The translations under genes were made by a program, and so were the position numbers. From the NCBI GenBank assembly GCA_966243015.1, contig CBIMES010000001.1:1-48597 (forward strand): DNA of 48,597 bases, read 5' to 3'. Below the pieces are notes generated by a model, which was given only the letters and a program-made list of their open reading frames with translations, did no database searches and had not been told where the DNA came from. Within the stretch, counting starts at the first letter, position 1; the number at the start of each line of letters is the position of its first letter. The DNA comes from an uncultured bacterium (GTDB lineage Bacteria; Patescibacteriota; Minisyncoccia; Phycocordibacterales; UBA6065). Shown one piece after another: positions 1 through 48,597 of this stretch.

Positions 1-1489
1 AGTTTGATCCTAGCTCAGGGTGAACGCTGGCGGCGTGGATAAGGCATGCAAGTCAAGGGGGCCGCAAGGCAACCGGCAAACGAGGTAGTAATAATTAGGT
101 ACGAACCTTCAAGTCGAGCACAGCTCGTCGAAAGACGGGGTAATTCTCGATAGTCCCTCCGGGGTAAAGATTTATCGCTTGAAGATCGGCCTAATCGGTA
201 TCAGCTAGTTGGTAGGGTAATGGCCTACCAAGGCAATGACGCCTAGGGGACCTGAGAGGGTGACCCCCACCGATGGAACTGAGACACGGTCCATACACCT
301 ACGGGTGGCCGCAGTCGAGAATCTTCCGCAATGGACGAAAGTCTGACGGAGCGACGCCGCGTGCAGGATGAAGTCCTTCGGGATGTAAACTGCTTTTATA
401 GGGGAGGAAGTTTATTGACGTTACCCTAAGAATAAGAGGTTGCTAAACTCGTGCCAGCAGCAGCGGTAATACGAGTGCCTCAAGCGTTATCCGGAATCAT
501 TGGGCGTAAAGGGTTTGTAGGTGGTTATGTTAGTCTCCTGTTAAATATCTCGGCTTAACCGGGAAGATGCGGGGGAAACGGCATGACTAGAGGATGCAAG
601 GGGTCTGCGGAACTCATAGTGTAGCGGTGAAATGCGTTGATATTATGGGGAACACCAAAAGCGAAGGCAGCAGACTGGGGCACTCCTGACACTGAAAAAC
701 GAAAGCGTGGGTAGCTAATGGGATTAGATACCCCAGTAGTCCACGCCCTAAACGATCTTCTCTAGCTATTTGGAGTATCGACCCTCTGAGTGGCGTAGCT
801 AACGCGTTAAGAGAAGCGCCTGGGTAGTACGACCGCAAGGTTAAAACTCAAAGGAATAGACGGGGACTCGCACAAGCAGAGGATCATGTGGTTTAATTCG
901 ATGGTAAACGAAGAACCTTACCAGGGTTAGAAATCTAGTTGAAGACAGGGAGAAACCTCTGTCGCCGCAAGGCAATTAGACAGGTGCTGCATGGTCGTCG
1001 TCAGTTCGTGATTTGAATTGTTCCCTTCAGTGGGGTAACGAACGCAACCCTCATTGCCTGTTACAAGTGTCAGGCGAGACTGCCCAGCTTTTAGTCCGTG
1101 AATCGAATGATTCGTTGATTAGAAGCTGGGAGGAAGGTGAGGATGACGCCAGATCAGCATGGCCCTCTGATACCCTGGGCTACACACGTGATACAATGGC
1201 GCGTACAACGCGAAGCGACGGGGACAACCCTGAGCAAATCGTTATAAAGCGCGCCCTAGTTCGGATAGGGGTCTGCAACTCGACCCCTTGAAGCTGGATT
1301 TGCTAGTAATCTCGGGTCAGCCATACCGAGGTGAATACGTTCTCGAGTCTTGTACTCACCGCCCGTCAACTCAAGGGAGTTGGGAGTGCCCGAAGTCCGC
1401 GCTTGTCGCGGCCTAAGGCAAGCTCAATGACAGGGAGTAAGTCGTAACAAGGCACGGGTAGCGGAAGCTGCTCGTGGATTATTTCAAGT
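1..1489 (+). rRNA. rrs: 16S ribosomal RNA, 5' end cut by the window edge (window starts at the 27F site)
   Basis: Starts AGTTTGATCCTAGCTCAG. Contains GTGCCAGCAGCAGCGGTAA (515 region), GGATTAGATACCCCAGTAGTCC (806 region) and AAGTCGTAACAAGG plus a helix-45 hairpin near the end. The 3' boundary (+/-10 nt) was set as GGAT + 10 nt by analogy with E. coli. Confidence 0.97.
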
Positions 1490-1626
1490 GAAAACTGTTT
1501 CTGACCATGTCAGAAACTTACGGAGTCGATCATATTTAATATGGGTTTTGCAGATACCTACAACTGCATGGAGGTCGGGGAAGAACCGGCAACCAGAACG
1601 GAGCAAAGTAGAGGATAGTATGAAGG

Positions 1627-1655
1627 AAAAACCACCCGAAAGGGTGGTTTTTCTA
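1627..1655 (+). terminator. Intrinsic terminator-like hairpin about 140 nt downstream of 16S
   Basis: AAAAACCACCC-GAAA-GGGTGGTTTTT followed by a T-rich tract. Confidence 0.6.
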
Positions 1656-1688
1656 TTGTTTCCCATATTTCGACACACAAAGGGTAAC

Positions 1689-1716
1689 TTGACAATATTT
1701 TTAGATATGATATACT
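1689..1716 (+). promoter_or_regulatory. Sigma-70-like promoter inside the 16S/tRNA-Ile spacer
   Basis: TTGACA, 16-nt spacer, TATACT, with TG at the extended -10 position. Confidence 0.5.
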
Positions 1717-1800
1717 TAGTCTAGTTACGTTCGGAGGTTTAACCTCCTTTGCAAAGGTAAGCACGGAAACCCAACAGGCCGCAGTAAGGCCTCCCCGCAT

Positions 1801-2094
1801 ATGAAGACAGTTACACTGGCTGACCTCGGGGTTGGAGCCCCGATATCTATCACCGCACGGGTCACGAGGCCCTTGCGCGAGTTGTTTGAGCGCGTTCGTA
1901 TGAAGCTCAGGATTGTTGCCGCTCGTCACAGGGAAGTGATCGCGATGTGGTGGTTGCCCATCGCCTCGTATCTTCTGATGAGCTTTGTTTGGGGATCGAT
2001 TAGGCTGGTCGCGTTGGTTTTTAGCGATTGGCAGCCCATCGATGTATATATGCTTACGGATTGGTGGTGGGTTTGGATCCCGCGCCTGTTCTAG
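1801..2094 (+). CDS. Hypothetical small Trp-rich membrane protein (97 aa)
   Basis: ORF track. Bracketed by the promoter at 1689-1716 and a hairpin+T6 at 2109-2141. One hydrophobic helix (MWWLPIASYLLMSFVWGSIRLVALVF). Codon usage is less GC3-biased than the neighbours. No family recognised. Confidence 0.3.
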   Translation: MKTVTLADLGVGAPISITARVTRPLRELFERVRMKLRIVAARHREVIAMWWLPIASYLLMSFVWGSIRLVALVFSDWQPIDVYMLTDWWWVWIPRLF

Positions 2095-2108
2095 GCATTG
2101 TCACACAA

Positions 2109-2141
2109 GCGCCCTCGACCACGTGTCGCGGGCGCTTTTTT
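2109..2141 (+). terminator. Intrinsic terminator
   Basis: GCGCCC..CGAC-CACGT-GTCG..GGGCGC hairpin followed by TTTTTT. Confidence 0.65.
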
Positions 2142-2142
2142 G

Positions 2143-2171
2143 TTGTCAAAAAGGCTCGTTTCTGCTATATT
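2143..2171 (+). promoter_or_regulatory. Sigma-70-like promoter for tRNA-Ile
   Basis: TTGTCA, 17-nt spacer, TATATT with TGc at the extended -10 position; about 19 nt upstream of the tRNA 5' end. Confidence 0.5.
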
Positions 2172-2189
2172 TTTCAGACCTCGGTACAT

Positions 2190-2262
2190 GCGCGTATAGC
2201 TCAGTTGGTAGAGCACATCACTGATACTGATGGGGTCCTAGGTTCAAATCCTAGTACGCGCA
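2190..2262 (+). tRNA. tRNA-Ile (anticodon GAT), no encoded CCA
   Basis: Perfect cloverleaf by hand folding: acceptor GCGCGTA/TACGCGC, D arm GCTC-AGTTGGTA-GAGC, anticodon arm CATCA-CTGATAC-TGATG, T arm CTAGG-TTCAAAT-CCTAG, discriminator A. Confidence 0.95.
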
Positions 2263-2270
2263 CAAAAAAG

Positions 2271-2294
2271 AAAACCCGCCACATGGCGGGTTTT
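2271..2294 (+). terminator. Intrinsic terminator after tRNA-Ile
   Basis: AAAACCCGCC-ACAT-GGCGGGTTTT. Confidence 0.7.
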
Positions 2295-2389
2295 CCTGTA
2301 ATGATCGGATCTTCGCATAAGCGGGCTTTATTTCTCTGATACAATAAAGCCACGGGCCATCGGGCCTTTATAGCCATAATCACTCTCAT

Positions 2390-3031
2390 ATGAACAACGC
2401 TTTTACTATCAAAGGGGCGCTCTCGTTCGGATGGGCGGAGTTCAGGAAGAATCCCTGGTTCCTTGTCCTCCTTTCGGTCGCGTTCGCGGCCGTGAGCATT
2501 ATCGTGGGCGGGGCAGGTGACAAGAACCCGTCCGTCATCGGCCAGGTGTTGAGCTTCCTGATCAGCTCCTTCGCTACCTTCACGTTTACTCGCATCGGAT
2601 TGGCCGCCCTCGCTGGACGGTCTTTCTCGTGGCGGGATGTGTTTGAGGTCAATTGGAAGGCCTTCGGTCTTTTCCTCGTCGCCACCATCGTGAGCGGCAT
2701 CATCTACGCCGTCGGTTTCGTCCTTCTCGTTATTCCGTGCGTCATCGCCATGGTGCGCCTCAACCTCTTCGGCTATGCCCTCATAGGGGAAGGTGCCTCG
2801 CCGATAGACTCGCTCAAGAGGAGCTGGTCCCTCACCAGGGGGTACTTCTGGAAGCTGTTCGGCTTCTTCGTGGTCACCGCTCTCGTGGTCTTTGCCGGTA
2901 TCCTCGCTCTCGGAGTCGGGGTTTTCGTGGCGATGCCTGTAATCACTTTCGCCATCGCGCACGTCTACGGCAGTCTCAAGGCCTCCGGCCCCGCCCTGTT
3001 CGTTCCTGCGACCGAAGTTTCCTCCTCATAG
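2390..3031 (+). CDS. Polytopic membrane protein, family not confidently recognised (DUF975/YciC-like topology)
   Basis: ORF track, 213 aa with 5-6 hydrophobic helices and GC3-rich codons. -10-like CATAAT lies 9 nt upstream of the ATG. Confidence 0.75.
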   Translation: MNNAFTIKGALSFGWAEFRKNPWFLVLLSVAFAAVSIIVGGAGDKNPSVIGQVLSFLISSFATFTFTRIGLAALAGRSFSWRDVFEVNWKAFGLFLVATIVSGIIYAVGFVLLVIPCVIAMVRLNLFGYALIGEGASPIDSLKRSWSLTRGYFWKLFGFFVVTALVVFAGILALGVGVFVAMPVITFAIAHVYGSLKASGPALFVPATEVSSS

Positions 3032-3053
3032 GACAGATTTCTCCGAAAGCGGG

Positions 3054-3089
3054 GAAAACCGCCCCGAGGTTGTGCTCGAGGCGGTTTTT
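3054..3089 (+). terminator. Intrinsic terminator
   Basis: GAAAACCGCC...GGCGGTTTTT hairpin. Confidence 0.55.
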
Positions 3090-3132
3090 CTGTATCATGG
3101 GGCCTCACTTACATTAATCAGTAAACGACCCC

Positions 3133-4545
3133 ATGATCACCAAGAAAACCAAGATCGTCTGCACCATCGGTCCGGCGACCGAAACCCACGCAAGCCTCGA
3201 GTCCCTCCTTCGCGCGGGCATGAACGTCATGCGCCTCAACTTCTCCCACGGAGACTTCAAGGAGCACCAGCTTCGCGTCAATCACCTCAGGAAGGCCATG
3301 GAGACGACGGGTATCCCCGCGGCTATCCTCCAGGACCTCGCGGGCCCAAAGATCCGCATCGGCATGTTCAAGACCGAGGCCGTTACCCTCAAGGTTGGCG
3401 CAAAGTTCACCATCACGACCGACAAGGTCGAGGGCGACGAGACTCGCGTATCGGTGAACTACCCTAACTTCGCCCGAGAGGTGAAGAAGGGCCACATCGT
3501 CTTCCTCCACGACGGACGCAAGAAGCTCGAGGTTCTCGACGTGAAGGGTAACGACGTTATCTGCAAAGTTCTCGTCGGCGGCGAGATCAAGGGCAAGCGA
3601 GGCGTTAACCTCCCAGACTCAGACCTCTCCATCTCGGCCCTCACCGAGAAGGATCGAACCGACCTCGAGTTCGGCGTCAAGAACAAGGTAGATTTCTTCG
3701 CCCTCTCGTTCGTAAGGCGACCGGAGGACATCACCGAGCTCCGCGACATTCTCAACGCCAAGAAGTCGAAGGCGAAGATCATCGCCAAGATCGAGACTCC
3801 TCAGGCTCTCGCGAATATCGACGGCATCCTCGACCTCGTCGACGGCATCATGGTTGCCCGAGGTGACCTCGCCATCGAGATCCCTGCCGAGAAGGTTCCT
3901 GCCGCCCAGAAGATGCTCATCCGAAAGTGCAACGAGCGAGGCCTTCCTGTCATTACCGCGACCCAGATGCTTGAGTCGATGATCAAGGCCCCTGTGCCGA
4001 CCCGCGCCGAGGTCTCTGACGTCGCGAACGCCATCCTCGACGGAAGCGACGCCGTCATGCTCTCGGAGGAGACCACCCTTGGTGATTTCCCTGTAGAGGC
4101 CGTGACTGTCATGTCGAAGGTTGCCGCAGAGACGGAGAGGGAGCTTCTCGGCGAGCAGTTCTTCGCCCCTGAGACGGACGTCGAGACCGTCGGCGACGCC
4201 GTTACCTCTTCTGTCGTCGACATCGCTGACCGCGTCGACGCGAAGTACCTCGTCTCGTTCACCGAGGGAGGACGCAGCGCCCGCCTCATCTCTCGCCACA
4301 AGCCAGAGCAGCACATCTTCGTCTTCACCCCTAACGAGGTGACCTTCCGACAGTCGATCCTCTCGTGGGGCACGACTCCGGTCATGATGAAGAAGACCAC
4401 CGACTTCAATGAGGTCGTCAAGGTTGTCCGAGACCACTTCCTCAAGAACAAGCTCGCCGCTAAGGGCGACAAGGTTGTTCTCGCCTCGGCTCTCCCATTC
4501 GGAAAGGGCCTCGAGACCAACGTCGCCATCGTCGAGACTCTCTAA
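3133..4545 (+). CDS. pyk: Pyruvate kinase
   Basis: 470 aa. N-terminal KTKIVCTIGPA, MNVMRLNFSHG, and MVARGDLAIEIP motifs typical of pyruvate kinase. Confidence 0.95.
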   Translation: MITKKTKIVCTIGPATETHASLESLLRAGMNVMRLNFSHGDFKEHQLRVNHLRKAMETTGIPAAILQDLAGPKIRIGMFKTEAVTLKVGAKFTITTDKVEGDETRVSVNYPNFAREVKKGHIVFLHDGRKKLEVLDVKGNDVICKVLVGGEIKGKRGVNLPDSDLSISALTEKDRTDLEFGVKNKVDFFALSFVRRPEDITELRDILNAKKSKAKIIAKIETPQALANIDGILDLVDGIMVARGDLAIEIPAEKVPAAQKMLIRKCNERGLPVITATQMLESMIKAPVPTRAEVSDVANAILDGSDAVMLSEETTLGDFPVEAVTVMSKVAAETERELLGEQFFAPETDVETVGDAVTSSVVDIADRVDAKYLVSFTEGGRSARLISRHKPEQHIFVFTPNEVTFRQSILSWGTTPVMMKKTTDFNEVVKVVRDHFLKNKLAAKGDKVVLASALPFGKGLETNVAIVETL

Positions 4546-4560
4546 TATTCCGCGCTCTAC

Positions 4561-4598
4561 GCACAGAAAAGCCGCCCGTGCGGGCGGCTTTTCTGTGC
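4561..4598. terminator. Intrinsic terminator (17-bp perfect stem)
   Basis: GCACAGAAAAGCCGCCC-GTGC-GGGCGGCTTTTCTGTGC. Confidence 0.75.
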
Positions 4599-4738
4599 GT
4601 GCGGTAATTGCCCGACATCGTGCAAAGTGATATAACAGATGGCACGAGAACGTTCTTTGAAGCAGTGGTCCGCCGGTGCGGATTCACGGAGGCCTTTCGG
4701 CTCTTCGGGGATGTTTTCCACTTCAGCGTTGTTTACAC

Positions 4739-5200
4739 ATGAGCACTCAGCAGAAACGTCGTGAAATGGTGTCTGGAAAGTTCTATCGCGGTTTCGTCCG
4801 TCGGCTGCCCAGCAGCGGGCACGCCGGGCTTATCGAGTTCAGATCCAATGGCAGTTCGGGAATGCGTCGCGAGGTGTTGTTTTGGAGTGATCAGGCCTGT
4901 AGGGTTGTGGCAGGCGTCTCTCACCCGGAACTCGAGAGGACTTCTGTCTCGAGGGTGAATCAGGGGACTCACGTTACGTTCTTCCTTCAGGAAGCGAGCG
5001 GGGGTGGCACGAGCGGGATGGCGTATGACTGGGCGCCGCTCAGCGAATACAACAAGGCCCTTGCCGAAATCGAGGCGCGTGACAGTAAGCCAAAGACGGG
5101 AATCCGCCTTGCGTATAAGCCAAAGCCCGCCCCGCCCCTTCCTGGCAGGGCCCATCTGGCCAGGCCGACCGTCGGAAGGGTTGAGTTGATCGCCGCCTGA
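4739..5200 (+). CDS. Hypothetical protein (possible OB/cold-shock-like N-terminal region; very tentative)
   Basis: ORF track frame 4676..5200; first ATG at 4739. Followed by a hairpin terminator at 5222-5253. Mixed codon usage. No family recognised. Confidence 0.45.
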   Translation: MSTQQKRREMVSGKFYRGFVRRLPSSGHAGLIEFRSNGSSGMRREVLFWSDQACRVVAGVSHPELERTSVSRVNQGTHVTFFLQEASGGGTSGMAYDWAPLSEYNKALAEIEARDSKPKTGIRLAYKPKPAPPLPGRAHLARPTVGRVELIAA

Positions 5201-5221
5201 GCTTCGGCCTCTGTGGCGGAC

Positions 5222-5253
5222 AAGGCCCGAATCGCGTAAGCGATTCGGGCCTT
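5222..5253. terminator. Bidirectional terminator between convergent genes
   Basis: AAGGCCCGAATCGC-GTAA-GCGATTCGGGCCTT. Confidence 0.7.
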
Positions 5254-5263
5254 TTGCTTTCTC

Positions 5264-6160
5264 TTATTTTCCCGTCACGATGCATGCCACAGGCCCGTCG
5301 AATTCGATGCCGTGCCCGATGGCCTGCATAAGGCCGACGACGCCCAGCGCGCCGTTGGGGCTGACTGTCACGCCCGCGTGGGTCTGGACGAGCTCCTGAG
5401 CCCTTTGGATTTCCTTGTTGGTAGCAATCCATCCTGATCCGCCCGAATTCCTTACGGCGAGTACAAGGGCGTCCTTGCGGTACGCGACCTTGTCGACGAT
5501 GGCGTCGGCGATCGATGACTGGGCGCCTTCGGGCTTGTCGTAGAAGGCGCTCGCGATAGGGAAGCACGAGGTCGTCTGCACGACATGCACGGCGATAGGG
5601 AGCTTCCTGAAGCGAAAGTGGTCGGCGAGGGCTTGTGCGCAGGTTCCCGACGAGGTGCCGACGAACACGGCCGAGAGGTTGGGTATGAGGGCGAGCTCGT
5701 CGGCAAGGGCCCTGTAGCCCACGAGGGCACCCGCGTCAGTCGACTGCCGGAGAGAGGTCTTCTTGTCCCCTTGGATGATTTCCATGAGAAGCTGGAGGGG
5801 GCGCTTGGACGAGATGAGCTCGACGTGGCCGTCGGTTATCTCCGCGTCGAGAAGAGCCTTCTTCTCCGGATTGATGTTCTCTCCCACAAGGACTGATAGC
5901 GTGAGGCCGGCACCCTCCTTGTTCTTCTTCTGGACGTGGCGGATGGCGGCGAGGGCTGCGTTGCCCGACGAGGATACGGCGAAGTCTCGGGCGCCTTTGG
6001 CGCTTTTCGCGTCGATCATGACGGGTATCGATCGGCCCTTGTGCGAGCCGTACGGGTGAAGGTCCTCGCGCTTGAGGAAGAGCCTTGAAACGCCAAGTGC
6101 CTCGGCGAGCCTTGGCTCGCTCGTCTGGGGCGTGAGAGGAGTGTGTGCCGATATATCCAT
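5264..6160 (-). CDS. PLP-dependent enzyme, fold type II (threonine synthase / Trp-synthase-beta-like superfamily)
   Basis: 298 aa. Candidate PLP-lysine motif GSHKGRS in the position of S-x-K-D-R, Gly/Ser-rich phosphate loop GTSSGT, and C-terminal VTG. Specific reaction not assignable. Confidence 0.7.
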   Translation of the reverse strand: MDISAHTPLTPQTSEPRLAEALGVSRLFLKREDLHPYGSHKGRSIPVMIDAKSAKGARDFAVSSSGNAALAAIRHVQKKNKEGAGLTLSVLVGENINPEKKALLDAEITDGHVELISSKRPLQLLMEIIQGDKKTSLRQSTDAGALVGYRALADELALIPNLSAVFVGTSSGTCAQALADHFRFRKLPIAVHVVQTTSCFPIASAFYDKPEGAQSSIADAIVDKVAYRKDALVLAVRNSGGSGWIATNKEIQRAQELVQTHAGVTVSPNGALGVVGLMQAIGHGIEFDGPVACIVTGK

Positions 6161-6222
6161 GGCTTGTATACTAGCCTTTTTCGGGTATTATATAAAGCAC
6201 CCTCAATTTTCATCTCACACCC

Positions 6223-6387
6223 ATGAACTGCATCTGCCCAGAATGTAAGAACAGCGTAGACCTCTCGAAGCATCCTCAGATTGCCGTCGGTCACGTCATC
6301 GAGTGCAACACCTGCGGTATCATGCTCGGCGTTACCGCCATCGAGAGCGGCATCGTGTCGACCGAGATTGTCGACGAGGGGAAGTAG
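6223..6387 (+). CDS. Small zinc-ribbon protein with LysW-like architecture (54 aa; not in the ORF track)
   Basis: Own translation: MNCICPECKNSVDLSKHPQIAVGHVIECNTCGIMLGVTAIESGIVSTEIVDEGK. Has CxxC...CxxC plus an acidic C-terminal tail. Hairpin terminator at 6410-6443. Confidence 0.55.
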   Translation: MNCICPECKNSVDLSKHPQIAVGHVIECNTCGIMLGVTAIESGIVSTEIVDEGK

Positions 6388-6409
6388 GGGATTTTAGACT
6401 GCGACGATA

Positions 6410-6443
6410 AAAGGCCGCGTTGCGCAAGCGCGACGCGGCCTTT
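6410..6443. terminator. Hairpin terminator
   Basis: AAAGGCCGCGT-(12 nt)-ACGCGGCCTTT. Confidence 0.6.
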
Positions 6444-6446
6444 GTC

Positions 6447-6827
6447 TTACGCCCTGCAAAAGGCGTCGGCAGGGTGTCTGATCCGTGAGAAGGCTCGGGT
6501 GGTTATATCGGGCCTTATGACGAAGGTCCGCTGTGCTGACGTTTCCTCGTCGAGCTCGAATATCTCGAGGTCGGATATCCACTGGCCCTCCTTGACCTTT
6601 CCTTGGGCATTTTGAAGAAAGCCCAGAATTATGGATAGGGCGAAGCTCGGGCTGCCGCCTATTTGGTGGGTCTCGCTCGAGACGTCGCCGTTTTTCCCCG
6701 ACACCTTGAATTTGAGGGTCCAGCAGGATCTTTGTGCCGACAGCAAAAACCTGAGGCCTATAGGTTTTGTCTTTCTACGCTTTCTATTTTTCTGTTTTTT
6801 CATCGTGGATCTGGTTTCGATGCCCAT
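6447..6827 (-). CDS. Hypothetical protein with a strongly basic N-terminus (alternative ATG at 6803)
   Basis: ORF track, 126 aa with KKQKNRKRRKTK near the N-terminus. Lies 24 nt downstream of mpl on the same strand. No family recognised. Confidence 0.45.
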   Translation of the reverse strand: MGIETRSTMKKQKNRKRRKTKPIGLRFLLSAQRSCWTLKFKVSGKNGDVSSETHQIGGSPSFALSIILGFLQNAQGKVKEGQWISDLEIFELDEETSAQRTFVIRPDITTRAFSRIRHPADAFCRA

Positions 6828-6851
6828 GCTACATCAAACCAAATCACGGCG

Positions 6852-8276
6852 CTAGAGCGCTAGCTTCTTGATGGTCTCCTCGATCATGCCGCGGAAGCCG
6901 TGCGAGCCGAGGAAAGCGACGACGTCGCCCTCCTTCCTGTCCTTGGTTATGAAATCGACTAACGCATTGTCGTTCTCGATGTAATGCGCGTCTGCGTGAG
7001 TTTCTGCGATGGTGTCGCGAAGCTCCTGTCCCTCGAAGGTCTTCTCGGGATTGCTCTCGTCCACCTTGAGCTTGGTGAGGCGTGGAATGACGACGGACGT
7101 GGCGTCCTTGAATGCGTCCGCGTAGGCGGGCTTCGACTGAGGGGTCCTGTTGCCTGAATTTGGTTCGTACACGGCAATTATAGAGCCACCATACGCCTTG
7201 CGAAGGGTGAGGAGCACCGAGCGAACCTTCTCGGCCGAGTGGGCGATGTCGTCGATGACGGTGATCTTATTCTCGTAACGCTTCTCGAGGCGACGCTTCA
7301 TGCCACGGAAGGACTTGATGGCGTCTGTGATGTCGCCTGGGGCGATTCCGATCTCCTTGGCCAAGGCAAAGCATCCCGTGACGTTCTCGGCATTGTAGGC
7401 ACCGAGAAGGGGGGACTCGATGTGATACTCCTTGCCGTGATAGGAAATGGTGAAGGCGATACCGTCCTTGGACTCAGCGACGCTTTCGTAGCGATATGTC
7501 GCGCCTTCGTTCTTGCCGTAGGACACATACTCGCGCCTTGCGTCGGTGAGAAGCTCGACGAGCTTTGCGTTGTCTGAGCAGGCGACGATGAGGCTGTCAG
7601 CGGACGCCCCGCTTTTCGGTACGAGGTTTATAAGGTTGCGGAAGGCGTTGAAGTAATCCTCTTCCTTGGGGTACACGTCTGCGTGGTCCCAGCGCACGGC
7701 CGTCATAAGGAGATGCGTTGGCTTGTAGTGCATGAACTTCGCGCGCTGATCCCACTTTGCTGTGGTGTACTCGTCTCCCTCGGCGACGCTCCAGTCCCCC
7801 TCGTCGATGAGGGCGGAAGGGGTCCCGTCCTGGGTCACGCCACCGATGAGGTACGACGGCCTGAGATTTGCGTGCTTGAGGATATGGGAGAGCAGGGCGG
7901 AAGACGTGGTCTTGCCCCAAGTGCCAGTACAGACGATCGAATGCCTCTGGACGAGGAACTCGCCAACGACCTCGGGGAAGGACTTGAAGGGGATCCCGTG
8001 TTCCTGAACGTAGAGAAGCTCAGGATTCTTTGTGCCGATGGCATTGCCGACGACTACGAAGTCGGGCGCACCGCCCTCAATCATCTTCTCGGGATGGAAG
8101 CCTGGGTAGTAGGGGATGCCGAGGCCTGTGAGGTGGGTTGAGACGGGAGGGAAGAAGCCTGAGTCAGAGCCAGTCACCCTGTAGCCCTTCTGCCAGAGCG
8201 CCGTGGCAACGGCCGACATGGCGACGCCGCAGATACCGATGAAGTGGACTTTCTGATGGGTGGTCGTTTCGTTCAT
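6852..8276 (-). CDS. mpl: Mur ligase family, Mpl-type (UDP-N-acetylmuramate:L-Ala-gamma-D-Glu-DAP ligase-like)
   Basis: 474 aa. VHFIGICGVAMSAVA..GYRVTGSD, P-loop GTWGKTT, and EGDEYTTAKWDQRAKFMHYKP...WDHADVY closely parallel E. coli Mpl (EADEYDCAFFDKRSKFVHYCP...FDHADIF) rather than MurC. Confidence 0.8.
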   Translation of the reverse strand: MNETTTHQKVHFIGICGVAMSAVATALWQKGYRVTGSDSGFFPPVSTHLTGLGIPYYPGFHPEKMIEGGAPDFVVVGNAIGTKNPELLYVQEHGIPFKSFPEVVGEFLVQRHSIVCTGTWGKTTSSALLSHILKHANLRPSYLIGGVTQDGTPSALIDEGDWSVAEGDEYTTAKWDQRAKFMHYKPTHLLMTAVRWDHADVYPKEEDYFNAFRNLINLVPKSGASADSLIVACSDNAKLVELLTDARREYVSYGKNEGATYRYESVAESKDGIAFTISYHGKEYHIESPLLGAYNAENVTGCFALAKEIGIAPGDITDAIKSFRGMKRRLEKRYENKITVIDDIAHSAEKVRSVLLTLRKAYGGSIIAVYEPNSGNRTPQSKPAYADAFKDATSVVIPRLTKLKVDESNPEKTFEGQELRDTIAETHADAHYIENDNALVDFITKDRKEGDVVAFLGSHGFRGMIEETIKKLAL

Positions 8277-8317
8277 AGATAGCGCCTATTGTAAGGCTTT
8301 TGGGGCGCCAAGAGTCA

Positions 8318-8346
8318 TTGACTTAAATAATTTTTGGGTGTATAAT
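8318..8346 (+). promoter_or_regulatory. Near-consensus sigma-70 promoter
   Basis: TTGACT, 17-nt spacer, TATAAT; the -10 ends 15 nt before the ATG at 8362. Confidence 0.6.
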
Positions 8347-8361
8347 TAATAACAGATCCCT

Positions 8362-9105
8362 ATGAAAAAACTAGTTAAGGTTCTTCTCATCGCGGGGTTC
8401 GCCCTGCTCTTCGTGCTGGTCGGTGGCCTCTATGCGGTCCTCCGTCAGCCGACAATCAAAAGCGTGGACGTAAGCCAGAATTCCTGGCTTCCGGTCCATT
8501 TGTATTTAAGGGGTAAGTTTTCGGGAAACGCGACGATGAGGGTCAGCCCAGAGGGTAAGCCTCTCGCCCTCGTCACGGCCGCCCACGTCATCTCCACGTC
8601 GCCAATCAGCCTTTATGAGTGGAAGCTCGTCAGGTCTGACGGAACGTATGCTGAGCATGGGTATGCGCGAGGATTTTCCTCTAAATGCATTCCCACACTC
8701 AAGTCAAACATTTACGCCGACGTGGCGTATTGCGGGCTGGGATTCTCTCCCTCGGGTCTCGTCGTCCCAGACGAAATGTGGAGGGAGCTCTCGGATAGGC
8801 CTAATCTCACAGGAGACAGCGTTCCTGTGCCCCTTCGCGTAAGATCTGGTTTTTCGGGAAGGGAGGCCAAGGTCGCCGGTTTCTTCGTGGTTGACGAGAG
8901 GCTCTATTTCGTCATTCTCTACGAGGCTGAATCCGGAGAGAGCGGCGAGAGTTTCTTCGACCCCAAGAGTGGCGCGCTTCTGGTCCTTAATGGCACCCTG
9001 CCGGCAAGTGATCAATTCAGGGAGAACTTTCGAGTGCCCCCTGATATGAGCCGAATCACCCTTGCGACACCGGTTCACTTCAACATGAAGCGTGAGCGCG
9101 GTTAG
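8362..9105 (+). CDS. Membrane-anchored trypsin-like (S1/chymotrypsin-fold) serine protease candidate
   Basis: 247 aa. N-terminal TM helix, then VTAAHVI (His), YADVAY (Asp) and ESGESGESFF (Ser) in the order of the catalytic triad. Confidence 0.5.
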   Translation: MKKLVKVLLIAGFALLFVLVGGLYAVLRQPTIKSVDVSQNSWLPVHLYLRGKFSGNATMRVSPEGKPLALVTAAHVISTSPISLYEWKLVRSDGTYAEHGYARGFSSKCIPTLKSNIYADVAYCGLGFSPSGLVVPDEMWRELSDRPNLTGDSVPVPLRVRSGFSGREAKVAGFFVVDERLYFVILYEAESGESGESFFDPKSGALLVLNGTLPASDQFRENFRVPPDMSRITLATPVHFNMKRERG

Positions 9106-9131
9106 CCAGCGTTTGTCCCTCAGGGGACTTC

Positions 9132-9159
9132 AGCCGGAGGAGAGATCCTCCGGCTTTTT
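9132..9159 (+). terminator. Intrinsic terminator
   Basis: AGCCGGAGGA-GAGA-TCCTCCGGCT followed by TTTT. Confidence 0.7.
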
Positions 9160-9186
9160 ATTTCAAGGGATGTGCCGAGGCGCTGG

Positions 9187-9609
9187 CTACTCGTGATGGT
9201 ATTTCTCGTTCCTGAGAATGGTGAAGGCGCGGTAGAGCTGCTCGAGGAAGATGACGCGCACGAGGTCGTGGGGAAAGGTCATCTTCGAGAGGGCGATCTG
9301 CCCGTCGGCCATGTCGCGCACTGCCTGCGAGAAGCCGAAGGGCCCGCCGACGACGAAGGCGAGGCTCTTGGGTGACATGACGAGCTGCTTGTCGAGAAAC
9401 TGGCTGAACTCGACCGAGCCGTACTCGCGGCCGTGCTCGTCGAGGAGGAAGACGCGCTCGAACTTGTCGAGCACCTTCTCGAGGCTCTCATCGGAGGTCT
9501 CGACGAACTCGAACTGATTGTACCTGCCGATGCGTTTTGCGTAGTCGGCGATGGGGTCGCGCAGGGGCGCTACGTTCGTCTTGCCGACCGTGACGAGAGC
9601 GATTTTCAT
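9187..9609 (-). CDS. rlmH: 23S rRNA (pseudouridine1915-N3)-methyltransferase, SPOUT family
   Basis: 140 aa. MKIALVTVGK start, LLDEHGRE and FVVGGPFG motifs typical of RlmH. Confidence 0.85.
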   Translation of the reverse strand: MKIALVTVGKTNVAPLRDPIADYAKRIGRYNQFEFVETSDESLEKVLDKFERVFLLDEHGREYGSVEFSQFLDKQLVMSPKSLAFVVGGPFGFSQAVRDMADGQIALSKMTFPHDLVRVIFLEQLYRAFTILRNEKYHHE

Positions 9610-9611
9610 AT

Positions 9612-10283
9612 TTATTTTAGGATCTGTTTAAGTTCTTCTGCGTCCACGCGCCACCTCTCTCCGTCGAACCACTCGCCGCCGCGGAACTGAAGCTTGTAGG
9701 TGTCAGACGGGCGCTGAAGCGAGCCGAGATAGGCGTACTTTACGCCCGCGCCCTCGTTCGCCTGAGTCTTTGCCCAGTCGATCGCCTTGAGCATCATACC
9801 GAGGCCGCGGGACGGCTCGCTCGGGTCGGTCACGTAGAACGGGTAGCTGTAGTGGAATATGCCCGAATCGAGGTAGCAGATGGCGTGACCCACCGGCATG
9901 CCCGTGCGTGTGTCGGTATAGGTGAGAAGGAGGTTAAAGTTGCCCTCGGTCTCGCTTGTGAGAAGCTCCTTTACCTTGTTGGCGCTGAAGTCTGCGCCGT
10001 GTGCGTCGTAGAAGTCCTTGGCGAGTTTTCCTATCTCCCAGGAGTATTCTCCTGTCTTGAGGGGGAGCGTGCGGGCGGAGAGGGTGAGGTACTCGCTTTT
10101 GCGTGAGACACGGCGGTTCTCGCTTGAAGGGAGGAATTCTGAGAGGTTCACACGAAAGCTGCGCGTCTTGTTCATGACGCCCCTGCCGACGCGGGTGAAG
10201 ACGTACCCTGCGTCATAGAGCGCGCCCACGGCCTCCGGCGAGAAATCGCTCGTTATCTTGGTGTCCCAGTTAAGGTATGCCAT
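9612..10283 (-). CDS. Aminoacyl-tRNA--protein transferase family (ATE/Bpt-like)
   Basis: ORF track frame to 10301 (GTG); first ATG at 10283. Motifs GYVFTRVGRG, RVNLSEFLPSSENRRVSRK and YLGSLQRPSDTYKLQF..EWFDG resemble arginyl/leucyl transferase (ATE_N/ATE_C) blocks. Confidence 0.65.
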   Translation of the reverse strand: MAYLNWDTKITSDFSPEAVGALYDAGYVFTRVGRGVMNKTRSFRVNLSEFLPSSENRRVSRKSEYLTLSARTLPLKTGEYSWEIGKLAKDFYDAHGADFSANKVKELLTSETEGNFNLLLTYTDTRTGMPVGHAICYLDSGIFHYSYPFYVTDPSEPSRGLGMMLKAIDWAKTQANEGAGVKYAYLGSLQRPSDTYKLQFRGGEWFDGERWRVDAEELKQILK

Positions 10284-10360
10284 ATGGGTATTAAGGTACA
10301 CCGCGCCTTGGCGTAAGGCAAACGGTGGGGTAGTATCGACCCTAGATACTCTTTACCATC

Positions 10361-11050
10361 ATGAAAACACGTTCCAGCGTTGTTTCTTGGGACCACGGGG
10401 TCCCGAGCATTCCAGAAAGTGCCAGGGGTCTTCTCACGGATCTCTGTTTCGCCGATGACGACGTTATTGGCGGTAAGGTTGATACTATTGTTGTGTGTGG
10501 GGGTCAGTATGATTTGGGGAAGATGGCCGGCCTCGTCAAGAGGACCATCAGGGAGACGAACCCCGTCTGCCTCATCGTGACGGGCGGATCAAAGATGTCA
10601 GGGGCGGGGATATACGAGGGTCTGCCGGAGTCTCGTGCGCTCGCCGTGTTCCTTGCTGGGAACTCTCTGCCGCCGGGCTCTATCTTCATCGAGGAAGCGT
10701 CGACCGATTTCAGCGACGCCGTCGGGAGGGCGGTCAAGCTGCGTCCTCCCATGGTGATCGCGAAATCAGTTGTTGTCGTGTCGCCGGCCCATGTAAGTCG
10801 TCGGGCGGGACTCGTTCTCGGGGGCAGGCTTCCCGGCAGTGTTCTGGTGCATCACCGATCCTGTTCCGTTCAGCCTCCACAGGGGTGCCCTCCGATCATG
10901 CGAAGGAACTGGTGGGGTCACCCGTTCAGCAGGTCGTTGGTGTGGCGGGAGTTCCTCGAGCTCGAGCGCCTCCTGGCGACGGACAGGGTCACGTGTCCTG
11001 ACGACTTGAGGTTCAAGGTGGGGAACATACGTTCCATTGTGTCGAGGTGA
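10361..11050 (+). CDS. DUF218 / YdcF (ElyC)-like domain protein
   Basis: 229 aa. IVVCGG, IEEASTDFSDAV and VVVSPAHVSRRA follow the DUF218 pattern (xVVLGG / E..S.nT.eN / vT..yHm.Ra). Confidence 0.6.
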   Translation: MKTRSSVVSWDHGVPSIPESARGLLTDLCFADDDVIGGKVDTIVVCGGQYDLGKMAGLVKRTIRETNPVCLIVTGGSKMSGAGIYEGLPESRALAVFLAGNSLPPGSIFIEEASTDFSDAVGRAVKLRPPMVIAKSVVVVSPAHVSRRAGLVLGGRLPGSVLVHHRSCSVQPPQGCPPIMRRNWWGHPFSRSLVWREFLELERLLATDRVTCPDDLRFKVGNIRSIVSR

Positions 11051-11064
11051 CGGGACGTAAAAGC

Positions 11065-11094
11065 AAGGCGGTGGCACTCGTGCCACCGCCTTTT
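11065..11094. terminator. Bidirectional terminator between convergent genes
   Basis: AAGGCGGTGGCA-CTCG-TGCCACCGCCTT followed by TT. Confidence 0.7.
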
Positions 11095-11118
11095 ACTTTG
11101 CCGCAATCGTCTTGTCTT

Positions 11119-12231
11119 CTAGTGGAGGCCGATCCAGACGCCGAGGATGACGAAGCCGAGGTGAATGATCCAGAGGCGCATGATGGTCTTCTCCTCGCTC
11201 CAGCCCATGAGCTCGAGATGGTGGTGTATCGGTGCCATGCGGAGGATGCGGCGGCCGAACGCATGTCGGGCGATCGCCTGGGCGATTACGGAGGCTGCCT
11301 CGGCGTAGAACATGAAGGCTATGAAGGGGAGGATCGCCATGCTGTTCGTGGCGAGGGCGTTGATGGCGAGCAGTCCGCCGAGGCCGAGCGATCCCACGTC
11401 TCCCATCTGGAAGCGCGCGGGCTTCACATTGAAGTAGGTGTAGGCAACGAGCGATCCCGCCGTGACGGCATTGAGGATGGCGAGTGAGTCGTACCCGAAG
11501 ACCCACGAGAGGAAGGAGAGGGCGCCGAAGGTCGGGATGAGCATGCCGCCAGCGAGCCCGTCCATACCGTCAGAGATGTTCACTGCGTTCGCCGTGAACA
11601 TGACCACGAGGATGATGAGGGGGACGATGAAAATGCCCAGGTCGACGAAGCCGAGAAAGGGAACGTAGAGGTCCTGCCAGGTTGATCCGAGCTTCCAGTA
11701 GATCCACCATGCCGAGACGGCGCCCGCCGCGAGCTGGAGGAGAAGCTTCTCGTGCACGAGTACGCCGCGTCGCTGCTTCGAGCCGAAGACGGTGGTGATC
11801 CTCTTGATGACAGTCCAGGGCAGGGTGACGGCGAGCCAGACGCGCACGTACCAGAGGTTGTGAACCCTCATGAGCTTCACGGTCTGCGAGAGGCTGCGCT
11901 GCCTGCGGACTGATCCGAAGACGTTGAGGAGGTCGTCAATCGCACCGAGGAGGGCGGAGAGGAGCATCACGCCGACGGGGACCCAGGTGAAGGCGCGGTC
12001 CCAGTTGAAGAGGTAGGTGAAGAGGGCGACGCAACCAATGACGAGCAGGCCTCCCATGATAGGAGTATTCGCCTTGTCCTGACGGCCCTCGAGGGTGAGG
12101 GTGTGGTCTCCCTCGTTCTTCCGCACGATGCCTGTGCGGGCGAGCGAGCGGATAAGAAGAGGTGCGACGCACAGACTCGCGAGGCAGGCGAGGAGGGAGG
12201 AGCCGAAGATGACAGACAGTGTTTCGAGCAT
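11119..12231 (-). CDS. mraY: Phospho-N-acetylmuramoyl-pentapeptide transferase
   Basis: 370 aa polytopic membrane protein with TPIMGG, NAVNISDGMDGLAGG and the C-terminal PIHHHLE motif. Confidence 0.93.
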   Translation of the reverse strand: MLETLSVIFGSSLLACLASLCVAPLLIRSLARTGIVRKNEGDHTLTLEGRQDKANTPIMGGLLVIGCVALFTYLFNWDRAFTWVPVGVMLLSALLGAIDDLLNVFGSVRRQRSLSQTVKLMRVHNLWYVRVWLAVTLPWTVIKRITTVFGSKQRRGVLVHEKLLLQLAAGAVSAWWIYWKLGSTWQDLYVPFLGFVDLGIFIVPLIILVVMFTANAVNISDGMDGLAGGMLIPTFGALSFLSWVFGYDSLAILNAVTAGSLVAYTYFNVKPARFQMGDVGSLGLGGLLAINALATNSMAILPFIAFMFYAEAASVIAQAIARHAFGRRILRMAPIHHHLELMGWSEEKTIMRLWIIHLGFVILGVWIGLH

Positions 12232-12241
12232 GGTGCGAGTA

Positions 12242-13021
12242 TTATTCCATAAAAGCCCTCAGCCGACGAACCGTGACCTCGCGGGCGTCGAGGGCGGTTT
12301 GGTGGGTGTGGTTCGTTGGGCCGATCTCGCCCTTCTCCTTCCAGGTTCCACCGAGCAGGTTATCACCGTGGACGATGATGTCTCCCTCGCGCACGCCGTG
12401 GTCGTAGCGGCCGTCAGAGGGCCAGGCGTACGAGTGAGCATAGGAGAGGCGGGTGCCGCCCTCGGTTCTCTCTACCGAGGTGATAACGAGGATGTGGTTG
12501 TAGGTCTTCTCTGGGCCCGTGCCCATGATAGACACGAAGTCGCCGGCCTTCGCCTCTGACGCGCCTATGGGCGCGCTGTTCCTCTCGCTCGAGAAGGTTG
12601 CAACACCGACGTTCTCGGCCGGCCTGAGGCGGGCGATGATTTTTCCGAGGAAGCCCTTTCGGTTGGTGTGTATCTTCGAGGCAAGGCTCTTACCGCGTCG
12701 CTCGGCGAGCGCGGCCGTGAGCACGTGGAAGGCAAAGCCGGAGCAGTCTACGCCCAGGTCCTCGCTCACGAGGAATTCCTTGAGCTTGTCGGTCGAGAGG
12801 GAGTTGATACTGATGCGCTTCTTGAGGGCGCATATCTCTGCCTCCTCTGCTATGTCCTCGGGTGTCCCTTTGCCGACGAGCACGCGGAGGCCGCTCTTGC
12901 CGCCGCGTCTTCGGTTGTTGAAGTAGGGGCACGAGGGCTTGGTGCCGACGGGCAGGGAAAGGTAGCGGTCGATGACCGCTCGGGCGCTCGCCTCGATGGT
13001 GTCGGGGGTTACCTGATGCAT
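12242..13021 (-). CDS. NlpC/P60-like (papain-fold) cysteine peptidase/amidase candidate
   Basis: 259 aa. GVDCSGFAFHV (catalytic Cys motif) and GDFVSI...YNHILVITSV (His motif). The start overlaps the upstream ATP-grasp stop by 13 nt. Confidence 0.55.
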   Translation of the reverse strand: MHQVTPDTIEASARAVIDRYLSLPVGTKPSCPYFNNRRRGGKSGLRVLVGKGTPEDIAEEAEICALKKRISINSLSTDKLKEFLVSEDLGVDCSGFAFHVLTAALAERRGKSLASKIHTNRKGFLGKIIARLRPAENVGVATFSSERNSAPIGASEAKAGDFVSIMGTGPEKTYNHILVITSVERTEGGTRLSYAHSYAWPSDGRYDHGVREGDIIVHGDNLLGGTWKEKGEIGPTNHTHQTALDAREVTVRRLRAFME

Positions 13022-14196
13022 GATCGTATGAGTTCGCCTCGCTCGCCGAGGATATTGTGTCCCTTCATTATACCCCTCTCCGACTGTATGCGGAAAAGCT
13101 CCTTGTTGTGTTCGGTGTTGCCGTACGCGGTCACGGTAAGGCTCTGTGACTCGAGGCCCGCGACATTGACCGCGTGCGGAATTTCAGTGACTCGCTGAAC
13201 AATCTGGGCGCCGTCGCGGATGATGCGAAAGTTGGTGTCGTCGACCGCCTGGCCGGTGAGGGCGGCGAGGTGAATCTCGAATATGGTGGGAGACATGCCG
13301 AGCCTTGTTTGAAGTTGTGACTCAAAAGTGGTCGAGGCGGGCTGGCGAGCGTTAATCTCGAGGAGGAATATCTCGCGAGTGAGTGAGTCCTGTACGACAT
13401 CGATGCCGAAGAGGCCTCGCCAGCCGTCGCGCCTCAGTCTCTCGCCGACGGTGCGGGCGATGTGGCGGATTCTGCCGAGCTCGTCCTCAGAGAGGCTGTC
13501 GTGCGGAAGACTCCAGTCATTGCCGATGGTCGAGAAGGGCAGGTCGGTGAAGGGCTTGAGACCGGTGATCTGGTAGCTGATCGAGCCGACGATGACGCCT
13601 GCCTCGGTCACGACTGAATTAACGGTGAATACCGGCCCGTCGACGAACTCGACGACGCGGCACTCGCGCTCGGGGAATTTGGCCCTGAACTCGTCGAGAG
13701 CGGCTGCCGTCTCGATGATGAAGGTTCCCTGGCCGGTGTGCGAGTGGTTGAACTGAAGGACGAACTTCTCTCCCTCGAAATTCACGTCCTTCACCGTCGT
13801 TACGGCATGCGGGGGCAGGAGCATTGCGTCGTCGTTGAGCCAGCTGACCTGTGACACCTTCTCTTCGACGCGCTTGGCGAGGTCTGCGAACGGGTTGACG
13901 AGTCTCCACTCGCGCTCGGCGGCGAGTCGCTCGATGCGCGGCGTGTTCTGAAAGACGACGATGTTGGCTTTGAGGGTGTCGATGGTCTGGGCGACCTGGG
14001 GTAGGTAGAGAAGGTCGAAGGTATCGAGCGTTCCGCGCGCATCCTTAATGAGGATGACGTTGTCGCCGTGCCTCTTCTGCGCCGCCTGACCCTGAGGGGT
14101 GTCGTTGGTGATGATGAAGTAGTTGCCCCCCGGCTCCATGCCCAAAGCTCGCTCAATGTCGCGAGTTATGTAGACAATTGGCCGTTTTTTATCCAT
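13009..14196 (-). CDS. ATP-grasp fold ligase, substrate unknown
   Basis: ORF track frame to 14214; the second ATG at 14196 is preferred. WRGLFGIDVV...IFLLEINARQPAST is a typical ATP-grasp C-terminal Mg/ATP motif, preceded by a Rossmann-like N-domain. Confidence 0.7.
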   Translation of the reverse strand: MDKKRPIVYITRDIERALGMEPGGNYFIITNDTPQGQAAQKRHGDNVILIKDARGTLDTFDLLYLPQVAQTIDTLKANIVVFQNTPRIERLAAEREWRLVNPFADLAKRVEEKVSQVSWLNDDAMLLPPHAVTTVKDVNFEGEKFVLQFNHSHTGQGTFIIETAAALDEFRAKFPERECRVVEFVDGPVFTVNSVVTEAGVIVGSISYQITGLKPFTDLPFSTIGNDWSLPHDSLSEDELGRIRHIARTVGERLRRDGWRGLFGIDVVQDSLTREIFLLEINARQPASTTFESQLQTRLGMSPTIFEIHLAALTGQAVDDTNFRIIRDGAQIVQRVTEIPHAVNVAGLESQSLTVTAYGNTEHNKELFRIQSERGIMKGHNILGERGELIRSCIR

Positions 14197-14212
14197 AATC
14201 GTCCATATTACC

Positions 14213-14881
14213 ATGAGTACGCTCTATATAGTGGCTACGCCGATTGGAAACCTCGAAGACATCACGCTTCGGGCTTTGCGCGTGCTTGGCGAGGTGTCAG
14301 TCATCTTCTGCGAGGATACGCGCACGACGCACGTGCTCCTGAATAAGTACGACATCAAGACGCCGACCGAGAGCTTCCATTCGCAGAGCCCGCTCTCGAA
14401 GATGGATCGCATCCGGGCCCTGCTCGAGGAGGGCAGGGACATTGCTCTCGTGTCCGACGCAGGTACGCCGGGAATCTCTGACCCGGGAATGCTGCTCGTC
14501 TCCGAAATTCGCTCGCGACTGCCGGAAGTTTCCGTCATCGCTATTCCGGGAGCGTCGGCGCTTACCGCCGCGATTTCTGTCGCGGGCAAGCCACTTCACG
14601 AGTTCACCTTCCTCGGCTTCCTGCCGCACAAGAAGGGAAGGCAGACTCTGTTTGAGGAGATTAAGGCGAGCGAGCGCCCGTTCGTGTTCTACGAATCGCC
14701 CCATCGCATCGAGAAGACCCTCGAGTCGCTCAAGGGCTCGGGCAAGGTCGTGACTATCCTCCGCGAAATCACCAAGGTCTACGAGTCGTACGTTTCCGGC
14801 ACGGCCGAGGAGGTTCTTGAGTCCTTCATCAAGAACCCGGAGACCCTGCGCGGCGAGTTTGTCGTCATCGTCAATAATTAG
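14213..14881 (+). CDS. rsmI: 16S rRNA (cytidine1402-2'-O)-methyltransferase
   Basis: 222 aa. LYIVATPIGNLEDITLRALRVL..FCEDTR..LVSDAGTPGISDPG motifs. Confidence 0.9.
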   Translation: MSTLYIVATPIGNLEDITLRALRVLGEVSVIFCEDTRTTHVLLNKYDIKTPTESFHSQSPLSKMDRIRALLEEGRDIALVSDAGTPGISDPGMLLVSEIRSRLPEVSVIAIPGASALTAAISVAGKPLHEFTFLGFLPHKKGRQTLFEEIKASERPFVFYESPHRIEKTLESLKGSGKVVTILREITKVYESYVSGTAEEVLESFIKNPETLRGEFVVIVNN

Positions 14882-14897
14882 GTATAATCGTCTCACC

Positions 14898-15056
14898 ATG
14901 AAATACAGGAACATCATCATCGCCCTCGGTTTTGTCACGGCTATTCTCTCGTTCCTCGGCATTCCTCGCTCGTGGAAGGAGATTGCCTTTGTGCTTGTCG
15001 GCGGCGCCATTGTCGCGCTCGCGTATCTCTCGGGTCTCGGCCAGAGACACCCATAA
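14898..15056 (+). CDS. Small two-helix membrane protein (52 aa)
   Basis: Internal ATG of ORF 14817..15056: MKYRNIIIALGFVTAILSFLG...VLVGGAIVALAYL. TATAAT at 14883-14888 lies 9 nt upstream of the ATG. Confidence 0.45.
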   Translation: MKYRNIIIALGFVTAILSFLGIPRSWKEIAFVLVGGAIVALAYLSGLGQRHP

Positions 15057-15189
15057 ATACGAGCCTCTTGTCAGGGCGGAAAAGGACCGTCTCCGAAGAG
15101 GGTGGTTCTTGCTTTTGTCTGTATGGTGTGATATAATTGATAGCGAAAACCAACCACAACAACTGATATAAAAGGAGGTCCTTTAAAAC

Positions 15190-15675
15190 ATGAAATCTGT
15201 CATTGGCTCGTGGCGTCCGTTTCAGAATGTGTCGAGTCCGGAAATGAGGGGCGTGGCGCTTGGTAAGCTCTTCAAAAACGTTCTCGCGCTTCTTGCCGTC
15301 GTTGCTGCGTCATATTGGGTCTATCGGATAACGATATGGCCCGAACTTGAAGGGAAGATTTTCTGGAGGGCTTGGTCGGCGATCCTCGCATACCTTGCTA
15401 TCCGGAAAGTCCTTCGCTTCGTCTGCCGAGGCTTCTTCGCGTGCACTAACTGCCGCCGTCTCAAGACGGCTCGACACGTGAATCCCGTCGTGGTTTGTGG
15501 CGGCACGGGCTGTCACGAGTGCGCCGAGCTCCAGGAGAGGCTGCGAAAGATCATCGAGGAAGAGCATCAGCATATGGTGGCCATTCAGGCGAAGCCTTTT
15601 CCGGGCGGCGATCCCGTGGGGACCGTCCCGCGCAATCGGCCGACCGTCAGCAGGTTTGCCGCCCATACGGGCTAG
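15190..15675 (+). CDS. Membrane protein with a C-terminal Cys4 zinc-ribbon
   Basis: 161 aa. Two hydrophobic helices, then CTNC...CGGTGCHEC. The only gene in the window with a strong SD-like AAGGAGG upstream. Terminator at 15697-15726. Confidence 0.6.
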   Translation: MKSVIGSWRPFQNVSSPEMRGVALGKLFKNVLALLAVVAASYWVYRITIWPELEGKIFWRAWSAILAYLAIRKVLRFVCRGFFACTNCRRLKTARHVNPVVVCGGTGCHECAELQERLRKIIEEEHQHMVAIQAKPFPGGDPVGTVPRNRPTVSRFAAHTG

Positions 15676-15696
15676 TCGGGGCACCTGCCCCAGCAA

Positions 15697-15726
15697 ACCG
15701 TCTCGCTTCGGCGAGGCGGTTTTTTC
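15697..15726 (+). terminator. Intrinsic terminator
   Basis: ACCGTCTCGC-TTCG-GCGAGGCGGT followed by TTTTTT. Confidence 0.7.
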
Positions 15727-15765
15727 TTTTCCCGCATCTTTCCATATTCCCTTAAAAATGGGACA

Positions 15766-17793
15766 ATGAGCCAAATTATGACAAGCGACGACAAAGTCAC
15801 ATATTTCGCCGAGACCGACTCGCGCAACAAGCGGGTCAAGTTCGGCATCAAGGCTAAGGACCGCACCCGACACACCTACGTGATCGGAAAGACGGGAATG
15901 GGTAAGTCGACCCTTCTCGAGAACATGGCAGTGCAGGACATTCAGGGTGGGGAAGGTGTCGCCTTCATCGACCCGCACGGAAAGACCGCCGACCTCCTCC
16001 TCAACTACGTCCCCGAGCATCGCATCAAGGACGTGGTGTACTTCGCGCCGTTCGACACGGACTTCCCGATATCCTTCAACATCATGGAGGACGTTGGCTA
16101 CGATAAGCGACACCTCGTCGTTTCCGGCCTCATGTCCACCTTCAAGAAAATCTGGGTGGACGCATGGTCGGCGCGAATGGAGTACATTCTCTCGAACACG
16201 CTCCTCGCGCTTCTCGAGTATCCTGACGCGACGCTCCTCGGCGTGAACAAGATGCTCGCCGACAAGGAGTATCGCAAGAAGGTCGTCGACAATATCACTG
16301 ACCCCGCAGTGAGGTCTTTCTGGGTGGACGAGTTCGCCAAGTACACCGAGAAGTTCGCCGCAGAGGCGACTCCGGCGATCCAGAACAAGATCGGACAGTT
16401 CACGAACAACCCACTCATCCGAAACATCATCGGCCAGCCGAAGTCGTCGTTCGACATCAGGAAGCTCATGGACGAGAGGAAAATTCTCATCATCAACCTC
16501 TCGAAGGGAAGGGTGGGTGACCAGAACGCGAACCTCCTCGGTTCGATGCTTATCACCAAGATCTACCTCGCGGCAATGTCCCGTGCGGACGTGAGCGAGA
16601 AGGTCATGAAGACGCTCCCTCAGTTCTATCTGTACGTGGACGAGTTCCAGAACTTCGCCAACGAGTCCTTCGCGGATATTCTCTCGGAGGCCCGAAAGTA
16701 CAAACTCAACCTGACCATCGCCCATCAGTACATCGAGCAGATGGAGGAGGAGGTGCGCGCCGCCGTGTTCGGTAACGTGGGTACCATGATCGCGTTCCGC
16801 GTAGGCTCGTACGACGCCGAGATTCTCGAGAAGGAGTTCTCGCCGAAGTTTACTGCGGAGGACATCGTAAACCTGGGATTCGCCCAGATTTATTTGCGTC
16901 TCATGATCGACGGCATCGGCTCGCAGCCGTTCTCGGCAACGACGCTTGGCCCTATCGCTGAGCCTGCGGTCAATTTCGTGCCGCAGATTCTCGAGAGCTC
17001 CCGATCGCAGTTTGCCCAGCCTCGCTCGACGGTCGAGGAGATGATCAAGACGCAGATGGCCGCGACAGTCGCGGCTGCCCCTGCCGGCGGTCCACGATCG
17101 GGCGAGAGGAGGCCGGGTGACAGGCCTGACGCCGCGCACAAGTCGGCGCCCTCTTCTACGGCTCATAACGCGACCCCCGCTGCGCACGGTCCCGCTCATG
17201 CAGCGCCGCACCAGGCACATGCGCCTCAGCCGCGCCGAGACACCCATCTTGCCCAGGCACCGAGCCGAGAGTCCCAGCCTCGTCACGACGCCCCGCGTCC
17301 GAGCGAGCCGCGCCGCGTTGACCTGCATCCAAAGCCCGAGGCGCCGCGAGAGCGTCCCGCTCCTCCCCCCGCTGACGGTTCGGACGGTTTCCAGAGCCTC
17401 AAAGACCTGAAGGCGGTCGTTCAACCTGCCTCGACCTCGTCTTCATCGCCTTCCTCACCGGCGCAGGGCGCAGCCGAGAGGAAAGGGGTCACCGCCGAGA
17501 GCAGGCTCGACCTTCGCGCCGCACTTGCCTCTATTGCGCCGGCTGCTATCGTGAAGCCTACCGCCCAGCCGAAGGCGGAGTCTCCGGCCCCAAAGGCAGA
17601 GACTCCTCCCCAGACGGTAACCGCGCCGACCCCGCCGCCGCAGAAGCCACCCGAGGCCAAGCCGGCGACGCCAGCCGGCCCTCCGCCTGTCGCCCAGAAG
17701 CCCTCGTCCGTGACAGACGTCCCGGTCTCGAAGGAGAGGGAGGGCATAAAGGAGGTTCCCGAGCACGTGCTCAAGAAGATTCTGGAGGTATAA
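15766..17793 (+). CDS. VirD4/TraD-like (type IV coupling protein family, FtsK/HerA superfamily) P-loop ATPase, with no N-terminal TM segment and a long disordered C-terminal tail
   Basis: 675 aa. Walker A GKTGMGKST, FIDPHG, Walker B LYVDEFQNF, and LTIAHQY...GNVGTMIAFRVG blocks. The last ~245 aa are Pro/Ala/His/Gln-rich. Confidence 0.75.
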   Translation: MSQIMTSDDKVTYFAETDSRNKRVKFGIKAKDRTRHTYVIGKTGMGKSTLLENMAVQDIQGGEGVAFIDPHGKTADLLLNYVPEHRIKDVVYFAPFDTDFPISFNIMEDVGYDKRHLVVSGLMSTFKKIWVDAWSARMEYILSNTLLALLEYPDATLLGVNKMLADKEYRKKVVDNITDPAVRSFWVDEFAKYTEKFAAEATPAIQNKIGQFTNNPLIRNIIGQPKSSFDIRKLMDERKILIINLSKGRVGDQNANLLGSMLITKIYLAAMSRADVSEKVMKTLPQFYLYVDEFQNFANESFADILSEARKYKLNLTIAHQYIEQMEEEVRAAVFGNVGTMIAFRVGSYDAEILEKEFSPKFTAEDIVNLGFAQIYLRLMIDGIGSQPFSATTLGPIAEPAVNFVPQILESSRSQFAQPRSTVEEMIKTQMAATVAAAPAGGPRSGERRPGDRPDAAHKSAPSSTAHNATPAAHGPAHAAPHQAHAPQPRRDTHLAQAPSRESQPRHDAPRPSEPRRVDLHPKPEAPRERPAPPPADGSDGFQSLKDLKAVVQPASTSSSSPSSPAQGAAERKGVTAESRLDLRAALASIAPAAIVKPTAQPKAESPAPKAETPPQTVTAPTPPPQKPPEAKPATPAGPPPVAQKPSSVTDVPVSKEREGIKEVPEHVLKKILEV

Positions 17794-17812
17794 ATAAACA
17801 CCATTCACACAC

Positions 17813-19984
17813 ATGACATTAAACAAGTTTCTCCGATGGACTGCGATCGCTTCAGTGTTCTCGCTCTGCATCGTCCCTTTCATAGTCTCTGAGTCCCTCT
17901 TCTTTCCGTACATCGTCGGCAAGAACCTGTTTTTCAGGGTCATCGTCGAGATCGGCTTCGCCGCCTGGCTCCTGCTCGCGCTCCGCGACTCCTCCGCCCG
18001 GCCTCGTCTCTCGGCGCTTCTTTGGTCGTTCGTGGCCTTCACGGGCGTGATGGGTCTCGCCACTGTCTTCGGCGAGAACGCGTGGAAGAGCTTCTTCTCC
18101 AACTTCGAGCGCATGGAGGGGTACATCACGGTCCTTCATCTCTTTGCCTACTTCGTGATGGCTGCGACGGTGCTTAACACTGAGAGGCTTTGGACGAGGT
18201 TCCTTCAGACCTCGATCGGTGCGAGCCTCATCGTGTCGGCTCACGGGCTTCTTCAGCTTGCCGGCGCGACTGCCATCAACCAGGGAGGCAACCGACTTGA
18301 CGCGACTCTCGGCAACGCGATCTACCTCGCCGTCTACATGCTCTTCAACATGTTCTTCGCGGCGATTCTCTTCGCGCGAGACAGGTCTCTGTGGAAGCGC
18401 GTCGCGTACGGTGCCGTTATTCTCATTCAGTTTGTCGTGCTCTATAACACGGGAACGCGAGGAACAGTCTTCGGCCTCCTTGCCGGAACGCTTGTGACGT
18501 CAGCCCTCGTCGCCCTCTTTGATAAGGCAGACAAGAGGCGTCGCATCATTGCCTCGGCGATTATCGGTGCGGCCATCGTCCTTGTGGGAACCTTCCTCGC
18601 CATCAGGAACACGGGCTTCGTCACCGAGAGCCCGATTCTCTCGCGCTTTGCCTCGATCTCGTTCCAGGGCCAGGGACGATCGTACATCTGGCCTATGGCC
18701 ATCGATGGCTTCAAGGAGAAGCCCATGCTCGGCTGGGGTCAGGAGAACTTTAATTACGTCTTCAACGCCCACTACAACCCTGCCATGTACGGCCAGGAGC
18801 AGTGGTTCGACCGGGCCCACAACGTCTTCCTCGATTGGCTTATCGCCGGAGGCCTTCTCGGTCTCATGGGGTATCTCGCCCTGTACGTCTCGGGAGTCTG
18901 GCTTCTCTGGAAGAAGGGGGCGGACGTCTCCTTTGGCGAGAAGGCCTTGCTTACCGGCCTTGGAACCGCCTACTTCGTGCACAGCCTCTTCGTGTTCGAC
19001 AACATCACGAGCTACATCTCGTTCGTCTCGGTTCTCGCCTTCATTCACTTCAGGTCGACTCGCCTCGCGCACCCTGTCGCCTCAAAGGCTCCGGAGGTCG
19101 AGGGTATTACCGCTCGCGCGGTCGGCGTGGCTGTCCTTGTGGCACTCAGCTTCTCGCTCTCGTTCTTTAACTGGAAGGCGTATGCTGCGGGCAGGGAGCT
19201 TCTCGACGGCCTCCGCGCAGTAAGCGTTGACCCGATCGACCCTCAGCTTGCGCTCGACTCGTTCAAGGCGTCTCTCGAGTACAACACTATTGGCAGGGCA
19301 GAAACTATCGAGCGCCTCATAGAGGCGGCGCAGAAGGTTAATTCGTCAGGTGCGCCTATCGCCATCCGACAGGGATATTACGAAATGGGTCGCGACGCCC
19401 TCGAGGCCCAGCTCGCTCGAGCGCCGGGTGACGCCCGCTACGAGCTCTTCGCGGGAGTCTTCTACAGCTCCTATGGTCACTACGACAAGGCCGAGGCGCA
19501 CTTCCTCGAGGCCCAGAGGCTCTCGCCGACGAAGCAGACCATCATCTTCGCGCTCGGCAGCCTGTATCTCAACACCAAGGAGTACGACAAGGCGATCGCC
19601 GTATTCAAGCAGGCCTACGACCTCGAGACCTCGAATCGAGACGCGGGCAATTATTACGCCATCGCCCTCATCTACGCGGGCCGCGAGGCCGAGGCGAGGG
19701 CTTTCCTCAAGCAGGCGTTTGGCAGCGACGACATGACCGGCGACGTGTTCCTGAGGGCCTACGTGAACTCGGCTGACTGGGCCAACGTCATCAAGATATT
19801 CAGGGCGCGCATCGTCGCGAACCCGACCGACATGAGCCTTCGCCAGAACCTCGCCGCCGCGTACGTGCAGGCTGGTGACAAGGCGAACGCCATCTCCGTT
19901 ATTCGCGAAATGATCAAACTTGTTCCTGACTTCAAGGCGCAGGGCGAGGACTACATCCGCCAGATCGAGGCCCTCGGTCGCTAG
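17813..19984 (+). CDS. O-antigen ligase/polymerase-like (Wzy_C-type) polytopic membrane protein with C-terminal TPR repeats
   Basis: 723 aa. About 10-12 TM helices, then repeated A-x-x-Y/F...A TPR-like units (YELFAGVFYSSYGHYDKAEAHFLEAQRLSP...). Confidence 0.7.
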   Translation: MTLNKFLRWTAIASVFSLCIVPFIVSESLFFPYIVGKNLFFRVIVEIGFAAWLLLALRDSSARPRLSALLWSFVAFTGVMGLATVFGENAWKSFFSNFERMEGYITVLHLFAYFVMAATVLNTERLWTRFLQTSIGASLIVSAHGLLQLAGATAINQGGNRLDATLGNAIYLAVYMLFNMFFAAILFARDRSLWKRVAYGAVILIQFVVLYNTGTRGTVFGLLAGTLVTSALVALFDKADKRRRIIASAIIGAAIVLVGTFLAIRNTGFVTESPILSRFASISFQGQGRSYIWPMAIDGFKEKPMLGWGQENFNYVFNAHYNPAMYGQEQWFDRAHNVFLDWLIAGGLLGLMGYLALYVSGVWLLWKKGADVSFGEKALLTGLGTAYFVHSLFVFDNITSYISFVSVLAFIHFRSTRLAHPVASKAPEVEGITARAVGVAVLVALSFSLSFFNWKAYAAGRELLDGLRAVSVDPIDPQLALDSFKASLEYNTIGRAETIERLIEAAQKVNSSGAPIAIRQGYYEMGRDALEAQLARAPGDARYELFAGVFYSSYGHYDKAEAHFLEAQRLSPTKQTIIFALGSLYLNTKEYDKAIAVFKQAYDLETSNRDAGNYYAIALIYAGREAEARAFLKQAFGSDDMTGDVFLRAYVNSADWANVIKIFRARIVANPTDMSLRQNLAAAYVQAGDKANAISVIREMIKLVPDFKAQGEDYIRQIEALGR

Positions 19985-19994
19985 CGAAATACGC

Positions 19995-21017
19995 ATGAGG
20001 TTCGAAGAGCACATTCCTCTCGCGCCCCGAACGACGTTCCGCATCGGCGGAACGTCTCGGTATTTCTGCGAGCCGACAACAGAAGGCGAAGTGAGAGAGG
20101 CTCTCTCTTTTGCCCGTGAGCGGGGCGTGCCCCTGCTTGTCCTCGGTGGTGGCTCGAACATGCTTGTCGGCGATGGGGAGTTTCTGGGACTTGTCATGAG
20201 CATGGGGCTTCGCGGCATCCGCGACACAGTCTCGGGCGACTCGGTGACGCTCGAGGTCGGGGCGGGGGAATCATGGGACGAGTTCGTCCGGTTCTGCGTC
20301 GATAGGGGCTACTGGGGCGCGGAGAACCTCTCGCTTATCCCTGGGACTGTCGGCGCGTCCCCCGTTCAGAACATCGGTGCCTACGGAGTCGAGGTAAAGG
20401 ACCTTGTCGAGTCCGTGTCGGTTATAGACTCGCTCACGGGCGAGGGAAGGGTGCTCTCGAATGCTGAGTGTGCCTTCGCATACCGCGACAGTGTCTTCAA
20501 GTCATCCGTCGGAAAGCATCTCATCATCACGTCTGTTACATTTAAGCTCTCGACGGCCCCTCGCCCAAACCTCTCTTACAAGGACCTCAAAGAATATTTT
20601 GCGGCCAGAAATATCCCCGATCCGAGCCTTCGCGACATTCGCGAGGCAACGATTGCTGTCAGACGGTCGAAGTTCCCGGACCTCAATCGTTTCGGAACCG
20701 CTGGATCGTTTTGGAAGAATCCGATCATATCTGCCGATGAGTTTGCGCGTCTCAAGGCGGCGCATCCGCTCATCCCATCCTACCCTGCGGGCGAGAGGGT
20801 AAAGGTGCCCTTGGCGTGGATTCTCGACAATGTCTGCGGTCTCAAAGGGTATGCCCAGGGTAAGGTGTGTCTCTTCAGAAACCAGCCCCTCGTCCTTACC
20901 GTCGAATTCGGCGCCACGGCGGCCGAGGTTCAGGCCTTTGCGGCCCATATTGAGGCCGTGGTACTGGAGAAAACAGGAATCACGATTGAGAGGGAAGTCA
21001 ACATGGTTTTATGCTAG
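19995..21017 (+). CDS. murB: UDP-N-acetylenolpyruvoylglucosamine reductase
   Basis: Internal ATG of ORF 19920..21017. LAPRTTFRIGG...LLVLGGGSNMLV and FAD-binding domain motifs; 340 aa. Confidence 0.9.
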   Translation: MRFEEHIPLAPRTTFRIGGTSRYFCEPTTEGEVREALSFARERGVPLLVLGGGSNMLVGDGEFLGLVMSMGLRGIRDTVSGDSVTLEVGAGESWDEFVRFCVDRGYWGAENLSLIPGTVGASPVQNIGAYGVEVKDLVESVSVIDSLTGEGRVLSNAECAFAYRDSVFKSSVGKHLIITSVTFKLSTAPRPNLSYKDLKEYFAARNIPDPSLRDIREATIAVRRSKFPDLNRFGTAGSFWKNPIISADEFARLKAAHPLIPSYPAGERVKVPLAWILDNVCGLKGYAQGKVCLFRNQPLVLTVEFGATAAEVQAFAAHIEAVVLEKTGITIEREVNMVLC

Positions 21018-21029
21018 AATGGACGGCCT

Positions 21030-23561
21030 ATGGCATCATTCCTATCCAAGCTGTTCGGCGACCAGAATTCCCGCGATCTGAAGCCCTTTTTGGCTCTTGT
21101 TCCGCAGATAAACGCCTTCGAGCCCGCCATCAGCGCCCTCTCGGACGAGGCGCTCAAGGCAAAGACCTCTGAGTTCAAGAATCGACTCTCCGGCGCGAGC
21201 GGAAAGGCCGAGACACTCGACGACATTCTTCCCGAGGCCTTCGCCGTCGTGCGCGAGGCGTCGAAGCGAACCCTCGGCCAGAGGCACTTTGACGTACAGC
21301 TCGTCGGAGGTGCCGTCCTTCACAGCGGCGGCATTCCCGAGATGCGAACCGGAGAGGGAAAGACTCTTGTGGCGACCCTGCCCACGTACCTCAACGCGCT
21401 CACCGGCCACGGCGTGCACGTGGTGACCGTCAACGACTATCTCTCGAGGCGAGACGCCGCGTGGATGGGCCAGGTCTATGACTTCCTTGGCCTCTCGGTC
21501 GGCATCATCGGCCACGAGGTCTCCTATCTCTACGACCCAAAGCATTACGCCGAACCCGCCCAGGAGGACGCCGCTGACGAGAAGCGCGACGAGACGGGCT
21601 CGTTCAAGGTCGCCCAGGACTTCCTCAAGCCGTGCACCCGAAAGGAGGCGTACCAGGCGGACATTACCTACGGAACCAACCAGGAGTTCGGCTTTGACTA
21701 TCTCCGCGACAATCTGGAATACGATGCCGTGAACCTCCGCCAGCGCGAGTGGAACTTCGCCGTCGTGGACGAAGTGGACTCGATCCTCATCGACGAGGCG
21801 CGAACCCCGCTCATCATCTCTGCGGCGACCTCAGAGTCAGAGGATCTCTACCGCATCTTCGCTCACCTCGCCAAGGGGTACGTCAAGGACGTCGACTTCA
21901 CCGTCGATGAGAAGCGAAAGGCCGTCAGCCTCACCGACGCCGGCATCACCAAGGCAGAGAAGGCCCTGAACATCGAGAACATCTACACCGACCGAGGGGT
22001 GAAGTACGTCCATCACCTCGAGACTGCCGTTCGCGCCCAGGCCCTCTTCAGCAACAACAAGGAGTACGTCGTGAAGAACGGCGAGGTCATCATCGTCGAC
22101 GAGAACACGGGTCGCATGCAGCCGGGCCGACGCTGGTCAGAGGGCCTTCACCAGGCCATCGAGGCAAAGGAGGGCGTGAGCATCCAGAAGGAGAGCAGAA
22201 CCTTCGCGTCTATCACGTACCAGAACTTCTTCCGCCTCTACAAGAAGCTCGCGGGAATGACCGGAACCGCGCTCACCTCACGCGAGGAGTTCTTCAAGGT
22301 GTACCGCCTCAACACCATTTCAATACCGACCAACAGGCCGATCGCGCGAATCGACCACGACGACTTCATCTTTCAGACCGAGAAGGGCAAGTTCAAGGCC
22401 ATTGCCCGCAAGGTCAAGGAGCTCAACCAGAAGGGTCAGCCGGTCCTCATCGGTACCGTCTCTATCGAGAAAAACGAGCTCCTCTCCGCGTACCTCGAGA
22501 AGGAGGGTGTGAAGCACGAGCTTCTTAACGCCAAGAACCACGAGCGCGAGGGAGAGATTGTCGCGCAGGCAGGAAAGTTCGGTGCCGTGACCATCGCCAC
22601 CAACATGGCCGGTCGAGGAGTCGACATCAAGCTTGGCGGAAACCCAGCGACCGCAGAGCAGGTAGAGAAGGTGAAGGAGGTCGGCGGGCTCTTCGTGCTC
22701 GGCACTGAGCGACACGAGGCCCGACGCATCGACAACCAGCTCCGAGGACGAGCCGGACGACAGGGAGACAAGGGAGAGACCCAGTTCTTCGTGTCACTCG
22801 AGGACAATCTCATGCGCGTCTTCGCGACCGACATGATCAAGAGGATGATGGGGCGCTTCGGCATCGCCGAGGACGAGCCGATCAACAACGGCATGATCAC
22901 GAGGTCTCTCGAGACCGCGCAGACCCGTATCGAGGGCTTCAACTTCGACGCGCGAAAGCACGTGCTCGAGTACGACGACGTGATGAACACGCATCGAAAG
23001 TCCGTATACGCGAGGCGCAGGAAGATGCTTCTCGGCACCGACGACGAGGTGGTCGCCGAGCTCATGTCCATCGTCGACGAGACGAACGACGAGGTCATGG
23101 TTCTCATCGACGCGAAGAAGAAGGCCTTGGGCGACGCGGGATTCGCGTCCGCCGTCCGCCGTCTCTTCCTCCAGACCATCGACATGTTCTGGGTCGAGCA
23201 TCTCGAGGCCATGGATCACATGCGCTCGTCGGTCAACCTTCGCGCGTACGGTCAGCGCGATCCGCTCGTCGAGTACAAGAGGGAGGGACTCATGCTCTTC
23301 AAGAACATGCAGAACTCCGTCATCTCGCAGGTCGTCAACATGCTCCCCGGACTCGGCGGCACGACGATCGAGCAGAAGCCCCTTAACACCATCGAACAGG
23401 ACGCCAAAGGCATTCTCGGAAGCGGTTCGAACGCCGTGGCGTCCTCGGGCGACAAGCTCGGCAGGAACGAGAAGGTCACTATCGTGAAAGATGGGGCAGA
23501 GATGGAGGTGAAGGCGAAGAAGTTGGATCAGTACCTCAAGACAGGTTGGAAGGTAAAGTAG
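21030..23561 (+). CDS. secA: Preprotein translocase ATPase SecA
   Basis: 843 aa. MRTGEGKTLVATLP, VTVNDYLSRRD, DEVDSILIDEARTPLIIS, TNMAGRGVDIKLGG. Confidence 0.97.
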   Translation: MASFLSKLFGDQNSRDLKPFLALVPQINAFEPAISALSDEALKAKTSEFKNRLSGASGKAETLDDILPEAFAVVREASKRTLGQRHFDVQLVGGAVLHSGGIPEMRTGEGKTLVATLPTYLNALTGHGVHVVTVNDYLSRRDAAWMGQVYDFLGLSVGIIGHEVSYLYDPKHYAEPAQEDAADEKRDETGSFKVAQDFLKPCTRKEAYQADITYGTNQEFGFDYLRDNLEYDAVNLRQREWNFAVVDEVDSILIDEARTPLIISAATSESEDLYRIFAHLAKGYVKDVDFTVDEKRKAVSLTDAGITKAEKALNIENIYTDRGVKYVHHLETAVRAQALFSNNKEYVVKNGEVIIVDENTGRMQPGRRWSEGLHQAIEAKEGVSIQKESRTFASITYQNFFRLYKKLAGMTGTALTSREEFFKVYRLNTISIPTNRPIARIDHDDFIFQTEKGKFKAIARKVKELNQKGQPVLIGTVSIEKNELLSAYLEKEGVKHELLNAKNHEREGEIVAQAGKFGAVTIATNMAGRGVDIKLGGNPATAEQVEKVKEVGGLFVLGTERHEARRIDNQLRGRAGRQGDKGETQFFVSLEDNLMRVFATDMIKRMMGRFGIAEDEPINNGMITRSLETAQTRIEGFNFDARKHVLEYDDVMNTHRKSVYARRRKMLLGTDDEVVAELMSIVDETNDEVMVLIDAKKKALGDAGFASAVRRLFLQTIDMFWVEHLEAMDHMRSSVNLRAYGQRDPLVEYKREGLMLFKNMQNSVISQVVNMLPGLGGTTIEQKPLNTIEQDAKGILGSGSNAVASSGDKLGRNEKVTIVKDGAEMEVKAKKLDQYLKTGWKVK

Positions 23562-23565
23562 AAAA

Positions 23566-23664
23566 AAAGCCTCTCGGAAACGCACGGGTATTTTCCTGCT
23601 GGAAAATTCCTCGAGCTCGCGTCATGCAGCGACCGAGTCGTTTCCGAGGGGCTTTTGTTTTCTG
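23566..23664 (+). repeat. Structured ~95-nt element, copy A (outer 14-17 bp stem enclosing two hairpins, then a U-rich tail); acts at least as the secA terminator
   Basis: Outer stem GCCTCTCGGAAACG/CGTTTCCGAGGGGC, inner hairpin ATTTTCC-TGCT-GGAAAAT, second hairpin CTCG..TCGC/GCGA..CGAG. A 45-nt core is 44/45 identical to 37018-37062. Confidence 0.8.
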
Positions 23665-23708
23665 TTGTACCTTGACATACTTAGTTTTCGATGTAATTTG
23701 ATGGTTGT

Positions 23709-24062
23709 ATGAATATGCTCTTCCCATGTGCGGGAGGCCTCAACCGGGGCCTCCCTGATACCAATGACGACGTTGCTTGTTCCGCGGCTGCTGGGCAACT
23801 CATCGTCGAGGCCTACGGCAAGCGTCGTGAGCCTTCTCCGTTCAAGGTGGGTGACATCGTTGCTGTCCGTGACGGAATCAAAGTCCTTCTCGGAGGGCGG
23901 CGTTACATCGACTGCAATTCAGGCTCTGTGGCGGTCGAGGAGATTGGCTTCAGTTCCGACATCAGCCTGGTCGATGGCGAGCCCGTCGTAATTGGCTGGA
24001 TCGCTCGGTTCAGGGGCGCGAAGTTCTTTGTCGCCTGTTCGAGTCTTTGTTTGGCCGCTTAA
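23709..24062 (+). CDS. Hypothetical protein (117 aa)
   Basis: ORF track. TTGACA-16 nt-TAATTT promoter at 23672-23699 and a hairpin terminator at 24084-24116. No family recognised. Confidence 0.45.
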   Translation: MNMLFPCAGGLNRGLPDTNDDVACSAAAGQLIVEAYGKRREPSPFKVGDIVAVRDGIKVLLGGRRYIDCNSGSVAVEEIGFSSDISLVDGEPVVIGWIARFRGAKFFVACSSLCLAA

Positions 24063-24083
24063 CGTGTTGTCATTGGCGTAAAC

Positions 24084-24116
24084 AAAGCGCCGGAGGTATA
24101 ACCTCCGGCGCTTTTT
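24084..24116. terminator. Bidirectional terminator
   Basis: AAAGCGCCGGAGGT-ATA-ACCTCCGGCGCTTT followed by TT. Confidence 0.75.
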
Positions 24117-24134
24117 CTTTGCCTGATTTTTCGG

Positions 24135-25667
24135 TTACCTAACCAAGGGCTTTCCCGTCATTCCCTCCGGATGCCTTACACCGATGAGGGCAAGGATGGT
24201 TGGGGCGATGTCGGAGAGGCCGCCTGACACCTCGTTCGGTCCCTTCACGAAGGCGAGGTCGTCGCTCGTGATGATGGCGGGGACGGGATTGATGGTGTGG
24301 GCGGTGTGCTTCTCGCCTGTGACGGGATCAATGTTGAGCTCTGCGTTGCCGTGGTCTGCGGTTACGAAGGCGACTGCGCCGACTGACTCGACGGCCTCGA
24401 TGACTCGCTTGAGCTGTGCGTCGGTGGTCTCGATTGCCTTTACGATCGCCGGCACGTTCGCGGTGTGGCCGACCATGTCGGGATTCGCGAAGTTGATGAA
24501 GGTGAAGTTCGCCCCGGCCTTGATCTCCTCGATGGCCTTGTCGGCGATTGCCTCGGCGCGCATCTCGGGAGCCTCGTCGTGGGTCTTCACGTCCTTCCTG
24601 CTGTCGAGGAGCACGTGTTTCTCGCCGGGGTAGAGGGTCTGCACGCCTCCGTTGAGGAAGTAGGTCGCGTGAGGGAACTTCTCGGTCTCGGCGATATGGG
24701 CCTGGGTGAGGCCTGCGGCCGAAACCTCCTTTGCGATGGTGGTCTCGATGGTTGCGGGAGGGAAGGCGACGTCCGCGCCGAAGGTCTTGTCGTACTCGGT
24801 GAGGGTGACGAAGGCGAGATTGTCGGTCTTTACGCGCTCGAGCATCTTCTTCGAGATTTGGCGCGCTCGGTCAGAGCGGAAGTTGAAGAAGAAGACACCG
24901 TCGTTCTTTTGGATAGGGTAGCTCTTGCCGGTCTCGTCGAGGAAGATGACGGGCTCGAGGTGCTCGTCCATGACGCCCTTGGCGTGGAGGGCTGCGATGA
25001 CCTCGGATGGCTTGTCGCTTGGCTTGCAGACGGTGCCCTTGCACTCGAAGAGGGCCTCCTCGGCCTTCTTCACGCGGTCCCAGTTGTTATCTCGGTCCAT
25101 GGCGTAGAAGCGGCCGGTCGCGGTGGCAATGAAGCCGATGCCGGTCTTCTCAATCTCGGCCTCGAGGTCCCGAAGGAACTGCGCGGAGCTCTGCGGCGCG
25201 GTGTCGCGGCCGTCGGTGTAGACGTGAATGGCGACTTTCTCGATGCCGGCCTCCTTGGCAATCCTGAGGAAGGCGAAGAGATGGTCGCTGTGCGCGTGGA
25301 CGCCGCCGGTGCCGAGAAGGCCCTTCACGTGGAGGGTCGAGCCGTTCGCCTTCACGTGATCGAAGAGCTTCACGATCGCCGGGATCTTGCCGAACTCATT
25401 GTTCCTGATCGACTTGGCGATGCGGACGAGGTCCGTGTCGATGATCTTGCCCGCGCCGATGGTGGTGTGACCAATCTCGCTGTTGCCCATCTGGCCCGCG
25501 GGAAGGCCCACGTGCTCGCCAGAGGCCTCAAGGAGGGTATGAGGCTTGTTCGCCCAGAGAGAGTCGAAGAAGGGTTTTTTTGCGGCTGCAACGGCGTTGT
25601 TCTGAGGGTTCTCGCTATGGCCCCAGCCGTCGAGGACTATGAGCACTGCCTGCTTGAAGGTTTTCAT
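24135..25667 (-). CDS. gpmI: 2,3-bisphosphoglycerate-independent phosphoglycerate mutase
   Basis: 510 aa. LIVLDGWG, MGNSEIGHTTIGAG, ADHGNAE motifs. Confidence 0.95.
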   Translation of the reverse strand: MKTFKQAVLIVLDGWGHSENPQNNAVAAAKKPFFDSLWANKPHTLLEASGEHVGLPAGQMGNSEIGHTTIGAGKIIDTDLVRIAKSIRNNEFGKIPAIVKLFDHVKANGSTLHVKGLLGTGGVHAHSDHLFAFLRIAKEAGIEKVAIHVYTDGRDTAPQSSAQFLRDLEAEIEKTGIGFIATATGRFYAMDRDNNWDRVKKAEEALFECKGTVCKPSDKPSEVIAALHAKGVMDEHLEPVIFLDETGKSYPIQKNDGVFFFNFRSDRARQISKKMLERVKTDNLAFVTLTEYDKTFGADVAFPPATIETTIAKEVSAAGLTQAHIAETEKFPHATYFLNGGVQTLYPGEKHVLLDSRKDVKTHDEAPEMRAEAIADKAIEEIKAGANFTFINFANPDMVGHTANVPAIVKAIETTDAQLKRVIEAVESVGAVAFVTADHGNAELNIDPVTGEKHTAHTINPVPAIITSDDLAFVKGPNEVSGGLSDIAPTILALIGVRHPEGMTGKPLVR

Positions 25668-25829
25668 GGTTTTTGGGTATGTGTGAGCACATATTGTACC
25701 TCAAAGATGACGGTTGATAAGGTGCTTGACCTATCTATTTCTGAGTTGTAAGGTTTATAACAAAGCTGTTCTCTACAGCTCGGTGTCAGATCATAAACCA
25801 ACCAAAAACAAGAAGAGAAAGCGTTAACA

Positions 25830-26327
25830 ATGAATAAGCGTAGCGCCAGGAAATCGTCCACGGTATCTCAGGAAGAGCATCTCGATGGCAGAAAGGAAGA
25901 TGTCATCCTCGACGCAATGGTTCGGGACTCCAAAGGTCCCTTGTGTAGGTCCCGGGTCTCAGGTGGAATCAATTGGGAATTGCTCGGCAGGTTCTTCGAT
26001 GCCGACCAGCTCGCCTACGAAGAGTCCCTTTGTCAGCCCGCGGGACGTCGGTTTGTCCCGATTGGTGATTTCTCGGCCGATGCCGAGGAAAGTTACGGTG
26101 AGCACGGAGAGTGCGGTTGCGACGGCGAGTGCTGTTGCGAGGATGGTAAGGTTGTCCTTCGTGACTGCACCCAGTATGACCTCATGTCGATTCCCGAGGT
26201 CTTCAAGCGGCTCCTGCAGATTGTTCACAGGAGAATAACGGTGATCCGCGGAAAGTTGGTCGAGATCTTCGATCTCGTGTTCTCGTTTGAGTCGGCGGAG
26301 GAGCTTGGTTTGCTCCAGTCGGCCTGA
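25830..26327 (+). CDS. Hypothetical protein with a Cys-rich acidic cluster (GECGCDGECCCEDG)
   Basis: ORF track, 165 aa, ending 11 nt before the hairpin at 26338-26365. GC3 is clearly lower than in neighbouring genes. A competing antisense ORF (25959..26351) cannot be fully excluded. Confidence 0.35.
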   Translation: MNKRSARKSSTVSQEEHLDGRKEDVILDAMVRDSKGPLCRSRVSGGINWELLGRFFDADQLAYEESLCQPAGRRFVPIGDFSADAEESYGEHGECGCDGECCCEDGKVVLRDCTQYDLMSIPEVFKRLLQIVHRRITVIRGKLVEIFDLVFSFESAEELGLLQSA

Positions 26328-26337
26328 GCGAGGAAGC

Positions 26338-26365
26338 AAAAGCCGCCCCACAAGGGCGGCTTTTT
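26338..26365. terminator. Bidirectional terminator
   Basis: AAAAGCCGCCC-CACAA-GGGCGGCTTTT. Confidence 0.7.
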
Positions 26366-26382
26366 CATTTTTGTAGCGTGAG

Positions 26383-29821
<3,439 letters not shown>

Positions 29822-29823
<2 letters not shown>

Positions 29824-29850
29824 ACGGCTCACTGCACTGAGCCGTTTTTT
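29822..29850 (+). terminator. Intrinsic terminator
   Basis: AAACGGCTCA-CTGCAC-TGAGCCGTTT followed by TTT; overlaps the stop codon. Confidence 0.75.
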
Positions 29851-29890
29851 AGTGGCTTTTAGAGCCATTTTCCGCTAATATGGTGCAATC

Positions 29891-30862
29891 ATGGCATTCA
29901 TAGACGAAATAGACTTTCACGTAAAGGCGGGCAAGGGCGGCAACGGCGTCGTTCGCTGGCTGCACGAGAAGGGCAAGGAGTTCATGGGTCCGGCCGGCGG
30001 CAACGGCGGCAGGGGTGGAGACGTGTACTTCGAGGCTGTCCGCGACATTGGCATTCTCGCGACCTACCGAAACACCAAGCTCTTCGAGGCGGCCAACGGA
30101 GGCGACGGCGGCAAGAAGAGCATGGACGGTGCTGACGGCGAGGACCTCATCCTCAAGCTTCCGGTCGGCTCTGTCGTGTATAACCGCGACACCGAGCAGC
30201 AGTTCGAGCTTCTCAGGGAGGGCGAGCGCGTGCTCGTGCTCAAGGGTGGTCGCTACGGCCTTGGCAACGAGCATTTCAAGGCCTCGACCAACCAGCGGCC
30301 AGAGCAGACTACCGAGGGGCGCCCGGGCGAGGAGGCTGACTTCCACGTCGAGGTTCGCCTCGTCGTCGACGCGGGCTTCGTCGGTTTCCCGAACGCGGGC
30401 AAGTCGTCTCTTCTCAACGCCCTCACCAACGCGAAGTCAAAGGTTGCGTCGTACCAGTTCACTACCCTCGAGCCGTCGCTTGGCGACATGTACGGCTTCA
30501 TTCTCGCCGACATCCCGGGACTCATCGAGGGCGCGTCTGAGGGCAAGGGTCTCGGAGACAAGTTCCTCCGCCACATCTCGCGCACGAAGATGATTCTGCA
30601 CTGCATCTCCCTCGAGAACGAGGACATTGCGGCTGCCTACAAGACTATCCGCCACGAGCTCGAGGCGTATTCCGAGGAGCTCGCGTCAAAGCGAGAGTTG
30701 CTTATTCTCACCAAGACCGACCTCGTCGACGACGAGACGCTCAAGGCCAAGGTGAAGGAGGCGAAGAAGCTCAACAAGGACGTGTTTGTCGTCTCGGTCA
30801 TCAACGACGAGCAGGCGAAGGCCCTCAAGGACGATCTCGTTAAGATACTCCGAACCATCTAA
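29891..30862 (+). CDS. obg: GTPase Obg (short form without C-terminal domain)
   Basis: 323 aa. FIDEIDFHVKAGKGGNG, Gly-rich Obg fold, G1 GFPNAGKSS, G3 DIPGLIEGA, G4 TKTD. Confidence 0.93.
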   Translation: MAFIDEIDFHVKAGKGGNGVVRWLHEKGKEFMGPAGGNGGRGGDVYFEAVRDIGILATYRNTKLFEAANGGDGGKKSMDGADGEDLILKLPVGSVVYNRDTEQQFELLREGERVLVLKGGRYGLGNEHFKASTNQRPEQTTEGRPGEEADFHVEVRLVVDAGFVGFPNAGKSSLLNALTNAKSKVASYQFTTLEPSLGDMYGFILADIPGLIEGASEGKGLGDKFLRHISRTKMILHCISLENEDIAAAYKTIRHELEAYSEELASKRELLILTKTDLVDDETLKAKVKEAKKLNKDVFVVSVINDEQAKALKDDLVKILRTI

Positions 30863-30863
30863 C

Positions 30864-32312
30864 ATGAAGAACTACGTAACGACTGTCGGCCTCGAGATTC
30901 ACGCGGAGCTCAAGACCGCGACCAAGATGTTCTGCGCCTGCAAGAACGACCCGTTCTCGAGCGAGCCGAACGCGAATGTCTGTCCAGTCTGCATGGGTCA
31001 TCCGGGAACGCTGCCGGTCATCAACAAGAAGGCCGTCGAGTCGGTCCTTCGTGTGGGTCGCGCCATCGGTGCCGAGCTCGCTGACTTCACCGAGTTCGAT
31101 CGCAAGAACTACTTCTACCCAGACATTCCGAAGGGCTATCAGCTCTCGCAGTACAAGTACCCGCTCGTGAAGGGCGGATTGGTCGGCGGCGTCGCCATCA
31201 CCCGCGTTCACCTCGAGGAGGACACCGCGAGCTCGCTTCACGACACGGGCGACTACTCGCTCGTCGACTTCAACCGAGCGGGCGTGCCACTCATGGAGCT
31301 CGTGACCGAGCCCGTCATTCACTCGCCCGAGGAGGCCGGAAATTTCGGCAGGGAGCTCCAGCTTCTACTCCGAACCCTCGGCGTGTCCGAGGCGAACATG
31401 GAGAAGGGAGAGATGCGCGTCGAGGTGAACATATCGGTCGCCTCTGCGGAGGATACCGCTGCCCGAAAGTTCGGCACCAAGGTTGAGGTCAAGAACATTG
31501 CCTCGTTCAAGGCCGCCGAGAAGTCTATCGCCTACGAGACCGAACGCCATATCAAGATGATCGAGGCGGGCGAGAAGATTGTCCAGGAGACCCGTGGCTG
31601 GGACGACGCCACCGGCAAGACCTTCTCGCAGCGAAAGAAGGAGGATTCCCACGACTATCGATACTTCCCAGACCCAGACCTGCCGAAGCTCAAGATATCC
31701 GAGATTCCCGAGTTCTCGAACGAGCGGCTCGACGCCTCGCTTCCCGAGCTTCCGTGGGTCCGTCGCGAGCGCTACGCCGCTCTGGGCCTCAAGCCGCAGG
31801 AAATTTATATTTACGTAAGCATTCCCGAGGTGTCTGCCTTCTTCGAGGCGGCCTCCTCAGTATTTGGGGGCAAAAAGGAGTCAATCGCCCTGGTTTCAAA
31901 CTACATCTCGAGCGACCTTCTCGGCCTCATCAAGAAGAAGAACGGGGAGGGCAGGGAGCATCTCATTGCCTCGCTTCCGTTCGGTCCTGTCGAGTTCGCC
32001 AATCTCATCCAGATGATTGAGAAGAAGGACGTGTCGTCCCGCGGCGCGAAGGACATTCTCGCCATCATGTTTGAGGAGGGAGGTGACCCTCAGAAGATCG
32101 CCGACGAGAAGGGTCTCATTCAGAAGAGCGACGAGGGGGCAATCAAGAAGATTGCCGAGGAGGTTGTCGCCGAGAACCCTCAGGCTGTTGATGAGTACAA
32201 GAAAGGCAAGCAGGCGTCCCTCATGTTCCTCGTTGGCCAGGGCATGAAGAAGTCGAAGGGTTCGGCGAATCCGGAAATGCTCAAGGCGGCGCTTCTTGCG
32301 CTCGTTTCCTAG
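30864..32312 (+). CDS. gatB: Asp/Glu-tRNA amidotransferase subunit B
   Basis: Internal ATG of ORF 30786..32312, 2 nt after the obg stop. VGLEIHAELKT..KMFC, CPVCMGHPGTLP, NRAGVPLMELVTEP; C-terminal YqeY-like tail. Confidence 0.93.
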   Translation: MKNYVTTVGLEIHAELKTATKMFCACKNDPFSSEPNANVCPVCMGHPGTLPVINKKAVESVLRVGRAIGAELADFTEFDRKNYFYPDIPKGYQLSQYKYPLVKGGLVGGVAITRVHLEEDTASSLHDTGDYSLVDFNRAGVPLMELVTEPVIHSPEEAGNFGRELQLLLRTLGVSEANMEKGEMRVEVNISVASAEDTAARKFGTKVEVKNIASFKAAEKSIAYETERHIKMIEAGEKIVQETRGWDDATGKTFSQRKKEDSHDYRYFPDPDLPKLKISEIPEFSNERLDASLPELPWVRRERYAALGLKPQEIYIYVSIPEVSAFFEAASSVFGGKKESIALVSNYISSDLLGLIKKKNGEGREHLIASLPFGPVEFANLIQMIEKKDVSSRGAKDILAIMFEEGGDPQKIADEKGLIQKSDEGAIKKIAEEVVAENPQAVDEYKKGKQASLMFLVGQGMKKSKGSANPEMLKAALLALVS

Positions 32313-32335
32313 ACCGACTCTGCTACAATATTAGG

Positions 32336-32839
32336 ATGAAGCACAAAATACTGGCTTTCGTCCTCATTTTTGCTGCCGTGCTCGCGGCAGGGTTCGTGAT
32401 TGCAAAGAAATCAGCGTCCCAGCCTCTTTCTCCGGAGGTGTCTGACGCTCGTTCGCAGGATTCGCTCGATCGTGTCGTCGGAAGGCTCGGCGGCGAGACG
32501 TTCGACATCATGGTTGCCCGTACGGATGTCGAGCAAGAGAGGGGATTGGGAGGATTGGACGGCCTCGCCCCGAACGAGGCGATGATATTTCCGTACGAAA
32601 GGTCTGACTTCTACGGATTCTGGATGAAGGGCATGAAGTTCCCGATTGATATTGTTTGGCTGGACGAGAGTTTTCGTATCGTCCACGTCGAGGGCTCTGT
32701 CGGGGCTGATACGTACCCAAAAATCTACTCTCCGTCGGTGCCCGCACGCTCCGTCATCGAGTTTTCGGCGGGCACGATCGACCGTCTCGGGGTCTCGGTG
32801 GGAAACTTTATCGAAATAGAGGGCGCTCTCGGCCGGTAA
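32336..32839 (+). CDS. DUF192 domain protein with N-terminal signal/anchor
   Basis: 167 aa. MIFPY....FWMKGMKFPIDIVWLD motif of DUF192 (COG1430). TGcTACAAT lies 6 nt upstream of the ATG. Confidence 0.65.
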   Translation: MKHKILAFVLIFAAVLAAGFVIAKKSASQPLSPEVSDARSQDSLDRVVGRLGGETFDIMVARTDVEQERGLGGLDGLAPNEAMIFPYERSDFYGFWMKGMKFPIDIVWLDESFRIVHVEGSVGADTYPKIYSPSVPARSVIEFSAGTIDRLGVSVGNFIEIEGALGR

Positions 32840-33084
32840 AACCTCCCGCTTATTTTTTCACCACAAATTCTCCGAAAAAACACGGGGGATTTTTTGTTGT
32901 GCGACGGACTTTTTACCGCTTTGTTAAGACGTTTACGAGAATGCGGTGAACCAATGTATTTACTTTTCCCACCGCGCGTATCGTGATGATAAAATTTCCC
33001 ACCGTTCGGGTTCTGTGGAAAAAATATCTGCGTTAGAATGTATCGACGAACGGTTTATCAGCGCAGAAATTATCATTCGAGATT

Positions 33085-35967
33085 ATGAATATCTTTATCA
33101 CAAAGAGGGATGGCACGAAGGAGCCATTTAACGCCGACAAGATCAATCGATCTATCGAGCGGGCGACCGAGGGCCTCTCTGACCCAGTGGCTATGGTGAT
33201 GCAGATCGCGACCGACACGCATCTCACGCTCTACGATGGCATCACCACTACTGATCTCGACAAGGCGACCATCAACGCCGCCGTACAGAACATCCAGTAC
33301 GATACCGATTTCGACAAGGTTGCCACCCGACTCCTCCTCAAGACCATCTACAAGAAGGTCATTGGCGAGTACAACGAGGACGACAAGTCCGATCTCGAGG
33401 CAAAGCACAAGGCTGGTTTCCTGCGCTATATCTCTGACGGCATCGCCGCCAACCGCCTGCACCCTGACATAGGGAGCAAGTTCGACCTCAACCGGCTCGC
33501 CGACGCCCTTCGCATCTCGCGAGACGACATCTTCCTGTATTCCGGCCTTGATGGTCTCATGAACCGATACGGCATCCGCGACGTGGCTCAGAATATCGTC
33601 GAGACCCCGCAGTACCTTTTCATGCGCATTGCCATGGGTCTCTCGTACAACGAGGCCGACCCTACTTCGTGGGCCATCCGCTTCTACGAGAAGATGTCTC
33701 GACACGAGTTCATTGCCGGAGGCTCGACCAATCTCGGCGCGGGAACCAATCGTCCGTCCCTCTCAAACTGCTTCCTTCTCGAGATTCACGACGACATGGA
33801 GCACATCGCGAAGTCCGTCTCGGACGTGATGCTTCTTTCGAAGGGCTCTGGAGGCATCGGTGCCTCGGTCACCAAGCTTCGCGCCGCGGGATCTCCTCTC
33901 AAGTCAAACTTCGGAGGCGCCTCGACGGGTCCTACGACGTTCGCCAAGATCATCGACACCGCCATCCGCGCTATCCAGCGAGGAGGCAAGAAGAAGGGTG
34001 CCCTCTGTTTCTACATGGAGAACTGGCACCTCGACTTCCCAGACTTCATTGATTGGAAGCACAACGCGGGCGACGACTATCTCCGCATGCGAACCGCTAA
34101 CACCGCCGCTTTCCTTTCTGACGAGTTCATGAAGCGAGTCGTGTCGGGCCAGGACTGGTACATGTTCGATCCTGCCGAGACCCCGGACCTCAACGAGCTC
34201 TACGGAAGCGCCTTTTCCGCGAAGTATCAGGAGTACATCGCGAAGGCCGAGAGGGGAGAGATGCGAGCCTTCAAGAAGGTTCCCGCTACCGAGCAGTGGC
34301 GACAGATTCTCACTTCACTTCAGTCAACCTCCCATCCTTGGATTACCTGGAAGGATCCGATCAATCTCCGCGCCCTCAACAACAACACGGGCACCATTCA
34401 TATGTCTAACCTCTGTACGGAGATCTGCCTCCCGCAGGACAAGGACAATGTCGCCGTATGTAACCTCATTTCTGTAAACCTCGCCGCCCACGTGTCGAAC
34501 AAGGAGGTTAACTGGGGCAAGCTCGAGGAGTCCGTCCGCCTCGCCGTCCGACAGCTCGACAACCTTATCGACATCAACAAGCTTCCTATCCCTGAAGCCG
34601 CAAAGTCAGACAGGGAGAACCGCGCGATTGGTCTCGGCGTCATGGGTCTCGCGGATGTCTTCGAGAAGCTCGGTCTCGCGTACGACTCAGAGCACGCATG
34701 GGATTTCACCGATCGCATCTTCGAGTTCGTCTCGTACATGGCGATCGACGAGTCGGCGAACCTCGCCCAGGTCCGCGGATCGTACCCTAATTTCCAGGGT
34801 TCTCGCTGGTCGAAGGGAATGGTCCCTGTCGATACCATCAGGGAGCTCGAGGCAGATCGAGGTCGACCTATCACTGTGTCGAAGGAGTCAAAGCACAAGG
34901 GTCTCAACTGGGACCTCCTCCGCTCAAAGGTCCAGAAGGGAATGCGAAACGCGACCCTCATGGCCGTCGCCCCGAACGCGAACATCGGTCTCGTCGCGGG
35001 AACTACCCCAGGCATGGACCCACGCTTCGCCCAGGTCTTCTCTCGAAACAAGATTTCGGGAAAGTACATGGACATCAACCAGAATCTCGTGAAGGATCTC
35101 AAGAACATGGGTATCTGGGAGAAGGTTCGCGGTCAGATTATCGAGTCCCAGGGAGACATCTCAGATATCGAGGGGATTCCTCAGCACCTCAAGGATATCT
35201 ACAAGACGTCCTTTAGCACTTCACCGTTCGCCTTTATCGAGGTCGCGGCTCGAGCCCAGAAGTGGATTGATCAGGCTATCTCTCGAAACATGTACCTCGA
35301 GACTCGAGACATCGACGAGACGATGAAGATCTACACCGCCGCATGGGACAAGGGCGTGAAGACGACCTACTACCTCCACATGAAGCCTCGTCACACTGCC
35401 GAGCAGTCCACGGTCAAGGTCAATAAGGCCGCTGCTATGGGTAAGGTTGGATTCGGCGCCGTCGCCTCAAAACTTACGGCTCAGCCTGTCGAGGCACCAA
35501 AGGTTGCCGCCTTCACCGCTCCTCTCCAGAAGTCGCTCGACATCGAGCAGGCTCCTGCGGCACCTGCCTTTGCTCGCGTCGTCGAGTCGCCGATTCCTAC
35601 CCCTATCCCAACTCCGGTTTTCACGGCGCCAACGCCAGTGGCCAAGGCTCCCGAGCCAGCCTTCGTTCCTCAGCAGGCGCCCGTAGCCTCTGTGTCAGAG
35701 GCCCCTCGACCAATCGGTTTCAACATGACACCAAAGGTTGAGGTGAGGGCGGAGGCAAAGCCTGCCACTGCGTACAGGTCTCTTGCCGACATCGCGGCTG
35801 ACGTTGCGCAGCGATCGGCCTTCGCCGCAGCCCAGCAGACTTCGACCCCTGTTGCCGCAACCACTGTTTCCGCTGCACCCGCAACCAAGCCTCGTGTCAT
35901 CATGACCGCCGCAAAGACCTGCCCAACCGACCCGGCAGAGCTTGCGCAGTGTGATTCATGCCAGTAG
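33085..35967 (+). CDS. nrdA: Class Ia ribonucleotide reductase alpha subunit with N-terminal ATP-cone and an unusually long Pro/Ala-rich C-terminal linker ending in CxxC
   Basis: 960 aa. ITKRDGTKEPFNADKI (ATP-cone), NLCTEI, and the MAVAPNANIG block. Ends ...CPTDPAELAQCDSCQ. Confidence 0.93.
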   Translation: MNIFITKRDGTKEPFNADKINRSIERATEGLSDPVAMVMQIATDTHLTLYDGITTTDLDKATINAAVQNIQYDTDFDKVATRLLLKTIYKKVIGEYNEDDKSDLEAKHKAGFLRYISDGIAANRLHPDIGSKFDLNRLADALRISRDDIFLYSGLDGLMNRYGIRDVAQNIVETPQYLFMRIAMGLSYNEADPTSWAIRFYEKMSRHEFIAGGSTNLGAGTNRPSLSNCFLLEIHDDMEHIAKSVSDVMLLSKGSGGIGASVTKLRAAGSPLKSNFGGASTGPTTFAKIIDTAIRAIQRGGKKKGALCFYMENWHLDFPDFIDWKHNAGDDYLRMRTANTAAFLSDEFMKRVVSGQDWYMFDPAETPDLNELYGSAFSAKYQEYIAKAERGEMRAFKKVPATEQWRQILTSLQSTSHPWITWKDPINLRALNNNTGTIHMSNLCTEICLPQDKDNVAVCNLISVNLAAHVSNKEVNWGKLEESVRLAVRQLDNLIDINKLPIPEAAKSDRENRAIGLGVMGLADVFEKLGLAYDSEHAWDFTDRIFEFVSYMAIDESANLAQVRGSYPNFQGSRWSKGMVPVDTIRELEADRGRPITVSKESKHKGLNWDLLRSKVQKGMRNATLMAVAPNANIGLVAGTTPGMDPRFAQVFSRNKISGKYMDINQNLVKDLKNMGIWEKVRGQIIESQGDISDIEGIPQHLKDIYKTSFSTSPFAFIEVAARAQKWIDQAISRNMYLETRDIDETMKIYTAAWDKGVKTTYYLHMKPRHTAEQSTVKVNKAAAMGKVGFGAVASKLTAQPVEAPKVAAFTAPLQKSLDIEQAPAAPAFARVVESPIPTPIPTPVFTAPTPVAKAPEPAFVPQQAPVASVSEAPRPIGFNMTPKVEVRAEAKPATAYRSLADIAADVAQRSAFAAAQQTSTPVAATTVSAAPATKPRVIMTAAKTCPTDPAELAQCDSCQ

Positions 35968-36011
35968 ACTCGATTTTGCCAACAAAGTATTAAGCGCTAA
36001 ACACAAAAGAC

Positions 36012-36995
36012 ATGTCACTCATCGGAAAGACTTCTCCGGAAGATGTAAATCTCCATCCTATTCGGTACAAGTGGGCGTACGACCTCTACAACCAGGCCGT
36101 CCGAAACACCTGGTTCCCACACGAGATCGCCCTCAAGGAGGATCTCGAGGACTTCGCCAAGATGACGGAGGACGAGCGACACGCGGTTAAGTTCATCATG
36201 GCCTTCTTCAACCCGGCCGAGCTTATCGTGAACCGAACTCTCGCCCTTGGAGTGTATCCATACCTCAAGTCGCCTGAGTGTCATCTCTATATCGCGAAGC
36301 AGATGTGGGAGGAGGCGAATCACTGCGTTGCCTTCGAATATGTGCTCGAGACCTTCCCATTCGATCGAGAGACGATTTACAACACCCATCTCGAGATGCC
36401 TTCGATGCAGGCAAAGGAGGCGTACATCATGAAGTACCTCAAGCGCATGACCGAGCAGTCTCTCGACATCGAGACCGTCGAGGGCAAGAAGGACTTCATC
36501 CGAAACCTCGTCGCGTACAACATCGTCATGGAGGGAACCTGGTTCTACTCCGGCTTCATGGTCATGCTCTCGTTCCGACAGCGAAACCAGCTCCGAAACT
36601 TCGGATCGATGATCAATTGGGTGCTCCGAGACGAGTCCCTTCACCTCAAGTTCGGCATCAATCTCGTGCACGGCGTTCTCGAGGAGAACTCGGAGCTCCT
36701 TACCGAGGACTTCGCGAACGAGATTCGCCAGATTATCATCGAGGGCGTTAATCTCGAGCTCGAGTACAACAAGGATCTCTTCCCGCGAGGAATCCTCGGA
36801 CTCAACGCCGACTACGTGAACCAGTACGTCATGTACGTCGCGGATCGACGACTCGAGGAGCTCGGACTCCCGAAGTTCTACAACGCGACTAACCCTGCGA
36901 AGTGGATGTCGACCGCAACCGACGTCTTCGAGCTCGTCAACTTCTTCGAGGCTCAGAACACGAGCTACGAGGTGGACAGCGGAAAGAAGCACTAG
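36012..36995 (+). CDS. nrdB: Class I ribonucleotide reductase beta subunit
   Basis: 327 aa. Ferritin-like diiron motifs (EANHCVAFEYV; VMEGTWFYSGF; RDESLHLKF). Confidence 0.93.
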   Translation: MSLIGKTSPEDVNLHPIRYKWAYDLYNQAVRNTWFPHEIALKEDLEDFAKMTEDERHAVKFIMAFFNPAELIVNRTLALGVYPYLKSPECHLYIAKQMWEEANHCVAFEYVLETFPFDRETIYNTHLEMPSMQAKEAYIMKYLKRMTEQSLDIETVEGKKDFIRNLVAYNIVMEGTWFYSGFMVMLSFRQRNQLRNFGSMINWVLRDESLHLKFGINLVHGVLEENSELLTEDFANEIRQIIIEGVNLELEYNKDLFPRGILGLNADYVNQYVMYVADRRLEELGLPKFYNATNPAKWMSTATDVFELVNFFEAQNTSYEVDSGKKH

Positions 36996-37006
36996 AACAG
37001 AAAGCA

Positions 37007-37106
37007 AAAGCCCCTTAGAAACGCACGGATATTTTCCTGCTGGAAAATTCCTCGAGCTCGCGCCGGTCGCGCGACCGAGTCGTTTCTAAGGGGCTTTCGT
37101 TTTCTT
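37007..37106 (+). repeat. Structured ~95-nt element, copy B (same architecture as 23566-23664), immediately after nrdB
   Basis: Outer stem GCCCCTTAGAAACG/CGTTTCTAAGGGGC. Identical inner hairpin ATTTTCC-TGCT-GGAAAAT. The second hairpin has a different loop. U-rich tail TTTCGTTTTCTT. Confidence 0.8.
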
Positions 37107-37123
37107 GGGGAGGCACTCGTATA

Positions 37124-37157
37124 AGAAAAAGCCGCGAACTTTATGGGTTCGCGGCTT
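37124..37157 (-). terminator. Intrinsic terminator of the Nudix gene
   Basis: On the minus strand: AAGCCGCGAAC-CCATAAA-GTTCGCGGCTT followed by TTTTT. Confidence 0.7.
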
Positions 37158-37171
37158 GATGTTTTCGGGAC

Positions 37172-37720
37172 CTAGACTTCAGGGTAGAAGCCGATGGCCT
37201 CGAGGGCCCGTTGCACGGGTTCGGGGAAGTCGGGTTCAATGTGCCTGAACCAGCGAATTTCCCCGTTCTCGGCGAGGGCCTGCGCCTCGATGTCGCCCCT
37301 CAATTCAACCTCGTGGAGGAGCCAGGTGGAGTGCCATAGGGGCCTTCCTCCTGGCTCGTCGCTTGCGGGATTGAGCACGTCGAGCGTGGTGGCGAATCGG
37401 GCGGTTACGTCCGGTGACTCGAGGTCGATGCCGAGCTCGCGCTTGAGCTGACGCCTGAGCGCCTGCTCCGTGCGTTCGCCGTAAGTCTTGCGACCTCCGG
37501 TGACGAACCAGGTTCCCTTGAAGGGTTCCTCGTTACGACGGGCGAGCATGAACTCGCGTTTTCCGTCACGGATTCGAGTTGGCACGAAGTCGACCGTGAC
37601 GATCGGCATCCATGTCAGGATTTGATGGTAGACGTCCTGTGGGATTCGTTGGCGCTCCCTGAGCAGATCGTCGCTGACGAGGTTTTCCCGAAGGGGAAGC
37701 CTGATGATTCTTGAACTCAT
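37172..37720 (-). CDS. NUDIX hydrolase
   Basis: 182 aa. Nudix box GGRKTYGERTEQALRRQLKRELGI (G-x5-E-x7-REUxEExGU pattern). Confidence 0.8.
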   Translation of the reverse strand: MSSRIIRLPLRENLVSDDLLRERQRIPQDVYHQILTWMPIVTVDFVPTRIRDGKREFMLARRNEEPFKGTWFVTGGRKTYGERTEQALRRQLKRELGIDLESPDVTARFATTLDVLNPASDEPGGRPLWHSTWLLHEVELRGDIEAQALAENGEIRWFRHIEPDFPEPVQRALEAIGFYPEV

Positions 37721-37845
37721 GGTTTTCTGCTGTAGTGTGCTGGCGTTGATGTTTCTGAACTCTAGTATATATTATATCACTTTTTACATAAAAGTCAATT
37801 AAACAGGATGCGGCCCAATAAGGCCTTCCTATTCAATAAAAACCG

Positions 37846-37854
37846 TGATATAAT
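37846..37854 (+). promoter_or_regulatory. Extended -10 promoter of rnpB
   Basis: TGaTATAAT ends 6 nt upstream of the predicted RNase P RNA 5' end. Confidence 0.6.
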
Positions 37855-37859
37855 CAAAA

Positions 37860-38218
37860 CGTGGACCTCAAGACAGCGCCCTGTCGCAAGGCGGGGTGAG
37901 GAAAGTCCGAACACTTGCCGGCCGCAAGGCCGCGCAGCAAGGTAGCGGGTAACGCCCGTCGGGGTAATCCTAGAGGTGCGAACAGAAACGACCGATGCCG
38001 AAAGGCTAGGGGATCCGTCGATCGCAAGGTCTCCGGATCGTTCTCAGGGCAACCTGAGAGTGCAACGGCAAAATCCTTACCCGAGTGCAAGGCCGTGCTC
38101 GAGGCCGCAAGGCTTCGTGAGTGCCGCTCGAGGTGCGTGGCGACACGCATCCCAGATAAATTGTCTTGGCCCGTCCGGCGCAAGCCGGGAGGGAACAGAA
38201 TTCGGCTTATAGTCCACG
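37860..38218 (+). ncRNA. rnpB: RNase P RNA, bacterial type A
   Basis: P1 pairing CGTGGAC/GTCCACG. P4 strands GAGGAAAGTCCGAAC and ACAGAATTCGGCTTAT. GNRA/GCAA-capped helices throughout. Followed by a terminator. Confidence 0.92.
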
Positions 38219-38228
38219 AACAATGATT

Positions 38229-38256
38229 GCGCCCGCCTGAAAGGCGGGCGCTTTCT
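38229..38256 (+). terminator. Intrinsic terminator after rnpB
   Basis: GCGCCCGCC-TGAAA-GGCGGGCGC followed by TTTCTATTT. Confidence 0.75.
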
Positions 38257-38311
38257 ATTTCTGTTTGCGGTATAATACGTGAATTAAACGCATTTGATAC
38301 ACACAGGCTCT

Positions 38312-40666
38312 ATGCACATTGATCACGAGGCGAATCAAGAGAGGGGGTCGAGGCTCGACACCATCTCTTTCTGGGTTTTGCAGGCGCTCCTCTTCCTGAC
38401 GCCGATTTTCTTCTTTCCTTCGATTTCCGTGCCGTTACAGTCCGGCAAGGGCGCGTTTCTCATCGTCGGCGTCGCCGTCCTCACGGCTCTCTGGCTCGTC
38501 GGGCGTTTCAGGGACGGGGTCTTCTCGTTCCCCAAGAGCTCTCTGTATCTTGGCTCAGTGATTCTCGGTCTCGTCTACGTCGCCTCGGCGCTTGCCTCCG
38601 CGAGCAGAGAGGTGTCCCTGTTCGGCCAGGGTTTTGAGATAGGCACCGCTGTCATGTTCGTTTCGGGCCTCGCACTCTTTGCCCTCGTGCCGCTCGTCGT
38701 CAGGACGAGGGAGCGTATCTTCTCGTCCTATGTGACGCTCATGGCCTCGTTCGCGCTATTCGCGGTTTTTCATGTCGTCCGCATGATCGTCGGCGCCGAC
38801 GTTCTCTCGTTCGGCGTCTTTGCCGACGTGGTGTCGAGTCCGATCGGCAGGTGGACCGACGTGGGTCTGTTCTTCGGGCTGACGGCGCTTCTCTCGCTCG
38901 TCACTCTCGAGAAGCTCGCGTTCGGTCGCCTGCTCAAGGCGCTGGTCGTGGGTTCCTTTACGGTATCGCTCGTCTTCCTCGCGCTCGTGAACTCGTGGCC
39001 GCTCTGGGTCATTGTCGCGCTGTTTTCCCTCGTCTTCGTGGTTTACGAGAAGACCCTTGGTCGCCGCGAGGAGAAGGGCGAGGGGAGAAGGGGTTTCCCG
39101 GTCTACGCCCTCATAACCCTCGTTGTTTCGGCGTCTTTCATATTCTTTGGTGGTTTCCTCGGTGGCAAGATTTCCGGTCTCGTCGGATTTTCCCAGACTG
39201 AGGTAAGGCCGACGCTGGGCACCACGATTGAGGTGACCAAGGCAACCCTTGCCGACGATCCTTTCTTCGGCGCGGGCCCAAATAGGTTCTCGACGCAGTG
39301 GCTTCTTCACAAGCCTCTCGGCGTGAACGAGACCGTCTTCTGGGGCGTCGACTTTAACTACGGCACGGGTTTCTTCCCAAGCTTTGCCCTCACCACGGGA
39401 CTTGTTGGCGCCGTCGTGCTCCTCGCCGTCATTGCGTCCCTTCTCGTCTCGGGATTTCGCGGCCTCGTGAGGCCTTCAACCTCGCCGTTCTCGAGGTATC
39501 TCGAGGTTTCCTCGTTCGTTGGCGCGTCGTACCTGTGGGCTGTTTCATTCCCCTACGTGCCTGGTCCTGCTCTCTGGTTCCTCACAGCAGTCTTCACGGG
39601 GCTTTTCCTCGCGTCTCTCAGGGATAGCGGGGTCGTAAGGGAGGTCACCGTCAGAACGGCCGAGAAGCCAGTTCTTAATTTCGTGTCTATCGTGCTCGTG
39701 ATTGTCGCCCTGGGGGGCACGGCCTTCTTCGGATACGCGGTGGGCAAGCGGTTTGTCGCGACGGTGTATCTCCAGAAGGCGCTCGTTGCTGCGAATGTCT
39801 CGGGCGACATTGAAGCTGCCGAGGACTACATTGCTCGTGCTCTTTCGGTGTCTCCTTCGGACGCTCAGTACAGGGCGCTTTCCGAGCTGTACCTCCTCCG
39901 ACTTTCCGTCCTGCTCTCCGACGACAAGGCGTCCCAGGAAGAGACTCAGCAGAAGTTCCAGGAATACCTGTCCGTGGCTATCAAGGCCTCTAATGCAGCA
40001 GTCGACTTTGATGGGACGAATTACGTTAACCACGCCGCTCTCGCCCAGGTGTTTTCCGCGGTGACGCCGCTCAAGATCGAGGGTGCCTACGAAGCAGCCG
40101 TTCAGGCGTACCAGAATGCCCTTGCGGTTAATCCGGAGAGCCCAGAGCTCTATCTTGCCCTCGCGCGCCTCGAGGCGGTAAAGGGTGACAACGCCGCAGC
40201 GCGAACCCAGATTGGCAAAGCCCTTGAGAAGAAAGGGGACTATGCCGCGGCAGTTTACCTCCTCGCCGAGATGCAGGTTGCCGAGAGGAACCTTCCCGAG
40301 GCCATTCGCTCGGTCGAGGCTGTCGCCATGCTCTCGCCGAACGACTCGGGCGTGTTCTTCCAGCTCGGCTTGCTCTATTACGACCAGAAGCGCTTTGCCG
40401 ATGCCGTGCTCGCCTTTGGCCGCGCGGTCACCATCAACCCACAGTACGCAAACGCCAAGTACCTTCTCGGCCTGAGCCTCTATGAGACCAAGGACACGCA
40501 GGGCGCTCTCGCTCAGTTCAGAGAGCTTCGCGCGACTAATCCGGACAACGCAGAGATAGCCGACATCATCTCGAACCTGGAGGCAGGGAAGGCCCCCTTC
40601 GCGACGTCAAAGAAAGGTCTGCCTTCGCTGCCCGTCGATGAATCCTCGTCGGCCGAGAATATCTAG
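38312..40666 (+). CDS. O-antigen ligase/polymerase-like polytopic membrane protein with C-terminal TPR repeats (paralog of 17813..19984)
   Basis: Track ORF starts at TTG 38294; first ATG at 38312. Multi-TM N-terminal two-thirds, then TPR units (PELYLALARLEAVKGDNAAA..., GVFFQLGLLYYDQKRFADAVLAFGRAVTINP...). Confidence 0.7.
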   Translation: MHIDHEANQERGSRLDTISFWVLQALLFLTPIFFFPSISVPLQSGKGAFLIVGVAVLTALWLVGRFRDGVFSFPKSSLYLGSVILGLVYVASALASASREVSLFGQGFEIGTAVMFVSGLALFALVPLVVRTRERIFSSYVTLMASFALFAVFHVVRMIVGADVLSFGVFADVVSSPIGRWTDVGLFFGLTALLSLVTLEKLAFGRLLKALVVGSFTVSLVFLALVNSWPLWVIVALFSLVFVVYEKTLGRREEKGEGRRGFPVYALITLVVSASFIFFGGFLGGKISGLVGFSQTEVRPTLGTTIEVTKATLADDPFFGAGPNRFSTQWLLHKPLGVNETVFWGVDFNYGTGFFPSFALTTGLVGAVVLLAVIASLLVSGFRGLVRPSTSPFSRYLEVSSFVGASYLWAVSFPYVPGPALWFLTAVFTGLFLASLRDSGVVREVTVRTAEKPVLNFVSIVLVIVALGGTAFFGYAVGKRFVATVYLQKALVAANVSGDIEAAEDYIARALSVSPSDAQYRALSELYLLRLSVLLSDDKASQEETQQKFQEYLSVAIKASNAAVDFDGTNYVNHAALAQVFSAVTPLKIEGAYEAAVQAYQNALAVNPESPELYLALARLEAVKGDNAAARTQIGKALEKKGDYAAAVYLLAEMQVAERNLPEAIRSVEAVAMLSPNDSGVFFQLGLLYYDQKRFADAVLAFGRAVTINPQYANAKYLLGLSLYETKDTQGALAQFRELRATNPDNAEIADIISNLEAGKAPFATSKKGLPSLPVDESSSAENI

Positions 40667-40672
40667 TCGTTC

Positions 40673-42352
40673 ATGGTAAAGAGGATTCTGTCATTTGTCG
40701 GCAGGGAGATAAGCGGCCTTCACGAGGCGGCGTACCTTCTGGCTGGCTCGGCGGCAGTGTCTCTTGTCTTTGCCCTCCTTCGTGACAGGCTTCTCGCCCA
40801 TACCCTCGGAACATCGGTGACGCTCGACCTCTACTATGCCGCGTTCCGCGTTCCCGACATGATCTATGTGGTCGTGGCTTCGCTCGTCTCGACTTCGATT
40901 CTCGTGCCGTTTCTCGTCGAGAGCAAGGCGAAGGGCACTGACGACCTTAAGAAGTCGATTTCCGACTTGTTCTCGGCCTTCTGTGTGCTCATACTCGCCG
41001 TCTGCGCGCTCGCCTTTGCCTTCATGCCCGAGATACAGAAGGCCCTCTTCCCGCAGCTCTTTGCCCAAGGCTTCGGCGCCGAGTTGGTCGCGGTGTCGAG
41101 GATTCTGCTCACCTCGCCGCTTCTTCTCGGTCTCGCGGGCTTTTTCACGAGCGTCACCCAGATACAGAATAGGTTTCTCGTCTACGCGCTCTCGGTGCCG
41201 CTCTATAACGTGGGCATCATCGTCGGCATTATCTTCTTCCTGCCGGCGTACGGGGCCACCGGTCTTGCCTGGGGTGTTGCGCTCGGCGCGTTCTTGCTGT
41301 GCGTCGCGCAGATTCCCATCGTCATCCGCGACGGGCTCTTTCCGCGGCCGACCCTGCGCATCGGCTGGTCTCGGGTGAGGAAAGTGGCGCTTCTCTCCGT
41401 GCCTCGCACGGTTACTATGTCCTCTCAGCAGATAACCACGATTGCCTTTGTGTCGTTTGCGTCGTTTCTCGGCGCGGGGTCAATCTCGATATTCAACCTC
41501 GCCCTTAACCTACAATCGGTGCCGCTTTCCATCATCGGCGCGAGCTATTCGTCGGCCGCCTTTCCCGTCCTCGCCCGCATCATCATCGAGCAGGGCAGGG
41601 AGGCTTTCATGCACAAGCTCGTGTCCGCCTTCAAGCACGTCATATTCTGGTCAGTGCCCCTGACCTTCCTCTTTATCGTCCTGCGCGCCCAGATCGTGCG
41701 AACGGCCCTCGGGTCGGGCGCCTTCAGCTGGGACGACACGAGGCTCACGGCGGCCGCTCTCGCACTCTTTGTTGCCTCGGCGGCAGCTCAGAGCATGATC
41801 CTGCTCTTCGTCAGATCGTTCTATGCGGAGGGCAAGACCACGAAGCCTCTTGTCCTCAACGTGGTGTCGATGGCTTTCACCATTCTCGCGGCCTTCGGCC
41901 TCATCAGGCTCTTTTCCCTCTGGCCGGCCTTTGCCTATTTCGTCGAGTCGCTCCTTAAGGTCAGCGGCGTGCCCAACACGTCCGTACTTATGCTGCCTCT
42001 CGCGTTCTCGCTCGGCTCTTTCCTCAATCTGGCCCTGCACTGGTATTCCTGCGCCAGTGAGTTCCCGGGATTCACCCGTGCCCTCGGCCGGACCATTTTC
42101 CAGTCGGTCGGCTCGTCCCTTATCGGCGGGTACGTGGCGTACGGATCGCTTCGCCTCTTTGATAATGTCTTTGACCTCGGAACCGTATTCGGTGTCTTTA
42201 TGCAGGGCCTGTGCGCGGGACTGATCGGTATCGCCGTCATGATTCTCGTGCTCTGGCTCATGAGGAGCACGGAGCTTCGCGATATTCTCATCACCTTCAA
42301 GCACAAGGTGTGGAGGGTTGATAGGACGAGCCTCGACAGACTCCAGTCATAG
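40673..42352 (+). CDS. murJ: Lipid II flippase MurJ (MviN family)
   Basis: 559 aa, ~14 TM helices. N-terminal LLSRxxGxxRD-like ALLRDRLLAHTLG, YYAAFRVPD motif. Confidence 0.85.
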   Translation: MVKRILSFVGREISGLHEAAYLLAGSAAVSLVFALLRDRLLAHTLGTSVTLDLYYAAFRVPDMIYVVVASLVSTSILVPFLVESKAKGTDDLKKSISDLFSAFCVLILAVCALAFAFMPEIQKALFPQLFAQGFGAELVAVSRILLTSPLLLGLAGFFTSVTQIQNRFLVYALSVPLYNVGIIVGIIFFLPAYGATGLAWGVALGAFLLCVAQIPIVIRDGLFPRPTLRIGWSRVRKVALLSVPRTVTMSSQQITTIAFVSFASFLGAGSISIFNLALNLQSVPLSIIGASYSSAAFPVLARIIIEQGREAFMHKLVSAFKHVIFWSVPLTFLFIVLRAQIVRTALGSGAFSWDDTRLTAAALALFVASAAAQSMILLFVRSFYAEGKTTKPLVLNVVSMAFTILAAFGLIRLFSLWPAFAYFVESLLKVSGVPNTSVLMLPLAFSLGSFLNLALHWYSCASEFPGFTRALGRTIFQSVGSSLIGGYVAYGSLRLFDNVFDLGTVFGVFMQGLCAGLIGIAVMILVLWLMRSTELRDILITFKHKVWRVDRTSLDRLQS

Positions 42353-42366
42353 TCCGTCTTGTGAAA

Positions 42367-42394
42367 TGAAAAAGCCCGCGTGATGCGCGGGCTT
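42367..42394 (-). terminator. Hairpin terminator (T-tract on the minus strand; probably also stops murJ)
   Basis: AAGCCCGCG-TGATG-CGCGGGCTT, with an A5 run on the plus-strand 5' side. Confidence 0.6.
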
Positions 42395-42409
42395 GTCGCT
42401 GGGGTGTTT

Positions 42410-42682
42410 TTACCAGAAGCGGAAATATAAGTCTGTGGCAACTAAGGCTAGTTCTATCCAGAATAATCGCCTGTAAAAAAGCATGTCTTCGCGGCTTTTT
42501 TCCCAGATTTCCTCAGAGACGCGGTAGCTGAACGGCTGCCCCGGCCCCTCCTCTTGTTGAATGGCCAACTCAGCGTCCAGCTCCTTGAGTTCAAGCGACA
42601 GTCTCAGCCACTGGCTTTTATTGCTTTTCCACTCCCAGAAAAACCAGGCGAGCAAGGCTATTGATAAGACGGTAAGAAACAT
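42410..42682 (-). CDS. Hypothetical small membrane protein (90 aa)
   Basis: ORF track. N- and C-terminal hydrophobic helices flanking a charged coiled segment. Terminator downstream. Confidence 0.5.
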   Translation of the reverse strand: MFLTVLSIALLAWFFWEWKSNKSQWLRLSLELKELDAELAIQQEEGPGQPFSYRVSEEIWEKSREDMLFYRRLFWIELALVATDLYFRFW

Positions 42683-42839
42683 CGGTATACCTTTCTGTCT
42701 GATCTTGTGAAAAAGCCGCGGCGCGTTTTGCCCGCAAGTCGATTTTCCACTGAGTCAAAATCTCTGTGCATATTATATATTATATTTAGTTATGAGTCAA
42801 TATATGATTCTAGCCAAATGGCGGTATTTGTGTTAATTT

Positions 42840-44684
42840 ATGGTGACTTTTATGGATATCTCCCGCATCCGAAACTTCAGCATCATAGCCCATATCGACC
42901 ACGGCAAGTCCACGCTTGCCGACCGTCTGCTTGAGATCACGGGCACGATCGAGAAGCGCAAGATGCAGGAGCAGGTCCTTGACTCGATGGAGCTCGAGCG
43001 AGAGCGTGGCATCACCATCAAGATGCAGCCGGTGCGTATGCGCTATACGCTGCCCGAGTCGGCGGCAACTGCGACCATCGGGGCGGGCGAGTACGCCATG
43101 AACCTCATCGACACCCCGGGCCACATCGACTTCTCGTACGAGGTGTCGCGAGCGCTCAAGGCGGTGGAGGGGTCGATTCTTCTCGTCGACGCGACGCAGG
43201 GCGTTCAGGCGCAGACCCTCACGACCCTTAACATGGCACGCGAGTCGGGCCTTGTAATCATCCCCGTCATCTCCAAGATCGACTCGCCGCTCGCGCGCGT
43301 CGACGACGTGAAGATGGAGATCGCCCAGCTGCTTGACGTGAACCTCGACAGCATCTTGTCCGTGTCGGGCAAGACGGGCGAGGGCGTTCCCGAGCTTCTT
43401 CAGGAGCTTGTGCGTCGCGTGCCCGCCCCAAAGACCGAGGTGCTCGACGGCAGGGACTTCCGCGCACTCATCTTCGATTTCCAGTACTCAAACCACCGCG
43501 GCGTCACCGTCTATGCCCGTGTCATGGATGGCAAGGTCAAGAAGGGTGAGACCCTGACCTTCCGCGTGGCGGGCGAGACCTTCATCGCAAACGAGGTCGG
43601 CATCTTCGCGCCAGACGAGACCCCGAAGGAGGAGCTTTCGGCGGGCGAGATCGGTTACATTGTTACCGGCGTGAAGGAGCCGGGTGTTGCGTCGGTGGGA
43701 GACACCATTACCCCCGTTCGCAGCGCGCTTTCAATACTGCCTGGATACATGAAGCCGTCGCCGGTCGTGTGGGCATCAATCTATCCTGAGAGCCAGGACG
43801 ACCTCACGCTTTTGCGACAGGCGCTCGCGCGTCTCTCGCTCTCTGACTCCGCCTTCACCTACGAGGAAGAGGCCTCGGGAACCCTTGGTCGCGGCTTCCG
43901 TTGCGGATTCCTCGGCATGCTCCACCTCGAGATCATCACCGAGCGCCTGCGCAGGGAGTTCGACCTCGAGCTCGTGGTCACCACGCCGTCGATTACGTAC
44001 CAGGTCACCCTTTCTAACGGAAAGAAGGTCGTCGTGTACTCGCCTCCGCTGTTCCCTGACGAGGGCCAGATCAAACTCGTCGAGGAGCCGTGGGTCAAGG
44101 TGAAGCTCATCGCGCCGATGGAATACGTCGGCCCCCTTACCCAGATCGTCTTCGAGCACGAGGGCGTGACTGATCATATGGACTCGTTCGGAGAGGGGAG
44201 GATGGCGATTGTCGTGGATATGCCCCTTCGCGAGCTCATGCGTAACTTCTTTGACGAGGTGAAGAGCGTCTCGTCTGGATACGCCTCTATTTCATATACG
44301 CCGACCGAGATCAAGGTCGCTGACGTCGTGCGCCTCGACATTCTCGTGGGGGAGGAGCCTGTGCCCGCCTTCACCCGCATCGTCGCCCGAGAGAAGGCCT
44401 ATGACGAGGCCGAGAAGGCGGTCGAGAAGCTCGAGAAGATCCTGCCAAAGCAGCTTTTCGTAACCAAGATTCAGGGCAAGGCCCACGGTCGCATTCTCGC
44501 GTCCCGAACCCTCGCGGCCCTCAAGCGAGACGTTACCGGTCATCTCTACGGAGGCGACATCAGTCGAAAGAAGAAGCTCTGGGAGCAGCAGAAGGAGGGA
44601 AAGAAGCGCCTCCTCGAGCGCGGGCAGGGAAGCATCAACATCCCGCAGGACGTGTTCGTGAAGATGATGAGGATGGGCGAGTAG
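42840..44684 (+). CDS. lepA: Elongation factor 4 (LepA)
   Basis: IRNFSIIAHIDHGKSTLADRLL, DTPGH, and the C-terminal LepA_C block (YGGDISRKKKLWEQQKEGKKR). Alternative ATG at 42852. Confidence 0.95.
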   Translation: MVTFMDISRIRNFSIIAHIDHGKSTLADRLLEITGTIEKRKMQEQVLDSMELERERGITIKMQPVRMRYTLPESAATATIGAGEYAMNLIDTPGHIDFSYEVSRALKAVEGSILLVDATQGVQAQTLTTLNMARESGLVIIPVISKIDSPLARVDDVKMEIAQLLDVNLDSILSVSGKTGEGVPELLQELVRRVPAPKTEVLDGRDFRALIFDFQYSNHRGVTVYARVMDGKVKKGETLTFRVAGETFIANEVGIFAPDETPKEELSAGEIGYIVTGVKEPGVASVGDTITPVRSALSILPGYMKPSPVVWASIYPESQDDLTLLRQALARLSLSDSAFTYEEEASGTLGRGFRCGFLGMLHLEIITERLRREFDLELVVTTPSITYQVTLSNGKKVVVYSPPLFPDEGQIKLVEEPWVKVKLIAPMEYVGPLTQIVFEHEGVTDHMDSFGEGRMAIVVDMPLRELMRNFFDEVKSVSSGYASISYTPTEIKVADVVRLDILVGEEPVPAFTRIVAREKAYDEAEKAVEKLEKILPKQLFVTKIQGKAHGRILASRTLAALKRDVTGHLYGGDISRKKKLWEQQKEGKKRLLERGQGSINIPQDVFVKMMRMGE

Positions 44685-44695
44685 GCGCCTTCTTA

Positions 44696-44723
44696 TTGAC
44701 AGGAAGGGGGTCGGGTGTAGTAT
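44696..44723 (+). promoter_or_regulatory. Sigma-70-like promoter
   Basis: TTGACA, 16-nt spacer, TAGTAT. Confidence 0.5.
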
Positions 44724-44757
44724 TTCCCCTGAACCCTCAACACGTCACTTGTTCCTC

Positions 44758-45231
44758 ATGAATACACCCAGCAACACACTTGCCGCGATCGGTGAGTCGG
44801 TTAAGTATCACGAGCGGAGGGCGGCCCTCGCTCGTTTCGCCCAGCAGACATTGTCGATTCCCTTCAAGGAGATCGTATACGAAGTTCACATTCAGTCGCA
44901 TCACCCTCAGTGCAGATCGATCATGGCCGAAGGCTCCGACCTCCTCGACGTTTGTCGCAGGGCTGTTCGCCTCAATCGTGATTACAACAACGGCCGAGCT
45001 CGTGCCGACCTCGAGCTCTTCGTCCGCTGTGGAGATGTTATTGTTGCCATCCTTCCCGAGGATGCCGTCGGCCTTCTGCCGGAGGACTGTCGCACGGAGT
45101 TTTCGTTTCACCTCGACGGCAGACTTGCGGGTGTATCGTCGAACCTCCTGGTTTTCAAGATTGGGGAGGACCTGCCGAGCGCCCATTACGCCAAGACCCC
45201 AACTTCCGAGCCTGAGCCCGCGGGGGTATGA
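44758..45231 (+). CDS. Hypothetical protein (157 aa)
   Basis: First ATG of track ORF 44749..45231. The promoter at 44696-44723 and terminator at 45257-45286 support the plus strand over the overlapping antisense ORF. Confidence 0.5.
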   Translation: MNTPSNTLAAIGESVKYHERRAALARFAQQTLSIPFKEIVYEVHIQSHHPQCRSIMAEGSDLLDVCRRAVRLNRDYNNGRARADLELFVRCGDVIVAILPEDAVGLLPEDCRTEFSFHLDGRLAGVSSNLLVFKIGEDLPSAHYAKTPTSEPEPAGV

Positions 45232-45256
45232 GACAGGCGCATGGCCGTGCCAAAGC

Positions 45257-45286
45257 AAAAGCCCGTCCGAAAGGACGGGCTTTTTT
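45257..45286. terminator. Bidirectional terminator
   Basis: AAAAGCCCGTCC-GAAA-GGACGGGCTTTT followed by TT. Confidence 0.75.
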
Positions 45287-45293
45287 CTTGTCC

Positions 45294-45404
45294 TTATCGA
45301 TAGAGAATCGAGAACGACGTGAGCACCATGCTGAGGATGATAAGTGCCGCGAAGATGCTCCAGAAGATCTGGAGGGCCTTGCGGTGCTTTGGGTTGAGGA
45401 TCAT
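45294..45404 (-). CDS. Possible 36-aa single-helix membrane peptide (not in the ORF track)
   Basis: Own translation: MILNPKHRKALQIFWSIFAALIILSMVLTSFSILYR. Ends 8 nt before the bidirectional terminator. Confidence 0.3.
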   Translation of the reverse strand: MILNPKHRKALQIFWSIFAALIILSMVLTSFSILYR

Positions 45405-45450
45405 GTGATGGACTATGGTTATGGCCTAACGGGAGTTATACTAGCACAGC

Positions 45451-45828
45451 ATGAGAGAATTCCAAGACCGCAGGAGGTTCCGCCGGTTCTTCCACTCCCG
45501 ATACGCGATCGGCGTGCTTATTCTCGTGCTTGTGCTCGCCGCCCAGGCGGTCTGGGGTATATACAACAAGTACCAGAAGAGCGAGGAGCTCTCCCAGAGG
45601 ATGAGCGCCAACCTCTCTGAGCTTCAGGACCGCCGGCAGAAGCTCGTCTCGCTTAACGCCTCCCTCGAGACCGAGCAGGGCAGGGAGCGCGAGATTCGAG
45701 ACAGGTTCGGCGTGGTCAGGGAGGGCGAGCAGACGGTCATTATCGTCGAGAATCGCTCAGGGGACGGCGGAATAACGCCGCTTCCGGAGAGAAGCGTGTG
45801 GCAGGCTTTCCTTGACCTCTTTAGATAG
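45451..45828 (+). CDS. Septum formation initiator family (FtsB/DivIC-like)
   Basis: 125 aa. Basic N-terminus, one TM helix, a coiled-coil, then the IRDRFGVVREGEQVI-type C-terminal motif. Confidence 0.6.
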   Translation: MREFQDRRRFRRFFHSRYAIGVLILVLVLAAQAVWGIYNKYQKSEELSQRMSANLSELQDRRQKLVSLNASLETEQGREREIRDRFGVVREGEQTVIIVENRSGDGGITPLPERSVWQAFLDLFR

Positions 45829-45876
45829 GGCGTCGGTTCGTGTATACTGCTTTATAAGCTTAAGTAAACAACCAGC

Positions 45877-46119
45877 ATGAAAACCGTAGAAATCTATTCG
45901 ACCCCGACCTGCGTCTACTGCAACAAGGCAAAGGACTTTTTCAAGAAGCACAACGTCGCCTATACCGAGTACAACGTCGCGTCTGATCAGGCCAGGAGGG
46001 CCGAGATGGTAGAGAAGAGCGGTCAGCTCGGGGTGCCCGTCATCGATATCGGCGGAGACGTCATGGTCGGATATGACGAGAAGATCCTAACCGACCTTCT
46101 CGGCATCCAGCAGGCATAG
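45877..46119 (+). CDS. Glutaredoxin / NrdH-like redoxin
   Basis: 80 aa. IYSTPTCVYCNKAK (CxxC) and GVPVIDIGG motif. Confidence 0.85.
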   Translation: MKTVEIYSTPTCVYCNKAKDFFKKHNVAYTEYNVASDQARRAEMVEKSGQLGVPVIDIGGDVMVGYDEKILTDLLGIQQA

Positions 46120-46135
46120 GATGATCGGTCCTTCC

Positions 46136-46184
46136 AGGCACACAAAGAAAAAACACCCAGACTGGGTGTTTTTTCTTTGTGTGC
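46136..46184. terminator. 23-bp perfect palindrome (bidirectional terminator) whose right arm overlaps the 3' end of tRNA-Arg
   Basis: GGCACACAAAGAAAAAACACCCA-GAC-TGGGTGTTTTTTCTTTGTGTGCC. Confidence 0.7.
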
Positions 46185-46252
46185 CCTCGCCAGGAATCGA
46201 ACCTGGATCTACTCGTTAGGAGTGAGCTATTCTATCCATTGAACTACGAAGG
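46181..46252 (-). tRNA. tRNA-Arg (anticodon CCT), no encoded CCA
   Basis: Hand fold: acceptor GCCTTCG/CGAGGGC (one G-U), D arm GTTC-AATGGATA-GAAT, anticodon loop CTCCTAA (31-39 is an A-C mismatch), T arm CCAGG-TTCGATT-CCTGG. Confidence 0.8.
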
Positions 46253-46305
46253 CGTGGCCTTCACTATATAGCATAAAGCGAAACGCCTCAACCGATACGT
46301 GTTTT

Positions 46306-46995
46306 TTAGGTGAAAATTGTCTTTCCCGGCACCTCGATTTTGTATCCGCGTCCCGGCACCGTGTGTATGAGCTTCTTCCTCGCCCCGGCGTCTATCTTTT
46401 TCCTAAGGTTCAGGATGTGTGCCTCGATAGTGTTGGAGAAGGGGTCTATCTCGCTGTTCCAGACGTGTTCCATGAGCATGGCCCTGCTGACCACGGTGCC
46501 GCGATTTCTGAGCAGGTACTCGGCGAGGGCAAACTCCTTGCGGGTAAGGTAGATTTCCTTCTTTCCGCGGCGGACGCGCTGCTCGAGGGTGTCGAGGATG
46601 AGGTCGTCTACCTTGAGCAGGGGAGGCATGAGCGTCCTTGGTCTGCGGAGCAGGGCGTGCACCCGCGACTTGAGCTCGTTGTACGAGAAGGGCTTGGTCA
46701 CGTAGTCGTCGGCCCCCGCGTTGAGGAGCTCTATCTTGTCGTCGACCGAGGATTTGACCGAAAGTATGATGATGGGCGTGTGTTTGCCGCTCTGCCGTAC
46801 TTCCTTGCAGACGTCGAGGCCGTTCTTCTTCGGCAGGACATTGTCGAGGAGTATGGCGTCGTATTCATGGGTTCTGGCGAGATACGATCCCTCCTCTCCA
46901 TCGGCAGCGGTGTCGACCGCAAAAGTCTCGGCCTGGAAATGCGCCTTGAGAGAGCCTCTGAGGTCGCGGTCGTCTTCTATGACAAGTATGCGCAT
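46306..46995 (-). CDS. OmpR/PhoB-family response regulator
   Basis: 229 aa. Receiver MRILVIEDD...DAILLD...KPF, plus a winged-helix output domain (LTRKEFALAEYLL...VPGRGYKI). Confidence 0.9.
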   Translation of the reverse strand: MRILVIEDDRDLRGSLKAHFQAETFAVDTAADGEEGSYLARTHEYDAILLDNVLPKKNGLDVCKEVRQSGKHTPIIILSVKSSVDDKIELLNAGADDYVTKPFSYNELKSRVHALLRRPRTLMPPLLKVDDLILDTLEQRVRRGKKEIYLTRKEFALAEYLLRNRGTVVSRAMLMEHVWNSEIDPFSNTIEAHILNLRKKIDAGARKKLIHTVPGRGYKIEVPGKTIFT

Positions 46996-47128
46996 GTGGT
47001 TGTTTTCTGATAGACGCGCTTCATTCTACATTTCAGAATTAGGGCCACAATAAGCCAGCTATTCACAAATTTATCTTTTCTTTATCCCGCTTGACTTTGG
47101 TGTTAGAATCGAGGCAATATCAACGCAT

Positions 47129-47596
47129 ATGAAAACAATACTGAAGAACAAATATTTCTGGATCGCGGTAGTGGCGGGCCTTATCATTGGCGACATCATC
47201 GGCGTTGCCCTCTTCAGGGACCGCAAGGAGCCTGTGAGCGAGAGCGTCATCTCGACCGTCTCCGCCGCCACGACTTCCCCTTACTTCCTGAGGGTCTCTC
47301 AGCAGGCGGCGACCTCTACGGTTCTCGTCTCTGAGGTTCGCACGCTCGCGACCTCGACCTGGCTCGCGGTCAGGGAGCAGAACGGGGACTTCCTCGGTCG
47401 CATCCTTGGTGCCCGTCGCGTGGACGCGACCTCGACGAGCGAGGTTGTGATCGACCTTCTCCGACCGACGACCCCTCATGTCATGTACGCGGTCGTCATG
47501 TACGAAGATGACGGAGACAGGCAGTTTGACTTCAAGCTCGACACCCTCGTTCGACAGGGAAGCACGACGCTCTCGTTCCCGTTCACCGCTTTCTAG
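47129..47596 (+). CDS. Hypothetical membrane-anchored protein
   Basis: 155 aa. N-terminal TM helix, then a Ser/Thr-rich linker and a beta-rich domain. TGtTAGAAT promoter upstream. Confidence 0.55.
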   Translation: MKTILKNKYFWIAVVAGLIIGDIIGVALFRDRKEPVSESVISTVSAATTSPYFLRVSQQAATSTVLVSEVRTLATSTWLAVREQNGDFLGRILGARRVDATSTSEVVIDLLRPTTPHVMYAVVMYEDDGDRQFDFKLDTLVRQGSTTLSFPFTAF

Positions 47597-47629
47597 TCGG
47601 TACCTGATGCTGTCTGCCCTCGCGAAATC

Positions 47630-48520
47630 ATGAAGCACGAGATTCTCCTCTACTATAAATACGCCGCCATCAGAAACCCGGAGAAGTTCGCGGCCGAGCA
47701 GCGTGCGCTCTGCCAGAGGTTGGGTCTCAAGGGCCGCATCATCGTGGCCAAGGAGGGAATCAACGGCACGGTCGAGGGCACGGCCAAGGCGACGAAGGTC
47801 TATCGCGCCGACCTCGTAAAGAGGCGCGGCTTCGCCGACATTCACTGGAAGCGAAGCGTTGGGACGGGCACCGCGTTCCCGCGCCTTTCCGTGAAGGTCA
47901 GGCCCGAAATCGTCTCGCTCTCGCTCAAGAAGTCGCGTCAGACGGACGTCGACCCTCGCAAGACCACGGGCATTCATCTCGCGCCCAAGGATCTCCATTC
48001 CTGGTTCAAGAAGGGCGAGAAGTTTACCATCATCGACATGCGCAACGACTACGAGCACAAGGTTGGCGCGTTTGAGGGCTCGGTTCTCCCTCCGCTCAAG
48101 AACTTTCGTGATCTGCCGAAGGCCATGAAGGGACTCAAGAAGTTTTCCAAGGACAAGGTGCTCACGGTCTGTACCGGCGGCGTGCGCTGCGAGAAGGCCT
48201 CGGGATATCTCATCAAGAAAGGCTTCAAGAACGTCTATCAGCTCGACGGCGGTATTGTCTCGTACATGGAGAAGTATCCTGGACAGCATTTCAAGGGCTC
48301 CTTGTACGTCTTTGATGGTCGCGTCACCATGGCTTTTGACCCAAAGAAGGGCAGGAGGGAGATCATTGGCACCTGCGAGCACTGCTCTGCAAAGACCGAG
48401 CGCTTTGGCGACTGTCGGTCGGGTGACTGCGCGAAGCAGATTCTCGTCTGCGATGACTGCTCGGCGCGAGGGAAGGGTGTATACTGTAGAGAGCACCTCA
48501 CGAAGGTGGTTTCCCCGTAA
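47630..48520 (+). CDS. trhO: tRNA uridine(34) hydroxylase (rhodanese-domain, UPF0176/YceA family)
   Basis: 296 aa. YKY..I.....F......C..LGLKGRIIVAKEGINGTV N-domain, rhodanese loop CTGGVRCEKAS, and a C-terminal Cys cluster. Confidence 0.85.
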   Translation: MKHEILLYYKYAAIRNPEKFAAEQRALCQRLGLKGRIIVAKEGINGTVEGTAKATKVYRADLVKRRGFADIHWKRSVGTGTAFPRLSVKVRPEIVSLSLKKSRQTDVDPRKTTGIHLAPKDLHSWFKKGEKFTIIDMRNDYEHKVGAFEGSVLPPLKNFRDLPKAMKGLKKFSKDKVLTVCTGGVRCEKASGYLIKKGFKNVYQLDGGIVSYMEKYPGQHFKGSLYVFDGRVTMAFDPKKGRREIIGTCEHCSAKTERFGDCRSGDCAKQILVCDDCSARGKGVYCREHLTKVVSP

Positions 48521-48526
48521 ACACAC

Positions 48527-48597
48527 ATGGACACAAAAAAGCTTCAGATGTCTTTCTTCATCGGTCTCCTGATCGCCATCTTCCTCCTGGCCGGAGC
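48527..48597 (+). CDS. 5' fragment of a membrane/secreted protein (runs off the window)
   Basis: ATG at 48527, then MDTKKLQMSFFIGLLIAIFLLAG (signal/anchor-like). Only 23 codons are visible. Confidence 0.35.
   Translation, partial: MDTKKLQMSFFIGLLIAIFLLAG

Follow-up and report, generated by a model that had tools for sequence, protein, structure and literature searches.

A single-copy 16S rRNA without the anti-Shine-Dalgarno sequence in a uL1-lacking genome assigned to the Paceibacteria, and the probable modes of translation initiation

Bacteroidetes and Flavobacteria have few Shine-Dalgarno (SD) motifs, and the regions around their start codons are rich in A, poor in G and weakly folded; Bacteroidetes keep CCUCC in the 16S rRNA, where it is sequestered by ribosomal proteins. 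In bacteria rich in leaderless genes (Actinobacteria and Deinococcus; 'group C' of GeneMarkS-2), such genes have no ribosome-binding site but a -10 box at a constant 6-7 nt from the start codon, and these bacteria keep the anti-SD and use SD motifs on their leadered genes. The mRNAs of mammalian mitochondria are leaderless or nearly so. The small-subunit rRNA of these mitochondria lacks the anti-SD (PMC10582724).

Loss of the anti-SD from Parcubacteria that lack the ribosomal protein uL1 is already published. Tsurumaki, Saito, Tomita and Kanai (2022; RNA 28:1041; PMC9297842) detected the CCTCCT motif in only 48% of Parcubacteria; according to the authors, the lineages without it coincide in part with those that lack uL1, and SD helices presumably do not form in them. 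The portions of that paper accessible to us give motif detection rates only, not the SD usage of each genome, and report no leaderless promoters, no conserved UUCAA tail and no structured trailer. Our literature search found no paper tying Parcubacteria or Patescibacteria to leaderless genes. Since the core fact is published, the DNA described here adds detail rather than a discovery. We analyzed a stretch of 48,597 nt (the window; positions 1 to 48,597 of the forward strand of contig CBIMES010000001.1, assembly GCA_966243015.1) and the genome from which it comes, which has 730,383 bp in four contigs, is 57% GC and is 99.86% complete.

The 16S rRNA has a normal helix 45 and no anti-SD. The gene opens the window, with about 9 nt of its 5' end cut off by the start of the contig. 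A genome-wide search found it in single copy, apart from 31 nt that overlap with it where contig C4 begins. The features of the gene and of the region downstream are as follows.

1-1489, forward strand: 16S rRNA gene (Rfam RF00177, SSU_rRNA_bacteria, 1325.9 bits, model positions 10-1533)
1453-1476, forward strand: helix 45, CACGGGUAGC-GGAA-GCUGCUCGUG, intact (alignment to the Rfam consensus structure)
1477-1494, forward strand: 16S 3' tail, GAUUAUUUCAAGUGAAAA (Rfam end alignment and genus alignment)
1497-1517, forward strand: trailer hairpin 1, GUUUCUGAC-CAU-GUCAGAAAC (predicted fold and genus alignment)
1518-1595, forward strand: rest of the structured 3' trailer, with three more hairpins (predicted fold and genus alignment)
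1596-1628, forward strand: 3' strand of the pre-16S processing stem (co-fold with the 5' leader on contig C4, reverse complement)
1630-1653, forward strand: intrinsic terminator, CCACCC-GAAA-GGGUGG-UUUUU (sequence)

The GGAA loop of helix 45 is the target of the dimethyltransferase RsmA/KsgA. After helix 45, the Rfam end alignment places GAUUAUUUCAAGU where GAUCACCUCCUUA is expected, with GGAUUAUUUCAAGU opposite the consensus GGAUcACCUCCUUu, so that UUUCA (1482-1486) occupies the place of CCUCC. An initial annotation, made from the sequence of the window, had claimed that the tail lacks CCUCC and that no CCTCC follows in the next ~50 nt. Both claims are borne out, and the second extends to the whole trailer: none of CCTCC, CTCC and CCTC occurs in 1477-1660, that is, up to the terminator. 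A helix 45 followed by GATCACCTCC was not found anywhere in the genome. With the anti-SD lost from its 16S rRNA, the ribosome cannot form an SD helix. Elsewhere in the gene, at about 1085-1125, an extra segment, UUUUAGUCCGUGAAUCGAAUGAUUCGUUGAUUAGAA, resembles a CPR-type helix expansion.

The tail is followed by a structured trailer within a processing stem. Between the invariant tail and the stem are ~100 nt (1495-1595) with four predicted hairpins joined by the conserved linkers GUCGAU, UGGA and GGGGAAG. In the genus alignment the hairpin sequences change yet remain self-complementary; hairpin 1, for example, differs in sequence among congeners, and every copy can still form a hairpin. Compensatory changes were found at four of the five pairs of hairpin 4 (1574-1578 paired with 1586-1590) and at 5 of 16 predicted pairs overall (RNAalifold on a MAFFT alignment). 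Hairpin 4 was the only one that RNAalifold recovered with covariation; hairpins 1-3 are misaligned there and were recognized by inspecting the genus alignment. The trailer co-folds with the 5' leader on C4 into a continuous helix of ~33 bp whose sequence is conserved in the genus, and this pairing also shows that C4 and C1 are neighboring contigs that meet at the 5' end of the 16S gene. Rfam detected no other rRNA in the window, and 23S does not follow 16S. Given the ~33-bp stem and the terminator behind it, the 16S gene is transcribed by itself, and its processing stem is of the normal kind. Past the terminator, at about 1710-1738, lies a promoter (TTGACA-17 nt-TATACT); a 97-aa ORF without a Pfam family occupies 1801-2094, and tRNA-Ile(GAU) is encoded separately at 2190-2263; farther along the window is an RNase P RNA of bacterial class A (37858-38224; 107.7 bits against an Rfam cut-off of 100).

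The tail is conserved far beyond this genome. We recovered 16S 3' ends from 15 of the 18 same-genus genomes searched, and the tail was identical in all of them; across 16 aligned genus-level sequences the 18 nt after helix 45 (1477-1494) are invariant and divergence begins directly afterwards. Among the other families of the order with a 16S end, seven of eight read GGAWUNNUUCAA and the eighth reads GGAAUUCUUCCGAAGG. In a scan with one genome per species, GAWUNNUUCAA followed helix 45 in at least 120 species, and nearly all of the matches listed carry Paceibacterota or Parcubacteria names (such as Nomura-, Taylor-, Zambryski-, Adler- and Yonathbacteria), with some generic or doubtful labels. 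From a tail pattern common to at least 120 records so named, the source would be a member of the Parcubacteria/Paceibacteria.

The unusual tail could in principle be an artefact of assembly or binning, a chimeric rrs end that hides a true ribosome with CCUCC. The contig does begin inside the 16S 5' end, and the 31-nt overlap with C4 has one mismatch. However, the 3' end lies well within a 494-kb contig, the leader on C4 pairs with the trailer as the processing stem, the identical tail in the genus comes from 15 independently assembled genomes, the motif recurs in the species scan, and the genome contains no canonical helix 45 plus CCUCC site. This reading is close to refuted, and we give it almost no probability. 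The initial annotation had named a chimeric or mis-assembled rrs end as what would overturn it and had proposed a comparison with other rrs copies and with relatives; the single copy and the conservation of the tail in relatives count against any such error.

Two further ideas about the tail were set aside. A UUCA-loop-UGAA mini-hairpin in or just after the tail has a stem of just 3-5 bp that is invariant in the genus, and we make no structural claim for it. The downstream GAA is very widely conserved, as judged with a search pattern whose 5' arm was fixed beforehand, and one family has UUCC...GGAA. An origin of the tail by deletion of CACCUCCUUUC was prompted by CCUCC-bearing relatives reading ...CCUCCUUUCUAUUCAAG, and could not be decided because only two of the seven sequences of that family show it.

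SD motifs upstream of genes are at chance level in this genome. We called genes with our own caller (a 3-periodic, 5th-order Markov model with greedy selection), which picks starts by coding score and a start-codon prior and is blind to ribosome-binding sites; it called 637 genes, 81% of the genome, with a share of ATG starts that the ATG prior inflates. GGAG, GAGG or AGGA was present in the 17 nt from -20 to -4 in 7.5% of the 637 genes, compared with 7.6-8.1% in composition-matched shuffles and 19% in random or internal windows. The corresponding 5-mers preceded 3.6% of genes, versus 2.9-3.1% in shuffles. There was no positional peak of SD motifs upstream of the called genes genome-wide and no SD enrichment among the genes without the -10 signature described below. 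The mean duplex energy with ACCUCCUUA was -1.2 to -1.5 kcal/mol. Within the window, an SD-like 4-mer fell between -20 and -4 in 3 of the 35 called genes, and none of the 35 had a strong, well-spaced SD.

The same scripts detected SD usage where it was expected. In 150 kb of E. coli K-12, SD motifs were at 47.5% versus 18%, with a peak at -12 to -9 and a duplex energy of -4.65 kcal/mol. Two CPR genomes of other classes, both with a CCUCC tail and each sampled over 200 kb, had SD 5-mers at 17.6% versus 3.7% and, in the one with 63% GC, at 22% versus 8.9%; both had clear SD peaks at -11 to -8. The null result in the source genome is therefore not a failure of the method. Based on the absence of the anti-SD and the chance level of SD motifs, SD-independent initiation is the best reading. 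The initial annotation had pointed to it from the near absence of SD motifs in the window and had suggested comparing SD frequencies genome-wide with shuffled sequence, and computing duplex energies against both the anti-SD and the actual tail; its description of the window holds, the genome-wide frequency does not exceed the shuffles, neither pairing gains support from the energies, and SD-independent initiation is further supported by a loss of the anti-SD that extends across the lineage.

One site in the window does look like an SD, and a small set of genes elsewhere has a similar motif.

15129-15192, forward strand: the sole SD-like site, with an extended -10 box TGATATAAT, a leader, AAGGAGG and an ATG (sequence)
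Uncalled ORFs led by AGGAG: on C1, 197907-198512, 297412-297813, 370178-370570, 370709-370906 and 224420-224674; on C2, 173792-174145; in the window, 15190-15675

The -10 box of the site (15129-15137) is followed by a leader of ~46 nt that contains AAGGAGG at 15172-15178, ending 11 nt before the ATG at 15190, as originally described. The ORF (15190-15675) encodes 161 aa with no Pfam family. The next gene (15778-17793) encodes a 671-aa protein like the TrwB/VirD4/TraG coupling proteins of type IV secretion (Pfam E-values of 1e-5 to 6e-7), and the two together may be a mobile element. In the uncalled ORFs, AGGAG lies 5-10 nt before the ATG, and several share an ACA-rich leader. There were 14 AGGAG-led ATG ORFs in uncalled space versus 0-9 for permuted motifs, a marginal excess, and genome-wide counts of GGAGG- and AGGAG-led ORFs (219 and 238) were not above those of permuted motifs (113-306). 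About 15-20 genes, the ORF at 15190 among them, have a well-placed AGGAG and stand outside what the modes of initiation proposed below explain.

Many start codons are preceded at a fixed distance by a -10 box. The upstream words most enriched were TATACT, TATAAT, TGATAT and GTGATA. The commonest starting positions of TANNNT were -12 (74 genes) and -13 (55-56 genes), where the baseline per position is 8.3, and its excess between -17 and -11 amounted to ~191-194 of 633-637 genes (~30%). The motif carried a TGn extension in 81 of 216 cases (37.5%), compared with ~6% if bases were equally frequent, and the base at -1 was C or T in 88% of genes. Three examples come from the window.

27754-27759, forward strand: leaderless-type promoter, TGaTATACT; the ATG at 27766 follows the -10 box after 6 nt
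32324-32329, forward strand: leaderless-type promoter, TGcTACAAT; the ATG at 32336 follows the -10 box after 6 nt
45437-45442, forward strand: near-leaderless promoter, TATACT; the ATG at 45451 follows after 8 nt

Transcripts that begin at the start codon have as their signature a pyrimidine at -1 and a -10 box whose end is 6-7 nt from the ATG. Its presence, as (TGn)TANNNT, in ~30% of genes implies that these genes have leaderless mRNAs, with start sites that we infer from the position of the box. The signature is limited to roughly one gene in three; in ~217 genes that have a large gap upstream, no strict TANNNT stood at that place, and several genes in the window have -10 boxes 10-25 nt upstream and A/C-rich leaders. 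Among the called genes, the region from -15 to -4 was 38-48% A and 10-16% G. Predicted folding from -30 to +30 was weak, with a minimum free energy of -7.4 kcal/mol versus -15.6 kcal/mol for internal windows (p = 2e-73). Among 491 pairs of same-strand neighbors, the gap was 0-10 nt in 67 and 11-30 nt in 99.

We considered whether initiation as in Bacteroidetes might dominate, with leadered mRNAs loaded through S1 on A-rich leaders and TANNNT acting as a translational A/U element rather than as part of a promoter. The A-rich, G-poor and weakly folded upstream regions, the presence of an S1 protein and the window genes with leaders would all fit. The motif, however, is locked in position at -12 and -13 and matches the -10 consensus TATACT/TATAAT, it has the TGn extension far more often than equal base frequencies would give, and the bases at -1/+1 behind it are a pyrimidine and a purine, an arrangement typical of transcription start sites. 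We consider it improbable that this mode dominates. The leaderless and leadered modes are not mutually exclusive, and we assign the leadered mode to the remaining genes.

We also considered whether the new tail has co-evolved with a new mRNA motif complementary to it, such as UUGAAAUAAUC. The strong conservation of the tail suggests that it has a function, and the duplex energy with UAUUUCAAG was slightly better in the genome than in dinucleotide shuffles (-0.76 vs -0.60). That gain was traced to the words ATAAT and TAATC, which reflect -10 boxes and TAA stops, and it was gone in comparison with mononucleotide shuffles. ACTTG, CTTGA, TTGAA and TGAAA were at or below expectation (4-13 observed vs 11-17 expected), and the 5-mers complementary to the tail had no positional peak and were not among the enriched k-mers. 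Upstream 5-mers complementary to the core UUUCAAGUG were not enriched except for ATAAT, TAATC and AATAA, which are located where -10 boxes and TAA stops lie. No motif complementary to the actual tail was found at a fixed distance from the start codons, and we regard a replacement pairing as very unlikely. Initiation without such pairing, probably on leaderless mRNAs for about 30% of genes rather than for most, is the reading that we prefer.

The genome lacks uL1 and retains several factors that act on the 16S 3' end or in initiation. No match to uL1 (PF00687) was found in the source genome, whereas all 14 control genomes have one, and uL1 was likewise not found in any of five relatives of the order. 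IF3, YbeY and RsmA/KsgA are present, as is a 366-aa protein with three S1 domains. The gene ybeY encodes the 16S 3'-end endonuclease. At C1: 89665-90240, an 87-aa ORF with a sub-threshold match to bS21 (22.8 bits, cut-off 27) stands directly upstream of ybeY. Era was not found above the cut-off in the genome; Era recognizes GAUCACCUCC, and most CPR are without it (PMC10582724; PMC12641178). The source genome, without CCUCC and without uL1, thus belongs with the lineages in which Tsurumaki et al. found the two absences to overlap, and its Paceibacterota-named relatives share the tail.

Relatives that keep the anti-SD suggest an order of events. The 16S ends sampled across the class are of three kinds: canonical (GAUCACCUCCUUUCU), near-canonical (CAUCUCC) and various AU-rich tails. 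One complete, single-contig genome of the same class (G214) keeps the canonical GAUCACCUCCUUUCU tail and has no SD enrichment (8.5% versus 9.8% in shuffles, 293 genes), a TANNNT peak at -12, as in the source genome, and no uL1. Four smaller samples from families with canonical or near-canonical tails (80-116 kb, AT-rich) also had no SD peak, though with only 30-66 called genes each they lend weak support. Taken together with the SD-using CPR outgroups, G214 and the small samples suggest that Paceibacteria had given up SD use by the time the anti-SD decayed, in a sample that is small and in which kinship is not controlled. uL1 is missing from four of the five class relatives sampled, G214 included: from three of the four with an intact CCUCC and from the one with a degenerate CAUCUCC tail. 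In this small sample, loss of uL1 is wider than loss of the anti-SD. We tentatively propose, as a possible course of events with less than even probability, that SD use was dropped first in Paceibacteria, that the unused anti-SD then decayed to AU-rich tails that differ by family, and that in this order the tail (GAWUNNUUCAA, in most cases with GAA after it) and the trailer with its four hairpins came under new selection, perhaps as a processing signal or as a retained 3' extension.

The window very probably carries the intact, single-copy 16S rRNA of a uL1-lacking, anti-SD-less member of the Paceibacteria (Parcubacteria, CPR) that has no SD sites and initiates translation by leaderless, short-leader and close-spacing modes. 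In the leaderless mode, the first transcribed base would be the A of the AUG or lie only a few bases from it, and ribosomes would bind directly to the AUG at the 5' end of the mRNA. On short, A/C-rich, G-poor and weakly folded leaders, the ribosome would load without base-pairing, perhaps aided by the three-domain S1, and close spacing within operons would allow re-initiation. Where transcripts begin, where the mature 16S rRNA ends and which factors take part are deduced here from the genome sequence.

Each of the better known systems shares part of this picture. As in the leaderless-rich bacteria, the -10 box lies 6-7 nt before the start, at start sites that are predicted from sequence in the source genome; unlike those bacteria, the source genome has neither an anti-SD nor SD use on leadered genes. 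It resembles Bacteroidetes in the scarcity of SD motifs and in its A-rich, G-poor, weakly folded start regions, and differs in that Bacteroidetes retain an unused anti-SD whereas here the sequence itself is gone. G214, which has kept CCUCC and has no SD signal, is a closer parallel to Bacteroidetes than the source genome is. Mammalian mitochondria differ in being an organelle system with its own factors, in which the anti-SD was lost independently. Relative to the published loss of the anti-SD in uL1-lacking Parcubacteria, the additions made here are modest: a relative of the same class that keeps CCUCC and does not use SD, and a conserved four-hairpin trailer within the processing stem.

Genome-wide statistics with positive controls confirm that translation in an entire lineage of bacteria does without SD/anti-SD pairing. 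For gene calling, start prediction based on ribosome-binding sites is uninformative here, and the position of the -10 box is informative. The finding matters for the expression of CPR genes in other hosts, or of foreign genes in CPR.
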